A DNA stretch of 64,000 nt from an uncultured Bacilli bacterium. GTDB lineage: Bacteria; Bacillota_I; Bacilli_A; RF39; UBA660. Positions 1-64,000 of the stretch are shown here, in pieces; within the stretch, counting starts at the first letter, position 1, and every line of letters begins with the position of its first letter. Made by a program: the position numbers and the translations under genes. Under the pieces are notes generated by a model that saw nothing but the letters and a program-made list of their open reading frames with translations, did no database searches and was not told the DNA's origin. The stretch covers positions 1,761 through 65,760 of the forward strand of contig CANQKO010000005.1 in assembly GCA_947624505.1 (NCBI GenBank), given 5' to 3'.

Positions 1-520
1 ATTCTTCACATAGTGAATCTGATAGTTGCCTTAATCTAGCATAAGTTTCTCTTTTATCATAATACCTTTTGCCATCTTTAAAACTAACAGAATTGATTAC
101 AAAATGATTATGATAATGCTTTGTATTAAGATGAGTGCTAACAATTACTTCAAAACGATCGCCCCACATTTCTTGTGCTAATTTAACACCAATAGCGTGT
201 GCTTGTTCTGGAGTAACTTCGCCCTCTTTAAAAGACTGGAATGCGTGAAAGCCTAATATTCCTCCAGTTTTATTATATTGCTTTTTAGTTAGTTGCATTT
301 CTTCGTAAGCACTCTCAACACAACAATTTAATGCAGATACATAATATTGTTTTTCTGTTTTAAAATCTGCTTCTGCATACTCATCAAGATTATGAAGTTC
401 ATAGTATGCTTCTTTGCCATAATCACTATTAAGAGTTTTTTCAATATTAGTTGTATAATCAATAACGTGGTCTAGTCGTTTTTCAATTTTCCATATTCCT
501 GTTGTAGCAATTATTATCAC
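1..520 (-). CDS. MOB relaxase/mobilization nuclease, N-terminal part (gene continues past window start)
   Basis: Absent from the ORF track because it runs off the window. My minus-strand translation from GTG 520 (alt. TTG 529; in-frame TAA at 530-532) reads (M)IIIATTGIWKIEKRLDHVIDYTTNIEKT...GFHAFQSFKEGEVTPEQAHAIGVKLAQEMWGDRFEVIVSTHLNTKHYHNHFVINSVSFKDGKRYYD. HLNTKHYHNHFVIN fits the relaxase histidine cluster (HxDxxHxHxHxxxN type). Sits downstream of mobC. Confidence 0.8.
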   Translation of the reverse strand, partial: MIIIATTGIWKIEKRLDHVIDYTTNIEKTLNSDYGKEAYYELHNLDEYAEADFKTEKQYYVSALNCCVESAYEEMQLTKKQYNKTGGILGFHAFQSFKEGEVTPEQAHAIGVKLAQEMWGDRFEVIVSTHLNTKHYHNHFVINSVSFKDGKRYYDKRETYARLRQLSDSLCEE

Positions 521-541
521 TCCTTTCAATTAACACTTTAA

Positions 542-847
542 CTATCTTTCGTAGTTATCTCTTTTATGATTTTTTTCAGTAGAATTTAAGTTTTTTTCAT
601 TTAGTTTTGCTTTCATTTCTTTTTCATAGTTATTTATCTGTTCCATACTTAACCACTCTGGCTTTTCTTCAAGTTTATTATAAATTTCTTTCATTGCTGA
701 TATTTGATTATCAACATTAGAAGCCCATAAGTGTTTTTCATATCCATTACCATTTCCTAAAAAATATTTGCAGTCTGATTCAAGCCTACTTAACATTTGA
801 TAAAGAAACTCTGGCTCATTATTATCTTTAAAATATTCCTTATCCAT
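542..847 (-). CDS. Hypothetical ICE protein between mobC and relaxase
   Basis: 101-aa ORF overlapping the mobC 3' end by 8 nt (operon mobC, this ORF, relaxase). Acidic helical protein with LESDCKYFLGNGNGYEKHLWA. I cannot name a family with confidence. Confidence 0.5.
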   Translation of the reverse strand: MDKEYFKDNNEPEFLYQMLSRLESDCKYFLGNGNGYEKHLWASNVDNQISAMKEIYNKLEEKPEWLSMEQINNYEKEMKAKLNEKNLNSTEKNHKRDNYER

Positions 848-1181
848 TGTCGCTCTCCTTTGGTTGTGGTAATAAAAACTCTTTTTTAATTTTTAACATA
901 AACTGATTCCATTTATCGGCTTCTTTTTTATATAATGGATAATCAACAAAGTTAAGTGAGTTTGCTTTGCGTGCAATTTGATTAAGATTATTTCCTATTG
1001 CTCGCATTTCGTTCATAACTTCATAAAAGCGATCGTCTGGTTTTTCTCTTGGCTCAAAACCTATAATAAAATTTCTAATAAGTTCTGATTCATTAAGTCC
1101 TACTTTTTTGGCTTTCTTTTTTAAAAGGGTTGCTTCCTCTCTATTGAGCCATACTTGTTTTTTGATATTTCTAGTTCTCAT
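840..1181 (-). CDS. mobC: Relaxosome accessory protein MobC (ribbon-helix-helix)
   Basis: 113 aa. N-terminal RHH-like KKQVWLNREEATLLKKKAKKVGLNESELIRNFI and the MobC signature MRAIGNNLNQIARKAN. Immediately upstream of the relaxase operon partner. Confidence 0.8.
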   Translation of the reverse strand: MRTRNIKKQVWLNREEATLLKKKAKKVGLNESELIRNFIIGFEPREKPDDRFYEVMNEMRAIGNNLNQIARKANSLNFVDYPLYKKEADKWNQFMLKIKKEFLLPQPKESDNG

Positions 1182-1326
1182 CTTGCACCTCCGACTTTTC
1201 TTTTTCTAATTGCAAACATCTTGCTTCCATTTCATTTATTCTATTGATTTGTAAACAACACATTAAAGTAGTCATTGCTAGACCACCAACTATCATACCT
1301 AATATAAAAAATAATAATTCTTTCAT
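1171..1326 (-). CDS. Small single-pass membrane protein (start moved to internal ATG with SD)
   Basis: ORF track gives 1171..1365. The internal Met (MKELLFFILGMIVGGLAMTTLMCC...) is preceded by AAAGGAAG, so 1326 is the more likely start. One hydrophobic helix, then a coiled-coil tail. Confidence 0.4.
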   Translation of the reverse strand: MKELLFFILGMIVGGLAMTTLMCCLQINRINEMEARCLQLEKEKSEVQDEN

Positions 1327-1412
1327 CTTTAAATCTTCCTTTCTAAAGTCATAAAAGATTAGCACAAAATAGCACTAATCTTCTAATCGTTTTATTATCT
1401 TTATTCTTATAA

Positions 1413-1493
1413 GGGGTTTTGGGGTTTTCCCCATATTAGAAAACTTACGGGAGTAGGTTTTCAGTGCTGGCTAGGACATTGTGTCCTAGTCAG
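1413..1493 (-). promoter_or_regulatory. Candidate oriT / relaxosome assembly region upstream of the mob operon
   Basis: Locally GC-rich non-coding stretch with three structures. GGGGTTTTGGGGTTTTCCCC (1413-1432; tandem GGGGTTTT plus a GGGG/CCCC hairpin). Inverted repeat GAAAAC-N12-GTTTTC (1439-1462). Inverted repeat CTGGCTAGGACA-TTG-TGTCCTAGTCAG (1467-1493). No U-tract follows on the coding strand, so it is not a typical terminator. Confidence 0.35.
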
Positions 1494-1496
1494 AGC

Positions 1497-2045
1497 CTAG
1501 TGTTCTAAAGTACATCTTCCACATTCTGAACAAAAGAATTTGCAATTTTTACATTCGTTTTCTTCAAAAAAATCTTCTAAATCTTCATCAATATTCTCTT
1601 GTTCTTCGTTCATTTCTTCTGCTTCAATTTCAAAATAATCGGTAGATAAATCTGGAATTTCTATATCAAGTTCATCAATTTTATCAAGAAAATCTTGTAC
1701 CATTTCCATTGCAATTTCTTCATTTTCTGCTTCTACTTCTACCTCAATTTGTTTAATTTTTTTTGCTTGAATTTTATATTTTTTCATATCATTTAATCCT
1801 TTCCCTAATAAATTTTTCTTATCAACATAGCCTGTAACTTTTAATAAATTTATAAAATCTATATCTAAAATTTCGCACATATTGATAAGTGTAATTAAGT
1901 TTGGAACAGTTCTAATTCCGTTCTCAATTCTTGTAACTTCTGGTTGGCTTATGCCTATATGTTGGGCTAGTTTATTTTTAGAAAACCCTTTTTCCATTCT
2001 TTTATTTTTTAAAATGCTGCCTAACAATAAATAATTAAATCTCAT
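1497..2045 (-). CDS. XRE-family HTH regulator with acidic linker and C-terminal Cys cluster
   Basis: HTH_3 motif FSKNKLAQHIGISQPEVTRIENGIRTVPNLITLINMCEILDIDF, a long acidic region, and the C-terminal CKNCKFFCSECGRC. Confidence 0.7.
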   Translation of the reverse strand: MRFNYLLLGSILKNKRMEKGFSKNKLAQHIGISQPEVTRIENGIRTVPNLITLINMCEILDIDFINLLKVTGYVDKKNLLGKGLNDMKKYKIQAKKIKQIEVEVEAENEEIAMEMVQDFLDKIDELDIEIPDLSTDYFEIEAEEMNEEQENIDEDLEDFFEENECKNCKFFCSECGRCTLEH

Positions 2046-2049
2046 AATT

Positions 2050-3009
2050 TTATCTCTCTCTTTCGTTTATTTTTTTATTTTTAATACCTAATTTTTCGCA
2101 TAAAAAATCATTGACATCTTTCCCATTTGGTACTGGACTATCAATGACTTCATATTGATCTTGTAATACTGTTTTTAGTGCTAATGTCATACTTCTACCT
2201 GTATAATCATTATCTAAATGAAGATATATCTTTTTAATTTCTGCGTGTTGATTAAGATAATAATTTAATGCCAAAGGTACTTTAACATCTTCAATTCTAG
2301 GAGGTGCTTTATAAACTCCTGCTAAAGATAAAAGGTGTGTATTGTACCATTCTTTATCATTTAATTTTAATAAAGTAGCATAAGAAAGTAAGTCAATAGC
2401 ACTTTCAAAAAGGTGTAGTGTATCGCTTTCTTCTATGGATTCTAACTTAAAAGAAAAAGCCTTATGGCTTCCTGTTACCTCTTGCATATATCTACTTTCA
2501 TTTGTACCTCTGCACATTGCGTATCGCACTTTCTTATCTTTATCATATCCTAAAAACACAACATTATTGCTTTTATTTTGCTGATAAATTAAATCATTAT
2601 CTATACATTCTTGTATAATGCTTTCATCAATTCCACGACTGATAAGATATGCCTTTACCCTATCATTATTCGGTGCTTTATCTGGTAAATAAAGCCTATC
2701 TGGAACTGTTTTTTTATTTGTTTTATATATCTTTGGTGGTGTAGTAATAACATTTCCTACAATAGTTTCTACTGCTTGTAAGAAAGAATAATCTCTTACT
2801 TTTATAAGATATTCTAATGCACTTTTACCACCTATACTTTGTGAAAACCAATACCACATTCCGTTTGATATTTTCAAACTATCGTGAGTACGAGTAGTAT
2901 AAGTTTCTCTACTAAAATGGACTAATTCTTCTGGCTCATAATTTCTTAAATAAGTAAGAAGATCCATTTGCTTTGCTCTTTGTATTACCTCTGGTGGATA
3001 ATATGCCAT
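2050..3009 (-). CDS. DUF3991/Toprim-domain protein (ICE primase-like)
   Basis: 319 aa. N-terminal region typical of ICE DUF3991 proteins (LTYLRNYEPEELVHFSRETYTTRTHDSLKISNGMWYWFSQSIGGKSALEYLI). Toprim acidic motifs LFESAIDLLS and IYLHLDNDYTGR. Confidence 0.7.
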   Translation of the reverse strand: MAYYPPEVIQRAKQMDLLTYLRNYEPEELVHFSRETYTTRTHDSLKISNGMWYWFSQSIGGKSALEYLIKVRDYSFLQAVETIVGNVITTPPKIYKTNKKTVPDRLYLPDKAPNNDRVKAYLISRGIDESIIQECIDNDLIYQQNKSNNVVFLGYDKDKKVRYAMCRGTNESRYMQEVTGSHKAFSFKLESIEESDTLHLFESAIDLLSYATLLKLNDKEWYNTHLLSLAGVYKAPPRIEDVKVPLALNYYLNQHAEIKKIYLHLDNDYTGRSMTLALKTVLQDQYEVIDSPVPNGKDVNDFLCEKLGIKNKKINERER

Positions 3010-3018
3010 AAATATTAC

Positions 3019-3363
3019 CTACCTTTCTTGTGCTTTTTGCTTTTGTTTTTGGACTTTTTCTATCTCGTCTAGGGTATCATAAATACTATCTTCTAATACT
3101 TGATGAATACCTGCGTCACAGTTCATCCACCCTTGATATAGTTCTTCCAATGGCTCTTTTGTTTTGCCTAATGCCTTAATTTTATCTATATCATAATGCT
3201 TATATTCTGGGTAAAAATCGCCCAAAATTTCTTCTTTGATTACTTTTTGATAAGCACCCTCAATAATTTTTTCTGGAGGTTGTTGCTTTAAATTATCTAT
3301 AAAATCGTTATATTCTTGTTGCATTTTATTATATAGATTTTCTCTTATTTTCATTTCTTCCAT
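3019..3363 (-). CDS. Conserved ICE hypothetical protein (DUF3848-like, from memory)
   Basis: 114-aa helical acidic ORF with an SD, in an operon with the Toprim gene. The family assignment is recollection only. Confidence 0.4.
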   Translation of the reverse strand: MEEMKIRENLYNKMQQEYNDFIDNLKQQPPEKIIEGAYQKVIKEEILGDFYPEYKHYDIDKIKALGKTKEPLEELYQGWMNCDAGIHQVLEDSIYDTLDEIEKVQKQKQKAQER

Positions 3364-3400
3364 AATTTTTTTACCTACCTTTCTTTTATATTTTTGAAAT

Positions 3401-3440
3401 AAAAAAAGAGCGATAATAGTTGTAATAACTAAAATCGCTC
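3401..3440 (-). terminator. Rho-independent terminator after the polyvalent gene
   Basis: Minus strand reads GAGCGAT-(loop)-ATCGCTC followed by TTTTTTT, starting 7 nt after the stop at 3447. Confidence 0.55.
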
Positions 3441-3446
3441 AATAGA

Positions 3447-6400
3447 TTATCTCTCATAATCCTTATCGTTTTTATCATAATTCACTTCGTCATCATCTGC
3501 TAAATCAATAACTTCCTTTTCTTTTTCAGCCAAATTTAACAAGATGTTTACTTCATCAAGTCTTTTAGATTTTTCTTTTAATTCGTCCTCTTGTTTAAAT
3601 GGTCTTTTCATTTCTTCTTTAGCATTTTCATATTGAACTTTAACATCATCTAACTTTATTTCTTCGTCTTTTAAATCTTCTGGAAGTCCATCTATAACAT
3701 TATTTATTCTAGTAATATTACCAAGAGGATCTGTTCCAAGTGTCGCACAATGTGTTAATTCATTTTTTAAATTAAGATAAAAATGTTTAAAAGTAGAGTC
3801 ATATTCTAATTCCATTTGGAAACCTCTATAACTACCTATATCTATTTTTTGTGTAGAAGTTATTGACTTACACAATTCAATAATCTTTTCTCCTGCTTGT
3901 GCTTTGTCTGTATAAACTACATCTTTAATAGTCATACTTACAAACTTTTCTTCACTATTTGGAGTATTATTTTTTGCACATTCTATATCATTTTTAAATG
4001 CTTCTATTCGGCTTTCTAGCCTTTTAATTTCACTTGGATAGAATTTTACAACTCTATCTTCTATTGCATAAATTTGACTTAAATGTGTCTGTTTTAACAA
4101 CTTTAATTTAGCAACTTCAGTATCAAGTTCTGTCTTTTCTATGATAAGAGGATTACCTGCTGCAAGTGCTTTTATCTCGGCATAAGAAAGTGCAGTTTCG
4201 TCAATATCTTCTGCAAATCGGACTGGAGTTTTTGATGTCATTATCTGTGAAATAAATCTTTGTTTATTCTCTACTAACTGATAAAGATATGCGTCAAAAG
4301 TTCCCTCTGTTACATAACGATATATATAAACTTCTGGATTTTGATTTCCCTGTCTGATAATTCTTCCACTTCTTTGAATTAAATCACTAGGTCGCCACGG
4401 ACAGTCTAAATCGTGTAATGCAATTAGTTTGTCTTGACAGTTTGTACCTGCACCCATCTTTTGTGTACTTCCCATAAGCACTCTTGTTTTACCTTTTCTA
4501 ACACTAGCAAACAATTCTTTTTTTCTAATATCTGTATTAGCATAATGAATAAATGTTACCTCATCATCTGGTACACCCATATCTAATAACTTTTGTTTTA
4601 AGTCATCATACACATTAAATTTTCCATCATTATGTGGTGTAGATAAGTCACAAAATACTAACTGGGTAAGTTTTTCGTCCTCGTGTTCTTTCCATATTCT
4701 ATAAATATTATTAGCACAAGTTGCTACTTTACTTTCTGGATCATCTGGCAATAACTCATTCATAAGTCTTTGGTCTAGTGCTAACTTTCTACCATCATTT
4801 GTTATCTTCAGCATATTATCAGTAGAGGAATCAACTTGTTTATTTCTAACTCTTTCTGCTCTTTCTGATAGTTCTTTTACCATTTCTTTTTGTATTTCTG
4901 TTGGTTTAACAACAACATTTTCATAGTTTGCTTTAGGCACAGGTAAATTTAACATCTCGGCAGTTTGTATGTCTGCTACCTCTTTAAAGAGTGACATAAG
5001 TTCTGGTAAATTATAGAATTTTGCAAAACGAGTTTTGGCTCTGTAACCTGTTCCCTCTGGTGCTAATTCTATCGCCGTGACTGTTTCGCCAAAGGTCGAA
5101 GCCCAAGCGTCAAAGTGTTGCAAGTTTCTTTTTTCTAGTTCGCCATATTGCAAATATCGTTGCATTGTATATAACTCTACCATTGAATTACTAATTGGAG
5201 TTCCTGTTGCAAATACAATACCTTTTCCTCCAGTTAGTTCATCTAAATATCTGCATTTCATAAATAAGTCAGAAGATTTTTGTGCTTCTGTTTGTGCTAT
5301 TCCTCCAACATTTCTCATTTTTGTGTATAAAAATAAGTTCTTATAATAGTGTGCTTCATCAACAAATATTCTATCAACACCAAGTTCTTCAAAAGTAACC
5401 ACGCTATCTTTTCTCGTTTGGTCGTTTAATTTAGCAAGTTTATTTTCAAGTGTCTTTTGTGTTTTTACTAATTGTTTTACTGTAAAATTCTCGGCGTGAC
5501 TATTCTTTAAATCTTGTATGCCTAACATTATATCTTGTATTTGTTTCTCTAGTATTATTCTCTGTCTTTCAACAGACATTGGTATTTTTTCAAACTGTGA
5601 GTGAGATATAATAACAGCGTCATAATCTCCAGTAGCAATTCTGGAACAGAATTTTTTTCGGTTAGCAGTTTCAAAATCTTTCTTTGTGGTAACGAGAATG
5701 TTTGCACTAGGATAAAGTTGTAAGAACTCGGAACTAAATTGTTCGACAATGTGATTTGGTACAACAAACATTGATTTATTACATAATCCTAACTTTTTAG
5801 ATTCCATAGCAGCAGCGACCATCTCAAAGGTTTTGCCTGCCCCAACCTCGTGGGCTAGTAATGTGTTTCCACCATATAAAACTCTAGCAATAGCATTGAT
5901 TTGATGAGGTCTTAAAGTTATTTCTGGATTCATACCGTGAAATTTAATATGTGAGCCATCAAACTCACGAGGACGGTTACTATTAAATCTTTCGTTATAG
6001 ATTTTACTTAATCTTTCTCTACGGTCTGGATCGTTCCATATCCACTCATTAAAAGCAGATTTTATTTGTTCTTGCTTTGCTTGAGCGATAGCAGTTTCTT
6101 TTTTATTTAATTCTGCTATTTTATTACCATTTTCGTCTGTTGTGTAATCATATACTCTAACATCTTTTAAGTTAAGTGTTTCTTCTATAATTTTATAAGC
6201 GTTAACTCTACCTGTTCCAAAAGTAGAATAGGACTTAACATTTCCTCTATCACAGTTTTTACCCTCAACATTCCATTGTCCTGTTGCTTCCATATAATGC
6301 ACTTTTACATTTTCTTGAACATTCCAAGATGGTGTTAAAAGATAGAATATAAAATCTCTTACTACATCTTCTGGTAGCCAAGTAGCACCAAGTCTAACGG

Positions 6401-9400
6401 CAATTTCACTAGGTTGTAAATCTTCTGGTTGTACCTCCTCCAGATATTTAACATTTACTTCAAATGCAGGATCGTCCTTTGCAAACTCTCTAGCAATTTT
6501 TAATTTTTCACGAACATTACCACTTAAATATTCATCAGCCGTTACCCAATTATTAGGCTCGCCATATTCTGGAACATTAAATATTTGCCCCTCTAAATCT
6601 TTTATCATTTTATCCATATCTAAATTACATAGTTTTTGCATAAATGGTAAATCAACTCTTGCTTTTTCAGATATAGAAACAATTAAAGCCTCATTTGCAG
6701 TATCAACTTCTGTTATCTCTTTATGTGGCAATATTGTTCTTTTAGTAAACATATCGGCTTTTCTTTTAAGTTCTTTATTCTCATCTAATATCTCAAGTGA
6801 GCATAACAAGTAAAAACTACTATCATTAGAAAAAGCAGAGGTATTGGCTCTGCTATTTATTAGACCGTATTTCTTTGTAAATCGGTCATATAATCTATTT
6901 AATTTTACTTGCTCGTCTTTTATTTCCGAATCTGGATAATCTTCTGTTTGTAATTCTAATAAAGTTCTTACACATTCTCTTATTTCTATTAAGCCCTTAA
7001 TACGGTTTTCAGTAGTAAGTGGTAACTCTTGTGGATACATTCTACTATTTTCACGATAATAGATTTTATCGTCAACTAAAGTATATGAGAAGTTTCTAAC
7101 ATTACAGTCGGCAGGAATAGATAAATCTTCGTCATCTTCGCCTATATCGTCTATTTCATATTCCTTTATTTCAGCGTGTATATTTTGAATAGCACTATTT
7201 AATTGTTCCTCTAGTGATATATCATTTACAGGCTTACAAGTAGAATCCATACCATATTGTGTACTTACCATTTCCATAGTACCACATATCATATCTGGGT
7301 TATCCACAAAATACTTATTCATTTTTATACCATTTTCATCAGTATCTAAATATACCCAGTCTGGCTCTAAATCAGTAATGGAATCACGCTTTTGTAAAAA
7401 GATAATATCAGCAGTCGCTTGTGTTCCTGCATTATCTTTAAAAGTTGTATTTGGTAATCTTATAGCACCTAACAACTCGGCTCTTTGTGCTATATATCGC
7501 CTTACGCTAGGATTTTCTTTATCAAGAGTACCTTTACTTGTGATAAATGCTACTATTCCACCCGGACGCACCTTATCAAGTGTCTTGGCGAAAAAATAGT
7601 CGTGAATAAGAAAATTATTCTTATCGTACCTTTTATCTAATAACTTAATACTATTGAAAGGAACATTACCAATAGCACCATCAAAAAACGAATCTGGTAA
7701 GTTTGTCTTTTCAAAGCCCTGTACTGCAATAGAAGATTTTTGATATAACTGTCTTGCTATTCTACCAGAAATACTATCTATTTCAACACCGTATAACTTA
7801 CAGTCTTTTAAAGTATCTGGTATCATACCAAAGAAATTACCAACACCACAAGCAGGCTCTAGTATATTGCCATCTTTCATACCCATACTTTCTAATGCTT
7901 TATACATTGTACGAACTACAACAGGTGGTGTATAAAATGAGGTAAGTACAGAATCTAATGCCATTTTGTACTCATCTTCATCAAGAATATTTTTAAGTTC
8001 TAAATATTCATTTGCCCAAGCACTATTGTTTTCTTCAAATGCTTGTGATAAACCTCCCCAACCTACATACTGCGAAAGTATAATCTGTTCTTCTGGAGTA
8101 GCAAATCGATTTTCTTTTTCGCAAAGTTTTAGTACCTTAATTGCTTCAATATTGCGTCTAAATTTTTCTCGATCACTACCTACACCTAAATTATCATCTG
8201 TAATATGAAAATTGTGTCTATCTTCGTTTTTAATTTCTGGGTGTATATCAAAAGTAGTAACTTTTGACCTTTTCCTTTTCGCAAATTCTGGCACTATGGT
8301 ATCTTCTTGTGGTGTTTCTTGTTCTTTCTTTTCAGCAAGTAATGACTTAATTGTATCTAGTTTTTCTACTCTAAATATAGGAAGTCCGACAGTATTAGCA
8401 AATGTTATATCCATTAACTCTACTTCATCTTCATCTACCTTATTTATTCTATATTTTCGGTCATTCCACTCAAATTCTGTGCCTAAAAGTTCATCATTTT
8501 CTTGTTCTATTTTTTCCTGTTCTTCTACTCTTATCTCATATTTTTGTTGATATTCTTTTAATCTTTTTAAATCATTATTATCAACTAATTTAATAGTACC
8601 ATCTTCATTATAATCAAATAATTGATTAAATAGAAAATCATAAACTTCTTTACCTACCCACTCATACTCGTCATCATACATTACAATTTCTTCATTAGAA
8701 TTAAAATTAACTGTAATGTCGTTCTGATTATATTCGTCTAAAATATGCTTTACTAAATCAACTTCATCATTATATTCGCCATATTCATTAGGTTGTGCTA
8801 TTTCTTCTCTTTGAGCAAAATAATCACTTGCCTCGCTTCCAAAAACATCTTTTATGGAATCAACATAACCAGTATAATTTATATCGTCTTTTGTAACTAT
8901 TGCAAATACATTTTTAGATAAATCATCTTCAAAAACATAGTTACTTAAATCTCTAACAGTAACATAGGCTTTTTCAAAATTAGTCTTTTTAAATGCCTCT
9001 TGAAACATATAAAGGTCTTTTTCTGTAAATAATTCTTGTGTTACCCAATATAAATTATTATCTATTACAGAACTTTCTTTAAAACGCATATTATGTGAAA
9101 ATTGCTTTTCAAATTCTACTGCACTAAATTTATCATTTTTTTCTTCAGTAATAATAACTTCTACTTTTAAATGGTCATTACAAGGATTTTCTCGTACTTT
9201 TCTATCAAACTCCTCGAATGTCATCTCTTGATTAAATAATGGATATTGATAATCATATAATCTAACAATATCATTATCTATTGATAATATTTCAAATTCA
9301 TCTGCACCTATATAGACCTTATCGCCTACTTTGTATCTATAATCATAAACACCATCTTTTTGAGTTTCTGTAACTTCTTTTTCTGTTTGTTTTTCTTGTT

Positions 9401-11381
9401 CAATTAACTCAACTTGTTGTTCCCTTTTTTCTAGCCATTTTGAATATTCTTCTTTTTCCTTTGGATTAAGGTATCTATCAATTTTGATTAGTTCTTTTAT
9501 TCTTCTTTCAACATAATTCCATTTAAGTAATGTTTTTATCTCATTGTCAAAATAACCTCTGTATAAAGTAATTCCTTTACTATCAGCACTATAACCTATA
9601 CCAGATCCACGAATAGTATAAGAACTACCACTTAATCCATACATATTTTTTAGATAATTGATATTTTCAGTAGTAGATAGACTGCTTTGGAATTGTCTAT
9701 ATATAGCATACTTTGTTTCAGTATGTTGTGTTTGAAAATATTTATCTATAAACTCTTGTGAAAACTCTAGTTCTGGTAAGTCTTTGTTGTTATTGTCATC
9801 TAATAATGATAACTGTTCTTTTACAGATGGTAAGCGTTGCTCTCTATCATTTAATTGATGAAGCAATATCATTGAATCATAATGATAAGTTAAATCTTCC
9901 CAAGATACAAAACTTTCGGTATCTCGTGATAGAAAATTACCTTTCCATAATAACAAGCCATTTTCAAAGGCTTTATATCCATACATTTGCGTTCCAATAA
10001 AAATACCTACATATACATTTTCAAAAGCATTTTTAATGAACTCGGCTCTTTTTAAAGGCTCTTTTTCTAATTCAAAATATCTTTTTACTTCTGCTTTAGG
10101 TATTTTTAAATGGGCATAAGCAAGTATTTGATTTATTTTGTCATCAGTTACAACATACGGACAATGTGTTCCACTATCCTTATTCCAAAAGTCTAACTGT
10201 AAATTACTTCGGCTATTATCATTTCCTCTGCTCTCATCTTGCAGTTGTTCATTAGTCCCGTCCACTTCATAGGGTTGCTCTGTTTCAAGTTCTCCGTGAT
10301 GTTCTCTTTCTTCATCATCTCTTTTACTGTTTGTTCCACTCTCGCTTCTACTGTCTGTTGTGTTTCCATTAGATATTGTGACAACTCGTTCTTCATTAGT
10401 AGGCTCGTGTATAGGGGCTTGTTGTTCTCTTTCAAGTGGTTTAACATCATCAATGCGTATTTCCCATTGACTGCTTGTGACTCTGGTAGAACTAGGTCTG
10501 GTATTTGATAATCTCCTCGTGTTTGATAAGTTATTTGATTCATCTAAATCACTCCTTTCGGCAATATTTCTGCCATCATCTATATCATAATTGTTTTGCA
10601 TATTTTTATCAAATGTACGAATTTTATCAATTTCACTAATTCGTAGATTTTTTATTGTACTATAAATTTCACGAAGTCCACTCTCTGCTATATCACTTGT
10701 AGCAATACCTAGTCTAGTAATAGTATCATAAGTATTAAAATTAAGAAGTGGTGCAAAATCTTCTACTTCTAAATAATCTCTAGGATTAAGTCCACAACGC
10801 TTTAACATTACAAAAGCGACACTATTAGATAAAGTTTCTCTATAAATCTTTTCTACATTTAACTCATCTAATTCTTCTAGTCCACTATTGTTACGAAAAT
10901 ACATTAAATCCGATAGATAATCTGGTAAGTTATCTTGTACCATATTATAAGCACTTGATATAATCGCACTTGCAAGAGTTGTTTTATCTTCTAACTCTCC
11001 ATATCTATTTTCTAATGCTTCAATAACCTCTTGTTCGTAAGGTTTTGTAACAGACCATAAAACAATGTTTTTACCGTGCCTACTATTAGTATCAGACACA
11101 TCAAAAACATATTTTAAATATGGATTTCCATTTTGCTCTGTGAGAAGTGCTATACCTTTAGAGCCTTTATTTACCCATCTTTTTAAACTTCTATTCCAAG
11201 TTTCAATAGTAGCACAGGCTTTGGCTTCTGGCTTTTGTGCATATATAAGCACTTGATCCGAGAATGAATATTTATAGTTCATTGCTGCACAATTTAAAAA
11301 TGATAGCCACTCATTTGGGTTATTACTTATATCTTTTAAAGTTTCCGAATATATTTGTGTAATATCTCTATATTTTGCCAA
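3447..11381 (-). CDS. Giant polyvalent ICE protein: ArdC-like ssDNA-binding N-domain, several small modules, N6-adenine DNA methyltransferase, SNF2/DEAD-type helicase
   Basis: Uninterrupted 2,644-codon ORF. ArdC-N-type motif YSFSDQVLIYAQKPEAKACATIETWNRSLKRWVNKGSKGIALL. MTase motif I EPACGVGNFFG and motif IV GNVPF. Helicase motifs LAHEVGAGKTF, DEAHYYKN, ATGTPISNS and QRSGRIIRQGN. Confidence 0.9.
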   Translation of the reverse strand: MAKYRDITQIYSETLKDISNNPNEWLSFLNCAAMNYKYSFSDQVLIYAQKPEAKACATIETWNRSLKRWVNKGSKGIALLTEQNGNPYLKYVFDVSDTNSRHGKNIVLWSVTKPYEQEVIEALENRYGELEDKTTLASAIISSAYNMVQDNLPDYLSDLMYFRNNSGLEELDELNVEKIYRETLSNSVAFVMLKRCGLNPRDYLEVEDFAPLLNFNTYDTITRLGIATSDIAESGLREIYSTIKNLRISEIDKIRTFDKNMQNNYDIDDGRNIAERSDLDESNNLSNTRRLSNTRPSSTRVTSSQWEIRIDDVKPLEREQQAPIHEPTNEERVVTISNGNTTDSRSESGTNSKRDDEEREHHGELETEQPYEVDGTNEQLQDESRGNDNSRSNLQLDFWNKDSGTHCPYVVTDDKINQILAYAHLKIPKAEVKRYFELEKEPLKRAEFIKNAFENVYVGIFIGTQMYGYKAFENGLLLWKGNFLSRDTESFVSWEDLTYHYDSMILLHQLNDREQRLPSVKEQLSLLDDNNNKDLPELEFSQEFIDKYFQTQHTETKYAIYRQFQSSLSTTENINYLKNMYGLSGSSYTIRGSGIGYSADSKGITLYRGYFDNEIKTLLKWNYVERRIKELIKIDRYLNPKEKEEYSKWLEKREQQVELIEQEKQTEKEVTETQKDGVYDYRYKVGDKVYIGADEFEILSIDNDIVRLYDYQYPLFNQEMTFEEFDRKVRENPCNDHLKVEVIITEEKNDKFSAVEFEKQFSHNMRFKESSVIDNNLYWVTQELFTEKDLYMFQEAFKKTNFEKAYVTVRDLSNYVFEDDLSKNVFAIVTKDDINYTGYVDSIKDVFGSEASDYFAQREEIAQPNEYGEYNDEVDLVKHILDEYNQNDITVNFNSNEEIVMYDDEYEWVGKEVYDFLFNQLFDYNEDGTIKLVDNNDLKRLKEYQQKYEIRVEEQEKIEQENDELLGTEFEWNDRKYRINKVDEDEVELMDITFANTVGLPIFRVEKLDTIKSLLAEKKEQETPQEDTIVPEFAKRKRSKVTTFDIHPEIKNEDRHNFHITDDNLGVGSDREKFRRNIEAIKVLKLCEKENRFATPEEQIILSQYVGWGGLSQAFEENNSAWANEYLELKNILDEDEYKMALDSVLTSFYTPPVVVRTMYKALESMGMKDGNILEPACGVGNFFGMIPDTLKDCKLYGVEIDSISGRIARQLYQKSSIAVQGFEKTNLPDSFFDGAIGNVPFNSIKLLDKRYDKNNFLIHDYFFAKTLDKVRPGGIVAFITSKGTLDKENPSVRRYIAQRAELLGAIRLPNTTFKDNAGTQATADIIFLQKRDSITDLEPDWVYLDTDENGIKMNKYFVDNPDMICGTMEMVSTQYGMDSTCKPVNDISLEEQLNSAIQNIHAEIKEYEIDDIGEDDEDLSIPADCNVRNFSYTLVDDKIYYRENSRMYPQELPLTTENRIKGLIEIRECVRTLLELQTEDYPDSEIKDEQVKLNRLYDRFTKKYGLINSRANTSAFSNDSSFYLLCSLEILDENKELKRKADMFTKRTILPHKEITEVDTANEALIVSISEKARVDLPFMQKLCNLDMDKMIKDLEGQIFNVPEYGEPNNWVTADEYLSGNVREKLKIAREFAKDDPAFEVNVKYLEEVQPEDLQPSEIAVRLGATWLPEDVVRDFIFYLLTPSWNVQENVKVHYMEATGQWNVEGKNCDRGNVKSYSTFGTGRVNAYKIIEETLNLKDVRVYDYTTDENGNKIAELNKKETAIAQAKQEQIKSAFNEWIWNDPDRRERLSKIYNERFNSNRPREFDGSHIKFHGMNPEITLRPHQINAIARVLYGGNTLLAHEVGAGKTFEMVAAAMESKKLGLCNKSMFVVPNHIVEQFSSEFLQLYPSANILVTTKKDFETANRKKFCSRIATGDYDAVIISHSQFEKIPMSVERQRIILEKQIQDIMLGIQDLKNSHAENFTVKQLVKTQKTLENKLAKLNDQTRKDSVVTFEELGVDRIFVDEAHYYKNLFLYTKMRNVGGIAQTEAQKSSDLFMKCRYLDELTGGKGIVFATGTPISNSMVELYTMQRYLQYGELEKRNLQHFDAWASTFGETVTAIELAPEGTGYRAKTRFAKFYNLPELMSLFKEVADIQTAEMLNLPVPKANYENVVVKPTEIQKEMVKELSERAERVRNKQVDSSTDNMLKITNDGRKLALDQRLMNELLPDDPESKVATCANNIYRIWKEHEDEKLTQLVFCDLSTPHNDGKFNVYDDLKQKLLDMGVPDDEVTFIHYANTDIRKKELFASVRKGKTRVLMGSTQKMGAGTNCQDKLIALHDLDCPWRPSDLIQRSGRIIRQGNQNPEVYIYRYVTEGTFDAYLYQLVENKQRFISQIMTSKTPVRFAEDIDETALSYAEIKALAAGNPLIIEKTELDTEVAKLKLLKQTHLSQIYAIEDRVVKFYPSEIKRLESRIEAFKNDIECAKNNTPNSEEKFVSMTIKDVVYTDKAQAGEKIIELCKSITSTQKIDIGSYRGFQMELEYDSTFKHFYLNLKNELTHCATLGTDPLGNITRINNVIDGLPEDLKDEEIKLDDVKVQYENAKEEMKRPFKQEDELKEKSKRLDEVNILLNLAEKEKEVIDLADDDEVNYDKNDKDYER
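4250..5930 (-). other. Domain: SNF2/DEAD-like helicase module (approximate bounds)
   Basis: Walker A GAGKTF (nt ~5830-5860), DEAH box (~5337-5363), motif VI QRSGRIIRQGN (~4346-4380). Confidence 0.8.
7380..8210 (-). other. Domain: N6-adenine (amino) DNA methyltransferase module (approximate bounds)
   Basis: QYVGWGGLSQAFEE; SAM motif EPACGVGNFFG (nt ~7828-7860); catalytic GNVPF (~7651-7671); ADIIFLQKRD (~7381-7415). Confidence 0.75.
10193..10543 (-). CDS. TnpV-family ORF overprinted in the +1 frame inside the polyvalent gene
   Basis: 116 aa. MNQITYQTRGDYQIPDLVLPE...GKYALMMLNHLKENNKPLYTSLLMKNELSQYLMETQQ...ITENLKQSNPMKWTGLMNNCKMRAEEMIIAEVIYS matches my memory of TnpV (Tn4451-type) end to end. 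SD AAAGGAG at 10558-10552, 8 nt before ATG 10543. In-frame TAG immediately before the ATG, and TAG stop at 10193. Whether it is expressed is unknown. Confidence 0.55.
   Translation of the reverse strand: MNQITYQTRGDYQIPDLVLPESQAVNGKYALMMLNHLKENNKPLYTSLLMKNELSQYLMETQQTVEARVEQTVKEMMKKENITENLKQSNPMKWTGLMNNCKMRAEEMIIAEVIYS
10570..11381 (-). other. Domain: ArdC-like N-terminal (ssDNA-binding, antirestriction-type) region of the polyvalent protein (approximate bounds)
   Basis: aa 1 to ~270. SF-x-N/D-xxLI-xxQ ... W ... KG-x-KGI pattern as in ArdC/TraC1 N-domains. Confidence 0.6.
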
Positions 11382-11417
11382 TGTTCCACCTCCTTATCTT
11401 TCATATTTTTATTGGGT

Positions 11418-11756
11418 TTATTCATTACTTTGATATTCTTCTTTTTTTGCTTCTCGTACCTTTAATAATACTTCATAATAGTTTGTATCAACTGGTATTT
11501 CTTCTGCATTTACAATTAACATATAAATAATTTCAGACGCTTCATTTGGATAAAAGCGAACATCAATAAATGTTTCGTTTTCCTCTGTTTCTCTAGGAAT
11601 ACTATATCTTAATAATTTTTCTTTCAGTTTAGTAGAAAGATTTTTAATTCTTTCATTTTCATCATTTAAATATCTAGTTAGCATTTCAATTAAATAATTA
11701 AATTTTCCTATGGTTAATTCCACCTTAACTGGTGGTATTCTTCTTTGATATGGCAT
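11418..11756 (-). CDS. Hypothetical ICE protein
   Basis: 112-aa ORF directly upstream of the polyvalent gene, same strand. No recognisable family. Confidence 0.5.
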   Translation of the reverse strand: MPYQRRIPPVKVELTIGKFNYLIEMLTRYLNDENERIKNLSTKLKEKLLRYSIPRETEENETFIDVRFYPNEASEIIYMLIVNAEEIPVDTNYYEVLLKVREAKKEEYQSNE

Positions 11757-11768
11757 TTTTCTTTCCTC

Positions 11769-11963
11769 CTATCTTTCTCTTTCTTTTTGTTCTTTAATTT
11801 TAGTATCTAAAGTCATACTATCTTTATATTTTTCTATGGCTTCTTTTACAGAAGTATCAGCAAGCAAGTCATCTACTTGTCTTTGTGCGTCTTTTTGATT
11901 TTTGGCTTTTACTTCAAAAATCATACTACCATTGATATTGGCTTCTACTTTAAATGTTTTCAT
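11769..11963 (-). CDS. Hypothetical ICE protein
   Basis: 64-aa ORF. Its start overlaps the stop of the upstream ORF by 4 nt (ATGA-type coupling). Confidence 0.4.
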   Translation of the reverse strand: MKTFKVEANINGSMIFEVKAKNQKDAQRQVDDLLADTSVKEAIEKYKDSMTLDTKIKEQKERER

Positions 11964-12193
11964 TTTTCATCTTTTCCTTTCTCTTTATAGCCACTTAAAA
12001 ATTCAATAATTTTTCTATTTTTAACGGCATTTTTAAATTCAATAATAATCATTGTTTCATTATTTTGAAGATTTTGTATTTTCGTTAAATCTTCTAATTT
12101 TAAAGCAAGGATCTTTTTATCTGTATTAAATCCTGCTTCAAATAGTTTTTCTAAAGTCTTGGTAATTTGACTTAAATTATATTTTGTTTCCAA
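11960..12193 (-). CDS. Hypothetical ICE protein
   Basis: 77-aa ORF in the same operon. No recognisable family. Confidence 0.4.
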   Translation of the reverse strand: METKYNLSQITKTLEKLFEAGFNTDKKILALKLEDLTKIQNLQNNETMIIIEFKNAVKNRKIIEFLSGYKEKGKDEK

Positions 12194-12204
12194 GTAAATC
12201 CCTC

Positions 12205-12861
12205 CTAAACTTTCTCTACTAATTCGCAGATATAGATAATTTGCTTATTTGTACCGTGTCTGCAAGTAATTAAAGTTAAAGTGCTTTTTTCAGCATTTCT
12301 AACAATGTTAGCAGTTCCAGTTTTCTCAATATCATATTGATTAACAACTTTGTATTTGTACTCGCTACCATTATAGAAAAGGCTTACTTCATCATTACTT
12401 TGTAATTTATGAAGATTTTTAAAATAAGCAGTTCTACCACTTCCAGAGTGTCCTGCTAAAATAACATTCCCTTTCTCTTTATCTGGCATATCTGATTCAT
12501 TAAGAACAAGTATATTTCTATTTACATTGTTATAATAACTGCCTTTACTTGCTAGTCCTTTCTCTAATCCAATTTTAGGAATTTTAATTACTGCAAAATA
12601 ATCTATTTTGCTTTTAGTAGGTTGTACTACCTTATTTTCTTCTTTTTCTTCTGGAACTTCTGGTGTTTTATCTTCAGTAATTTCTTTTTGTTCTTCAAAA
12701 AAAACATCAATTAACTGTTCTTCATTTTTCTCTTGAAAGTAATTATATAAATACTTCCCACCAATAACTCCAATACCTAAAATGATAAGTAAAGAGCCAA
12801 CTATAATTAGTTGACTCTTACTACCTTTCTTATTCTTGATTTGATTTTTTCTTTTTAACAT
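12205..12861 (-). CDS. Sortase-family transpeptidase (ICE-encoded)
   Basis: N-terminal membrane anchor; catalytic His in VILAGHSG; Cys motif TLTLITCRHG. Overlaps the adhesin 3' end by 32 nt. Confidence 0.8.
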   Translation of the reverse strand: MLKRKNQIKNKKGSKSQLIIVGSLLIILGIGVIGGKYLYNYFQEKNEEQLIDVFFEEQKEITEDKTPEVPEEKEENKVVQPTKSKIDYFAVIKIPKIGLEKGLASKGSYYNNVNRNILVLNESDMPDKEKGNVILAGHSGSGRTAYFKNLHKLQSNDEVSLFYNGSEYKYKVVNQYDIEKTGTANIVRNAEKSTLTLITCRHGTNKQIIYICELVEKV

Positions 12862-15565
12862 AGATAATCACTCCTATTCCACCTAAAGTAAGCAATGCTC
12901 CTGCAATTTCAATGAAATGTGAATCAGTAATTCCTGTACTTGGTACTTCAACAATTACTTTTTCATCAGTCATTGTGGCTTTAACTATTTCGCCGTCTTT
13001 AAGAATTTCAAAATACATTCTTTCAGGATTTAAAGTATAGCCCTCTGGTGCTTCCTTTTCTAAAATATAGTATTTTCCGTATCTAATCTCTGGAATAGTG
13101 ATTTTTCCATTTTCGTCTGTTCTTCCACTAAAGATTAACTCATCTTTGTCATTGTAGATTTCAATAAGTGTATTAGGTAATGGCTCTCCTGTTGATACAT
13201 CAGTTTTTGTAAATTCAAGAGTTCCGGTTACTGGTTTATTTTTCATTTCAGCCTTAACGATTTCGCCATTTTCTTTTAATTCAAAATAAACTTTTTCAGT
13301 AGTAATTACATAGCCTGTACTTGGCTCTTTTTCAACAATATAGTATTTTCCTACTTTTAAATCATCAATGACAATTTTTCCGTCTTTATCAGTTTTTCCA
13401 GTAAAAATAAGTTCATCTTTATCTGTATAGATTTCAATAATAGTATCTGGAATAACATCTCCATTTACTAAATCAGTCTTTGTAAATTCAATAGTAGCCT
13501 TTTTAAGATAATTTAATGCACTATATGATTCATAAACGATAGGTGTTTCATCATCTACTTGTTTTAGAGTGAAATAGTGTTTATTTTCATCAAGTACATA
13601 ATCTTCTTGTGTTTTTACCTCTTTTAGATAGTATTTTCCAAGTGGTAATTTTTTTGATTTTGCATAACCATTTTCGTCTGTTACGATCGTATCTACTAAT
13701 TGGTCTTTCTCATAATATAAATGATTTCTGTCAGATGATAATATATCTTCTTCTGCATAGATTTCAAAAGTTACTCCACTTAATTTTTTCTTTGCATAAA
13801 CATATTCCCCATCTTTAATAACTAAATCTTCACCTACTTTATGGATTTCAATTTGTCCTTTAATTGGTGTATTTTTATAGGTTACTGTAATAAATGCACC
13901 ATAAGTTGTATAGTTATAATGAGTATCATTTCCAATAGTAAATTTTAATCCATCTTTATCTTTTAAGTAGCCATTTGGTGCTGATACCTCAATTAACTTA
14001 TAATTTCCTGCTTGTAATTTTAGAGGTGTTACCAAAATACCCTTTTCATCTGTTTTAAATTCACTAATTACTTTACCACCTACATATTGTGATACATATT
14101 GATTTGTATCTGTATTGAAGATTTTGAAAGTAGTATCTGCAATAGCAATAGTCTTTCCAGTTTCTTCATCTACTTTAATAACTTGTAAATATGCAGTTAA
14201 AGAGTTATTAAGTACATTGTAATATTGTTCTTTTTGACTTGTTTCATTTACTGTTATATAAAAATCATAAATTTTCTCATAACCTGTTGTAGTATTTACT
14301 TGATGGAATTTCCAAACTCCATAAGGTAAATTGATAGAAGCATAACCGTTTTTATCAGTAGTTATTTCATCAAATTTAGTTCCGTTTGGATAATAGATTT
14401 CAAAAGTAATACCTTTTTCAGCATTTAAAAATTTTGTTTCTCCCTCAACGTGTTCATATTGTTTTAGAATAGAAACATAGTTTTTAATTACTTTTTCTAC
14501 AACATCAACTCTTGCAGAGTCTTTTCCTTTTACATCTACATTATAACGAGTTTTATCTAGTTCATAACCCTCACTTGGTTTGATTTCTTGTAAATAATAG
14601 TCTTTCCACTCTAATATTGCAGGGCTTTTAAAATAACCGTTTTTATCAGTAACAACAGTTGTTACCAATTTTCCTGTTGCAGTTTCATAAATACCATATT
14701 CAGCACCTTTTAAAGTTGCTTGTCCCTGTGCAGTACCTGTTTCACTATCAGTTTTATAACCCTCTACTGGAGTTTTATAACTTTTTACTCTAATTTTAGC
14801 AATTACTGGATCTGTTGTACCGGGTACTAACATATTTTGAATACCATCTCCAACGAATAATTTATAACTAGAAGCATAAGGCATTTTCTTTGTTAAAGTT
14901 AAATCAATATTTCCATCTTTAGTTGGCTTTATAGTAAGTACATTACCATTTACATTATAGTCTGCACCACTAACACTAATTGCATATTCAGATAATACAT
15001 TGTTAGTGTCTGTTAAAGTAATTGTTTCTCCTACTTGTGCTTTATAAACGCCACCATTAAATGATGGTCTTGTATAATGAGTAGAGATAAGTCTTTCAAT
15101 TTCTGCTTCTTCAGCAGATACATCAAATTGTGTGCCTTTTCCCCATCTTTCAGACCAAAATGTTGTATGAGCCCCATTACCTACAATAGTATTCCATATC
15201 ATACCTTGAGTTGCTGCTCTATATTTCATTGTTTGATGATTTGGATAAGTATAACCATAATAACCAATTAACAAAATTCTTTCCTTTATTGAATTTGGTA
15301 AGCCTGTTGCTTCCCAAGTTGTTGTTCCAGATGGATAAGTTATACCCTCTGGAATATTAGGCTCTATACAATACGAAACCTCGCCGTCCATCTCGTATAG
15401 AGTAAAGTGCCAAGAATGTGCGTCACTTCCGTCTGCGTGTGATCTATTATACCAATAATCAGAATAATTCTTTTCTAATGTCGCTGCATTTACTGATTGT
15501 GCATTGACAGTAAATCCAACTAAAAGACCTAGCGTTAATGCTAGGCACATACATATTTTTTTCAT
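12830..15565 (-). CDS. Cell-wall-anchored adhesin: N-terminal thioester domain plus six CnaB/SpaA-type repeats and an xPxTG sorting signal
   Basis: Signal peptide MKKICMCLALTLGLLVGFTVNAQSVNA. Thioester-domain signatures YCIEP (Cys) and AATQGMIW (Gln). Six repeats carrying TD(K/E)(N/D)G(Y/K/I). C-terminal VPSTG, a hydrophobic helix, then KKKK. Confidence 0.8.
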   Translation of the reverse strand: MKKICMCLALTLGLLVGFTVNAQSVNAATLEKNYSDYWYNRSHADGSDAHSWHFTLYEMDGEVSYCIEPNIPEGITYPSGTTTWEATGLPNSIKERILLIGYYGYTYPNHQTMKYRAATQGMIWNTIVGNGAHTTFWSERWGKGTQFDVSAEEAEIERLISTHYTRPSFNGGVYKAQVGETITLTDTNNVLSEYAISVSGADYNVNGNVLTIKPTKDGNIDLTLTKKMPYASSYKLFVGDGIQNMLVPGTTDPVIAKIRVKSYKTPVEGYKTDSETGTAQGQATLKGAEYGIYETATGKLVTTVVTDKNGYFKSPAILEWKDYYLQEIKPSEGYELDKTRYNVDVKGKDSARVDVVEKVIKNYVSILKQYEHVEGETKFLNAEKGITFEIYYPNGTKFDEITTDKNGYASINLPYGVWKFHQVNTTTGYEKIYDFYITVNETSQKEQYYNVLNNSLTAYLQVIKVDEETGKTIAIADTTFKIFNTDTNQYVSQYVGGKVISEFKTDEKGILVTPLKLQAGNYKLIEVSAPNGYLKDKDGLKFTIGNDTHYNYTTYGAFITVTYKNTPIKGQIEIHKVGEDLVIKDGEYVYAKKKLSGVTFEIYAEEDILSSDRNHLYYEKDQLVDTIVTDENGYAKSKKLPLGKYYLKEVKTQEDYVLDENKHYFTLKQVDDETPIVYESYSALNYLKKATIEFTKTDLVNGDVIPDTIIEIYTDKDELIFTGKTDKDGKIVIDDLKVGKYYIVEKEPSTGYVITTEKVYFELKENGEIVKAEMKNKPVTGTLEFTKTDVSTGEPLPNTLIEIYNDKDELIFSGRTDENGKITIPEIRYGKYYILEKEAPEGYTLNPERMYFEILKDGEIVKATMTDEKVIVEVPSTGITDSHFIEIAGALLTLGGIGVIIYVKKKKSNQE

Positions 15566-15600
15566 TTTTAAAATTCTCCTTTCTTGCTCTTAATGAGCAT

Positions 15601-15625
15601 AAAAAAATGGCTCATAATTGAGCCA
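15601..15625 (-). terminator. Rho-independent terminator
   Basis: Minus strand reads TGGCTCA-ATTA-TGAGCCA followed by TTTTTTT, directly after the stop at 15626. Confidence 0.7.
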
Positions 15626-16345
15626 CTAATACATACTTTTTAATTTTGCGTCATTACCCTCTCCACTTTGACAGAAGAAATGCAAGTAATACCAATACTT
15701 TCCGTTTTCATCAATAACAGATGGGTACACCCTAAAATAGTTTATATCTGGTTGTATTGGGCTATCTGGGTGTGCTTCATTGTAATCTAAAACATAGTCT
15801 AATTCATTATTTTGAATTTGTGTACCACGAGCAAAGGCTTCACTTTCCGAAGAAAATTCCTTTTTGCCTCCTGTTATGGAATCATAAAATGTCGTAGATA
15901 CTACATTCTTCTGTGTTTGATTACTTGATTTGTTATTGCTTTGATTAGCATTGTTATTTTGTGTACTACTCTGTGTTGGTTTATTTTCTTGTGGCTTTTC
16001 ATCTGCTTTCTTTGTTGTAGTTTGAGTATTTGAACTGTTTTGTTTTTTTGTTGTTGAATTGCTAGTTGGTGTTTTTACTTTTGGAATATTTTTCTTGATT
16101 TCCTGTTCTTTTGCTACCTCTGTATCTTGCTTTTTTGTTTCCGTTTCTTTTGGAGTGATTTTCTCCTGCGTTTCTGTTTCTTGACTTTGTGAATTATCTT
16201 CCACTTTTTCATCTGCTTTTTTATCGCTAACATTAACCTGTTCAAGTTTTGGAGTTGGATTCACTTTCATTGCAAAATAAACTGTACTACCTGTTGCAAT
16301 AAGCATTACGCTTAACAAAATAAATATTTTTTTCATCTCGATCAC
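15626..16345 (-). CDS. Membrane-anchored/secreted protein with low-complexity T/Q/N/K-rich spacer and a C-terminal globular domain
   Basis: 239 aa. N-terminal hydrophobic helix, ~110 aa low-complexity region, and a C-terminal ~90 aa domain (FYDSITGGKKEFSSESEAFARG...YWYYLHFFCQSGEG). No family recognised. Confidence 0.55.
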   Translation of the reverse strand: MIEMKKIFILLSVMLIATGSTVYFAMKVNPTPKLEQVNVSDKKADEKVEDNSQSQETETQEKITPKETETKKQDTEVAKEQEIKKNIPKVKTPTSNSTTKKQNSSNTQTTTKKADEKPQENKPTQSSTQNNNANQSNNKSSNQTQKNVVSTTFYDSITGGKKEFSSESEAFARGTQIQNNELDYVLDYNEAHPDSPIQPDINYFRVYPSVIDENGKYWYYLHFFCQSGEGNDAKLKSMY

Positions 16346-16487
16346 CTTTCCTTTAGTGATAGTATAAACTAAATATTTTTATTTTGCATTTGTGTAAATT
16401 ATATATTTTTTTTCAGTTAGTATAACAGTTAGTATTTAATACTAGGGGTAGGTTGTAGGAAGGGGAACAATGGAATAAATACTCCCA

Positions 16488-17423
16488 CTATCTAGCACCC
16501 ATTGATTTTTGTTTTTCAAGATACCTATTGTAAAAGTCCAATGCTTTAAAAATATGCTCTGTGTATTTTGTAGATGGCATACCTTTAGGCATTTTAGGTT
16601 GTAAATCTCTAAAATTTAATTTTAACTTTTCTACTTGATTTGGTTTTTCACGACACATTATTTCTTCGATTTTATCTTCATCTAACTTCCCACTTTGACT
16701 TAATCTTTTCATTTCTTGGGCTTGTGATAAAGACGGTGTCGCTACATTACACTCTATGCTTTTAAGCAACCATTTTTGTTGTTCCTTTGTAAGATATGAA
16801 AGTTCTACTGCTGGACTAAATGCAATAACTTTGTTATCGACCATATCAAGTAATGGCTTTACTAATTCAGTAAGTCTGATATATCTTTGTATTTGCGACT
16901 TACTATCTGGACTATTAACAGACAATTTTTCAACTGATGTCAACTTCTCCCCAACTTGGTCAGAAGTTAAATCTGTTCTAAATCCTTGTTTCTTCATTGC
17001 TTCCAATTTCATTTTGTAAGCAAAAGCACGCTCACTTGGTAAGATATGCTCTCTTTGTAAGTTACTATCAACCATAATAATTGTCGCTTGCTCGTCTGTT
17101 AGTTCACGAATGATACACGGCATATTTTCTTTGTTTGCCAATCTGCTAGCCATCTTTCTTCTGTGACCTGCTATTATTTGATATTCTCCATTTGGAAGTG
17201 GTCTAACAAGCCCCGGCTCTAATATTCCGTGTTCTTTGACACTTTGTGCCATTTCTTTCATCTCATCATTATCTTCCACTTTAAAGGGGTGATTCGGAAA
17301 ATCGTGTAATTTAGTTAATGGTAATTCGCAAACTTTTTCTAAATTAGCCTCATCTCGCTCTTTTTGTGTAGTAAATAAATTATCTAACTTGGGCAACGGC
17401 ATTTTTTGTTCGTTCTTTGCCAT
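16488..17423 (-). CDS. parB: ParB/Spo0J-family protein (ICE-encoded)
   Basis: ParB N-terminal domain with the GHRR box (YQIIAGHRRKMAS). Overlaps the parA 3' end. Confidence 0.8.
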   Translation of the reverse strand: MAKNEQKMPLPKLDNLFTTQKERDEANLEKVCELPLTKLHDFPNHPFKVEDNDEMKEMAQSVKEHGILEPGLVRPLPNGEYQIIAGHRRKMASRLANKENMPCIIRELTDEQATIIMVDSNLQREHILPSERAFAYKMKLEAMKKQGFRTDLTSDQVGEKLTSVEKLSVNSPDSKSQIQRYIRLTELVKPLLDMVDNKVIAFSPAVELSYLTKEQQKWLLKSIECNVATPSLSQAQEMKRLSQSGKLDEDKIEEIMCREKPNQVEKLKLNFRDLQPKMPKGMPSTKYTEHIFKALDFYNRYLEKQKSMGAR

Positions 17424-18237
17424 TATCTAACACCTCCTTTGCAAATGAAGAATATGCTTCTGCCACTTTACTATTTTTATCATAAGTAAATATGCTTTTA
17501 CCTCGTGAAGTAGATTCAGCAGTTTTAATTGCCATTGGTATTTGAGTATCAAAGATTTTCAACATACTTCCATAATTCTCTTGTAGTTGTGTTTTCATTT
17601 CTTTTGATAAATTAGTTCTTTTATCAACTAGAGTTAATAAAACACCATCTACTTTTAAATTAGGGTTAATCTGTCTTTGTACTTTCGATATTGTCTTTAA
17701 TAAATGTGTCATACCTTTTGCTGCTAGAAATTGACTTTGTACTGGTACTATCACACTATCTGCACTAGCAAGAGCATTTACAGTAACCATACCAAGACTA
17801 GGCATACAGTCTATGATTATATAGTCATATTTTTCTTTTAATTCTGATAAGCAATTTCTCATAGTGTACTCCCTACTCATAGCATTTACTAATGACATTT
17901 CAAGTGCCGACAGGTCAAGATTAGACGGTATTAAGTCAACATTCTCTTTATGGTGTAATACTGCTTTATCTGTTTGTATTGGCTCATCATTCATTGACTG
18001 TTCCATTAAATCTGCTAATGTTATAGGTAATTCGTCTTGATTATACCAACCCATATAGGTAGTTAAATCGCCCTGTGGATCTGCGTCCACTAAAAGAACT
18101 TTTTTACCCATTTTAGATAATGCTACACCAAGCGAAAATGTTGTTGTAGTTTTACCTACTCCACCCTTTTGATTTGCAATAGCAATGGTCTTACATTGTG
18201 ACATCTTCAATTCCTCCTTTCTTTTAAATTTAGCCAC
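17380..18237 (-). CDS. parA: ParA/Soj-family ATPase (ICE-encoded)
   Basis: Deviant Walker A IANQKGGVGKTTT; Walker B YIIIDCMPSLG. Confidence 0.85.
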   Translation of the reverse strand: MAKFKRKEELKMSQCKTIAIANQKGGVGKTTTTFSLGVALSKMGKKVLLVDADPQGDLTTYMGWYNQDELPITLADLMEQSMNDEPIQTDKAVLHHKENVDLIPSNLDLSALEMSLVNAMSREYTMRNCLSELKEKYDYIIIDCMPSLGMVTVNALASADSVIVPVQSQFLAAKGMTHLLKTISKVQRQINPNLKVDGVLLTLVDKRTNLSKEMKTQLQENYGSMLKIFDTQIPMAIKTAESTSRGKSIFTYDKNSKVAEAYSSFAKEVLDNGKERTKNAVAQVR

Positions 18238-18278
18238 CCTTATATAAATAAAGATGGCTATGTATTGCCTTTAGGCAT

Positions 18279-18308
18279 AAAAAAGAACTGACCATTTATA
18301 ATCAGTTC
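18279..18308 (-). terminator. Rho-independent terminator between the int module and parA
   Basis: Minus strand reads GAACTGA-(10-nt loop)-TCAGTTC followed by TTTTTT. Confidence 0.55.
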
Positions 18309-18325
18309 AAATATGTTATATGTTT

Positions 18326-18472
18326 TTACTTATTATCTACCAACTTCAAAAGTAGTTCATCAATAGGTGTAGTATCTTCTTTTTCTCTTAATAATTTATT
18401 TCTTAATTCTACTAAGCCATTTACTAAAAGTCCATATTCTAATTTATTTACTTTTAATTTAATTTTCTTCAT
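18326..18472 (-). CDS. Small ORF (48 aa) immediately downstream of the integrase, below the ORF-track size cut-off
   Basis: My translation is MKKIKLKVNKLEYGLLVNGLVELRNKLLREKEDTTPIDELLLKLVDNK. SD GGGAGTG lies 8 nt upstream of ATG 18472. A terminator follows it. Confidence 0.35.
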   Translation of the reverse strand: MKKIKLKVNKLEYGLLVNGLVELRNKLLREKEDTTPIDELLLKLVDNK

Positions 18473-18484
18473 TATAATCACTCC

Positions 18485-19798
18485 CTATGTTTCTTGATAT
18501 GGCATATCAACTGTCTTTGGAATATTTAGTGTATTACCATATTCTTCAAACTTATCTACGGTATCAACTTCCATTTTATTTGTTACTCTAACATAAATAT
18601 TATAAGTAGTTTGAATTGTTGAATGTCCTAATCTTTTAGATACTGCTTTAATATCTGCACCATTTTCAATTAACCTAGTTGCGTGTGTATCTCTAAAATC
18701 GTGAAACCTACTGTTTATACCTAATTCATAATGGATTACTTTAAAAGCATACTTTGGAGAATCTGTTCCTAGAAATTGCCCATTTTCTTTAACAAAAACT
18801 AATTTTGCCTCTGGCAATGCTACTTCTAATTCTGCCTTTGCTTCAACTAATTTTATTTCTTCTTTTTTAGTTATTTCATTTAATACTTTCTTTTCATAAT
18901 AACAAAGATATGAATCTCCATAAAACTTTCTATTTTCTTCTTGTTCCTTTTTATATTCTTTTAAAGCATTTACCAAAGTGTCGCCAATAGATATAGTTCT
19001 TCTACTTTGTGGATTTTTACACTCTCCATAATACCACACACCAACAGAGTGTCCTTTTGTTATATTCTTTCTTTTTGGTAACCCATATTGATTTTTTTTA
19101 ATGATATTCTTATTGATAGTTAATGTTTTGTTTGCAAAGTCAACACAGTCCCACGTTAAGCCATAAACTTCAGATACTCTCATACCTGTATAATATGCAG
19201 TTAAGAATGAATAGTAAATTGAATGTGTACCTTTAAATCTATCTAGTATTTTTTCTATTTCTTCTTGAGTAAATATATGTGCTGGATCACTATCAATTTT
19301 ATCTATTCTTGGAGCGTGTACGTGTTCTGCCGGATTAGTGTTAATATAATTTAGTGTATAACACGCATACTTTAAAGAGCCTTTAATAACTTTTAAAATA
19401 CTTGCCATATAATTTTTAGAAAAAGCATATTCTACATATATTTTGTTAATAAACTCTTGTAATAATCTTGTATCTAACTGACACAATTTATAAAACCCTA
19501 TTCTAGGTTTAACGTGATTTTTAATAATGTTTATATAAGATATTGTAGTTGAATAATGCAAATTAAAACTTGCATAATTATCTATCCAATAATCTAAAAA
19601 ATCTGCATACGACATATTTTCTCTTAATTGTACTTTTGTTCCGTTGTAATAAAAATCGTTGTAGGCTTTCGCACCCTCCTTAAATGCTTCTGACTTTGAT
19701 GGATAACCTGACTTACTTATCCATTTTCTCGCACCATCAACTGTTGCAACTTCAAATCGGTATTCATATACCTTTCCACGTTTTCTAACGCTTACCAT
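18485..19798 (-). CDS. int: Tyrosine recombinase / phage-type integrase
   Basis: 437 aa. Catalytic signature R (YYTGMRVSEVYGL), H-x-x-R (HDFRDTHATRL) and H...Y (GHSTIQTTYNIYV). Terminal position in the element. Confidence 0.9.
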   Translation of the reverse strand: MVSVRKRGKVYEYRFEVATVDGARKWISKSGYPSKSEAFKEGAKAYNDFYYNGTKVQLRENMSYADFLDYWIDNYASFNLHYSTTISYINIIKNHVKPRIGFYKLCQLDTRLLQEFINKIYVEYAFSKNYMASILKVIKGSLKYACYTLNYINTNPAEHVHAPRIDKIDSDPAHIFTQEEIEKILDRFKGTHSIYYSFLTAYYTGMRVSEVYGLTWDCVDFANKTLTINKNIIKKNQYGLPKRKNITKGHSVGVWYYGECKNPQSRRTISIGDTLVNALKEYKKEQEENRKFYGDSYLCYYEKKVLNEITKKEEIKLVEAKAELEVALPEAKLVFVKENGQFLGTDSPKYAFKVIHYELGINSRFHDFRDTHATRLIENGADIKAVSKRLGHSTIQTTYNIYVRVTNKMEVDTVDKFEEYGNTLNIPKTVDMPYQET

Positions 19799-19887
19799 AA
19801 AAAATCTCTCCCTTTACTAAAATTGTTAGTAAACGGAAAAATGCCAACATTTTTGAATGCTGACATTTTTAAAACTATATCCACTAA

Positions 19888-19994
19888 TTTGTCCACGTAG
19901 TTTTTTCCTTAATATTACGGGCTTTTTCGTAGTTTTGTCCACGAACTCAAATTTACGTGGACAAATCGTGGACAAATCGTCCTTTGTGGACAAA
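19888..19994. repeat. Five copies of a 10-mer TTTGTCCAC(G/A): candidate integrase/Xis arm-type binding sites
   Basis: TTTGTCCACG at 19888-19897 and 19934-19943. The inverted form CGTGGACAAA at 19956-19965 and 19967-19976 (11-bp phasing), and TGTGGACAAA at 19985-19994. All lie between the int start and the secA stop. Confidence 0.6.
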
Positions 19995-20047
19995 TTTCTT
20001 ATTTTCTTAATTTTTCATAAATCCTTATTTTATAAGGGTTTGCGAGA

Positions 20048-22534
20048 TTATTTACCACAACAGTTTTTGTATTTCTTCCCACTTCCACAAGGGCAAGGGT
20101 CATTTCGGCCTATTTTATTTACTCTTTTAGGAGCACTTTTAACTGTCTCCTTGCCATCATTAGCAGTTCCATTTAACGTTTGTTTTCTTTCCGTATTTTG
20201 TCTTACTTCAGCTTTAAGTAAGAATTTAGCAGTTAAATCTTCAATTTTTACTAAAAGATTATCAAACATTTCATAACCTTCCATTGTATAAGCTTGAATT
20301 GGGTTAGTTTGACTATATCCTCTTAAACCAATTCCCTCCTTTAAATGTTCCATTGCACTCATATGTTCAACCCAGTTAGAGTCAATAATCCGAAGAGAAA
20401 TAGCTTTTTCAAATTCATTCATAACTGGTGAATCAATCATTTTCTTTTCATAATCTTTAATAACTAAATTGTAAATATAATCTATTAGTTCATCATTTTT
20501 TAAATCTTTAACATCCGCTAATTTTAAAGCATTATTTTTTAAATAATTAGCATTAATATATTCTACTAATTCTTTTTTATCATCATCGTTTATTACGCCT
20601 TCTTTAGAATAATGACTTTCTACTAAATTAGTAATTGTATTTTTAAAGACATCTAAAATACTTTCGTGAATACTCTCACTTTCAAGGATTTCATTTCTTC
20701 TACTATAAATAATTTCTCTTTGTTCATTTAAAACATTATCATAATCAAGAAGCGTTTTTCTTATATCGTAGTTATTTCCTTCAACTTTCTTTTGAGCTGT
20801 TTCAATACTCTTAGTTAAAGCCTTAGAACGAATAGCTTGGTTTTCATCAATTCCTAAACGTGCTAGCATATTTTTAATACTATCAGTTCCAAAACGACGC
20901 ATTAAATCATCTTCAAAGGAAACAAAGAATTGACTTTTACCAGGATCACCTTGACGACCAGCCCGACCTCTTAATTGGTTATCAATACGTCTTGATTCGT
21001 GTCTTTCAGTACCTATTACACAAAGTCCGCCAAGTTCTTTAACACCTTCGCCAAGTTTAATATCGGTTCCTCGACCAGCCATATTAGTAGCAAGAGTTAT
21101 AGCTCCAATTTCCCCAGCTTTAGCAATTATTTCAGCTTCTCTTTCGTGATTCTTAGCGTTTAATACTTCGTGACGAAGACCAGCTTTTTTAAGTAAGCCA
21201 CTTAAATATTCATTAGCCTCAACAGAAATTGTACCAATAAGAATTGGTTCTCCTGTTTTATGGATTTCTTCAACATATTTAATAATTGCATTATATTTAC
21301 CCTTACTTGTCGCATATACTAAATCAGCATAATCTTCTCTTATAACTTCTTTATTAGTAGGTATTTCAATAACATACATATTATAAATACTTGTAAATTC
21401 TTCTTCTTCTGTTTTAGCAGTACCAGTCATACCTGATAATTTCTTATACATTCTAAATAAATTTTGGAATGTAATCGTCGCCATCGTTTGAGTTTCTGTA
21501 TTAATGGTTACGCCTTCTTTGGCTTCAATTGCTTGATGTAATCCTTCACTAAATTGTCTTCCTTGCATAAGACGACCAGTAAAGGGATCAACAATAATAA
21601 CTTCATCATTTTGAACAACATAATCAACATCTTTTTTAAAACCATAGTTAGCTTTTAGCGCTTGATTTAAATGATGAACTAAAGCCGTATTATCTAAATC
21701 ATATAAATTCTTTAAATTAAAATATTTTTCTATTTTTTTACTTCCCTCTTCAGTTAGAGATACATTCTTAGTTTTAACATCTATATCATAATCTTCTGTT
21801 TCTTTTAAAGTTCTAACTGCTCTATCAGCATCAACATATAAATTTCTTGAGTTAAATTTACCCCCACTAATAATTAATGGTGTTCTTGCTTCATCAATTA
21901 AAATAGAGTCAACTTCATCGATAATACAAAAGTTAAGTTCTCTTTGAACTTTATCTTCCATTCTAACAACCATATTATCTCTTAAATAATCAAAACCAAT
22001 TTCATTATTTGTTGAATATAATATATCTTTACTATAGGCTTCTTGTTTTTCTTTAGTAGACATTTCTCTTAAATTAACCCCAACAGAAACACCAAGAAGA
22101 TCATAAACCGGTCCCATCCACTCAGCATTACGACTAGATAAGTATTCATTGGTTGTAACAACGTGAACACCTTTACCTGTAAGGGCATTAACATAAGCTG
22201 GGAAGATAGTAGTTAAAGTTTTACCTTCACCAGTTTTCATTTCGGCAATATTACCATAATGTATAGCAAGACCGCCAACTAATTGAACAAAATAAGCTTT
22301 TTCGCCAATAGTTCTAAAAGCTGCTTCCCTAGCAAGAGCAAAAGCCGGCACTAAAATATTATCTAAAGATTCACCATTTAAAAGTCTTTCTTTAAATTCC
22401 TCGGTCTTTTTCTTAAAGTCTTCATCCTTTAATTTACTCATCTCTTCATCTAAAGCAACAATTTTTTCGGCAATGCCTTCAAATCTTTTTAATTCTTTAT
22501 ATTCACTATTTAATAATTTTTTTAATAGTCCCAT
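20048..22534 (-). CDS. secA: Preprotein translocase ATPase SecA
   Basis: 828 aa. FCIIDEVDSILIDEARTPLIISG, TNMAGRGTDIKLG, and the C-terminal zinc motif CPCGSGKKYKNCCG. Confidence 0.97.
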   Translation of the reverse strand: MGLLKKLLNSEYKELKRFEGIAEKIVALDEEMSKLKDEDFKKKTEEFKERLLNGESLDNILVPAFALAREAAFRTIGEKAYFVQLVGGLAIHYGNIAEMKTGEGKTLTTIFPAYVNALTGKGVHVVTTNEYLSSRNAEWMGPVYDLLGVSVGVNLREMSTKEKQEAYSKDILYSTNNEIGFDYLRDNMVVRMEDKVQRELNFCIIDEVDSILIDEARTPLIISGGKFNSRNLYVDADRAVRTLKETEDYDIDVKTKNVSLTEEGSKKIEKYFNLKNLYDLDNTALVHHLNQALKANYGFKKDVDYVVQNDEVIIVDPFTGRLMQGRQFSEGLHQAIEAKEGVTINTETQTMATITFQNLFRMYKKLSGMTGTAKTEEEEFTSIYNMYVIEIPTNKEVIREDYADLVYATSKGKYNAIIKYVEEIHKTGEPILIGTISVEANEYLSGLLKKAGLRHEVLNAKNHEREAEIIAKAGEIGAITLATNMAGRGTDIKLGEGVKELGGLCVIGTERHESRRIDNQLRGRAGRQGDPGKSQFFVSFEDDLMRRFGTDSIKNMLARLGIDENQAIRSKALTKSIETAQKKVEGNNYDIRKTLLDYDNVLNEQREIIYSRRNEILESESIHESILDVFKNTITNLVESHYSKEGVINDDDKKELVEYINANYLKNNALKLADVKDLKNDELIDYIYNLVIKDYEKKMIDSPVMNEFEKAISLRIIDSNWVEHMSAMEHLKEGIGLRGYSQTNPIQAYTMEGYEMFDNLLVKIEDLTAKFLLKAEVRQNTERKQTLNGTANDGKETVKSAPKRVNKIGRNDPCPCGSGKKYKNCCGK

Positions 22535-22619
22535 AATAACACCTCATACTTTATTATAACACAAGGCCTTATAAACTCAAAGATTTAATTTGAAGTTAAT
22601 TAAACTAAAAATATCTGAT

Positions 22620-22657
22620 ATAAAAAGACAAATAAGCAAAAAATTTACTTATTTGTC
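22620..22657 (-). terminator. Rho-independent terminator upstream of the secA promoter region
   Basis: Minus strand reads GACAAATAAG-(11-nt loop)-CTTATTTGTC followed by TTTTTAT, ~25 nt after the stop at 22683. Confidence 0.6.
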
Positions 22658-22682
22658 AAATCTCCCTAAATTATTAAAATTC

Positions 22683-23114
22683 CTAACTAATTAAAAATTC
22701 TACTCCGGCGTGTAATTCTTCATTAGAATTATTATACATATAACTTTTAATAAAACGATATAATCCATTTTCTAACTTTCCATATAAATCAGTGAAATTT
22801 ATTTTAATTTCTATAAATTCATCTTGTTTTAACTCGTGAGGTTGTAAATAAAAATTAACTTTTTCATTCATTTCAAGAGTATACCATTTACCTTTAATTT
22901 TTCTTTCAAGATGGAAAGCATCCCCATAAAATATTGATTCAGGACTATTATTAACTAATATAAATGTAGCTTCATCATTAGTTAAAGTATTCTCTTTTAA
23001 TACTAAATTCACCTCATTACTAGTAATTTTAATATTAGATTCATTATTCTTATCTTTACTATTACAACCAGTAAGTAAAAATATCATAATTGTTATAATT
23101 ATAAATCTTTTCAT
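22683..23114 (-). CDS. Lipoprotein with Ig-like beta-sandwich domain
   Basis: Lipobox IFLLTGC. The body resembles the small bacterial Ig-like domain seen on Firmicute membrane proteins (ATFILVNNSPESIFYGDAFHLERKIKGKWYTL...NGLYRFIK). Confidence 0.55.
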   Translation of the reverse strand: MKRFIIITIMIFLLTGCNSKDKNNESNIKITSNEVNLVLKENTLTNDEATFILVNNSPESIFYGDAFHLERKIKGKWYTLEMNEKVNFYLQPHELKQDEFIEIKINFTDLYGKLENGLYRFIKSYMYNNSNEELHAGVEFLIS

Positions 23115-23115
23115 A

Positions 23116-23832
23116 TTATTCTAAAGTTAGTGATTCTAGTATTTCAATTATGTCCTCTTTTAGTTTCTCTTTAGAAGTAGAAACAAGATCTTCATAAGAT
23201 ATAAAACTATGATGGCCATAAATTTCAACCTCATAAAAAACATTATTATAAACAAAGTGGACAACAGCATCAGTAGAAGGATCGCCAATATAAGTAATAA
23301 TTGCTTCTATTCCTAAAGATTCTATAAAATATTTGTCTAAATAAGAGTTACCTGCAATCCAAAAATCTGGTTCTTTAGAAGCGTTTTTTGTTTTCAAACT
23401 AAATGAAATATTTGTATTAAAAGAACTTTTGCCTGATTTATCGCTGTTAATCATAGTAAAAACGGCATTTGCTATCTTTCCATCTATCACCTCTGTCTTA
23501 TTTAATTTAAATAAATCACTATCATAATAATCACTTTTTAATAATTTAAAACCAAGTTTTTCTTCTATTTCTGCATACGTATAATAACTATTTTCTTCAA
23601 ATAATTTACTATCATAATCTTTATCTATTACAGCTTCTGAAGTAATTTTTTTAATTCCTTTTTCTTCATTAATATCTATTTTCATATGATTAATTATTTT
23701 ACTTGCACTTACTATACCAATAAAACAGACAAATACTATTAATATTGTAACGTATGCATATCTTAATTTAAAACTTTTTGGTGTTCTATTATTTAGAATA
23801 TTATTTTTTAATTTTTCTTTAAAATTTTTCAT
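23116..23832 (-). CDS. Membrane-anchored hypothetical protein
   Basis: 238 aa with one N-terminal TM helix (YAYVTILIVFVCFIGIVSA). 1-nt gap to the downstream lipoprotein gene. Confidence 0.5.
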   Translation of the reverse strand: MKNFKEKLKNNILNNRTPKSFKLRYAYVTILIVFVCFIGIVSASKIINHMKIDINEEKGIKKITSEAVIDKDYDSKLFEENSYYTYAEIEEKLGFKLLKSDYYDSDLFKLNKTEVIDGKIANAVFTMINSDKSGKSSFNTNISFSLKTKNASKEPDFWIAGNSYLDKYFIESLGIEAIITYIGDPSTDAVVHFVYNNVFYEVEIYGHHSFISYEDLVSTSKEKLKEDIIEILESLTLE

Positions 23833-23933
23833 TCAAACTTTTTCCATTTCTCTTTTAATAATTCTTTTACTCTTTTAAGACATATTTTTATTGCTGATTC
23901 ATTTATCTTTAATATTATTAATCTTTATATTTT

Positions 23934-24812
23934 CTACATTAAATTTCTATATACTCCACCCATTCCATCATAATAATGAGCATAACTGTGATTTATAACT
24001 CCGCCAAGACCACTAGATCCTATAACATAAGAATTCGCGGTACTTAGACTGACATCACGAACAGCGTGTTGATAAGTGCCATATACAAGTGTCCCAAAGT
24101 CTGTATCTGATTTAATATTCATAGTTTCCATTAAAGGATGAATATCATCATATAAATTTTGAGCAAGGCCTGCCCCATTATTAAATTTTTTGATATGATC
24201 AGCAGAAGAACTTTCATTATATATCACTTCTGGATAATTCTCGTTAATATAAGGCAATTGGGAACCATCAACTGTATAAGAACTTGTTGACTTTTCTTTA
24301 TCCCATCTTACTCCCAGTAAATCAAAAGAATGAATTATAGGGTTAATATACCAACCATTTTGTAATTTGATAATATATTTTCCTCCACTAATATAATAAG
24401 ATATTTCTACTTTTTTAGATTCGGTTTGATGAACCCAACTGTAATCATTGACAAAACAGACTTCATCCAAATTATGTAATTTGCTATCTTCTAAAATATG
24501 AACATTTTTACTATTTTTAAATATTAATTCTTCTGAAGGAGTTAGTACTTTTGAATAAGTATTAATTATATTCCCTGCTAAATCTTTTTCATACGTTGTT
24601 ACGACTGTTTTTTTAATTTCTCCCAAGACAATTTTTTCATTAGTAGAACCCATTTTTTTGGCTTCATTTAATTTTTCTTGAGATATTTCCATTTTAATTA
24701 CATTAGTTGTATTATTACCTTTTTCATCAAAATACAAATCTTTTGCAAAAGTTACAACGGGAGTTAATGATAAAAGGAACAATAAGTATTTTAATTTTTT
24801 CAAATTTTCCAT
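23934..24812 (-). CDS. Secreted protein, paralog A of an uncharacterised family
   Basis: Signal peptide MENLKKLKYLLFLLSLTPVVTFA. The C-terminal block YQHAVRDVSLSTANSYVIGSSGLGG...YDGMGGVYRNL is shared with 24980..25690. Confidence 0.6.
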   Translation of the reverse strand: MENLKKLKYLLFLLSLTPVVTFAKDLYFDEKGNNTTNVIKMEISQEKLNEAKKMGSTNEKIVLGEIKKTVVTTYEKDLAGNIINTYSKVLTPSEELIFKNSKNVHILEDSKLHNLDEVCFVNDYSWVHQTESKKVEISYYISGGKYIIKLQNGWYINPIIHSFDLLGVRWDKEKSTSSYTVDGSQLPYINENYPEVIYNESSSADHIKKFNNGAGLAQNLYDDIHPLMETMNIKSDTDFGTLVYGTYQHAVRDVSLSTANSYVIGSSGLGGVINHSYAHYYDGMGGVYRNLM

Positions 24813-24979
24813 TCCCTTCTAATTTGTTTATTCGAATAAACGTGTAGTTTTTCTAACTACAATTTTATTATAAATAATTAATTTAAAAATAGAAAGAAAC
24901 CAATAGTTTCAATTATAAATTCAATCTTAAGCTTACATTAATATATTGCAAACCTAAGTGTTTATTTAATTAATATTTT

Positions 24980-25690
24980 TTATAAATTAATATATACACC
25001 GCCCATTGCATCATATTTCTCTCTAACAGAGTTATCAAATAAAAAAACTTTACCATACCCACTTCTTGAAATAGTATATTTTTTGCTATCACTTAAAGAC
25101 GCGGATCTAGCAGCGTGTTGATAGCTTTGATATATGGAGCCTCCAAGACTCACATTATAGTATTGATAAATATAAATATCAGTTGCTTTTTCCGGTAATT
25201 TTATAGATACGCCAAAACCATTTGTTTGTTTTAAAATGTTTTCAGAACCATAATCTTCGGTAGAAGATACAAGTACTGTTGTTGGATCAGTTAAAAGTTT
25301 AGTATTTAGTAAATAGGCTCCAATTACATCATAACTTCTAACGGTAGGATCTCTTAACCATTTTAACTCTACTGAAATAGAGCAATAGCTTGAGTTGCAA
25401 ACCGAAGATATAGTTAATCTTTTACTTCCCGTCTCATAGTAGTCAGAAGCAAGTGGCATAACACTAAAACTCTTTTTAACTTCCTTGTCCATTAAACTTT
25501 CATCAATTAAGTTATTATAATCATCTTGCGACATAATACTTATAAATCTTTCAGAAAACCTTTGAGTCAAATAATTATACTCTTCTTCTGTCAAACTTAT
25601 ACCATTTTTATTGGTATAAAAAGCCGATTTAGCATAACTGACAATTGGAAATATTAATAATATAGCTAAAAATATTATTTTCTTTTTCAT
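24980..25690 (-). CDS. Secreted protein, paralog B of the same family
   Basis: Signal peptide MKKKIIFLAILLIFPIVSYA. C-terminal block YQHAARSASLSDSKKYTISRSGYGK...YDAMGGVYINL. Confidence 0.6.
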   Translation of the reverse strand: MKKKIIFLAILLIFPIVSYAKSAFYTNKNGISLTEEEYNYLTQRFSERFISIMSQDDYNNLIDESLMDKEVKKSFSVMPLASDYYETGSKRLTISSVCNSSYCSISVELKWLRDPTVRSYDVIGAYLLNTKLLTDPTTVLVSSTEDYGSENILKQTNGFGVSIKLPEKATDIYIYQYYNVSLGGSIYQSYQHAARSASLSDSKKYTISRSGYGKVFLFDNSVREKYDAMGGVYINL

Positions 25691-25758
25691 ATAACAATTT
25701 CTTCCTTTCCAAGAAAAGCATACTCCAATTTAGCTGCAAAAAAAAGAAACTTATAGTT

Positions 25759-26877
25759 TCATTTTATAGAATTTAATATTATATTGTTAAATTTTTGAAT
25801 TATCGTTTGATAATTTTTACAATTATTTTCACATTTTGATTTGTTAAAGAAATAATTAAAAGAAACGTTGTCTTTATAATTTTTATAGGAAACAAAATTC
25901 TTATTTAATTGGTAAACAAAATATTCAATAAAAGATTTATTTTCACTAATTGTTATTTGTAAATTTTTTAAACTATCAGAATAATTAATTTCTATATTAT
26001 CTTTAGAATAATTGTAATTATCATTATTTATCTTAGAATATTTAAGTTTAATTTTTTCGATAAGATTTTCATCGATTACCTTTAATACATATGTGTCATT
26101 ATTTTCATTTTCGGTAAATTTTGCATTGTCTATATTCTTTATTGTTTTTACAAAAAGCAGTCTATCATTTACATAATCTTCATTTACATTAATTTTAATT
26201 GTTTCCTTTTTATCTTTATAATATATATCCATATACAAATTATTTAAAGTGTTATTTATATTATCAAAATCAAAATATTCATTATAGCCATTTTCATCAG
26301 TTATCATTATATAATCTTTTGTAGTATTTAATATAATATTACTGCCATTTTCCTTTGAGTAAAGAACAATTGAATTTATACTTAAATTATTTTTGGTAAC
26401 GATATCACCTATATGAAAGTAAATTTTGTCGTTTGTCTTAACCATAATACCTTCACAATTTTCTATGTTATCACTAAATCCAGTTAATGTATAAATTTTA
26501 ACTGCTTTATAAGATTTTATAAAATAATATGCTAAAAATATTATTGTAAATAAAATAATTATAATAGTTAATATTTTTATTATTTTACTCTTTTTATTTT
26601 TTTCATCATATAATTTCAATGATATTTGATTAATGTCATTTATATTATTTTTAGTTATGTATTCGCCCAAAAGTATTTCGTTAATTGATACATTAAATAA
26701 GCTACTTAGTTTAACCAAAACAGAAGAATCTGGTATAGCAAGGCCCCTTTCCCATTTTGAAATGGCTTGACGACTAATAGGTATTAGCTCTGCTAATTGT
26801 TCTTGTGTATAGTTTTTATTTTCTCTTAACTTTTTTAAAAATAATCCCATTTTATTTTGATTCATTTTTTCCTCCAC
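25759..26877 (-). CDS. Membrane-bound XRE-family regulator (HTH, TM helix, extracytoplasmic domain)
   Basis: HTH_3 YTQEQLAELIPISRQAISKWERGLAIPDSSVLVKLSSLFNVSINEIL; TM helix IIKILTIIIILFTIIFLAYYFI; ~250-aa N/K/I-rich outer domain. Confidence 0.7.
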   Translation of the reverse strand: MEEKMNQNKMGLFLKKLRENKNYTQEQLAELIPISRQAISKWERGLAIPDSSVLVKLSSLFNVSINEILLGEYITKNNINDINQISLKLYDEKNKKSKIIKILTIIIILFTIIFLAYYFIKSYKAVKIYTLTGFSDNIENCEGIMVKTNDKIYFHIGDIVTKNNLSINSIVLYSKENGSNIILNTTKDYIMITDENGYNEYFDFDNINNTLNNLYMDIYYKDKKETIKINVNEDYVNDRLLFVKTIKNIDNAKFTENENNDTYVLKVIDENLIEKIKLKYSKINNDNYNYSKDNIEINYSDSLKNLQITISENKSFIEYFVYQLNKNFVSYKNYKDNVSFNYFFNKSKCENNCKNYQTIIQKFNNIILNSIK

Positions 26878-26994
26878 CCTGACTTTATGAAATTTATTAT
26901 AAATATTTTTTTACTTTTCTTTAATAACAAAGTAGCTCGATATTAAGAATTTCATTTTTTACATATTATCTCAACACAAAATACATATTTTCAT

Positions 26995-27020
26995 AGAAAG
27001 AAGACTGTTTTACCAGTCTT
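26995..27020 (-). terminator. Terminator after hpf
   Basis: Minus strand reads AAGACTG-GTAAAA-CAGTCTT followed by a T-rich tail (CTTTCT). Confidence 0.45.
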
Positions 27021-27038
27021 AAAGTTCGTTATAAAAAT

Positions 27039-27563
27039 TTATTTAACATTAATTATTCCAAATTTGCCATCTTTTCTACGATATAAAACCGAAACACATT
27101 CTTCTGATACATTTTTAAAAACAAAGAAATCGTGATTCAATAAATTCATTTGTAAAATAGCTTCCTCTTCATCCATTGGTTTAGTATCAATATCTTTTCT
27201 TTTAACAATTACATCTTCTTCTTCATCATCATTAATATCTTCTAAAACCATTACTGGTATTTCATCAGTATATCTATTTTTAAGTTTAGTTTTATTTTTT
27301 CTTATTTGTCCTTCTAATTTATCAACAACTAAATCAATCGCTGCATATAAATCTTTATCGGAAACTTCTGCTCTTAAAATAAATTTATTAAGAGGTATTG
27401 TTACTTCAATGGTTTGTAAATTATTTTTACTTCTTATTAAAGCTTTACATTCAATACTTTCAGCATCACCATAATATTTGTTAAGTTTACCAAGCTTTTC
27501 TTCAATATAATCTTTAATTGCTTTAGTAACCACTAACTTATCCCCTCTAATAGTAAATTTCAT
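27039..27563 (-). CDS. hpf: Ribosome hibernation-promoting factor (long HPF)
   Basis: 174 aa. RaiA/S30AE N-domain MKFTIRGDKLVVTKAIKDYIEEKLGKLNKYY and a long-HPF C-domain ending FVFKNVSEECVSVLYRRKDGKFGIINV. Confidence 0.9.
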   Translation of the reverse strand: MKFTIRGDKLVVTKAIKDYIEEKLGKLNKYYGDAESIECKALIRSKNNLQTIEVTIPLNKFILRAEVSDKDLYAAIDLVVDKLEGQIRKNKTKLKNRYTDEIPVMVLEDINDDEEEDVIVKRKDIDTKPMDEEEAILQMNLLNHDFFVFKNVSEECVSVLYRRKDGKFGIINVK

Positions 27564-27605
27564 TCTATCACTCTCCTAATTAAAGTATAACATAAATTTG
27601 ATAAA

Positions 27606-27629
27606 CAAAAAAGTAGGAATATTCCTACC
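27606..27629 (-). terminator. Terminator after csp
   Basis: Minus strand reads GTAGGAATATTCCTAC followed by TTTTTTG. Confidence 0.7.
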
Positions 27630-27663
27630 AAGACTTAAAAAACTACCCTTATTCTCTTGCTTT

Positions 27664-27879
27664 TTATTTAGTAAGCATTTTTTGCTCTTCAACAACATCA
27701 ATTGCTTGTAATCCTTTAGATGTTTCAATTAGCTTAAAATTAACTAATGCGCCTTCATTTAAAGTTTTATAGCCATCTTTTACAATTGCTGAATAATGAA
27801 CAAAAATATCTTCTAAATCTTCATATTCAATAAATCCATAACCCTTATCATTGTTGAACCATTTAACTTTTCCGTGCAC
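27664..27879 (-). CDS. csp: Cold-shock protein (CspA family); start trimmed to a GTG
   Basis: Core [30 protein letters not shown] (RNP1/RNP2). The ORF-track version (to 27963) adds a basic 28-aa extension with no Csp precedent. GTG at 27879 is preceded by GAGGTGG, and the remainder is a likely long 5' UTR. Confidence 0.85.
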
Positions 27880-28029
27880 ACATCCACCTCTTTTCTTCTT
27901 AGCCTTATTATGCCATAACTTCTTTGTCCTTCGCAATAAAAATCGTGCGACAAAGTTCGACATTAAAATACACTGACTGTTCTATAATAGCAAAAATAAA
28001 GGCTTTATAAAACCATAAATACAACTATT

Positions 28030-28611
28030 TCAAAGATTATAAATAATTCTATAGAGAATATAATTTTCCCCCTCTTCATAGAAATAATAATCTAATTTTG
28101 TCCCTTTTAAAATAGCTAATAATTCTAAATAATTTTTTCCATATATAATAATTTTATCTTTATTTAATAATTTAATAATATGTAATATTAAATCTTTATT
28201 TATATTATAATCATACATTAATATCTTTAAATTCCCATAATAATCTATATAATATAGATAAAAATAAGTATAATTATAAATTATATATAATTTTTTCTTA
28301 TCAACTAATAAATAATCTATTTCACTTAGAAATTTTATTTTTTTATAATTTAATAATTCTAATGTATCTTTAATAATCTCTTTATCTTCTTTAGTGATAT
28401 TTTTATTAATAATAACATTAATATTGTTATTAAAGATATTATTATTTAATTTATATTCCTTAATTACTTTTGCAAACTTTTTAATAAATTTATCTTTATT
28501 AATAATTCTTCCCATTAACAAAGTATCTTTATATGGCATTATTTTTATTATTTGCTGCGTTTTTTTACTATATAAATTTATATAATCATCTAAGTATAAA
28601 TAATCTGTCAT
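28030..28611 (-). CDS. Hypothetical protein, extremely N/K/I/Y-rich
   Basis: 193-aa ORF with no recognisable motif. Coding status rests only on its length in AT-rich DNA and operon-like placement after the SpoIIQ-like gene. Confidence 0.4.
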   Translation of the reverse strand: MTDYLYLDDYINLYSKKTQQIIKIMPYKDTLLMGRIINKDKFIKKFAKVIKEYKLNNNIFNNNINVIINKNITKEDKEIIKDTLELLNYKKIKFLSEIDYLLVDKKKLYIIYNYTYFYLYYIDYYGNLKILMYDYNINKDLILHIIKLLNKDKIIIYGKNYLELLAILKGTKLDYYFYEEGENYILYRIIYNL

Positions 28612-28647
28612 TTAATCAATTCCTTTAAAAAATTAATCCCTTAAGGA

Positions 28648-29295
28648 TTAATCTACTTTATAATCAGTTATTTTAGTGCCAATAAATTCTTCAGGATTTA
28701 TTATTTCATTATTATAATATACTTCAAAAAGGAATGTTTTTTTATTATTTAATATTTCATTATTATTAGATTGGCCTAAAACTTCCCCATTCGCCACATT
28801 ATCACCTTTTTGAACCTTAATATTATCTAGACCATAATAGTAAGTTCGAAGATTAGGAGAGTGTTCAATTACTAAACATTTACCAAAGAACTCATCATTT
28901 AAGATATCTACTACCTTACCATCAAATGTCGCTTTAACATCGAAAGCATTATCACTAGTATAAAGTATACCGGTATTAGGTAAATAAGTATTTTCATAAT
29001 ATATGAGACTACTTTGTTGTCTAGTGGCATCATCTTCTTTTTGATAGTAATGAACGCTTATACTAGCACTGCCTTCATCAATTGGGTTACTTATTGTATT
29101 TGATACAGCATTCTCTTCCCCAATAACTGTTTCAACATCACTATCTAAAATGTCTGTGCCATATTTATAATCAACATCTTTAAAATTAATACTTCTTCCT
29201 AAAAAGATCACTCCAACAAAAACTGCAACTGTAATTAAACAATATAATGTAGGTAAAACATATCCCCTAAGTTTTAATTTTTTCAAAATATTCAC
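28648..29295 (-). CDS. Membrane-anchored degenerate LytM/M23 domain protein (SpoIIQ-like)
   Basis: N-terminal TM helix. C-terminal M23 fold (KCLVIEHSPNLRTYYYGLDNIKVQKGDNVANGEVLG...TFLFEVYY) with the HxH metal ligands replaced. Sits next to spoIID. Confidence 0.6.
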   Translation of the reverse strand: MNILKKLKLRGYVLPTLYCLITVAVFVGVIFLGRSINFKDVDYKYGTDILDSDVETVIGEENAVSNTISNPIDEGSASISVHYYQKEDDATRQQSSLIYYENTYLPNTGILYTSDNAFDVKATFDGKVVDILNDEFFGKCLVIEHSPNLRTYYYGLDNIKVQKGDNVANGEVLGQSNNNEILNNKKTFLFEVYYNNEIINPEEFIGTKITDYKVD

Positions 29296-29337
29296 CGTCC
29301 TATTTAAAGTATGAACGGAAAAATAAAACTTTATACT

Positions 29338-30243
29338 TTAAATAGAACTTAATTTAACATTTTTATAATAATAAGTTAAGATATTTTCATAAGTACTTCC
29401 ATCTTTAGCCATTCCATTGGCCCCATATTGACTCATTCCTACCCCGTGTCCATAACCTTTGGTAGTTACTAAAACATTACTATTAATAGTTATATCAAAA
29501 TCAGTTGAACGAATGCCTAAAAGTTTTCTTACTTCAGTTCCTTTAAACACTTTATCATTAATTGTTATTTCATTAACCCTATTAGTATTACTTCTTTTAA
29601 TATTTTTAATTACAATATTATCACAAGTAATACCTAACTTAGAACAAAATTCTTGTTTAGTAAATTCTTTAGTTACTAAAAAATTTTTTAATGATTCATT
29701 ATCATAACTAGATTTAACACTTTGTAAATATTCTTTATCTTCACTAAAGACTAGAGAAGCATCTTCAGTATAACCATTACTCATTGCAAAATAAAATGCT
29801 TCAATCACTTCACCTTCATAGGTTAAAACAATTCCTTTAGTCATATCGACAGCATTTTTAATTTTCATATAATATTTATCATAATCACTTCCCCATTTTT
29901 GTTGCATTTCTTCTTTTGTAATATAGCTTTGATTAGATATATCAGTGACAACGTCATAGTGACCATTACTATTATTCATTTTATAGACTGCATAAGTTCT
30001 TGAAGCAACAGCTTGAGCTTTTAAGGCTTCACTAGCAAATGAGGCAGGCATTTCCGCGGCGACTACCCCAATGACATATTCTTCCAGATCCAACTTACTT
30101 ATTTCATCATTTTTAGTATCCTTTATTGTAATACTTTTACTATCATTATCTACCATAAAAAAAGTAGTATTATATTTACTACTTACTACAACATATACTA
30201 CACTTAATACTCCTGTTATTACTAAAAGTATTTTATTATTCAT
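29338..30243 (-). CDS. spoIID: Stage II sporulation protein D (SpoIID/LytB lytic transglycosylase family)
   Basis: ALKAQAVASRTYAV, FYFAMSNGYTEDA, GHGVGMSQYGANGMA. Confidence 0.85.
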   Translation of the reverse strand: MNNKILLVITGVLSVVYVVVSSKYNTTFFMVDNDSKSITIKDTKNDEISKLDLEEYVIGVVAAEMPASFASEALKAQAVASRTYAVYKMNNSNGHYDVVTDISNQSYITKEEMQQKWGSDYDKYYMKIKNAVDMTKGIVLTYEGEVIEAFYFAMSNGYTEDASLVFSEDKEYLQSVKSSYDNESLKNFLVTKEFTKQEFCSKLGITCDNIVIKNIKRSNTNRVNEITINDKVFKGTEVRKLLGIRSTDFDITINSNVLVTTKGYGHGVGMSQYGANGMAKDGSTYENILTYYYKNVKLSSI

Positions 30244-30256
30244 ATATAGTCTCCTT

Positions 30257-30460
30257 TTATAGATTTAAAAAATCATATACAAAGTTTGTTAACAAATAAG
30301 AAAGGGCAACACTTAAAACCATAATTAAAAGTCTTGCCTCAAGTACTTTACCTCTTTTCATAAACTTTTCAAAGTTTACTCCTGATAAGATAAAAATACT
30401 CAGAAATAAAAATATGGCATATAAATAAACTTTATAATTCATTATATTCACCATTTTCAT
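30257..30460 (-). CDS. Small two-helix membrane protein (possibly DUF1146/YwzB-like)
   Basis: 67 aa with two hydrophobic segments. The family guess is from memory only. Confidence 0.4.
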   Translation of the reverse strand: MKMVNIMNYKVYLYAIFLFLSIFILSGVNFEKFMKRGKVLEARLLIMVLSVALSYLLTNFVYDFLNL

Positions 30461-30887
30461 ATTTTATGATTGCTTCAACTCTTTTTATTCTTCTTTCTAA
30501 ATCTGGTTTAGGAGCGGTTAAAAAAGTCAAAGCAATTTCTTTTAAAGCTTCTATATCTTGCTTAGATCCAAGAGCTAAAACATTACAATCATTATGGCTT
30601 CTTCCCTCATATGCATCATCTTTAGATAACGCTCTTACACATCTAATACCTTTAACTTTATTCGCCGCAATTGACATTCCTATACCATTACCACAAATTA
30701 GTATACCAAAACTTCCCTTATCATTACTAACACATTCTCCTAATTTAAAAGCAAATTCTTGATAATCATCAACTTCTCTATTATCTATACCAATTTCTAA
30801 AACTTGATAATTATTTTCTTCTAAATATTCTTTTAACTCCTTTTTGGCTAAAACCCCTTTATAATCTGCAGCTATATATACTCTCAT
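30432..30887 (-). CDS. rpiB: Ribose-5-phosphate isomerase B (RpiB/LacAB family); start trimmed
   Basis: MRVYIAADYKGVLAKKEL...FGILICGNGIGMSIAANKVKGIRC. The ORF-track N-terminal 59 aa overlap rpmE and the intergenic DNA, so ATG 30887 is the plausible start. Confidence 0.85.
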   Translation of the reverse strand: MRVYIAADYKGVLAKKELKEYLEENNYQVLEIGIDNREVDDYQEFAFKLGECVSNDKGSFGILICGNGIGMSIAANKVKGIRCVRALSKDDAYEGRSHNDCNVLALGSKQDIEALKEIALTFLTAPKPDLERRIKRVEAIIKYENGEYNEL

Positions 30888-30948
30888 TTTATCACCCTTA
30901 ATAAAATTATAAAAAAAAATTAATTTAAAGACAAGAAAAAAGAAGAAA

Positions 30949-31161
30949 TTAATTTCCTTCTTTTGTAAAACCATATTTTTTATTGAATTTTTCAATATTA
31001 CCAGTCTTAGATGCTTTACCTTGAGCACCAGTATAGAATGGATGACATTCACTACAAACTTCAACGTGAATTTCTTCTTTTACTGATCTTGTTTTAAATG
31101 TTGCCCCACAAGCACATTTAACAACAGCATCTTTTACATCTGGATGGATATTAGCTTTCAT
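30949..31161 (-). CDS. rpmE: 50S ribosomal protein L31
   Basis: [26 protein letters not shown]...[11 protein letters not shown] (CxC...CxxC zinc form). Confidence 0.95.
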
Positions 31162-31253
31162 AATTCTCTCCTTCCGCCATACTACTATAAAATAGTATAG
31201 AAACTTCTTTGTTCTTAAGTATTATACCATATATTTAAAATACTGCAAGTATT

Positions 31254-31505
31254 TTAGTACTTCTCCATTGTCTCTTTATATTCACTGCGGTAATACATTC
31301 TTTTTCTTTTTCTAGTATTAGAAAAACTTTTAACATTGTTTTGGCCATCAATATCTTCCTCTATTATTTCTTCTTCTAATTCAAAAGGCTTTCTAAACAT
31401 CCTAGCTTCTTCACTATTTTTTGTATGCTTATAAATACCATTTATTAAAGTTAAACTAAGTACAACAGCAATAATCTTATTTACTTTTTTATTCATTTCC
31501 ACCAT
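31254..31505 (-). CDS. Small membrane-anchored hypothetical protein
   Basis: 83 aa with an N-terminal TM helix (IIAVVLSLTLINGIY) and a charged tail. Confidence 0.4.
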   Translation of the reverse strand: MVEMNKKVNKIIAVVLSLTLINGIYKHTKNSEEARMFRKPFELEEEIIEEDIDGQNNVKSFSNTRKRKRMYYRSEYKETMEKY

Positions 31506-31551
31506 CCCTAAGTGATATTTATTATAACAATTTGATAACTAATTTACAATA

Positions 31552-32244
31552 TTAAATTGAGTTAATAATCATATCTTTTATTACTTCGTGAGCCCGGTAA
31601 TTAAAATATAAGCTATTCTTATCTAAATAATATTCATCATTTTTAGCTAAATCACTTATATTAATAAATATAGCATCATATTTAAGAGCAATATTAGCAA
31701 GATAAGAATTTAATATAATAACATTACTTTTACTTAAATATTTATTTTCATAAAAACTAATTATAATTATTTTACCTTCACATATATCTTTTAAACTATA
31801 TATAAAATTATCATATTTATTAATATAATTATTAATTACTTCTTTAGTTAAATCATTAGTTATTGCCATTTTAACTAATTCTTCTTCTCCAAAAGATATC
31901 GTTAAAATATCGGCTTTATGAATTAACTGTTTAATATTTAGTTTATCTTCTTTATTCTTTTTATTTTTTTCTAAATCATTAATTATATTTTCTAATTTAT
32001 AATTTTTATAAGCATAACTACTATTATAATTTTTAAGTATCCTCTTGCTTTCAAAATATTCTCTTAAATAATCATTATAACTAATACCATCTATTTGATA
32101 ACTTGTTTCACCACTGGCAATACCATCCCCTAAAGCTACAATATTTATTTTACTTTCCCGATTAAAAAAATAAATAAAATAAGCAATTATAATACTAATG
32201 CTAATAATTAATATTAATTGATACTTTCTTCTCAAAAAAATCAC
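31552..32244 (-). CDS. Membrane-anchored protein, weak SGNH/GDSL-hydrolase-like N-block
   Basis: 230 aa with a TM helix, then IVALGDGIASGE, which resembles SGNH block I. The other blocks are not convincing. Confidence 0.35.
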   Translation of the reverse strand: MIFLRRKYQLILIISISIIIAYFIYFFNRESKINIVALGDGIASGETSYQIDGISYNDYLREYFESKRILKNYNSSYAYKNYKLENIINDLEKNKKNKEDKLNIKQLIHKADILTISFGEEELVKMAITNDLTKEVINNYINKYDNFIYSLKDICEGKIIIISFYENKYLSKSNVIILNSYLANIALKYDAIFINISDLAKNDEYYLDKNSLYFNYRAHEVIKDMIINSI

Positions 32245-32271
32245 CTTAAAAAAAATGTAGTTTCTACTACA

Positions 32272-33525
32272 TTATATTTCTTCTAATTTTATTTTAGCAC
32301 CGACATTACTTAGTTTATGAATAATATTCTCATACCCTCTTAAGATATAATTTATATCATAAATACTAGTTGTACCTTCCGCAATTAAAGCAGCAAGAAT
32401 AAGGGCCGCTCCTCCTCTTAAATCGGTAGCGTGAATTTCGGTCCCTACTAATTTAGCTTTACCATAGATGGTTGCTTTTAAGCCATCGACATCGATTTTA
32501 GCTCCCATTTTTTGCAAATATGGGTAGTGGCCAACTCTATTTTCCCATATCGTTTCTTCCATTTTACTTACACCTTCAGCTTGCGTTAATAAAACACTCA
32601 TTGGTTGACCTAAATCAGTTGGAAAACCTGGATACACTTGCGTAACAACGGCTACTGGTTTGAGCTTTTCAGCTTTATTTAAAACAACCGCGTTTTCTTC
32701 AAATTGATAATTAACACCCATTTCCGTTAATTTATCAAATAGAGCCTTATTATGTTCTTTAATAATCCCTTCAACTTTTAAATTTTTACCTAAAAGAGCA
32801 CCGACTAAAATATAGGTTCCGGCTTCAATTCGATCAGGTATAACTTTAACGGAAGCACCATTTAATTTAGTAACACCATCAATAATAATTGTATCACTAC
32901 CAGCCCCACTTATCTTAGCTCCCATATTATTTAGAAAATCCATTATATTAATTATTTCTACTTCTTTGGCAGCATTATGGATAATAGTTCTTCCCTTAGC
33001 ATAAACGGCCGCAAACATAATGTTAATTGTGGCACCCACTGAGGCAAAATCAAGAGTAATTTCGGCTCCCTTTAATTCATCAGCTTTAATAGTATATTTG
33101 TGACCTCTTTTGGTAAATTTAGCCCCTAGAGCTTTAAATCCTTTTAAATGCAAATCAATAGGTCTTGAACCAATATTACAACCACCAGGAAAATACATTT
33201 CAACTCTTTTATATTTTCCTAGTAAGACCCCCATAAAATAATATGACGCTCTTAATCTAACACTTAATTCTTGAGTAATTAAAATATTTTTTAAATTAGT
33301 TGTATCTATTTTTATTTCACTACCATTTTGATTAATATCACAATTTAAGTGTTTAACAATATCAAATAAGGCATCCCTATCAGTTATATTTGGAACATTT
33401 TTAATTGTACTAATACCATCGGCCAAAAGAGCGGCGGGAATTAATGCTACAGCACTGTTTTTAGCACCACCAATGGTGATCTTACCACTTAGTGTATGTC
33501 CCCCTTCAATAACTATTTTCTCCAT
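32272..33525 (-). CDS. murA: UDP-N-acetylglucosamine 1-carboxyvinyltransferase
   Basis: 417 aa. MEKIVIEGGHTLSGKITIGGAKNSAVALIPAALLA, FPGGCNIGSRPIDLHLKG, YPGFPTDL. Confidence 0.95.
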   Translation of the reverse strand: MEKIVIEGGHTLSGKITIGGAKNSAVALIPAALLADGISTIKNVPNITDRDALFDIVKHLNCDINQNGSEIKIDTTNLKNILITQELSVRLRASYYFMGVLLGKYKRVEMYFPGGCNIGSRPIDLHLKGFKALGAKFTKRGHKYTIKADELKGAEITLDFASVGATINIMFAAVYAKGRTIIHNAAKEVEIINIMDFLNNMGAKISGAGSDTIIIDGVTKLNGASVKVIPDRIEAGTYILVGALLGKNLKVEGIIKEHNKALFDKLTEMGVNYQFEENAVVLNKAEKLKPVAVVTQVYPGFPTDLGQPMSVLLTQAEGVSKMEETIWENRVGHYPYLQKMGAKIDVDGLKATIYGKAKLVGTEIHATDLRGGAALILAALIAEGTTSIYDINYILRGYENIIHKLSNVGAKIKLEEI

Positions 33526-33738
33526 TATATACCTTCTTTACTTTTAGTAAATTATATTTCTACTATTATTTATGTATTTATTTTATTTTTGGTACTATTA
33601 ACTATAATAGTACCTAATTATTTTTACTCGTCATCCCTGAAATAATCATACTTTATTTTACAGGTATTTGTCAATAAGAGAATTTCTTTTTCAAAGGCTT
33701 TTAAACAAAAATTAAAAAAAGTTAATAACCCTAAATTA

Positions 33739-33912
33739 TTAACTATCTATTACTTTACTAATTTTAACTTTTAAATATTTATTATATTTAATTTCACTTG
33801 GACTTATCATATCTTTTGTTAAAAAAGATATAATCATAAAATAAACAAGAACTATTTCTAATAATATTAATACTATATTAAATACTATAAATGTCTTTTT
33901 ATTAATAAACAT
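33739..33912 (-). CDS. Small membrane ORF (57 aa), below ORF-track cut-off
   Basis: My translation is MFINKKTFIVFNIVLILLEIVLVYFMIISFLTKDMISPSEIKYNKYLKVKISKVIDS. Its ATG lies 2 nt after the stop of 33915..34379 (coupling). Confidence 0.3.
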   Translation of the reverse strand: MFINKKTFIVFNIVLILLEIVLVYFMIISFLTKDMISPSEIKYNKYLKVKISKVIDS

Positions 33913-33914
33913 AA

Positions 33915-34379
33915 TTACTCACTTAAACGAAAATATATGGAACAAACATCTTTTTCGGTTATTGTAGTTCTTGTTATTTTATTACCTTCATCATATAAAA
34001 GAGTTGAATTATTTAAACAGGAATAGCCATTGTAAGTATAACCTATCGATGGAATACTATCTGCTAACTTAAAAAATCCCTTCTCTTCCTCATCTTCTAA
34101 AAAAACTAGTAAAGTATAATCATAATCATCAATATACATTCTACCTACTTTTGCTTGAATTAAAATTGCGCCCTCTTCATCTTCAGAATAATACGCTAAT
34201 GAAGTAAAGATATTGGCAATTAAAATAGTTATAACAAGTAATATTGAAGCAATAGTTACATACTTTTTTCTAATCCTTGGATTATTAATATCATTTTGAT
34301 ATTTTTCTTTTAAAAGTCTTCCTACTTCTTTGGCATCCTCTACATAATCATCAATTGTTTCAATAAATTTTTCTTTCAA
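33915..34379 (-). CDS. Membrane-anchored hypothetical protein with a Cys-bracketed beta module
   Basis: 154 aa. TM helix VTIASILLVITILIANIF. The C-terminal IPSIGYTYNGYSCLNNSTLLYDEGNKITRTTITEKDVCSIYF resembles the module after the TM helix of 35809..38010. Confidence 0.5.
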   Translation of the reverse strand: MKEKFIETIDDYVEDAKEVGRLLKEKYQNDINNPRIRKKYVTIASILLVITILIANIFTSLAYYSEDEEGAILIQAKVGRMYIDDYDYTLLVFLEDEEEKGFFKLADSIPSIGYTYNGYSCLNNSTLLYDEGNKITRTTITEKDVCSIYFRLSE

Positions 34380-34439
34380 AATATCAACTCACTTATTCTA
34401 TTAATATTTTGATAATTATTAATAAATTTTATTCAAATA

Positions 34440-34976
34440 TTATTTAAAAAGATAAAATATACCCAAAATCATTAATAAAAATATACCTAATATATTCCCA
34501 TAAATACCTAATTTAGATGCTCCATATTTACCAATTAATAGACCACAATAAGTAAAAAAAGCAGCACAAGTACTAAAAATACCACTTGCTAAAATAATAT
34601 TATCAGTTATGGCAAATAACCCTAATCCCGTAGAAAAACTATCTAAGCTTACTGATATACCAATTAAACCCAGATTAATTAAATTAAAATTGGTTTCTTT
34701 ATTTTCATTTTTTAATAATTCTAAAATCATTTCAATACCTATAAATATTAATATAATTCCTAATAATAAATTAGCTTTTATATATAATATATCAATTATT
34801 TTATCTCCTAAAATTTTCCCTATTAAAGGCATAAAGAAATGAAGTATCCCAACAAATAAAGTAAAAAACAAAATATTTTTTTTACTTATATTACAAGAAC
34901 CAATACTAAGAGAAATAGAAAAAGTGTCCATTGATAAAGATATGCCAATTAAGATTAAAGAAAATAGAATGGACAC
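34440..34976 (-). CDS. mntP: Manganese efflux pump MntP (DUF204 x2)
   Basis: 178 aa, six hydrophobic helices, duplicated motifs LSMDTFSISLS and VSLDSFSTGLG. Confidence 0.8.
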   Translation of the reverse strand: MSILFSLILIGISLSMDTFSISLSIGSCNISKKNILFFTLFVGILHFFMPLIGKILGDKIIDILYIKANLLLGIILIFIGIEMILELLKNENKETNFNLINLGLIGISVSLDSFSTGLGLFAITDNIILASGIFSTCAAFFTYCGLLIGKYGASKLGIYGNILGIFLLMILGIFYLFK

Positions 34977-35005
34977 TTAAATCACCCTAATATAATATAT
35001 TTTAA

Positions 35006-35509
35006 TTATTTAAAATTATTAATAAGTTTTTTAGCATATAAATCATATTCAACATCACTAATGTTTTCTTCTTCATCTAAAAGGCATAAAGGAGGAAACA
35101 AGACACACCACCAATTATGACCTTCCCCTGAACCTAATGTTATGACTAAACTTTCATAATTACCAGCATCATATTTAATACCTTTATATTCTTTAACAGG
35201 AAAATAATTATTACCATAACTTATATCATACTGTACATTATAATTACTTACAATATTATCTATTTTATCTAAATTATTCTTTATTTTATTTCTCGCTTCA
35301 TCAATATTATTACTATTACCTATTATTTGATATATTTCTTTTTCTACTTTATCTTTTATTTCTAATTTTAATGTTTGATCTTCAATACTATTACTATTAC
35401 CTATTATTCTAAATCTAATGGCATCTTTAGGTATTAATATATTTTCTTTCTCATTAATTCCAATACTTATTACCATTACTATAAACAATATTATAATTAT
35501 CTTTTTCAT
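35006..35509 (-). CDS. spoIIR: Stage II sporulation protein R
   Basis: Signal/anchor helix, then AIRFRIIGNSNSIEDQTLKLEIKDKVEKEI and GEGHNWWCVLFPPLCLLD (SpoIIR signatures). Confidence 0.85.
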   Translation of the reverse strand: MKKIIIILFIVMVISIGINEKENILIPKDAIRFRIIGNSNSIEDQTLKLEIKDKVEKEIYQIIGNSNNIDEARNKIKNNLDKIDNIVSNYNVQYDISYGNNYFPVKEYKGIKYDAGNYESLVITLGSGEGHNWWCVLFPPLCLLDEEENISDVEYDLYAKKLINNFK

Positions 35510-35599
35510 TTCTTCACCTAATTTATATTGATAATAATAATTATTATTTATTCATTTTAATGTTGATAACTTATTAGTTTTCAACATTTTTTAAAGCAA

Positions 35600-35628
35600 A
35601 AAAATAGGAAGAGAAATAATTCTCTTCC
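35600..35628 (-). terminator. Strong rho-independent terminator ~180 nt downstream of the 733-aa gene
   Basis: Minus strand reads GGAAGAGAATTATTTCTCTTCC followed by TATTTTTTTG. Confidence 0.75.
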
Positions 35629-35808
35629 AAAGAGTTAAGTCTATGAGGTTTTTACGAGTTTTCCTTCTCGATTATTATTCAGACAAACACATAACACCCT
35701 ACAATTCTAAACCAAATTCTAGATCTTCACAGCGATGAGTAGAGTTTTGGCCATCCCATAAACTCTCATCGAACGCTTTAATTAAATTCACTAAAAACAT
35801 AGATAGTC

Positions 35809-38010
35809 TCAGTCAGTCGATCCACTGACTCCTGGATTTCGATTACACGATGGATTACCATCACATAAGTCTATAATAAATGGATCACTCGAAGTACCAG
35901 AACCAGAAGAGATTAGGGTTTCAGCGGAAAGGTAGAAGACCGGACGAACATAGAACGTGTTTGTATTCGCATAGCTCCCCATTAGACAAATATCATTACC
36001 AATACAAATCGGTCCTGGAGACCCGTCCGATCCTACTCCGAAATAGACAATAGACCACTCAACGTTTATCTGAGAAAAATGTCCATTTAACCATCCACCC
36101 TCACATCTCGACATTTCAAAACAATTTGTTGTTGTACTGCCACTGTATGAATAATAAAAATCACTCAAATACAGTAATCCTATCTTCGCACTCACACGAT
36201 CGGTCCATTTATCAACACTATAACCACCATACATTTTCTTTCCGCTGTAGGACTCGGCCTTGCCACTTTCGATTCTATATATTTCATCTGCCGTATTGTT
36301 AGTAAGATACTTAGTCCCATTATACCCCATATCGCCGTATAACCAAGATTCTTCCGTTATTTTGCTTTGCCAACCTCCATTCAAACCCGTTAAAAAATCA
36401 CCTCCATTGATAGCACTAAAAATTAAACTATCTGGCCATTTCGTAGTACTCTTTAGACCTGTCGACCATTGATATTGTCTATCATTTAAACCATTATTCA
36501 TGATTAGCTTGATCTTTCCATCGCTCGTAATTCCAATTATTCGATACAAGTAATTGTTATCACTCACGGGCAACGCGCAATCTGATTCAGTCGTATATCC
36601 AAAACACACAAAATTGTCGACTACATTCGTGCAAGAGCCATCTGCCGCGTTGCATTTCCCTACAAATCTCCTCATTCCACCTACATCAGCTGGTGTTAAT
36701 CCTTTTGGTTTATATTCAATTAACTGTTTACCATTCCCTTTAAATCCAGCACTTTCGGTTGTTACACTAACACTTGGATACGTTGTATTCCATCTTCCAG
36801 AGGCATCTCTTACTCTTCCTTCGATGGTATACTCTTTTCCATCACTTAAATTACTTATCTTACAACTTCCGTTTGAATTAGATGCTGTTACCCAACTTCC
36901 TCCACTTTCTCTACATTGTCTTTCTATTATACTACTATTTGGTGTTGTATCTGTTCCACTTACTGTTACTGTTATACTACTTGTATCTTGAGTATTTTTA
37001 CTTATTGTTGCTGTTGGATTATTTAAATCTAACTTTATACTTTGAGTTGATACATCTGATTCATTCCCTGCTTTATCTTTTACTTTTATTTTTACACTAT
37101 GACTTCCTTCTGTATCTTTTAATGTATAACTTGTATTTAATGTTGTACTACTTGTTGTTTCATAACTACAACTATCTTCATATACACAATAACTATCTAT
37201 ATTACTCTCTGTTATTGTTGCATTATATGTTATTCCTGTTTTATGAGTATAAGTTGATGGATTACTTAAGGTTTGTCCTTCATCTGCTGCTCCTGTTAAT
37301 GTGAATGATGTTATCTTTGGTTTTGTTTGATCTACTGTTATCTTTGTTGTTGATTTGTCTGTTGTTACTGATACATTATTTGCTTTATCTTTTAAATATA
37401 TATACATTGTTTTTTCTCCATCTTTATTATCTTTTAATGAATAACTGTTTGTTTCACTTAATGTTTGCCAATTACAATTTTCTATACTATTTGTTTCATT
37501 TATACAATATTGTTTTACATCACTTTCATTATCTGTATATGTCACTGTAAATGGTAATTTATCTGTTTGATATGTAAAACTATTATTTAAAGTTGTTCCT
37601 CCACTTGTTTTCCCTGTTACATTAAAAGTATTTATTGTTGGTGTTTCATTTTTATCAAAATATAAATCACAATATATTGTTTTACTACTATTTATGGTTA
37701 TACTTCCATTTATTACTCCATCAGTTAATTCTTGAATTACAGGATTACTATTTAATTTATTACCATTATAACCATAACACATTGTTTTAGTTGTATTTAA
37801 TAAATAACCACTAGTAGGAAATGTTGTATCAGTTGATGGATCATAATCTTTACTTCCAACTGTTTTTTGTAAATAAATATTAAATTCTTTTCTTTCTATT
37901 TTACTTACTTTACTCTTTTCTACTATACTAGTATCTTTTTTAAATACTAAAAATACATTTATTATTGTTAATAATACTATTAATATTAATATAAATTTCT
38001 TATTTTTCAT
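35809..38010 (-). CDS. Large membrane-anchored surface protein: Cys-bracketed module, Ig-like repeats, FN3-like domain, ~300-aa C-terminal domain
   Basis: 733 aa. N-terminal TM helix FILILIVLLTIINVFLVF. Ig-like repeats ending KTMYIYLKDKANNVS and HSVKIKVKDKAGNES. FN3-like SITVTVSG...EYTIEGRVRDASGRWN. The C-terminal domain ends FYVRPVFYL. Confidence 0.75.
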   Translation of the reverse strand: MKNKKFILILIVLLTIINVFLVFKKDTSIVEKSKVSKIERKEFNIYLQKTVGSKDYDPSTDTTFPTSGYLLNTTKTMCYGYNGNKLNSNPVIQELTDGVINGSITINSSKTIYCDLYFDKNETPTINTFNVTGKTSGGTTLNNSFTYQTDKLPFTVTYTDNESDVKQYCINETNSIENCNWQTLSETNSYSLKDNKDGEKTMYIYLKDKANNVSVTTDKSTTKITVDQTKPKITSFTLTGAADEGQTLSNPSTYTHKTGITYNATITESNIDSYCVYEDSCSYETTSSTTLNTSYTLKDTEGSHSVKIKVKDKAGNESDVSTQSIKLDLNNPTATISKNTQDTSSITVTVSGTDTTPNSSIIERQCRESGGSWVTASNSNGSCKISNLSDGKEYTIEGRVRDASGRWNTTYPSVSVTTESAGFKGNGKQLIEYKPKGLTPADVGGMRRFVGKCNAADGSCTNVVDNFVCFGYTTESDCALPVSDNNYLYRIIGITSDGKIKLIMNNGLNDRQYQWSTGLKSTTKWPDSLIFSAINGGDFLTGLNGGWQSKITEESWLYGDMGYNGTKYLTNNTADEIYRIESGKAESYSGKKMYGGYSVDKWTDRVSAKIGLLYLSDFYYSYSGSTTTNCFEMSRCEGGWLNGHFSQINVEWSIVYFGVGSDGSPGPICIGNDICLMGSYANTNTFYVRPVFYLSAETLISSGSGTSSDPFIIDLCDGNPSCNRNPGVSGSTD

Positions 38011-38063
38011 AGCTATACCCTACTTTCAATGAAAGTATAGCATATATTTTTTAAATTGTCACT

Positions 38064-38088
38064 ATGTTTAGACAATTTATCTAAACAT
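38064..38088. promoter_or_regulatory. Candidate operator: inverted repeat ATGTTTAGA-N7-TCTAAACAT in the divergent intergenic region
   Basis: 9-bp perfect arms between the surface-protein gene start (38010) and the XRE gene. Flanked by two TGTCACTAT(G/A)T direct repeats (38057-38066, 38103-38112). Confidence 0.35.
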
Positions 38089-38132
38089 TTTAAATAGAAA
38101 AATGTCACTATATGTAGAATAATTGACTTAGG

Positions 38133-38420
38133 ATGGTGGCTTTTATGATTACTTTTGAAGAATTAGATAAAATTTATTATATGATTTCTAGAAATGTTAA
38201 ATATTATAGATTAAATAACAATTCTAAATATGCAGATAAATACGGAAGAATTAGTCAAGAACGTCTTGCAGAACTCTGTGAATTATCACGTTCTACAATT
38301 GCTAATATTGAAAGTGAAAAAGTTAATCAAACTTTTTCTATTGCTGTCATAGCCAGTATTAGTAAAGTATTAAATATTCCATTTGAAGAATTCTTTAAAG
38401 AACATGAATTTTCTAAATAA
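38133..38420 (+). CDS. XRE-family HTH regulator (start may be ATG 38145)
   Basis: ISQERLAELCELSRSTIANIESEKVNQTFSIAVIASISKVLNIPFEEFF. The only credible plus-strand gene left of oriC. SD GGTGG precedes ATG 38145. Confidence 0.7.
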   Translation: MVAFMITFEELDKIYYMISRNVKYYRLNNNSKYADKYGRISQERLAELCELSRSTIANIESEKVNQTFSIAVIASISKVLNIPFEEFFKEHEFSK

Positions 38421-38433
38421 AAAAGACATTGTA

Positions 38434-38940
38434 TTAAACAACATCTAATTTTTGAATTAATAATTTTTGAACTATCTTAGCATATTTTAAATTATTTTCA
38501 TTAGTCTCTGATAAAATAATAACTAAGCCACTACAATCAATTGAGGTAATAATAGGAAGTATTGTAAAATAAGCATTTATTCCTAATTTAACATCTTTAT
38601 TAGTTGATATATAATTTTCACGGTCATCAATTAAATTTTTAAAATAGTCATCCAACTTTTTATCTTGCATTTCTTTTAAGTTAGAACTTGTAGCAATTAT
38701 TTTTTCTCTATCAGTTATCATAATACTTAAATTACAGCTATCAAAAATTATATTACATATATTTTGACTAGTATCTTTAATATTTTCTACTTGAGAATAT
38801 TTTTTTATAATAATTTGATTATCAGAAGTATATATTTCTAATGGCTCACCATCTCTTATACCTAGATTATATCTTATTTCTTTTGGCACTACTATTCTTC
38901 CAAGCTCATCGATTCTTCTGGTAATTCCACTTTTACTCAT
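38434..38940 (-). CDS. spoVT: Stage V sporulation regulator SpoVT (AbrB-type N-domain plus GAF-like C-domain)
   Basis: GITRRIDELGRIVVPKEIRYNLGIRDGEPLEIY; 168 aa. Located directly after mfd, as in Bacillus subtilis. Confidence 0.85.
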   Translation of the reverse strand: MSKSGITRRIDELGRIVVPKEIRYNLGIRDGEPLEIYTSDNQIIIKKYSQVENIKDTSQNICNIIFDSCNLSIMITDREKIIATSSNLKEMQDKKLDDYFKNLIDDRENYISTNKDVKLGINAYFTILPIITSIDCSGLVIILSETNENNLKYAKIVQKLLIQKLDVV

Positions 38941-38999
38941 TATAACTACACACTCCTTTTTATAGTGTGGTTAGTTTAAAAATAATTATACGAATATCT

Positions 39000-39052
39000 T
39001 TATTCGTGCCAAAAACGTGCAACTTTCAGCAATTATTCGTGCCAAAAATGTG
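39000..39052. repeat. Direct repeat TTATTCGTGCCAAAAA(C/T)GTG x2 (33-bp period) in the spoVT upstream region
   Basis: Copies at 39000-39019 and 39033-39052. The proximal copy supplies a TTGGCA-N16-TATAAT promoter-like arrangement on the minus strand. Adjacent palindrome CGAATA-TCTT-TATTCG at 38991-39006. Confidence 0.4.
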
Positions 39053-39088
39053 TAGTTTGCCGATTTTAAGCCAAATATTAAACAGTTA

Positions 39089-42000
39089 TTAATTATCTTT
39101 AATAGCTAGTAATAATTTAACTAAATAATAAACATAATGTTTAGGTAAACCTTTATAATATAGAGTAATTATTATATTATTATGTTGATATTTTAAATTA
39201 AATTTATTAGATATATTTAATGTTTCAAATAATAATTTATCTCCTTTAATAGTACTTGATAATTCTTCTGGTAAAATAATTTCAATATATCTATCTGTTG
39301 TATTAATTCTATCAATATTAAGCATCTTACAAAGATTAGTAAACCATTCTTCATACATATATATTTCTAAATCTTCATCTATTGCTCCAAAACGATCAAT
39401 TAGTTCTTCTTTAACACTTTCTAATTTTTCAAGAGAATCAATTTCATTAATTTTTTTATGAATCTCAATTTTAACATCTTCATCTAAAACATAATTATCT
39501 TTAATATGGGTTGATACTTCAATTAAATTATTATTAGAATCATCTTCCTCTTCAACATATTCTCCCTTAGCTTTTTTAAGTTCATCTTCAATCATTTTCG
39601 TATATAAAGAAATACCTACGGCATCAACAAAACCAGCTTGTTCACTACCAAAGATATCACCAGCCCCTCTTATAGATAAATCCCGCATTGCAATTTTATA
39701 GCCACTTCCTAAGTTAGTAAACTCTTTAATTGCTTGTAATCTTTTTATAGCAACATCATTAAGCATTTTCTTATTATCATATAATAGATAAGCATAAGCC
39801 ACTTTATCACTACGACCTACTCTTCCTCTTATTTGATAAAGTTGCGATAAGCCAAATCGATCAGCATCATAAACTATTAAAGTATTAGCATTACCAATAT
39901 CAATACCATTTTCAATAATAGTTGTACAAACTAAGATATCATATTTATAATTAACAAAGTCATCCATAATCGATTCTAGATCTTCTTTATTCATTTGCCC
40001 ATTTGCCGAAGTAATTCTTGCTTCTGGTACTAAATGCGCAATTTTATCAACTATTTTATCGATATCTTCAATACGATTATATAAAACAAATACTTGTCCT
40101 TTTCTTCCCAGTTCTTTATAAATAGCGTCTTTTATTAATAAATCATCTTCATTTACAACATAAGTTTGCACAGGATATCTATTAACTGGTGGTGTATCAA
40201 TAATAGATAAATCTCTAATCCCTGATAAAGCCATTTTAAGGGTTCTTGGAATAGGGGTAGCTGATAAAGTTAAAACATTAACATCATTTTTAAATTCTTT
40301 TATTCTTTCTTTATGTTTAACTCCAAATCTTTGCTCTTCATCAACTACTAAAAGCCCTAATTTTGAAGGTTTAATATCATCACTTAAAATACGATGGGTT
40401 CCCACTAAAATATCTAATGTTCCTTTTTCTAAATCCATAAGAATTCTTTTAACTTCTTTAGGAGAAGTAAAACGATTTAAAAGACCAATATTAACAGGAA
40501 TATCTTTAAATCTGTCTTTAATAACATTATATTGTTGTTTAGATAAAATAGTTGTAGGACATAAATACATTGTTTGCCTATTATTTATAACAGTTTTAAA
40601 AATGGCCCGCATAGCAACTTCCGTTTTACCAAAACCAACATCCCCACATAAAAGCCTATCCATTGGCACTGTACTTTTTAAATCTTTATTAATTTCATAA
40701 ATAGCTTTTGTTTGATCTTTAGTTTCTACATAAGGAAAACTTTGAGCAAATAATATTTCTTCTTCATAATCTTTATAAGCATCACCTTTAATTGCGGCCC
40801 TTTTTTGATAAAGATCTAATAATTCTTTAGAAATATCTTTAGCTTTAGCTTTAATATAAGTTTTAGTTTTTGCCCAACTAGTTGAATTTAATTTATTTAT
40901 CTTTGGAGCTACTCCATCTTTACTAGTATATTTATATATACTATTTATTTTCTCTACCGGAATATATACTTTATCATTACCATCATAAAGTATTCTAATA
41001 TAATCTTTAGCTAAACCATTTTTAGTTAAAGTCATAAGCCCATCATATATGCCAATTCCATAGGCAAGGTGAACGACATAATCACCTTTTTCTAAATCAT
41101 CATAACTTTTTATTTTTTTACCAATATGTAAATTATTCTTATATTTATATTCTTTATTAATAGCAATACCTATATCATATTCACTAATACATACTAATTT
41201 ATTAATAATAAAACCTTTTAATATTTTTTGTTTAATTATTTTAGCATTAGGAATTATTTCTTTAATCTTTTTAATTTCACTATCTTTTGATAAATAAAAA
41301 TATACATCATAGTTATCTTTTTCCCATTTATATACAGTATCTTTCAAATAATCATAATTTTCATTAAAGTTAGGAGTTTCTAAAATATTTTGATCAGTAG
41401 GATTATTAATATTATCTATATATAAAGTAAAATTAGGACTAATTTCATCAAAATCATACATATATTTAACTTGTTCATCATTATTTTGTTGATACTCAAG
41501 TATTTCTTCATTTAATTTTTGATAAGCTACTTTAATTTGATCAATATTTAAAAATATAACAATTGCCTCATTTAAATAATCATACAAAGAATTTTTATCA
41601 GTTGTTTCCATTTCTTTAAATGGTTTAAGATAAACAGTATCTATTTCTTTAATAGTTCTTTGGGTATTTTCATCAAAATAACGAATTGATTCTATTTTAT
41701 TACCAAATAATTCAATTCGCACTGGATGTTCTTCATTAATTATATAAATATCAATAATAAACCCTCTTAAAGAATATTCCCCACTCATAGTAACAATTGA
41801 TTCTCTATTATAGCCAAAATCATCTAAAACTTTAATTAATTCATCTCTATTTATTTCCTTATCTTTATTTAAAGGATAATTATTTTTAATATTTTTATTA
41901 GGTAAATATTTTAAATAACCCATTAAATTAGTAATAATAACATTTTTATTATCTTTTATATTATTTAAAACATTTAATCTTTCTACCGCAAATTCTGGTG

Positions 42001-42235
42001 ACATTGCTACAACTTTAGAGGTTATAAAATCATCCATTGGAAAAATATAAGTATTGTTTAAATGATTTTTAATAGTATTATATAATTTATTGCCTTCATA
42101 TAAATTACTAGTTACCAAAAGAATATTTTTATTTTCTTTCTTAAATAAATTTTCCACATAAAAAGCAATTAACTCATTAGTTAATCCATAAGTTATACTA
42201 CCATTATTAAAATTAAAATAATTATCTAGTTTCAT
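39089..42235 (-). CDS. mfd: Transcription-repair coupling factor Mfd
   Basis: 1048 aa. CarD-like GDYVVHLAYGIGIYDG; helicase GDVGFGKTEVAMRA, VVDEEQRFGV, LSATPIPRTL, QIRGRVGRS. Confidence 0.95.
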   Translation of the reverse strand: MKLDNYFNFNNGSITYGLTNELIAFYVENLFKKENKNILLVTSNLYEGNKLYNTIKNHLNNTYIFPMDDFITSKVVAMSPEFAVERLNVLNNIKDNKNVIITNLMGYLKYLPNKNIKNNYPLNKDKEINRDELIKVLDDFGYNRESIVTMSGEYSLRGFIIDIYIINEEHPVRIELFGNKIESIRYFDENTQRTIKEIDTVYLKPFKEMETTDKNSLYDYLNEAIVIFLNIDQIKVAYQKLNEEILEYQQNNDEQVKYMYDFDEISPNFTLYIDNINNPTDQNILETPNFNENYDYLKDTVYKWEKDNYDVYFYLSKDSEIKKIKEIIPNAKIIKQKILKGFIINKLVCISEYDIGIAINKEYKYKNNLHIGKKIKSYDDLEKGDYVVHLAYGIGIYDGLMTLTKNGLAKDYIRILYDGNDKVYIPVEKINSIYKYTSKDGVAPKINKLNSTSWAKTKTYIKAKAKDISKELLDLYQKRAAIKGDAYKDYEEEILFAQSFPYVETKDQTKAIYEINKDLKSTVPMDRLLCGDVGFGKTEVAMRAIFKTVINNRQTMYLCPTTILSKQQYNVIKDRFKDIPVNIGLLNRFTSPKEVKRILMDLEKGTLDILVGTHRILSDDIKPSKLGLLVVDEEQRFGVKHKERIKEFKNDVNVLTLSATPIPRTLKMALSGIRDLSIIDTPPVNRYPVQTYVVNEDDLLIKDAIYKELGRKGQVFVLYNRIEDIDKIVDKIAHLVPEARITSANGQMNKEDLESIMDDFVNYKYDILVCTTIIENGIDIGNANTLIVYDADRFGLSQLYQIRGRVGRSDKVAYAYLLYDNKKMLNDVAIKRLQAIKEFTNLGSGYKIAMRDLSIRGAGDIFGSEQAGFVDAVGISLYTKMIEDELKKAKGEYVEEEDDSNNNLIEVSTHIKDNYVLDEDVKIEIHKKINEIDSLEKLESVKEELIDRFGAIDEDLEIYMYEEWFTNLCKMLNIDRINTTDRYIEIILPEELSSTIKGDKLLFETLNISNKFNLKYQHNNIIITLYYKGLPKHYVYYLVKLLLAIKDN

Positions 42236-42780
42236 AAATCCTCTTTATAATTGGAAATGGTATAATCAATATCATTATTAATAAATAAATCAATTACTTT
42301 TAAATATTTAGGTAAATTACTTTTAATTAATTCTTCTTCAATTTTAGTAAATTTTCCGAGCACATATTTATCGGTGGGAATAGATGGATTTTTACCAATT
42401 CCTATTTTAAGTCTGCCAAATTCTTCTGTATTTAATTCATTGATAATTGATTTTATACCATTATGACCACCAGAAGAAGAATTCTTTTTAACTTTATAAG
42501 CCCCAACTGGTAAATCTAAATCATCAACAATAACCAAAATATCTTTAATAGCTATTTTATAATACTTAACTATTTTAGCAACCGCTAAACCAGATAAATT
42601 CATATAAGTCATTGGTTTTACAAATAAGACATCTTTCTCTTCATCTTTATAAATATAAGCTTCCATTTTAATTTTCCAATTAACTTTTCCTAAATATTCA
42701 TCTAAAATGCTAAAACCAAGGTTATGTCTTGTATTCTTATATTCTTTTCCAACATTTCCTAAACCTACAACTAATTTCAT
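42232..42780 (-). CDS. pth: Peptidyl-tRNA hydrolase
   Basis: MKLVVGLGNVGKEYKNTRHNLGF, GGHNGIKSI. Confidence 0.95.
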   Translation of the reverse strand: MKLVVGLGNVGKEYKNTRHNLGFSILDEYLGKVNWKIKMEAYIYKDEEKDVLFVKPMTYMNLSGLAVAKIVKYYKIAIKDILVIVDDLDLPVGAYKVKKNSSSGGHNGIKSIINELNTEEFGRLKIGIGKNPSIPTDKYVLGKFTKIEEELIKSNLPKYLKVIDLFINNDIDYTISNYKEDL

Positions 42781-43506
42781 TTACTCCAACTCCTTAAATA
42801 AATTTTGATATGTTTTCAAATTTTCAATACATATTTCATTAGCTATTTTGATTCCTAACAAACCACCTTTAACACATTTTACTAAAACTATATAGGGTTT
42901 ACTATTTTTTTTAGTCGTAATTAAAACCATATTTTTAACAGGCATTTTATAATTAATGGCATAATTAATTATTTCATCTAGACGATTAGCACGATGTACT
43001 AAATAAAATTCACCTTTAGTATTTAAATGTTTAGAAGCAATTTGAAAAATATCTTCTAAAGTTATTTTAACTTCATGTCTTGAAATACTTAGTGATAAAT
43101 CATTATTGATATAATCTGCATTGGCCACTTTAAAATAAGGGGGATTGCAAGTAATTATATCATATTTTTTATCTTGTAATAAATTTAAATGATTTTTTAT
43201 ATCATCATTATATAATTTAATTTGTTTATCTAATTTATTATATTTAATACTTTCTATTCCTAAATTATAAATATCTTCTTGAATTTCAATTGCCTCAATT
43301 GAGGCAGTTGTTTTAGTAGATAGTATCAAAGGAATTGAAGCATTACCACTACACAAATCTAAAATACTTTTTACTTTATTATTTATATTAACATATTCTG
43401 CTAATAAAATAGAATCAAGAGAAAATTTAAAACTATCTTGATATTGATATATCTTTAGTCCATAATCAAATAAATCATTTAATACTTTATTTTTCATTTC
43501 CTTCAT
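42781..43506 (-). CDS. SAM-dependent methyltransferase, YabB/TrmN6-like (tRNA m6A37 type)
   Basis: SAM motif ILDLCSGNASIP; NPPY motif ITCNPPYF. Position after ricT matches B. subtilis yabB. Confidence 0.7.
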   Translation of the reverse strand: MKEMKNKVLNDLFDYGLKIYQYQDSFKFSLDSILLAEYVNINNKVKSILDLCSGNASIPLILSTKTTASIEAIEIQEDIYNLGIESIKYNKLDKQIKLYNDDIKNHLNLLQDKKYDIITCNPPYFKVANADYINNDLSLSISRHEVKITLEDIFQIASKHLNTKGEFYLVHRANRLDEIINYAINYKMPVKNMVLITTKKNSKPYIVLVKCVKGGLLGIKIANEICIENLKTYQNLFKELE

Positions 43507-44284
43507 CTTCTATTTTGGGTAAAAATACCTCTTCTTTATTACTACCCACCAATACTTTAAAACTTCGATTTAAAATATCGATACTTATAACTTTTCCTTC
43601 ACCATTGGCAGTTTTATAACTATCACCAACACTAGGCATTCCTGGTAAGCACTCTAAATAATTATCATTTTCATATTGTAAACAACAAAGAAGCCGACCA
43701 CAGACACCATTAATTTTGGAAGGATTTAAAGCTAAATTTTGATCTTTAGCTAAATTCATTGAAATAGCGTCAATTTTATTTAAAAATCTCGCACAACATA
43801 ATTTTTGACCACAAATACCGACACCACCTATTTCTTTAGCTTTATCACGAGCCCCAATTTGTCTTAATTCAATTCTTGTATGGTAGATAGCAGCAAGTTT
43901 TCTAGCCAATTCTCGAAAATCAACACGCTCATCTGAAGTAAAAGTAAATAATAATTGTGAGCGATCAAAATTAAAATCAGCACTGATGACAAACATATTT
44001 AAGCCAAGTTCTTTGACTAACTCTCGACATTTAAGATAAGCTTCTTCTTTTTCTTTTAACAAACCATAATAAATTTCTGTATCTTCTTCTGTAGCTTTTC
44101 TTAATATGTACTTATATGTATCAGCATCTTTATTGATATTTTCTTTTTCTATACTCAATACTTTACCATATTGTAGTCCTTTTTCTGTTTCAACAATTAC
44201 ATAATCATCAATATTATACTCATCTTCACTAGCAAAATAATATTTTCGATTATTTTTTTTAAAGATTACACTATAAAGTTTCAT
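43487..44284 (-). CDS. ricT: PSP1-domain protein RicT/YaaT
   Basis: MKLYSVIFKKNNRKYYFASEDEYNIDDYVIVETEKGLQYGKVL and the Cys-rich C-part (GICGQKLCCARF...GVCGRLLCCLQYE). Confidence 0.85.
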   Translation of the reverse strand: MKLYSVIFKKNNRKYYFASEDEYNIDDYVIVETEKGLQYGKVLSIEKENINKDADTYKYILRKATEEDTEIYYGLLKEKEEAYLKCRELVKELGLNMFVISADFNFDRSQLLFTFTSDERVDFRELARKLAAIYHTRIELRQIGARDKAKEIGGVGICGQKLCCARFLNKIDAISMNLAKDQNLALNPSKINGVCGRLLCCLQYENDNYLECLPGMPSVGDSYKTANGEGKVISIDILNRSFKVLVGSNKEEVFLPKIEDEGNEK

Positions 44285-45137
44285 TATTTATCGCCTCAAT
44301 TTCTATTACCATTTTATCTAATAATAATTCAAGATTAACATTAAAATTAATTTCTTTTAATAACTTAATTAATAAATTAGTCTTTTTCTTCAAATTATCT
44401 AAAGTTAATCCATTTAAATAACTAAATTCCTGGTCTGTCTTAATATTTAAATATTTGGCCTCTAAAAGATTTTGATATATAGACATCATCATTTTTAAAA
44501 TAATCTTAATATCTTCTTTTTCTAAAGAACTAAGATATATTCTATTATACAAGATTAATTCTTTTTTTTCCATTTCTATTTTTTGTAAATAATTATTTAA
44601 AATTTTTTTTAGATTTTGATATTTTTCATCATTTATATTTAAATTTTCATATTCATTAGTTGAAAAATTACAATTTATTTTTTGACACCTACTACTAATT
44701 GTGGGAAGAATAGCACTATTTTCACTAGTTAGAAAAAAACCAATTACCTCCCCATCAGGTTCCTCTAAAAATTTTAACATTGTATTGGCAGCTTCTTTAT
44801 TCATCTTTTCCGCATTCATAATAATATATATTGATTCTTTTGTGTACAAACTATTTTTAGAAAATAAATTTTTTAATTCCAAAATCTGTCCTTTTTTAAC
44901 AATATCACCATCGGGGTAAATAATTTTCAAACTAGGTAAATTATTTAAATCAATTAAATGACATAAAGAACATTTATTACAATGATCACTATATTCATTA
45001 ACGCAAAAAATGTTCTTTATAACATTTAAAAGAACTTCTAAACATTTATTTATATTATTAGTTGAAATTAAATAAGCGTGAGCTAATTTGCCTTCATTAT
45101 AATATTTTATTAATTTTTCTAACTCACTACAATTTAT
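44271..45137 (-). CDS. holB: DNA polymerase III delta-prime subunit; N-terminus extended beyond the ORF-track TTG to a putative non-canonical ATA start
   Basis: ORF-track part has EEPDGEVIGFFLTSENSAILPTISSRCQKI (SRC motif). In-frame upstream codons encode KLAHAYLISTNN...EYSDHCNKCSLCHLI (delta-prime/tau N-terminal and zinc module) with no ATG/GTG/TTG. SD AGGAGG at 45148-45143, then ATA at 45137. Confidence 0.6.
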   Translation of the reverse strand: MNCSELEKLIKYYNEGKLAHAYLISTNNINKCLEVLLNVIKNIFCVNEYSDHCNKCSLCHLIDLNNLPSLKIIYPDGDIVKKGQILELKNLFSKNSLYTKESIYIIMNAEKMNKEAANTMLKFLEEPDGEVIGFFLTSENSAILPTISSRCQKINCNFSTNEYENLNINDEKYQNLKKILNNYLQKIEMEKKELILYNRIYLSSLEKEDIKIILKMMMSIYQNLLEAKYLNIKTDQEFSYLNGLTLDNLKKKTNLLIKLLKEINFNVNLELLLDKMVIEIEAINNETL

Positions 45138-45146
45138 ATTAACCTC

Positions 45147-45335
45147 CTAAGCTAATAGATAAAAAATCGCAAATAATGATAATAAACCAGGAGCTCCTAA
45201 GATAGTTGTGACACTAATGGTATAGATATTTAACGGTAAATATATTCCAACATTTTTTAATGTGATATTTATTCCATATATGATACCAAAAGCAAAGACT
45301 ATTTTCCTTAAGATTACTCCTAACTTTATTTTCAT
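45147..45335 (-). CDS. bofA: BofA-family membrane protein (pro-sigma-K processing inhibitor family)
   Basis: 62 aa. GIYLPLNIYTISVTTILGAPGLLSLFAI matches the BofA pattern G-x-x-x-P-x-N...LG-x-PG. Position after recR as in B. subtilis. Confidence 0.65.
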   Translation of the reverse strand: MKIKLGVILRKIVFAFGIIYGINITLKNVGIYLPLNIYTISVTTILGAPGLLSLFAIFYLLA

Positions 45336-45372
45336 TTTATCACCTAATAAATTATATTTATGAAAATATCAT

Positions 45373-45975
45373 TTATTCGGAAATTCTTTTACGATCCTCT
45401 AATGCTTTATCTAATGTAATAATATCAAGATAATCTATTTCTGCCCCCATAGGAAGGCCATAAGAAAGTCTTGAAATAGTTACATCTTTCTTTTCAAATA
45501 TTTTTTTTATGTAAAGCGTGGTTGTTTCTCCTTCAATTGATGATTTTAAAGCCAGAATTAATTCAGGATGATCTAGGGAATCTACTCTTTTAACTAAAGA
45601 TGAAATGTTAATATCTTCTGGACCAATACTATCCATTGGAGAAATTAAACCCTGTAACACGTGATAAACACCTTTATAATTTCCTACCTTTTCAAAAGAA
45701 AAGACACTTTTATAATCTTCAATAACACATATCAAATTTTTATCGCGATTTGGGTTATCGCATATATTACATATTTCATTCTCAGTTAAATGGCCACATA
45801 TTTTACAAGGATGTAAAGTCTTTTTTGCCAAAATAATATCATCGGCAAATTCATTAGTCTCATCTTCATTAAGCGATATAGTGGCTAGAGCCATCCTTTC
45901 GGCAGATTTTTCCCCAATGCCTGGAAGTCTCTTATAAAAATTAATTAATTTTTGTAATAATTCAGGATATATCAT
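45373..45975 (-). CDS. recR: Recombination protein RecR
   Basis: LINFYKRLPGIGEKSAERMA (HhH), the C4 zinc finger CKICGHLTENEICNIC, and a Toprim domain. Confidence 0.95.
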   Translation of the reverse strand: MIYPELLQKLINFYKRLPGIGEKSAERMALATISLNEDETNEFADDIILAKKTLHPCKICGHLTENEICNICDNPNRDKNLICVIEDYKSVFSFEKVGNYKGVYHVLQGLISPMDSIGPEDINISSLVKRVDSLDHPELILALKSSIEGETTTLYIKKIFEKKDVTISRLSYGLPMGAEIDYLDIITLDKALEDRKRISE

Positions 45976-45976
45976 C

Positions 45977-46276
45977 TTACATCAACCCATCCAAAGCACC
46001 AGCATATTGTCCTAATTTATCATTCATTGCTTCATTAATTTTAATAAAAGCATCTTTAGTGGCAATTTGAATCATATCTTCTAATATTTCTTTATCATCT
46101 TCATCAATAATACCATCTTTGATTATTTTTACATCTTTAATTACTCTTCCACCCGTAAAAGTAATTTCTACCCATTCACTTTTACCAGTAAATTCCATTT
46201 TTTCTAATTCTTCTTTCTTTTGCGTTATTTCTCTTTGCATTCTTTGCGCTTGAGCCATTAAATTTTGCATATTCAT
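45977..46276 (-). CDS. ybaB: Nucleoid-associated protein YbaB/EbfC
   Basis: 99 aa. MNMQNLMAQAQRMQREITQKKEELEKMEFTGKSEWVEITFTG. Lies between dnaX and recR. Confidence 0.9.
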   Translation of the reverse strand: MNMQNLMAQAQRMQREITQKKEELEKMEFTGKSEWVEITFTGGRVIKDVKIIKDGIIDEDDKEILEDMIQIATKDAFIKINEAMNDKLGQYAGALDGLM

Positions 46277-46289
46277 ATCTTCTCACCTC

Positions 46290-47831
46290 CTAAACTATTT
46301 CTACTTTTTCTTTATCAAATACATCATTGATAACTAATTCATCATCTTTTATTTCTTTTTCTTCTATATAATTATAAACTTTTTTATTTTGCAAATTTAA
46401 TATATATTGTTCTTTTTCTTTTTGCCATTTATCTTGAGTTAAAAAAATGATCTTATAAACTTCATTTAATTCTTTGGCAATAAATTTTTCGATTTCTTTT
46501 AACATTTGATTAGCTAATCCAACATTATGATCATTATTAACACAGAAAATCATATTTTTATCAGATGATGCCACCAAAGTACTATCGATAAAAATACCTT
46601 TAATTTTTCCAGGAATATTTGGTGATTCCTTTAAATTATTAATTTTTATTTTATTTTCTTCTAAAAATTTCTTTTGAGCGTTACAAAAGCAATTATTAAT
46701 TCTGGTATTAATAAGTTCAGTAAAATCATCAGATTTTTTTTCTACCTTTGGTACTTCCAATTTTTGCTCTATTTCTTTCTTTTCTTCAACTTGAATTTTT
46801 TCACTTTTAGTTTGGCAAAATTCAAGTAAAATCATTTCCAAAACTGTATAAGGGTCAACATTAATATTTACTTGATTAATACTATCAATAAGATTAATTA
46901 TCATTTTTTTATAATCGCTAAAAGTTAATCTTTTATATTTACCATTTAATTGTATATTTTTAGCTCTTAAAGTAGCAATGTCTATGATTCTTTTAACTAG
47001 TGTTTTATAATCATAAGCCTTTTTTCTAAAATCATCAATATACTCTAAACAAGTCTTAATATTGTTTTCTTCGATAGCATCAAGCAAATCTTCAATAGTT
47101 TTTTTGGAAATTATTTTAATATGTTCTTCCACATACTCCAAAGTTATTTCTTCATTACTCTTTGATAATTGATCTAATAAACTTAAGGCATCGCGCATTC
47201 CACCTTCAGCAATATTAGCTATTTCTTCTAGGGCATCGAGAGAAAATTTAATATTTTCTTTTTTACTAATCTCACTTAGACGGCTTACTATATTATTAAC
47301 ATTAATCTTTTGAAAATCAAAACGTTGACATCTTGAAAGGATTGTAATCGGTATATTTTCCACATTGGTGGTTGCCAAGATAAATATAGAATGAGCTGGT
47401 GGCTCTTCTAACGTAAGTAAAAGGGCATTAAAAGCACTTTGAGTTAACATATGGGCTTCATCAATAATATACACTTTATATTTGCCATTAGTCGGAGCTA
47501 ATTTAACATTATCTATAATTTCTCTTATATCATCAACGCCATTATTTGAAGCCGCATCTAACTCAATTATATCGGGATTTTCATTGAAATGTTGACAAAA
47601 ATCGCATTTTTCACACGGATTAGCCCCATTTGGTTCTGCACAGTTAATGGCTTTGGCAAAAACTTTAGCAGTAGTGGTTTTACCAGTTCCCCTAGGACCA
47701 GAAAAAATATAAGCGTGTGAAAGCTTATGATTAATAATTGAATTTTTTAATGTATTAATGATATATTCTTGTCCAATTATATCATCGAAATTTTCTGGAC
47801 GATATTTTCGATATAAGACCTTGTAATTCAT
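46290..47831 (-). CDS. dnaX: DNA polymerase III subunit tau/gamma
   Basis: HAYIFSGPRGTGKTTTAKVFAKAINC, CEKCDFC, IIDEAHML, ILSRCQRF. Confidence 0.95.
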   Translation of the reverse strand: MNYKVLYRKYRPENFDDIIGQEYIINTLKNSIINHKLSHAYIFSGPRGTGKTTTAKVFAKAINCAEPNGANPCEKCDFCQHFNENPDIIELDAASNNGVDDIREIIDNVKLAPTNGKYKVYIIDEAHMLTQSAFNALLLTLEEPPAHSIFILATTNVENIPITILSRCQRFDFQKINVNNIVSRLSEISKKENIKFSLDALEEIANIAEGGMRDALSLLDQLSKSNEEITLEYVEEHIKIISKKTIEDLLDAIEENNIKTCLEYIDDFRKKAYDYKTLVKRIIDIATLRAKNIQLNGKYKRLTFSDYKKMIINLIDSINQVNINVDPYTVLEMILLEFCQTKSEKIQVEEKKEIEQKLEVPKVEKKSDDFTELINTRINNCFCNAQKKFLEENKIKINNLKESPNIPGKIKGIFIDSTLVASSDKNMIFCVNNDHNVGLANQMLKEIEKFIAKELNEVYKIIFLTQDKWQKEKEQYILNLQNKKVYNYIEEKEIKDDELVINDVFDKEKVEIV

Positions 47832-47888
47832 ATGATGTTGTTCCTTTCAAAAACATTATATCACAAATAATTGACATTTAGATAGTAA

Positions 47889-48296
47889 TTATCGCAATTC
47901 TTTAAAAAATTTATCAATAATTTTTTTATAATTATTTAGCAAATTGTCATCGTGAATTGTTACAAACATATGTTTGCTGCTGCTATCTTGATTTTTTTCT
48001 AATAAATAATAAACTTTACTTAATCGACACTCTTTGATTATTTTTTCACACATTTCACAAGGATATAAAGTAACATACATTTCACATCCATCTAATCGCC
48101 AATCTTTAATCTTCTTTTCAGCTTTTGTTATTGCATTTATTTCGGCGTGGCCTAAAACACTATATTTTTTTTGACGATCATTATGAGCTTTAGCTATCAC
48201 TTTATTATTTTTTGTAATAATAACCCCAACTGGAATTTCTTTTTTCTTAAACGCTTTTAAACTTTCTTTATAAGCTAATTGCATATATTCATTCAT
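47889..48296 (-). CDS. tadA: tRNA-specific adenosine deaminase TadA; start trimmed to MNEYMQLAYKE
   Basis: HAEINAI and PCEMC zinc motifs. The ORF-track extension (to 48320) overlaps the SRP RNA 3' end. Confidence 0.9.
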   Translation of the reverse strand: MNEYMQLAYKESLKAFKKKEIPVGVIITKNNKVIAKAHNDRQKKYSVLGHAEINAITKAEKKIKDWRLDGCEMYVTLYPCEMCEKIIKECRLSKVYYLLEKNQDSSSKHMFVTIHDDNLLNNYKKIIDKFFKELR

Positions 48297-48308
48297 ATTA
48301 ACCTCATT

Positions 48309-48385
48309 AAAAAAGCACACACAAATAGAGGGCGATGTGGCTGCTGTTTTCCAACTCTGACCAGTTTACGGCATATTTGTTGTGC
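48309..48385 (-). ncRNA. ffs: Minimal (4.5S-type) signal recognition particle RNA
   Basis: Minus strand reads GCACAACAAAUAUGCCGUAAACUGGUCAGAGUUGGAAAACAGCAGCCACAUCGCCCUCUAUUUGUGUGUGC followed by UUUUUU. The 5' and 3' ends pair. The apical GUU-GGAA-AAC tetraloop plus GGUCAG / AGCAGCC match the conserved domain IV (cf. E. coli CAGGUCAGGUCCGGAAGGAAGCAGCCA). Confidence 0.8.
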
Positions 48386-48391
48386 AATTAA

Positions 48392-48420
48392 ATATTATCA
48401 TAATATTTATAAATACGCAA
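48392..48420 (-). promoter_or_regulatory. Sigma-A-type promoter for ffs
   Basis: Minus strand reads TTGCGT-N17-TAATAT with an extended TG, 6 nt before the first G of the RNA. Confidence 0.6.
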
Positions 48421-48435
48421 CACCCTTTATTTTTA

Positions 48436-48485
48436 ATATTATGTAAACCAATTATTTCCTGGGAAATAATTGGTTTACATAATAT
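48436..48485. repeat. 50-bp palindrome, copy A (one central mismatch)
   Basis: ATATTATGTAAACCAATTATTTCCTGGGAAATAATTGGTTTACATAATAT. Apart from a central C-to-T change it is identical to copy B at 49124-49173. Confidence 0.9.
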
Positions 48486-48537
48486 AATTGTTTTACTCTT
48501 GTTTTTACAAAAATTTATTAAAAATTATTTAATATTT

Positions 48538-48555
48538 ATGTTTCACGTGAAACAT
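48538..48555. other. parS: parS site 1 (ParB/Spo0J binding site)
   Basis: ATGTTTCACGTGAAACAT. The core TGTTTCACGTGAAACA is a perfect match to the Firmicute consensus TGTTNCACGTGAAACA. Confidence 0.85.
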
Positions 48556-48658
48556 CATTTATTTTTCTTCGTTCATTTTCTTATAATTAAATAAATATTT
48601 AATTTAAATGAAGTTCGCAAAATATAATTTATAATTTTAATGTGTGTTCTTACAACAC

Positions 48659-48676
48659 ATGTTTCACGTGAAACAT
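48659..48676. other. parS: parS site 2
   Basis: Identical 18-mer ATGTTTCACGTGAAACAT. Confidence 0.85.
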
Positions 48677-48862
48677 ATTAATTTTAGATTTAAATTACAA
48701 ATTCAATTTATGGAATACAATATTTTGTATTTAAATAAAAAGACTTGTTAGAAACGCTTTTGTTTATACAATTTTTTATATAGATTTTAATTACACTTTT
48801 AAAAATATACCTATTAATTATTTAAATTGTGTTAAAAATTAAAAACATATTTCATATCATCA

Positions 48863-48880
48863 ATGTTTCACGTGAAACAT
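48863..48880. other. parS: parS site 3
   Basis: Identical 18-mer. The palindrome extends to 26 bp (48859-48884, ATCAATG...CATTGAT). Confidence 0.85.
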
Positions 48881-48975
48881 TGATCTAAATAATATCTTTA
48901 AATAGTGTAATTTTTTAATGTATTTATTATAAAATACAATATTGTCAAATATATATTTTTAAATTACAAATATAT

Positions 48976-48993
48976 ATGTTTCACGTGAAACAT
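48976..48993. other. parS: parS site 4
   Basis: Identical 18-mer. The palindrome extends to 26 bp (48972-48997, ATATATG...CATATAT). Confidence 0.85.
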
Positions 48994-49123
48994 ATATTAA
49001 ATGAAGTGCCAGTATAGTGAATTAAATAAATTTAATAAAATGAATCAAATCACATATAAAGAGTTTTTTATTTCAAAAATTTTAAAATTTTAAAAAACAA
49101 ATCATTTTTTAGTATGTAGTAAA

Positions 49124-49173
49124 ATATTATGTAAACCAATTATTTCCCGGGAAATAATTGGTTTACATAATAT
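49124..49173. repeat. 50-bp perfect palindrome, copy B; probable gyrA terminator
   Basis: ATATTATGTAAACCAATTATTTCCCGGGAAATAATTGGTTTACATAATAT. Begins 25 nt after the gyrA stop. On the minus strand it is followed by the U-rich AUAAUAUUUUAC. Confidence 0.85.
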
Positions 49174-49197
49174 AATAAAAATTGTAAAAAAAAGATA

Positions 49198-51702
49198 CTA
49201 ATTAGCAGTATCATTAGTATCTTCTTCATTTATAATGTTTTTTTGAGCAGTTTCGATATTATTTTTTGAATTTGTTTCTTCATCAATAACTTTATTAACC
49301 ACACTAACTGTAGCTACAAGTTGATTTTCTCTTAAAGAAATTAATCTTAATCCTTGAGTAACACGTCCTAACAGAGAAATTTGTTCAACAGGAAGTTTAA
49401 TTGTAATTCCTGCATTTGTCATAATAATAACATCTTTATCGTTATCAACAACTTTGGCCGCTACTAAATTACCATTCTTTTCTGTAACATTTAAAGCTAG
49501 TACGCCTTTACTTCCTCGTTTTGTTTGTCTAAATTCACAAACATTTGTTCTTTTTCCGTAACCTTTCTCTGTTACTAACAATATTGTCGAATCTTCATTA
49601 ACAACCTCAAAACAAATACATTTTCCACCTTCAAGAGTAATACCTTTAACACCTGCAGCTGTTCTACCCATTGGTCTAATTTCATTTTCATTAAATTTGA
49701 CCATTTTACCTTTGTCGCTACCTAATAAAACGATGTTTTCACCAGTGGTTTTTTTAACATCTAATAATTCATCATTATCAGTTAAATTAATACATATCTT
49801 TCCGGTTGCTCTAATATTTTCAAATTCAGATATTTTTGTTTTCTTTACAATACCTTTCTTAGTTACAAACATTAAATAATTGTTTTCTTCATCTTGAGAA
49901 ATCTTTAATATTGAATTAATTGTTTCATCTTTTTCGATCTGAATCAAATTAACAACTGGTAATCCTTTAGATTGTCTACTAAATTCAGGTATTTCATAAC
50001 CTTTTAAACGGTAAACTTTACCTTTATTACTAAAGAACATTATATAATCATGTGTTGATAAATTTAATAAATGCTCTACATAATCTTCTTCATTTGTTGT
50101 TAAACCTTTTATTCCAACTCCTCCACGATTTTGAACTTTAAAAGTGTCATTAGTTGTTCTTTTGATATAACCTTTATTAGTTAAAACAACCATAACATCT
50201 TCTTCTGGAATTAAAGATTCATCTTCAATATATTCTATTGCTGTCATATCAATCTTTGTCCGACGATCATCTTCAAATTTATCTTTAATTTCTAATAATT
50301 CATTCTTAATTATTTCAAGGATTTTATCACGAGAGGCTAAAATTTCTTTTAATTCTTCGATTCTTAATAATAAATCTCTCAATTCTTCTTCAATTTTATT
50401 TCTTTCTAAGCCTGTCAAACGACGTAATTTTAACTCAAGAATTGCATCAGCTTGAATATCAGATAAATTATACTTAGCTATCAAAGTTTCTTTGGCTATT
50501 ATATCTGTTTCTGACTCACGAATGATTTTAATAAAATCATCAAGATTATCAAGAGCAATTTTATAGCCTTCTAAAATATGAACTCTTTTTTCAGCTTTAT
50601 CAAGATCAAACTGAGTTCTTCTAATAATAACTTCTTCTTGGAAATTAATATATTTGCTAATAATGTCTTTTAATCCTAAAGTTCGAGGTACTTTATTATC
50701 AATCATTAAAAAGATTATACCATAACTTGTTTGAAATTGTGTATGTTTATACAAATTATTAAGAACTACTTGAGGATTAGCATCTTTTTTCAAAGTAATG
50801 GTAATTTTTACACCATTTTTTAAATCTGTATGATAATCAGCAATGCCATCAATAATCTTATTATGGACAAGTTCCGCCACTTTATTTTTTAAATCAGATA
50901 CATTAACACCATAGGGAACTTCATCAACAATAATATAATGTTTACCATCTTTTTCTTCAATAGTGGCTTTACTTCTTATAGTAATTGTTCCTCTTCCGGT
51001 TTCATAGGCTTTTTTAATACCACTGTTACCTAAAATTATACCACCAGTTGGAAAATCTGGACCTTTTATATATTGCATTAGACCTAATGTATCAATATCA
51101 GGATTATTAATATAGGCAATGCAACCATCAATAACTTCACCTAAATTATGAGGTGGTATGTTAGTAGCCATTCCAACCGCAATTCCCATCGTTCCATTAA
51201 CTAGAATATTTGGAAATCTTGAAGGTAATACTTCAGGTTCTTTTTCTGATTCATCAAAGTTTGGCAAAAAATTAACTGTTTCTTTATTAATATCTCTCAA
51301 TAATTCTAAAGATAATTTATCAAGACGAGCTTCCGTATAACGATATGCTGCCGCTCCAGCTCCAGCAATATTACCAAAATTACCATGTCCATCAATTAAG
51401 GGGTTACGATAACTAAAATCTTGAGCCATCCTAACCATTGCTTCATAGATACTTGAATCGCCATGGGGATGGTATTTACCCATTACTTCACCAACTATTT
51501 TTGCTGATTTTTTATGAGGTTTATCAGGGGTATACCCAGATTCATACATCGACCATAAAATTCTTCTATGAACCGGTTTTAAACCATCTCTTAAATCAGG
51601 AACCGCTCTTGAAACAATAACACTAACTGAATAATCAATAAATGATTTTTTTATCTCTGTTACTATATTATTTTCTTGTAATTTATCTTTTTCATTATTC
51701 AT
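49198..51702 (-). CDS. gyrA: DNA gyrase subunit A
   Basis: 834 aa. [23 protein letters not shown] (active-site Tyr), and C-terminal beta-pinwheel repeats. Confidence 0.97.
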
Positions 51703-51712
51703 TGTAACCCTC

Positions 51713-53641
51713 CTAAATATCTAAATTTTGAACGTATTCAGCATTTTCTTCAATAAATTTTCTTCTTGGTTCAACTTCTTCACCCATTAACATTGAGAAT
51801 GCTTCATCCGCTGCAATAGCGTCATCAACCGTAATTCTTCTTAAAATTCTTGTATGAATATCCATAGTTGTTTCGTTTAATTCATCAGGATCCATTTCAC
51901 CAAGACCTTTCATTCTGGCAATTTCATATTTTGTATTGGGGTTAAGACTTGCTAAATAACTATCTCTTTCTTCTTCATCTAATACATATTTTCTTACTTT
52001 ACCATGCGTAATTCTAAAAAGTGGTGGTTGGGCAGCATATACGTGACCAGTTTCCACAATTGGTTTAAAGAAACGATAAAATAAGGTCAACAATAACACT
52101 CTAATATGTGAGCCATCAACATCGGCATCGGTCATTATAATGATTTTATCATATCTAAGTTTACTTAAATCAAAGTTATCACCAATACCCGTACCAAAAG
52201 CTGTAATAATTGTTCTGATTTCTTCATTAGATAAAGCTTTATCAATTCTTGCTTTTTCAACATTTAAAATTTTACCACGAAGAGGCAAAATAGCTTGAGT
52301 CATTGAATCTCTGCCTTTAACTGCAGAACCACCAGCACTATCTCCTTCGACGATAAATATTTCACAAATTGATGGATCTTTTTCCTTACAATCTTCAAGT
52401 TTTCCGCCAAAATTACTAACAATATCTAAGTCCCCTTTACGTCTTGATAATTCTCGAGCATTTTTAGCAGCAACTCTAGCTCTTGCTGCCGTCATACATT
52501 TTTCAATAATTATTTTTGCTTCATTAGGATTTTCCATTAAGAATCTTTCAAACCCTTCAGAAAATACATTATCGGCTAATTTTCTTACTTCTGAATTACC
52601 TAATCTTCCTTTTGTTTGGCCTTCAAATTGAGGATTTGGATGCTTACAAGAAATAATCATTGTAAGACCTTCCTTAACATCATCACCAGTTAATGATTCA
52701 TCTTTTTCTTTTAAAATTCCTGCTTTTTTAGCGTAATTATTAATTACTCTTGTTAATGCTCTTCTTACTCCTTCTTCGTGCGTGCCACCATCGTGAGTAT
52801 TAATGTTGTTAACAAATGAATAAATACTATCAGAATAACCAGAGTTATATTGCATTGCAACTTCAAAGAAAACCCCATCTTCTTCGCCTTCCAAATGAAT
52901 TATTTCATCGTGAATTGGAGTTTTAGATGTATTTAAATATTTAACATATTCAGAAATACCACCTTCATATAAGAATTTTTCTCCCGTTGTATCTTCTCCA
53001 TCGCGATCATCTCTAATAGTTAAAGCTAAACCTTTATTTAAAAACGCTAACTCTCTAATTCTTACCTTTAAAGTTTCATAATCAAATATATCAGTATCAA
53101 AAATATCAGGATCTGGTTTAAAAGATACAACAGTACCAGTTCTATCTTTTTCACATTCACCAATTTCAGTTAATTTTTGAACAGTTTTACCACCATCTTC
53201 AAATTTTGCTTCATAAATTTTACCATCTTTATAAACTGTAACAGTAACCCATTTAGATAAAGCATTAACTACAGAAGCCCCAACACCGTGTAAGCCTCCA
53301 CTTACTTTGTAGCCGCCACCACCAAATTTACCACCAGCGTGAAGAACAGTATAAACAGTTTCAACTGTCGAAATACCAGTTTTAGGATGAATGCCAACTG
53401 GAATACCTCTTCCATTATCTTTAACAGTAATTGAATTACCTTTATTTATTATTACTTCAATATGATTACAAAATCCAGCCAATGCTTCATCAATCGCATT
53501 ATCAACAATTTCCCACACTAAATGATGAAGACCTTTAACATCGGTTGTCCCAATATACATTCCAGGGCGTTTTCTAACGGCCTCTAGCCCTTCTAAAACT
53601 TGGATATCACTATCACTATAATGTAAATTCTCTTCTTTCAT
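51713..53641 (-). CDS. gyrB: DNA gyrase subunit B
   Basis: 642 aa. [48 protein letters not shown]. Confidence 0.97.
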
Positions 53642-54732
53642 CTAAAAACCTCCTCTATGGCATTATTATTTACTTTAAATAATTTAGCATTTTTTAATAA
53701 CTTCTTATCAATTCTATCTAATTCTGTTGTAGTAATAAATGTCTGTATGTCACTATTTAATAATTCTACTATGTTTTCAATTTTCTCGTTATCAAGGGCA
53801 CTAAATAAATCATCTAAGATTAAAATAGGTAAATTATTTTTCTCTTTATTAATTAATTCAATTAAAGATAGTTTAAAAGCAAATATAGCATTCTTCTTCT
53901 GACCATTACTTCCATAATCAGCGATATTCTTTTTATCAAGGATAAATACTATATCATCGTGATGAATACCAAATAATGTTTTTCCCATATTAACTTCTCT
54001 ATTATAGTTTTTATTATAAAAATCAATTATTTCTTCCATACTTTTATTTTTATAATCCGAATTATATTTAATATAAAGATCCCCATATTCAAAGATATCT
54101 TGATATTTTTGATTAATATATTCATTAATACTATCAATAAATTTATTTCTTGCTTCATATATTTTAAATCCATAAAATACTAACTTTTTAGTTAATATAT
54201 CTAAAAAATCTTTAGAAGCATTACCATTAATAAATAAATCTCTTAAATAAAAATTTCTTTGTTTTAGTATTTTATTATAATTATTAAGATATATTATATA
54301 ATCTTTTTCTAATTTACTAATTTCAATATTAAGTAATTTTCTTCGACTTGCTGGTGAATCATTAAATATTGTTTGTTCTTCTGGTTCTAATAAAACAATA
54401 TTAATATTAGTAATATAATTACTTACTTTAGAGACAATATTATTATTAATTTTTACTTTTTTACCTTCTTTATTTAATACTACTTGATATATATTTTTAG
54501 AATTATCTTCGACCTCTCCTTCTATTTTAGTACTTACTTCACCACTTTTTATTAACATTTTATCATCATTAGTTCTAAATGATTTAGTGATAGATAAAAC
54601 ATATATTGCTTCCACTAAATTAGTCTTACCTTCACCATTTTTACCATATATGATATTTAATTGATTATTAAATTCTAAATTTACTTTTTCATAATTTCTG
54701 AAATTAGTTAATTTTAATGTGTTCAATTTCAT
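53638..54732 (-). CDS. recF: DNA replication and repair protein RecF
   Basis: Walker [15 protein letters not shown]; signature SNGQKKN; Walker B ILILDD. Confidence 0.93.
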
Positions 54733-54822
54733 AATTTAGCCTTCTTTTGTGTTATATTTAATAATCATAGTGTTTAAGTACTCCTATACACAACTATAAT
54801 TATATCACAAATTAGCGATATT

Positions 54823-55275
54823 TTAAACTAAATTTACAGTTTTTGACCATTTTAAATAATTATTTAATTTAATTGTATAAATTAATAATTTTTCAAAACT
54901 ATATTTGGAAATTTTAACATCAAAAGTTATATTATTTATACATTTAATTTGTAAATAGTCATCTTTTTCTTCATAATCAATTATTTTATTAGCTACAATA
55001 AATAAACATTCTTTATATCTTAAAGAATTCATTTGTAGTAATATTATATTTTCGGCTTCACTAATTAAAATAGGTACTTTATATTGAATATTTAAGATAG
55101 TTTTAGCACTTTTAATTCGGCCATTCATACTACTTCCATGTATTAAACAATTAAATTCAATTATTTTTTTAATTGGAATGTTGAAAACTTCATACTTATC
55201 AACATTATAAATAATAGTATCTCTTTCTTTTTTATATAATGCTACAGTAGTATCGTCAATAATATATTCTTTCAT
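54823..55275 (-). CDS. comK: ComK-family protein (competence transcription factor family); start trimmed to ATG with SD GGGAGGG
   Basis: IIEFNCLIHGSSMNGRIKSAKTILNIQYKVPILISEAENIILLQMNS...ISKYSFEKLLIYTIKL aligns by eye with B. subtilis ComK (SCRFFGSSYAGRKAGTYEVTKISHKPPIMVDPSNQIFLFPTLS...ISYNSFENQVYRTAWL). Confidence 0.6.
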   Translation of the reverse strand: MKEYIIDDTTVALYKKERDTIIYNVDKYEVFNIPIKKIIEFNCLIHGSSMNGRIKSAKTILNIQYKVPILISEAENIILLQMNSLRYKECLFIVANKIIDYEEKDDYLQIKCINNITFDVKISKYSFEKLLIYTIKLNNYLKWSKTVNLV

Positions 55276-55360
55276 AATCAAAAACCCTCCCAAAAAATTA
55301 ATTTAGGACCTACTATAGCACTTTGTATATAAAAAATTTGTCGAAGCATTGTTTAAACAA

Positions 55361-55393
55361 TAAAAAAAGAGAATTTTTTAGTATTTTTTCTCT
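55361..55393 (-). terminator. Terminator after dnaN
   Basis: Minus strand reads AGAGAA-(14-nt loop)-TTCTCT followed by TTTTTTT. Confidence 0.45.
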
Positions 55394-55405
55394 TCTTTTC
55401 CTTCT

Positions 55406-56527
55406 TTAATAAGTTTTTACTGGTAATATTAATTGGGTTAATGATTCATCTTCAACTGATTTTATAACAATTGGTTTATCATCAGCATTAATAAGTAACA
55501 AAATATTATTATCTTTGATAACTTTTAAAGCTTCAAGCATATATCTTGAACTAAAAGCAATATCAATCTTTTCTTTATTATTACTCTCTATCTTTAAAGT
55601 TTCTTCTGTTTTACCTATTTCACTAGCACTTGATGAGACAACCATTGTTTTATCATTTATTTCCATTCTAACAATATTTTTATCTTTGCTTTGCGCAAGT
55701 AAGCTGGCTCTATCAACTGCATCATTAAATTGTTTTAAATCAATGTTAATAATGTAAGAAAATTCAGAAGGAATAAAATGATTTGTATCAGGATATTGAC
55801 CACTTAATAAATTAGTTTGAAATTCAATATTCTTATATTTAAATAATATTTTATTAGTAAAGATATGCATAATAACATCTTCACCATCATTTGTTAATAT
55901 TTTTTCTAGTTCATTAATACTTCTTCCAGGAATAATGATATTAATTGTTGTACTAATTATATTATCAAGGGTAATACTCTTTTTTGATAAACGATATGAA
56001 TCTGTTGCAATACACTCTAAGCTATTACCAGCAATTTTTAAGTTAACACCTGTAAATAATAATCTTGCTTCTTGAGTTGAAACAGCATAAGATGTTTCAT
56101 TTATCATATTTTTAATTAATTCATCTTTTAAAGTAATTGGTTCTTTTGATTCATCTAAAGAAATATTTGGATAGTCAGCTAAATCATAACAATTTAAATT
56201 ATATTCATTATTATCAGTATATATTTTTATTTTATTATTATCTTCTAAAGCAAATGTAATAATATCTGAAGGCATTTTTCGAATAATTTCTAAAATAAAT
56301 TTACTACTTATAATAATACTTCCTGGTTGTTCTATTTTTTTAATATCTTTTTCAGGTATTTTAATTCTAATAGATAATTCTGAATCACTAGCAAATAAAC
56401 TTAAACCATCATTTGTTAAATCAAATTTAATGCCATTTAAAATAGGTATTGTCGTTCTAGTACCAATTGCCCTCGTTACATTAGTAAGGGCCTCTAATAA
56501 AATATTTTTATCAATTACAAATTTCAT
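55406..56527 (-). CDS. dnaN: DNA polymerase III beta sliding clamp
   Basis: 373 aa. MKFVIDKNILLEALTNVTRAIGTRTTIPILNGIKF...LILPVKTY. Confidence 0.95.
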   Translation of the reverse strand: MKFVIDKNILLEALTNVTRAIGTRTTIPILNGIKFDLTNDGLSLFASDSELSIRIKIPEKDIKKIEQPGSIIISSKFILEIIRKMPSDIITFALEDNNKIKIYTDNNEYNLNCYDLADYPNISLDESKEPITLKDELIKNMINETSYAVSTQEARLLFTGVNLKIAGNSLECIATDSYRLSKKSITLDNIISTTINIIIPGRSINELEKILTNDGEDVIMHIFTNKILFKYKNIEFQTNLLSGQYPDTNHFIPSEFSYIINIDLKQFNDAVDRASLLAQSKDKNIVRMEINDKTMVVSSSASEIGKTEETLKIESNNKEKIDIAFSSRYMLEALKVIKDNNILLLINADDKPIVIKSVEDESLTQLILPVKTY

Positions 56528-56672
56528 TTAAATTCCTTCTTTCTTTTTTATTATTTTTAAATATTATTTTTTATTATAATGTTGAATATGTTGAAAACCA
56601 TTACTTTATTAATTAATATCTTATATTTTTAGTGTTAATAACTATTAATTTATCAACAATTTTTTAACTAAT
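56528..56672. other. oriC: oriC, dnaA-dnaN part: variant DnaA boxes plus an AT-rich unwinding stretch
   Basis: TGTTGAATA (56580), TGTTGAAAA (56589), TGTTAATAA (56633), TTATCAACA (56649), and an almost pure A/T run at 56541-56580. Confidence 0.65.
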
Positions 56673-58028
56673 TTATAACTTTGCTTTTATTTCTTTTAAA
56701 ACCTGTTCTAAATTACTATTTTTTTGTAACTCTTCTTTTATCTTTTCACAACTAGCTACGACGGTGGAATGATCTCTGCCACCAAATTCAAAACCTATTT
56801 TAACTAAGTTTTCTTCAGTTTCACTTCGACATAAGTACATTGCAATATGTCTTGGATACGCTATATTATTGCTTCTTTTTTTGCTTTTTAAATCATCAAC
56901 AGTTATTTTATAGAAATCTGCGACTACTTTTTGAATATGAGAAATTGTATTTTCTTGATAAATATTATTATCAATATAATCTTTACAAGCTTCAATTGCA
57001 AAATTTAAATCAATTCTATCTGGTGTATATAAAGCAGTATAAACAAGTAAACGATTAATTGTTCCTTCAATATGTCTTACATCACTTTGACAACCATTAG
57101 CAATATATTCAATAACATCTTTATTAACTTTATCTTTTATACTAGAATTTTGAAGTTTTTGTTTAATAATTTCACAACGAAGTTCAAAATCAGGGGGATG
57201 AATATCAACAGGAAGACCCCATTTAAATCGACTTCTAAGTCGCTCTTCGATTTTCTTTAAATCATCTGGAGATCGATCACTTGAGATAATTATTTGTTTA
57301 TTAGCTTGATGAAGTGATTCAAAAGTGTGGAAGAATTCTTGTTGGGTTAAAGGGGAATCAACTAAAAATTGAATATCATCAATGATTAAAACATCAACAT
57401 TACGATATTTATTTTTAAAGTTATTAGCATATTCAATTGCTTCTTTACCTTTGTTTTCTTTTGATATACAAACATATTCTTCTCTAAAATCATTACTGGT
57501 TGTATATAAAACTCTTTTTTTCGAGTGTTCAGTTATATAATTGCCAATTGCATTCATTAAATGGGTTTTGCCGGTTCCACTTTTACCATAAATAAAGAGT
57601 GGATTACGAATTGTCCCTGGTGATTGAGCTACATTCATTGCGGAAATAAAAGCAAGACGGTTGGATTCACCAATAACATAATTATCAAAGTTTAAATTAG
57701 GTTTTAAATTGGTATTCCAGACAATTATTTGACTTTCTTCATTTTCTTCTTTATTACTTTCAAGATTTGTTTCATCTTGTAATTCATCTTCAGTAAAAAA
57801 TTTAAATTCATAATTGATACCTGTTAAAGAAAACATTGTGCTATCAAGAAGTTCATAATAAGTAGTTTTTAGTATTTGTTTATGGATTTGGAGAGGTACT
57901 TTTATCTTGATTTCTTTATCATCAATACTAATGAGTTCAAGGTCATTAAACCACGTTGTATAAGTGCCACGACTTACTTCGCCTTCAATTTCTTTTAATA
58001 AATTTTTAAATAGTTCGTGTGTTTTCAT
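56673..58028 (-). CDS. dnaA: Chromosomal replication initiator DnaA
   Basis: 451 aa. AAA+ GKSGTGKTHLMNAIGN, IIDDIQFL, and the C-terminal DNA-binding domain RHIAMYLCRSET...GGRDHSTVVASCEKI. Confidence 0.97.
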   Translation of the reverse strand: MKTHELFKNLLKEIEGEVSRGTYTTWFNDLELISIDDKEIKIKVPLQIHKQILKTTYYELLDSTMFSLTGINYEFKFFTEDELQDETNLESNKEENEESQIIVWNTNLKPNLNFDNYVIGESNRLAFISAMNVAQSPGTIRNPLFIYGKSGTGKTHLMNAIGNYITEHSKKRVLYTTSNDFREEYVCISKENKGKEAIEYANNFKNKYRNVDVLIIDDIQFLVDSPLTQQEFFHTFESLHQANKQIIISSDRSPDDLKKIEERLRSRFKWGLPVDIHPPDFELRCEIIKQKLQNSSIKDKVNKDVIEYIANGCQSDVRHIEGTINRLLVYTALYTPDRIDLNFAIEACKDYIDNNIYQENTISHIQKVVADFYKITVDDLKSKKRSNNIAYPRHIAMYLCRSETEENLVKIGFEFGGRDHSTVVASCEKIKEELQKNSNLEQVLKEIKAKL

Positions 58029-58323
58029 ACCTCACCCCACATCTCATATATATCCCAATTTCAATTTTAACTTAAATGCATTTTGATTACAAGATTAAAT
58101 TATAAAAAAAAAGTTTTCAACATATTTATTAACATTAAAAACGGCATATTTATGCGTGTTAATTACTTATTTTAACACTTTCAACAAATTTTTATTAACA
58201 TTATAAACAAATAGTAATTTTAGTTAATAATTATTAATGTTGAAAATGTTATAATTGTTAACATTATATTTAAATACTTTCTTATTTTTTTAAAATTTAT
58301 TGTTAATAATTTGTTAAAAACGT
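58029..58323. other. oriC: oriC, upstream-of-dnaA part: cluster of at least 8 variant DnaA boxes
   Basis: TTTTCAACA (58114), TTATTAACA (58126, 58192), CTTTCAACA (58178), TGTTGAAAA (58238), TGTTAACAT (58257), TGTTAATAA (58301), TGTTAAAAA (58312). Apparent consensus TTWTYAACA versus the canonical TTATCCACA. Confidence 0.65.
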
Positions 58324-59952
58324 TTATTTTTTTAAACTTAATTCTTCTTTATTGTTAATATATCTTAAGTAATTCATTGTTGAGGTATCATAAATTACTT
58401 GTGATAAAATAATTTCTAATGTTGGAAATCTTTCTAAAAGATAATTTTTAATACTTGTTATTTCATCATATTCTTCATCTCTTATATAAAAATCATTCAT
58501 TAGTTTATTAATATAATCTTCATAAACATTAAAAAGGCCTGTAACTATTCCATATACTTCATTATATTTAGATCCTAAATAATCTATATATTCTTTCTCA
58601 ATTTTATATATATAATCTTTTAAATCTTCATCAATAATAATATCTGAATCTGTATTATCATCGAGTGTTCTTATTTTATAAGAATTACTCAATATGATAT
58701 TTCTTATTATTAAATAAGTCCAGATATGTTCATCAAGAGTAAAATCACTATTTAATTTTGCATATTCTTGTAATCTTTCTAAAATCATTAGAAATAAATC
58801 AATACGATATTCTGAACCACATTTAATTTCAATATCAAAAGTACTATCATTTGGATCAATATTTATTTTATTATTAAAATTATTATAACCTTCTAAACCA
58901 TTTAAATAATATAAAATACGATCTAATCTCTTAATATCTTTTAATTTAACAACATTCCAATAGTTATATAAATCTTTAACATTTTGACTATTTATAGCTT
59001 GATAATATTTATCGATACTAGTATTATTAAACATTCCTAAAAGTAATAAAGTAGCTTCTTTTTTCCTTGCTGTAAGATAAGAATAATCATTAGTGGTTTT
59101 CTTATTATAAGGATAATTCCCACAATTTTGAATATAAGATTCAGCCGAAGATTCAATTAAAAAATTTAAGTTTAAATTACTAAATCTTAAACATTCTTGT
59201 TCACTATCACGTCGACATTCACATTTATCTTGTCTTGCGTGATTAATCTCGTGCCAAAGGGTTTTAAGAAGATTACTATAATAATAATTAAAGAAAGCAT
59301 AAGAATCAACATCTTCAAAATCATATTTATAATCTCTTTTAATACTAAATTCTAAAATTTTGTCCATATCAATAATAATTTTATATTCTCCTGGGTAATA
59401 ATTACCTAAAATACCTCTTTGATTAATCTTATCAACTTTAATAACTAAATTACTTAAAACATGTAAATCATCACCTTTAAGTTCATTATTTCGACATAAA
59501 TATGCAATAATATATTGAAGAGCATTAGTAAATAAATAACTACTATGTAATTTATCTTTATTATTGCCTTCAATTTCTTGCCATTTTAAATAAACATCAT
59601 ATGTATTAACTTCATATTCTCGAAAATAATAAGGTTCAATTAAATTAGTATCTACATCTCTATTAAGATAAATTTGCCATAGAATTTTATTAACATTTTT
59701 AGGTGTATAACTAAAACAAGGAGTGGCTTCATAATTATAAATTTCTTTAGCTTCCTCTGTATTTAATCCTAAGTTATCAAAATCATAATTGACTTTATAT
59801 TTTTTTATATATTGATAATATTCTATTAAAGATTCATCTAGACTATCAATATCCTTATCTTTAGGTGATTTACTTCCAGATAATGATAATAATGTACTAA
59901 TGCTTATAACAAGAGCAATTATTCTATTTTTAATATTTTTTTTCATTATCAA
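58324..59952 (-). CDS. Secreted or membrane-anchored protein with an HExxH zinc-metalloprotease motif
   Basis: 542 aa. N-terminal hydrophobic leader IIALVISISTLLSLSGS. The only recognisable motif is LWHEINHARQD (HExxH). No family identified. Confidence 0.5.
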   Translation of the reverse strand: MIMKKNIKNRIIALVISISTLLSLSGSKSPKDKDIDSLDESLIEYYQYIKKYKVNYDFDNLGLNTEEAKEIYNYEATPCFSYTPKNVNKILWQIYLNRDVDTNLIEPYYFREYEVNTYDVYLKWQEIEGNNKDKLHSSYLFTNALQYIIAYLCRNNELKGDDLHVLSNLVIKVDKINQRGILGNYYPGEYKIIIDMDKILEFSIKRDYKYDFEDVDSYAFFNYYYSNLLKTLWHEINHARQDKCECRRDSEQECLRFSNLNLNFLIESSAESYIQNCGNYPYNKKTTNDYSYLTARKKEATLLLLGMFNNTSIDKYYQAINSQNVKDLYNYWNVVKLKDIKRLDRILYYLNGLEGYNNFNNKINIDPNDSTFDIEIKCGSEYRIDLFLMILERLQEYAKLNSDFTLDEHIWTYLIIRNIILSNSYKIRTLDDNTDSDIIIDEDLKDYIYKIEKEYIDYLGSKYNEVYGIVTGLFNVYEDYINKLMNDFYIRDEEYDEITSIKNYLLERFPTLEIILSQVIYDTSTMNYLRYINNKEELSLKK

Positions 59953-60017
59953 AATTCCCCTTTAAAAATTTGAATTGTATTATACTACAAGTAAATTTGG
60001 TTTGCAACTGAATTTTC

Positions 60018-60047
60018 TTGACATTTCTATAATAATAATGATATAGT
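60018..60047 (+). promoter_or_regulatory. Sigma-A-type promoter for rpmH-rnpA-yidC-jag
   Basis: TTGACA (60018-60023), an 18-nt spacer containing an extended TG, then TATAGT (60042-60047). Confidence 0.6.
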
Positions 60048-60073
60048 AATAACGCTTAGGAAGAGGTGTATTA

Positions 60074-60196
60074 ATGAAAAGAACTTATCAACCAAATAAT
60101 CGTAAAAAGGCCAAAAAACACGGTTTCTTTGCTCGTAAAGGAACAAAGATTATTAATAATCGCCGTAGAAAAGGACGTAAGGAATTAACTAAATAA
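60074..60196 (+). CDS. rpmH: 50S ribosomal protein L34
   Basis: Below the ORF-track cut-off. My translation is [50 protein letters not shown] lies upstream. Confidence 0.93.
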
Positions 60197-60218
60197 TTTC
60201 TTACGCATTTTTTAAATT

Positions 60219-60551
60219 ATGAAAAAAAGGGAAATTGTCAAATCAAATGAATTATTTAATCAAATAATTGCAAAAGGTAATAAAGTAAGTAATAAGTATT
60301 TTATAATTTATTCTATTAAAAAAGAAGAAATAAAAAATAATTATGGTATTGCGGTTGGTAAAAAAGTTGGAAAAGCTGTTATAAGAAATCGAATAAAAAG
60401 AAAAGTTAGAAATATAATTGATAATAATCGCTTTTTATTTCCAAATTATCATAATTATATTATAATATGTAAAAGAGATATAGTATCTCTTACCTATCAA
60501 GAGATGGAATTAAGTTTGCAAAAATTGTTAAATAATAAAGGAGAAAACTAA
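60219..60551 (+). CDS. rnpA: RNase P protein component
   Basis: 110 aa with the basic RNR motif KAVIRNRIKRKVRN. Follows rpmH. Confidence 0.9.
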   Translation: MKKREIVKSNELFNQIIAKGNKVSNKYFIIYSIKKEEIKNNYGIAVGKKVGKAVIRNRIKRKVRNIIDNNRFLFPNYHNYIIICKRDIVSLTYQEMELSLQKLLNNKGEN

Positions 60552-61600
60552 TGAAAAAGAAATTAATGGCAGTAATATTATTGTTAGCAGTGTTATTTAC
60601 AGGCGGATGTGGTGCCAATGATTATATAAAAGATGCTGATAATAAGATAGTTCAGTTTGAAGAAACCGGTCAAAATCTTCCTAATAATATATTATGTAAA
60701 CCAGAAGCTGATTCTGAATTATATAAAGTATATGAAAAATATGATGATGAATTAAAAATATCTTTAAAGGATTTACCAACTTGCAGTAATTTTAAAATTA
60801 ATTCTAATAAATCATCAAGTATTTGGGAACTTATCTTTGTTAAACCCTTAGCGTATTTAATTTTAGTTTTAGGTAAACTTGTTGGTAATATGGGTATTTC
60901 CTTAATTCTTGTTGGTCTTGCCATTCGTTTAATTTTATTACCATCAGCATATAAAACTCAAAAGCAAAGTAAGAATATGCAAAAAGTTCAACAAGAAATG
61001 CAAAAATTAGAACTTAAATATCGTGGCCGTGAAGATCGTGAATCATTAATGATGAAAAGCCAAGAAATGATGAATGTTTATAAAAAATTTAATGTTAAAC
61101 CAATGTCTGGCTGTTTAGTAGCATTCTTACAATTACCTATCTTCTTTGCTTTTTTACAAGCGATTAATCGTGTACCAGCTATTTTTGAAGATAAACTTTT
61201 AGGTTTTAATTTAGGTATGACTCCTTATGTTGGTTTATCAAAAGGTAATTATTTATATATTTTCCTAGTTATTTTAATTGCCTTGTCAACTTATTTTTCT
61301 TTCAAATATTCAATGCGTAGCACAGGAGCCATTAATCAAACGAAAGAAATGCAAGATCAAATGGGTATGATGACGAAAATAATGACTGTAATGATTGTTA
61401 TAACATCATTCTCATTATCAACTGCCTTAGCCTTCTATTGGATTATAACTTATGCCTTTATTGCTATTCAGACTTTTGTCTTTAGAAGATTATCTGGCGA
61501 AGTAAAGAAAAAAGATAAAAAGGATAAAAATAATAAAAATGATAAAATAAAAGATAAGTTAGAAATTAAAAGAGGTATGAAGTATGGAAATAATAACTAA
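60551..61600 (+). CDS. yidC: Membrane protein insertase YidC/SpoIIIJ (lipoprotein type)
   Basis: Lipobox LFTGGCG, the 60-kDa insertase core with five TM helices, and a basic C-terminal tail. Confidence 0.9.
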   Translation: MKKKLMAVILLLAVLFTGGCGANDYIKDADNKIVQFEETGQNLPNNILCKPEADSELYKVYEKYDDELKISLKDLPTCSNFKINSNKSSSIWELIFVKPLAYLILVLGKLVGNMGISLILVGLAIRLILLPSAYKTQKQSKNMQKVQQEMQKLELKYRGREDRESLMMKSQEMMNVYKKFNVKPMSGCLVAFLQLPIFFAFLQAINRVPAIFEDKLLGFNLGMTPYVGLSKGNYLYIFLVILIALSTYFSFKYSMRSTGAINQTKEMQDQMGMMTKIMTVMIVITSFSLSTALAFYWIITYAFIAIQTFVFRRLSGEVKKKDKKDKNNKNDKIKDKLEIKRGMKYGNNN

Positions 61601-62192
61601 AGAAGGAAAAGACTTAGAAGAAATATTAGCAAATGTTTGTGAAGAAAATGGTATAACAGATAAAGATTTTTACTATAATTACACCGAAAAAAAAGGTGGA
61701 TTATTTAATAAAAATAACAGTTATGAAGTAAAAATATATCTAAAAAGTGAATTATTACAATTTACTAAAGAATATTTAGAAGAATTACTTTCTAATATGG
61801 GGCTTAGTGTTAACTTTGAAACTAAACTTAGAGATGGTGTTATTTATATAAAAATATATTCATCAAATAACCCAGTTTTAATAGGTAGAGAAGGTAATAC
61901 TTTAAAAGCTTTAGAAAATATTGTTAAACAAAAATTAAATACGGAGTTTAATATTCATTGTTATTTAGTTTTAGATGTCGAAAACTATAGAGAAAAACAA
62001 GAACAAAGATTAATTAGACTTGCAAGAAATCTAGCTAAAGAAGTAGCGAGAACTAAAGTTGAAGTAGAACTTGATAATATGAATGCATATGACAGAAGAA
62101 TAGTTCATAATGCCTTAACTAATTTTAAAGGTGTTAAAACCGAAAGTACTGGCGAAGAACCAAATAGACACGTAGTTATTAAACCAGAATAA
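61584..62192 (+). CDS. jag: Jag/KhpB (SpoIIIJ-associated) RNA-binding protein
   Basis: Jag_N, a KH domain (LIGREGNTLKALENIV) and an R3H domain (AYDRRIVHNAL). Confidence 0.9.
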   Translation: MEIITKEGKDLEEILANVCEENGITDKDFYYNYTEKKGGLFNKNNSYEVKIYLKSELLQFTKEYLEELLSNMGLSVNFETKLRDGVIYIKIYSSNNPVLIGREGNTLKALENIVKQKLNTEFNIHCYLVLDVENYREKQEQRLIRLARNLAKEVARTKVEVELDNMNAYDRRIVHNALTNFKGVKTESTGEEPNRHVVIKPE

Positions 62193-62194
62193 TT

Positions 62195-62218
62195 AAAAAA
62201 GACGTTAGCGTCTTTTTT
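62195..62218 (+). terminator. Rho-independent terminator after jag
   Basis: AAAAAGACG-TTAG-CGTCTTTTT followed by TGCTTTTTT. Confidence 0.8.
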
Positions 62219-62296
62219 GCTTTTTTAAACTACAAATAATAGTGCAATTTAATTTAATTTGTGCTATTATATACGCGTATGTAAGTGGGGATGTAT

Positions 62297-63634
62297 ATGG
62301 AAGATACTATATGTGCAATTGCAACTTCTTTAGGAGTGGGGGCAATATCAATTATTAGAGTAAGTGGTAAAGATACCATCAATATAGTAAATAAAATATT
62401 TAAAGGTAAAGATTTAACTAAAGTTCAAAGTCATACTATACATTATGGCTATATTTGTGATGGAGAAGAGATAGTTGATGAAGTATTAGTAAGTGTTATG
62501 TTAGCCCCTAAAACATATACAAAAGAAGATATTATTGAAATAAATTCTCACGGTAGTATCAATGCCACCAATAAAATAATGGAATTACTTCTTGATAATG
62601 GTTGTCGAATAGCAGAACCAGGAGAATTTACTAAAAGAGCCTTTTTAAATGGTAGAATTGACTTAACTCAAGCTGAAAGTGTCAATGATTTAATTAATGC
62701 ATCATCTGATAATCAAAGAAAATTAGCATTAAATAATTTAAAGGGAACGCTTACTAAAAGAATAAGAAGTTTTCGAAAAGAATTAGTATCTTTAATGGCT
62801 AATATTGAAGTAAATATTGATTATCCTGAGTATGATGATATAGAAGTAATAACTAAAGAAACATTAATACCTAAATTAAATAAATTAAAAGATGAATTAA
62901 AAAAATTAATTATGGATTCTAAGAATAGTCGAATTATTAATGAAGGAATAAATGTAGCGATTGTAGGTAGACCAAATGTTGGAAAAAGTAGTATTTTAAA
63001 TAAATTATTAGATGAAAAAAAAGCAATTGTTACTAATATTGCCGGAACAACAAGAGATATAGTTGAGGGTTCAATATCATTAAATGGCTTTAAAGTTAAT
63101 TTTATTGATACGGCTGGAATTAGAAAAACTACTGATATAGTTGAGAAAATTGGGGTAACTAAGAGTAAAAAAGTAATTAAAGATGCTGACTTAGTAGTAG
63201 TAGTTTTAAATGGTAATGAAAAATTAACTTTAGATGATGAAAAATTAATTAAAAATATTCCTAGTAAAAAAAGAATTATTTTTGTTAATAAATCTGATTT
63301 AAAGTTAAAAATTAATTTAGAAGATAATTATATATTAGGAAATAGTAAAGAAGACTTAGGATTAGATAATTTAAAAAACGCTATTATCGACAAATTAAAT
63401 TTAGAAAATATAACTAAAGATATGACTTATATTTCTAATGTTAGACAATTAGATTTATTAAAGAAAGCTTTAAAAAGTATTGAAGAGGCTTTAAATAACC
63501 TAGTAATTATGCCTGTTGATATTGCTTTAATAGATATTAAAAATGCTTGGAATTATTTAGGAGAAATAACTGGTGAAGTATATCAAGATGAATTAATTGA
63601 TACTTTATTTAGTAATTTCTGTTTAGGAAAATAG
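62297..63634 (+). CDS. mnmE: tRNA modification GTPase MnmE (start chosen at ATG 62297; the ORF track starts at GTG 62285)
   Basis: MEDTICAIATSLGVGAISIIRVSG; G1 GRPNVGKSS; DTAGIR; C-terminal FCLGK. Confidence 0.93.
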   Translation: MEDTICAIATSLGVGAISIIRVSGKDTINIVNKIFKGKDLTKVQSHTIHYGYICDGEEIVDEVLVSVMLAPKTYTKEDIIEINSHGSINATNKIMELLLDNGCRIAEPGEFTKRAFLNGRIDLTQAESVNDLINASSDNQRKLALNNLKGTLTKRIRSFRKELVSLMANIEVNIDYPEYDDIEVITKETLIPKLNKLKDELKKLIMDSKNSRIINEGINVAIVGRPNVGKSSILNKLLDEKKAIVTNIAGTTRDIVEGSISLNGFKVNFIDTAGIRKTTDIVEKIGVTKSKKVIKDADLVVVVLNGNEKLTLDDEKLIKNIPSKKRIIFVNKSDLKLKINLEDNYILGNSKEDLGLDNLKNAIIDKLNLENITKDMTYISNVRQLDLLKKALKSIEEALNNLVIMPVDIALIDIKNAWNYLGEITGEVYQDELIDTLFSNFCLGK

Positions 63635-63645
63635 GTGATTAAAAA

Positions 63646-64000
63646 ATGTATGATGTTATCGTAGTTGGAGGAGGACACGCAGGATGTGAGGCAAGTAATG
63701 CTGCTTCTAAAATGGGTATGAAAACCCTTCTTTTAACTATGAATAAAAATAATATAGCTGATATGCCTTGTAATCCTTCAATCGGGGGAACAGCAAAAGG
63801 CGTTATTGTAAGAGAGATCGATGCTTTAGGAGGATTAATGGGAATTGTGGCTGATAAAAGCCATTTTCAAATCAAAATGCTTAATAATAGCAAAGGCCCA
63901 GCAGTAAGAAGCCTAAGAGCTCAAGCCGATAAAAGAGTATATCCTAAAGTTATGTTAGAATATTTAGAAAATAATCCTAATTTAGAAATAAAAGAGGGTT
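63646..64000 (+). CDS. mnmG: tRNA uridine 5-carboxymethylaminomethyl modification enzyme MnmG, N-terminal part (runs off window)
   Basis: My translation is [63 protein letters not shown]. Confidence 0.93.

Follow-up and report, generated by a model that had tools for sequence, protein, structure and literature searches.

A tnpV gene nested out of frame within a giant ORF: a probable conserved gene pair in mobile elements of Bacillota

We found a complete tnpV gene out of frame within a giant ORF in a 64,000-nucleotide stretch of DNA from an uncultured Bacilli bacterium (GCA_947624505.1, contig CANQKO010000005.1, positions 1,761 to 65,760 of the forward strand; the window hereafter), and consider it likely (probability about 0.8) that the two form an old, conserved nested gene pair in an ICE/plasmid family of Bacillota. 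The evidence is comparative, and expression of both products is inferred. A preceding sequence-only reading had claimed a complete TnpV-family gene with its own Shine-Dalgarno (SD) and stop inside a giant polyvalent gene, which held, and had offered two options for it, a genuine dual-coding locus or a recent fusion. The first is supported by about 150 loci, stop avoidance, substitutions and the SD/start; the second is wrong on "recent", although an ancient fusion by read-through remains the most likely origin. The features of the locus are as follows (window positions).

3447..11381, minus strand: giant ORF of 2,644 codons; TTG start with AAGGAGGTG before it
10608..11381, minus strand: head domain (aa 1-258), predicted folded and probably ArdC-N-like; from AlphaFold2, Foldseek and Pfam
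10122..10607, minus strand: predicted disordered linker (aa 259-420) in the giant frame; aa 280-396 overlap tnpV
10584..10612, minus strand: promoter-like site, a candidate only; TTGATA (10612-10607), 17 nt, TATGAT (10589-10584)
10552..10559, minus strand: tnpV SD, GAAAGGAG, 8 nt upstream of the ATG
10193..10543, minus strand: tnpV, 116 codons plus TAG; from Pfam TnpV, AlphaFold2 and nested homologues
10159..10179, minus strand: weak hairpin GGATAGTGGAACACATTGTCC, then GTATGTTGTA, 14 nt past the tnpV stop
10239..10508, plus strand: antisense ORF of 89 codons, no part of the system

The tnpV gene runs from ATG (10543-10541) to TAG (10195-10193) on the minus strand, and all of its 351 nt overlap the giant ORF, which encloses it on the same strand with a register one base off, each giant-frame codon being composed of position 3 of one tnpV codon and positions 1 and 2 of the next. 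The 116-codon ORF inside the 2,644-codon ORF and the antisense ORF are present as the sequence-only reading had them, the SD, the 8-nt spacer, the in-frame TAG before the ATG and the TAG stop were confirmed on the minus strand, and its TnpV peptide is identical to the translation. The family assignment, which it had left to a Pfam check, also held: the 116-aa product (size class of the family: ~114-125 aa) matches PF14198 (TnpV) end to end (112.6 bits where the cut-off is 27, E=1.2e-32; residues 5-114 align to profile positions 1-111, the whole model), and has the (nearly) invariant residues of the family (Y6, G10, D11, Y12, P15, G27, K28, Y29, P91, M92, W94, G96-N100, E106 and E107). The product is a member of the TnpV family, and its nested position is a property of the locus, not of the protein. 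AlphaFold2 predicts a beta-hairpin followed by a helical region with five helices (pLDDT 85); no structural analogue was found among solved structures, either by sequence or by fold. The biochemical role of TnpV is only postulated, as Xis-like (PMC3158075) or as one that "may be involved in transfer" (PMC12084326), and without a known function the nesting has no functional rationale.

In the giant protein, the ArdC-N-like head and the disordered linker are accompanied by further modules, an N6-methylase-like region and an SNF2/DEAD helicase. Pfam matches above the cut-offs are SNF2-rel_dom, ResIII and Helicase_C, and weak matches are Methyltransf_25 and Eco57I. The head is predicted to be folded (AlphaFold2 pLDDT ~80-98). 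Its best Foldseek hit in solved structures is ArdC of R388 (6sna_A; probability 1.00, E=7e-3, target-normalised TM-score 0.45), and its Pfam ArdcN match (E=0.0025) is under the cut-off of that family; an ArdC-like head, as the sequence-only reading had named it, is likely on this evidence, with moderate support only. That reading's disordered linker agrees with the AlphaFold2 prediction for aa 259-420 (pLDDT ~26-33, no secondary structure), and the linker peptide is rich in S, N, D, E, R and G with little conservation among relatives. The giant ORF recurs in relatives in the same gene order. Its neighbors in the window encode ParA, ParB, a SpaA/TED/LPXTG adhesin, a sortase, DUF3848, DUF3991-Toprim, an HTH protein and a NikA-like protein, and in relatives a relaxase gene comes after the NikA-like gene. 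Judging from these neighbors alone, with secretion-system genes of the window left aside, the giant ORF sits in a conjugative or mobilisable element, and its product fits the polyvalent class (several conflict-related domains in one polypeptide), as far as weak methylase and sub-cut-off ArdcN matches allow.

The same nesting was found in two independent samples of public DNA: tnpV is embedded in the giant ORF in 79 of 94 loci selected by TnpV and in 75 of 79 metagenome loci selected by the head, ~150 related loci altogether (e.g. the window, L001, L002, L004-L007 and L091). In the nested relatives the relative frame is identical and tnpV begins ~850 nt into the giant ORF; these loci span GC contents of 0.25-0.63, and TnpV identity to the window product falls to 32%, with homologues of 32-64% identity in the same nested position. 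Because the arrangement is common to lineages with such low TnpV identity to the window, it is old and not recent, and the conservation of the nesting in ~150 related elements indicates that both reading frames are kept by selection. A sequencing or assembly artefact in the window (compensating indels), also considered in the sequence-only reading, could be invoked given that homopolymer indel errors occur in some relatives' assemblies (L170), but it is all but excluded by the same register, distance and open frames in ~150 independent loci that were sequenced in many studies and on many platforms. Broken forms are a minority (L094, L097-L100, L003, L025, L046, L061 and L080), so that a routine loss of one frame in relatives, which would have refuted the nested gene, is not what we see.

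Chance is ruled out as the cause of the open giant frame across tnpV. All 68 loci tested are free of giant-frame stops across tnpV, where 2.9-14.6 would be expected after recoding of tnpV by the codon usage of the host (per-locus P(open), <2e-4 to 0.04); in the window, synonymous recoding with the codon usage of the giant ORF gave a mean of 11.1 stops, and none of 5000 trials left the frame open. Across the window tnpV, the third same-strand frame contains 23 stops (8-28 across loci), and free-standing tnpV genes have 3-14 stops in the frame equivalent to the giant frame. These counts bear on the possibility that the giant ORF is not translated over the overlap, i.e., that there are three genes (head, tnpV and methylase-helicase) and the open frame is incidental. 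Split forms do exist: L002 encodes 544 aa and then a separate 1743 aa, and in L097 a head-TnpV ORF precedes a separately called gene of 1856 aa. The PGAP annotation shows tnpV together with a large gene that is truncated, and gene callers and RefSeq often annotate just one of the two overlapping genes. However, zero giant-frame stops across tnpV in ~150 loci contrast with 3-15 expected, the head ORF lacks its own stop, the break in L002 falls after the overlap and not at it, and the giant frame of L097 is still open over the entire tnpV. We regard the three-gene explanation as very unlikely.

Substitutions show that the tnpV frame evolves under purifying selection: differences between relatives follow the tnpV phase (pos3 > pos1 > pos2), and within the overlap the giant-frame fourfold sites are nearly unchanged (0.018-0.06) while giant-frame amino acids change at 0.22-0.47. 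tnpV could still be a fossil, swallowed by fusion, unexpressed, and surviving as an ORF solely through constraint on the giant frame; there are no expression data for either product, and annotation often covers one gene only. Against this stand the tnpV-frame coding substitutions (almost frozen giant-frame fourfold sites, freely changing giant-frame amino acids), the persistence of a full-length TnpV ORF, SD and start in lineages only 32-64% identical to the window, and the expectation that an unexpressed frame would gain stops as the third frame does (8-28), all of which leave the fossil very improbable. In pairs with 80-90% identical heads, fourfold differences are 0.176 in tnpV versus 0.39 in the head and 0.37 downstream, i.e., synonymous change in tnpV is about half the flanking rate. 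From the substitution pattern, the missing stops and this slowing, we conclude that selection acts on both frames; no formal overlapping-gene dN/dS model was fitted. Mosaic recombination between segments, instead of constraint, could partly explain the slow synonymous rate of tnpV.

The composition of the overlap is unusual as well. Third codon positions are T in 9% of tnpV codons vs 40% in the giant ORF, of the 40 tnpV codons preceding AA, AG or GA not one ends in T, and GC is 0.37-0.40 over 10100-10600 vs ~0.24-0.32 on both flanks. The sequence-only reading was right on raised local GC and over-read the "host-like" codons of the giant frame, which look so because tnpV second positions are A/T-rich. 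Its argument that chance was unlikely held for the two same-strand frames; the weight it gave to the antisense frame failed. The antisense ORF (10239..10508, plus strand) has no Pfam match, the three antisense frames are free of stops in no more than 19, 7 and 1 of the 77 embedded relatives, and we rejected it as an unconserved by-product of the T-poor sense strand.

The nested tnpV keeps start signals of its own across relatives, initiation itself being inferred from sequence. An SD is found 7-10 nt before the start in 89 of 89 distinct junctions of embedded relatives, the start codon being ATG in 86 and GTG in 3, and GAAAGGAG itself serves as the SD in 52 of the 89. In the window, GAAAGGAG is predicted to be unpaired in the local RNA fold and reads Glu-Arg-Ser in the giant frame, and the 8-nt spacer ends in the in-frame TAG (10546-10544).

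A programmed +1 frameshift near the SD-like GAAAGGAG, instead of or besides internal initiation, would carry ribosomes from the head into the tnpV frame and give a head-TnpV fusion of ~396 aa terminated by the stop of tnpV. In its favor, an internal SD-like element is known to stimulate frameshifting (prfB, dnaX), group B elements have an A7 run shortly upstream, and called proteins frequently take an in-frame head-TnpV form of ~396 aa, one of which (P0070) recurs without change in at least 24 contigs. Of the 120 best head homologues, 37 switch from the head to the tnpV frame. On the other hand, 89 of 89 junctions have ATG or GTG at the exact start with normal SD spacing, neither of which frameshifting needs, and no slippery motif is conserved over lineages. 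The ATG comes directly after an in-frame stop in the window, in the L002 group and in L003, and therefore one codon alone is left for shifting. The switch points are scattered, from upstream of the tnpV ATG up to codon 89, even among close relatives. The in-frame fusions checked base by base are 1-nt deletions of otherwise identical elements (L094, mid-overlap; L097, A7 to A6). We thus find a frameshift unlikely and favor internal initiation. Whether the frame-switched variants are real mutants, errors or something the element uses is not decided by the data.

Evidence that tnpV also has its own transcription signals is weaker. The promoter-like site lies within head-coding DNA, its second hexamer stopping 40 nt upstream of the tnpV ATG. 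It has the top score among 125 equal segments of the giant ORF, and 14 of 25 diverse relatives have an equivalent TTGnnn-17-TAnnnT that ranks within the top 10%; the site is merely suggestive because the whole region has fewer consensus promoter hits than shuffled sequences. One clade lacks the motif, which overlaps a conserved peptide (RTF...Y[DNS]). Downstream of tnpV, 27 of 38 relatives carry a strong hairpin plus T-tract, ranked within the top 5% of the respective giant ORF, with arms encoded by unrelated peptides; the hairpin changes on both sides in 4 of 8 pairs, although sequences were picked by folding and GC content confounds. The window hairpin (10159..10179) failed the stricter hairpin scan, and the strong downstream hairpin is missing in the window's own clade.

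In the nested-pair reading, ribosomes starting at TTG 11381 would translate the 351 nt in the giant frame into a stretch of the disordered linker that joins the ArdC-N-like head to the methylase/SNF2-helicase body of the polyvalent protein, and ribosomes at the internal GAAAGGAG (10559-10552) would start at ATG 10543 and make, one base later, a folded 116-aa TnpV. The tnpV frame would bear the main amino-acid constraint, and the giant frame would have to stay open with only weak constraint on its sequence or composition, a requirement that would explain the unusual tnpV codons (hardly any T-ending) and the local rise in GC. Conservation of both ORFs, giant-frame stop avoidance, tnpV-phase substitutions and the conserved SD/start are established; the folded TnpV and the disordered linker are model predictions. 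In many lineages the promoter-like site upstream and the terminator-like hairpin downstream may, more tentatively, make tnpV a small cistron nested in a big one. As for origin, we infer that a free-standing tnpV flanked by a head gene and a methylase-helicase gene was probably read through in another frame long ago, in which case the linker would be the younger reading.

Members of the same family, with full length and the same length class, are found in Tn4451/Tn4453-type mobilisable transposons and MOBQ-type integrative mobilisable elements. Tn4451-type TnpV shares conserved residues with the window product (GDYxIP, GKY, PMKWTGLMNN and AEE), and both are carried by mobile elements of Bacillota. 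There, however, tnpV is free-standing, for example following a tnpX-like recombinase gene in L092 and lying upstream of tet(O/W/32/O) in L008, with both other frames closed (3-14 stops), whereas the window tnpV is nested out of frame. The polyvalent proteins described by Iyer, Burroughs, Anand, de Souza and Aravind (2017, PMC5512222) are likewise giant and multidomain with a conjugative-element neighborhood, and share with the window protein the ArdC-N-like head, DNA methylase-like region and SNF2-type helicase. TnpV, overlapping genes, frameshifts and internal initiation all go unmentioned in that paper; the new feature here is a second gene nested within an inter-domain linker. No published description of tnpV nested in a giant ORF was found in the literature searched, in agreement with the sequence-only reading, which knew of none.

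Same-strand, different-frame nested genes with their own SD and start, both selected, are known from phages (lambda Rz/Rz1; microvirus B in A and E in D). Rz1 (~60 aa) and E (91 aa) are phage genes with short products; the tnpV product, in contrast, is a folded 116-aa family (as predicted) that also occurs free-standing, the host frame is the predicted disordered linker of a ~300 kDa protein, and the carrier is a conjugative element and not a phage, as it is for Rz1, B and E. In Bacillus subtilis, comS is a small, independently translated gene out of frame in the giant multidomain srfAB; it has 46 codons, occurs only among close relatives and lies over an enzymatic domain that is folded. Unlike comS, tnpV has 116 codons, is conserved over several orders of Bacillota and overlaps a linker.

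The tnpV gene of the window (Pfam family TnpV, PF14198) lies one base out of register inside a giant ORF, which encodes a polyvalent protein with an ArdC-N-like head, a linker and a methylase/SNF2-helicase body. We consider the two likely (probability about 0.8) to be nested genes maintained as a pair by selection, TnpV being initiated internally; direct expression evidence for this is missing. The features that make up the pair, and one antisense ORF, are:

3447-11381, minus strand: giant ORF of 2,644 codons, with a TTG start and AAGGAGGTG before the TTG
10193-10543, minus strand: tnpV ORF of 116 codons, on the same strand as the giant ORF and inside it
10559-10552, minus strand: tnpV Shine-Dalgarno (SD) sequence GAAAGGAG, followed by eight bases, the last three being an in-frame TAG, and then the ATG (10543)
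10195-10193, minus strand: tnpV stop codon TAG
10239-10508, plus strand: antisense ORF without family match

The sequence-only reading had described a complete TnpV gene nested in the giant ORF, and this is confirmed: its peptide is identical to the translation of 10193-10543, and the check it suggested, of the 116-aa product against the Pfam TnpV profile, was passed over the whole profile (112.6 bits, cut-off 27; E=1.2e-32). The raised local GC that it pointed out also held (0.37-0.40 across 10100-10600, against ~0.24-0.32 on the flanks), and its main interpretation is supported (of the genuine dual-coding locus and the recent fusion of ardC-like, tnpV and MTase-helicase genes that it had proposed, the evidence favours the former). 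The antisense ORF it reported is present in the window, but is not conserved among relatives and was ruled out as a third gene. No TnpV model among the NCBIfam profiles matched the product (there was one weak spurious match only), and a DNA search of the region against plasmids gave no match.

The nesting in the window is neither chance nor artefact. When tnpV was synonymously recoded with the codon usage of the same giant ORF and stops in the giant frame were counted, the recoded window gene had a mean of 11.1 stops and was open in 0 of 5000 trials; the third same-strand frame across tnpV has 23 stops. The giant frame is open because tnpV codons avoid third-position T, which makes up 9% of third codon positions in tnpV vs 40% in the giant ORF, and none of the 40 tnpV codons that precede AA, AG or GA ends in T. 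Recoding in the 68 loci with enough flanking ORF predicted 2.9-14.6 stops (P(open) <2e-4 to 0.04), and all 68 have none.

The closest recorded TnpV proteins share only 43-64% identity with that of the window, and in every long contig that carries one of them the tnpV ORF lies inside a large ORF, as listed here for four loci (L001, L002 and so on are handles of relatives' DNA loci).

Table. Large ORF around tnpV in loci of relatives
L001: 1,880 aa
L002: 544 aa, then a separate 1,743-aa methylase-helicase
L004: 2,675 aa
L005: 2,503 aa

An alignment-based scan for TnpV, with one genome per species, yielded 80 further loci, giving 94 TnpV loci overall, and 79 of these are nested in the identical relative frame. 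The distance from the stop preceding the giant ORF to the tnpV start is ~750-900 nt in the nested loci, which have zero stops across tnpV in the giant frame vs 8-28 in the third frame. The TnpV-selected loci span GC contents of 0.25-0.63 and TnpV identities to the window down to 32%. Because the scan pattern favoured one TnpV subfamily, a second scan was made on metagenome contigs with head-motif seeds, which are blind to the state of the junction; nesting holds in 75 of its 79 analysable loci, and where contigs are long enough the giant ORFs measure 2,000-2,465 codons. The nested arrangement occurs in ~150 loci from many orders of Bacillota, in one fixed register. Truly free-standing tnpV, as a separate gene, was found at 13 loci of the TnpV-selected set, with 3-14 stops in the giant-equivalent frame; examples are L008, where it adjoins tet(O/W/32/O), and L092, where it follows a recombinase gene as in Tn4451. 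A search of the truly free-standing loci for leftover head or body sequence found none.

Differences between nested tnpV genes, counted by codon position in the tnpV phase, follow the order 3 > 1 > 2 at all divergence levels. Rates were compared in locus pairs whose heads are 80-90% identical.

Table. Differences in locus pairs with heads 80-90% identical
Head, giant frame: fourfold-site difference 0.39
500 codons downstream, giant frame: fourfold-site difference 0.37
Overlap, tnpV frame: fourfold-site difference 0.176; amino-acid difference 0.11
Overlap, giant frame: fourfold-site difference 0.018; amino-acid difference 0.225

Given the codon-position pattern and these fourfold-site and amino-acid differences, the main amino-acid constraint in the overlap is on the tnpV frame, and the giant-frame peptide drifts. 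Synonymous sites of tnpV change at about half of the flanking rate, as expected if the giant frame also matters, though segment mosaicism, which was not controlled for, may contribute. Across the overlap the giant-frame peptide is G/R/D/E/S-rich and is conserved only in a few stretches, which reflect conserved motifs of tnpV. Constraint signatures are clear in both frames; together with the Pfam family, the single register and the number and spread of the loci, they make the comparative support unusually strong.

Structure models (AlphaFold2) were made for both products. TnpV (26 homologues) is modelled with a mean pLDDT of 85; a beta-hairpin at the N terminus leads into a helical region of five helices, and the protein has no sequence relative among solved structures and no Foldseek match with E<5 (the Foldseek 'viral' library was excluded). 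For the giant protein the first 480 aa were modelled (28 homologues):

aa 1-258: confident folded head
aa 259-420: pLDDT ~30, without secondary structure
from ~aa 413: folded again

The overlap with tnpV corresponds to aa 280-396, entirely within the stretch modelled as disordered. The best structural match of the head is ArdC of plasmid R388 (6sna; probability 1.00, E=7e-3), in agreement with a sub-threshold Pfam ArdcN match.

Internal initiation of TnpV is supported by its conserved start signals, without direct expression evidence. In 89 distinct nested junctions the start codon is ATG (86) or GTG (3), and every one has an SD sequence 7-10 nt upstream, which is GAAAGGAG in 52. The predicted fold leaves the SD of the window unpaired and shows no unusual degree of structure in the region (z=-0.9), and no known RNA family was found at the start region (best Rfam match E=0.88). 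A rival explanation is a programmed shift of ribosomes from the head into tnpV. Such a shift would require neither an ATG nor conserved SD spacing, and in the window the in-frame TAG directly upstream of the tnpV ATG also argues against it.

Some called proteins do join head and TnpV in one frame. A search of the protein collection with the head (aa 1-276) gave 617 matches; none of the best 120, which were inspected, is giant, and 37 of them carry a TnpV match, most being ~383-399 aa long, with a head ORF that crosses into the frame of tnpV and terminates at its stop. An in-frame head-TnpV fusion as the true architecture was rejected on the following evidence. In L094 both genes are broken by a 1-nt deletion halfway along the overlap, after which the giant-frame linker continues as the C-terminal half of TnpV. 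P0070, a called head-TnpV protein of 396 aa from L097, is in frame from the tnpV start and unchanged in at least 24 contigs, and its locus differs from 16 otherwise identical nested loci solely by A6 for A7, 25 nt upstream of the ATG. This change in gaagaaaaaaatagtg, which distinguishes L097-L100 from L101-L114, L161 and L166, brings the head in frame with TnpV and leaves the giant frame open across the whole of tnpV; the A6 form may reflect a mutant in circulation or a tract of variable length. In another group, relatives >90% identical switch frame at differing points, and the unbiased head-selected sample is nested in 75/79 loci. One further locus, L170, has homopolymer errors throughout. 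The head-TnpV fusions are single-base indel variants (mutants or errors) and a minority in unbiased DNA samples.

Two further sites of the window bear on how the nested gene might be transcribed:

10612-10584, minus strand: promoter-like site TTGATA-17-TATGAT, inside head-coding DNA, ending 40 nt before the tnpV ATG
10179-10159, minus strand: weak hairpin, in the clade of the window the only counterpart of a strong hairpin of relatives

The promoter-like motif of the window ranks first among 125 equal windows across its giant ORF. In 14 of 25 diverse relatives an equivalent sigma-70-like motif (TTGnnn-17-TAnnnT, with the exact 17-nt spacer) lies 31-52 nt before the tnpV ATG and scores within the top 10% or better (L001, L004, L007, L031, L042, L056, L065, L072, L075 and others), and the T at the sixth position of the second hexamer is retained even in GC-rich hosts. 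The motif is missing in one clade (L035, L033, L059, L066, L068 and L081) and overlaps conserved peptide; without transcript data it remains a possible promoter and nothing more. Relatives also have a stable hairpin, followed by a T-tract, 30-110 nt after the tnpV stop, still within the giant ORF (for example L034 +54, L035 +76, L051 +41, L006 +61, L031 +31 and L102 +108). In 27 of 38 diverse relatives this hairpin scores within the top 5% or better for the giant ORF that contains it, and in many of these no other window scores equally. Its arms are encoded by peptides unrelated between lineages (EAE..PSAF, ADS..LPAF, IDLL..NRSI, IADI..DIPAI), and in an alignment of 23 sites pairing is kept by changes on both sides in 4 of 8 pairs.

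Taking the upstream motif and the downstream hairpin together, we infer that tnpV might form a small cistron within the large one, with the hairpin possibly controlling whether transcription continues into the body. A bolder reading, also only a possibility, is that tnpV is an autonomous cistron, complete with promoter, SD, ORF and terminator, and that the hairpin is a translation-dependent gate. RNA polymerase would then read into the methylase-helicase body only if a giant-frame ribosome covers the hairpin, and transcripts translated for TnpV alone would stop there; the element would thereby switch between TnpV alone and the full polyvalent protein, for example between a resting donor and transfer or recipient entry. 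If this were true, a large share of the TnpV family would exist solely nested, hidden by annotation pipelines.

As to the origin of the nested pair, the tnpV frame is folded, conserved and found free-standing too; the giant frame of that DNA encodes a disordered, drifting peptide. On these grounds the simplest history would be a free tnpV between a head gene and a body gene that was read through in another frame, the fusion being kept; T-poor or GC-rich DNA, in which P(open) rises to a few percent, would favour such read-through most. No three-gene ancestor (head, tnpV, body) was found among ~170 loci. In a neighbour-joining tree of the 116-aa TnpV, which has no support values, free forms are both basal and within nested clades, so the direction and number of nesting events are undecided. 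Free-standing L048, L054, L060 and L067 group with nested clades in this tree; the former giant frame has no stop in L048 and 3-4 in the other three, and L048 could be a recent escape from the nested state, as far as an unsupported tree can suggest.

The searched literature that mentions TnpV holds no description of the nested arrangement. The paper defining polyvalent proteins (PMC5512222) mentions neither TnpV nor overlaps or frameshifts, and papers that cite PF14198 regard it as a domain without known function on mobilisable elements or place it with transposase-type domains. The bacterial overlapping-gene literature has few long, well-supported cases; annotation programs disallow long same-strand overlaps, and such non-viral genes are rare and often disputed (PMC8665328). 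Nested out-of-frame genes occur in lambda Rz/Rz1, in microviruses and as comS in srfAB, and tnpV is likewise one. The nested out-of-frame gene as such is known; what is apparently undescribed is this case, how widely it occurs, and that a folded protein shares its DNA with a linker of a polyvalent protein. The pair offers a clean natural system for work on codon sharing between a folded protein and a disordered linker, and on the rise of such pairs through read-through fusion. It also ties TnpV, an unexplained protein, physically to an anti-restriction polyvalent protein of gut conjugative elements, which is a concrete functional lead.

In existing records, locus L006, on a plasmid of Clostridium perfringens JXNC-3B (NZ_CP102305), has its tnpV match under a single CDS, 'helicase-related protein'. 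In RefSeq records of Monoglobus and Cohnella, and in a Monoglobales metagenome genome in GenBank, the neighbour of a 'TnpV protein' is a gap, or the large gene is truncated or missing. Besides C. perfringens JXNC-3B, cultured organisms that carry such a locus include Christensenella hongkongensis HKU16 (L072), Cohnella herbarum MFER-1 (L091) and Monoglobus pectinilyticus (L007). No record among L006, L007 (NZ_OY725736), L091 (NZ_CP051681) and L004 (GCA_047234745.1) lists both genes whole. As databases hold one gene or the other and not both, tallies of TnpV and polyvalent proteins for gut mobile elements are biased. We note that the giant ORF is absent from the called genes of L001 and L005, and that at the DNA level most loci encode products of 2,000-3,000 aa, yet the best 120 head homologues are all <=483 aa. 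This lack of giant products is a property of the protein collection, not of the DNA, and its cause is unexplained.

Genes around the giant ORF encode ParA, ParB, a SpaA/TED/LPXTG adhesin, a sortase, DUF3848, DUF3991-Toprim, an HTH protein and a NikA-like protein; the order is common to relatives, in which a relaxase gene comes next. The adhesin gene (12830-15565, minus strand) encodes 911 aa with a thioester (TED) domain, six SpaA-type domains and an LPXTG anchor. It is followed, upstream of the giant gene, by the sortase gene (12205-12861, minus strand), and relatives have the same gene pair. Positions 18000-64000 hold ~40 more ORFs, nearly all on the minus strand. At two loci of relatives (L095, 7365-8348; L096, 9273-10256) the element is truncated straight after the head, and the 327-aa head ORF directly precedes S4-domain, Fic and polysaccharide-synthesis genes, without tnpV or helicase body. 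At L152, another relative, the 18-nt unit aataatgaagaaaaaaat is present in three tandem copies immediately upstream of the tnpV SD (one copy in relatives), from which we take the junction region upstream of the SD to be prone to repeat expansion.
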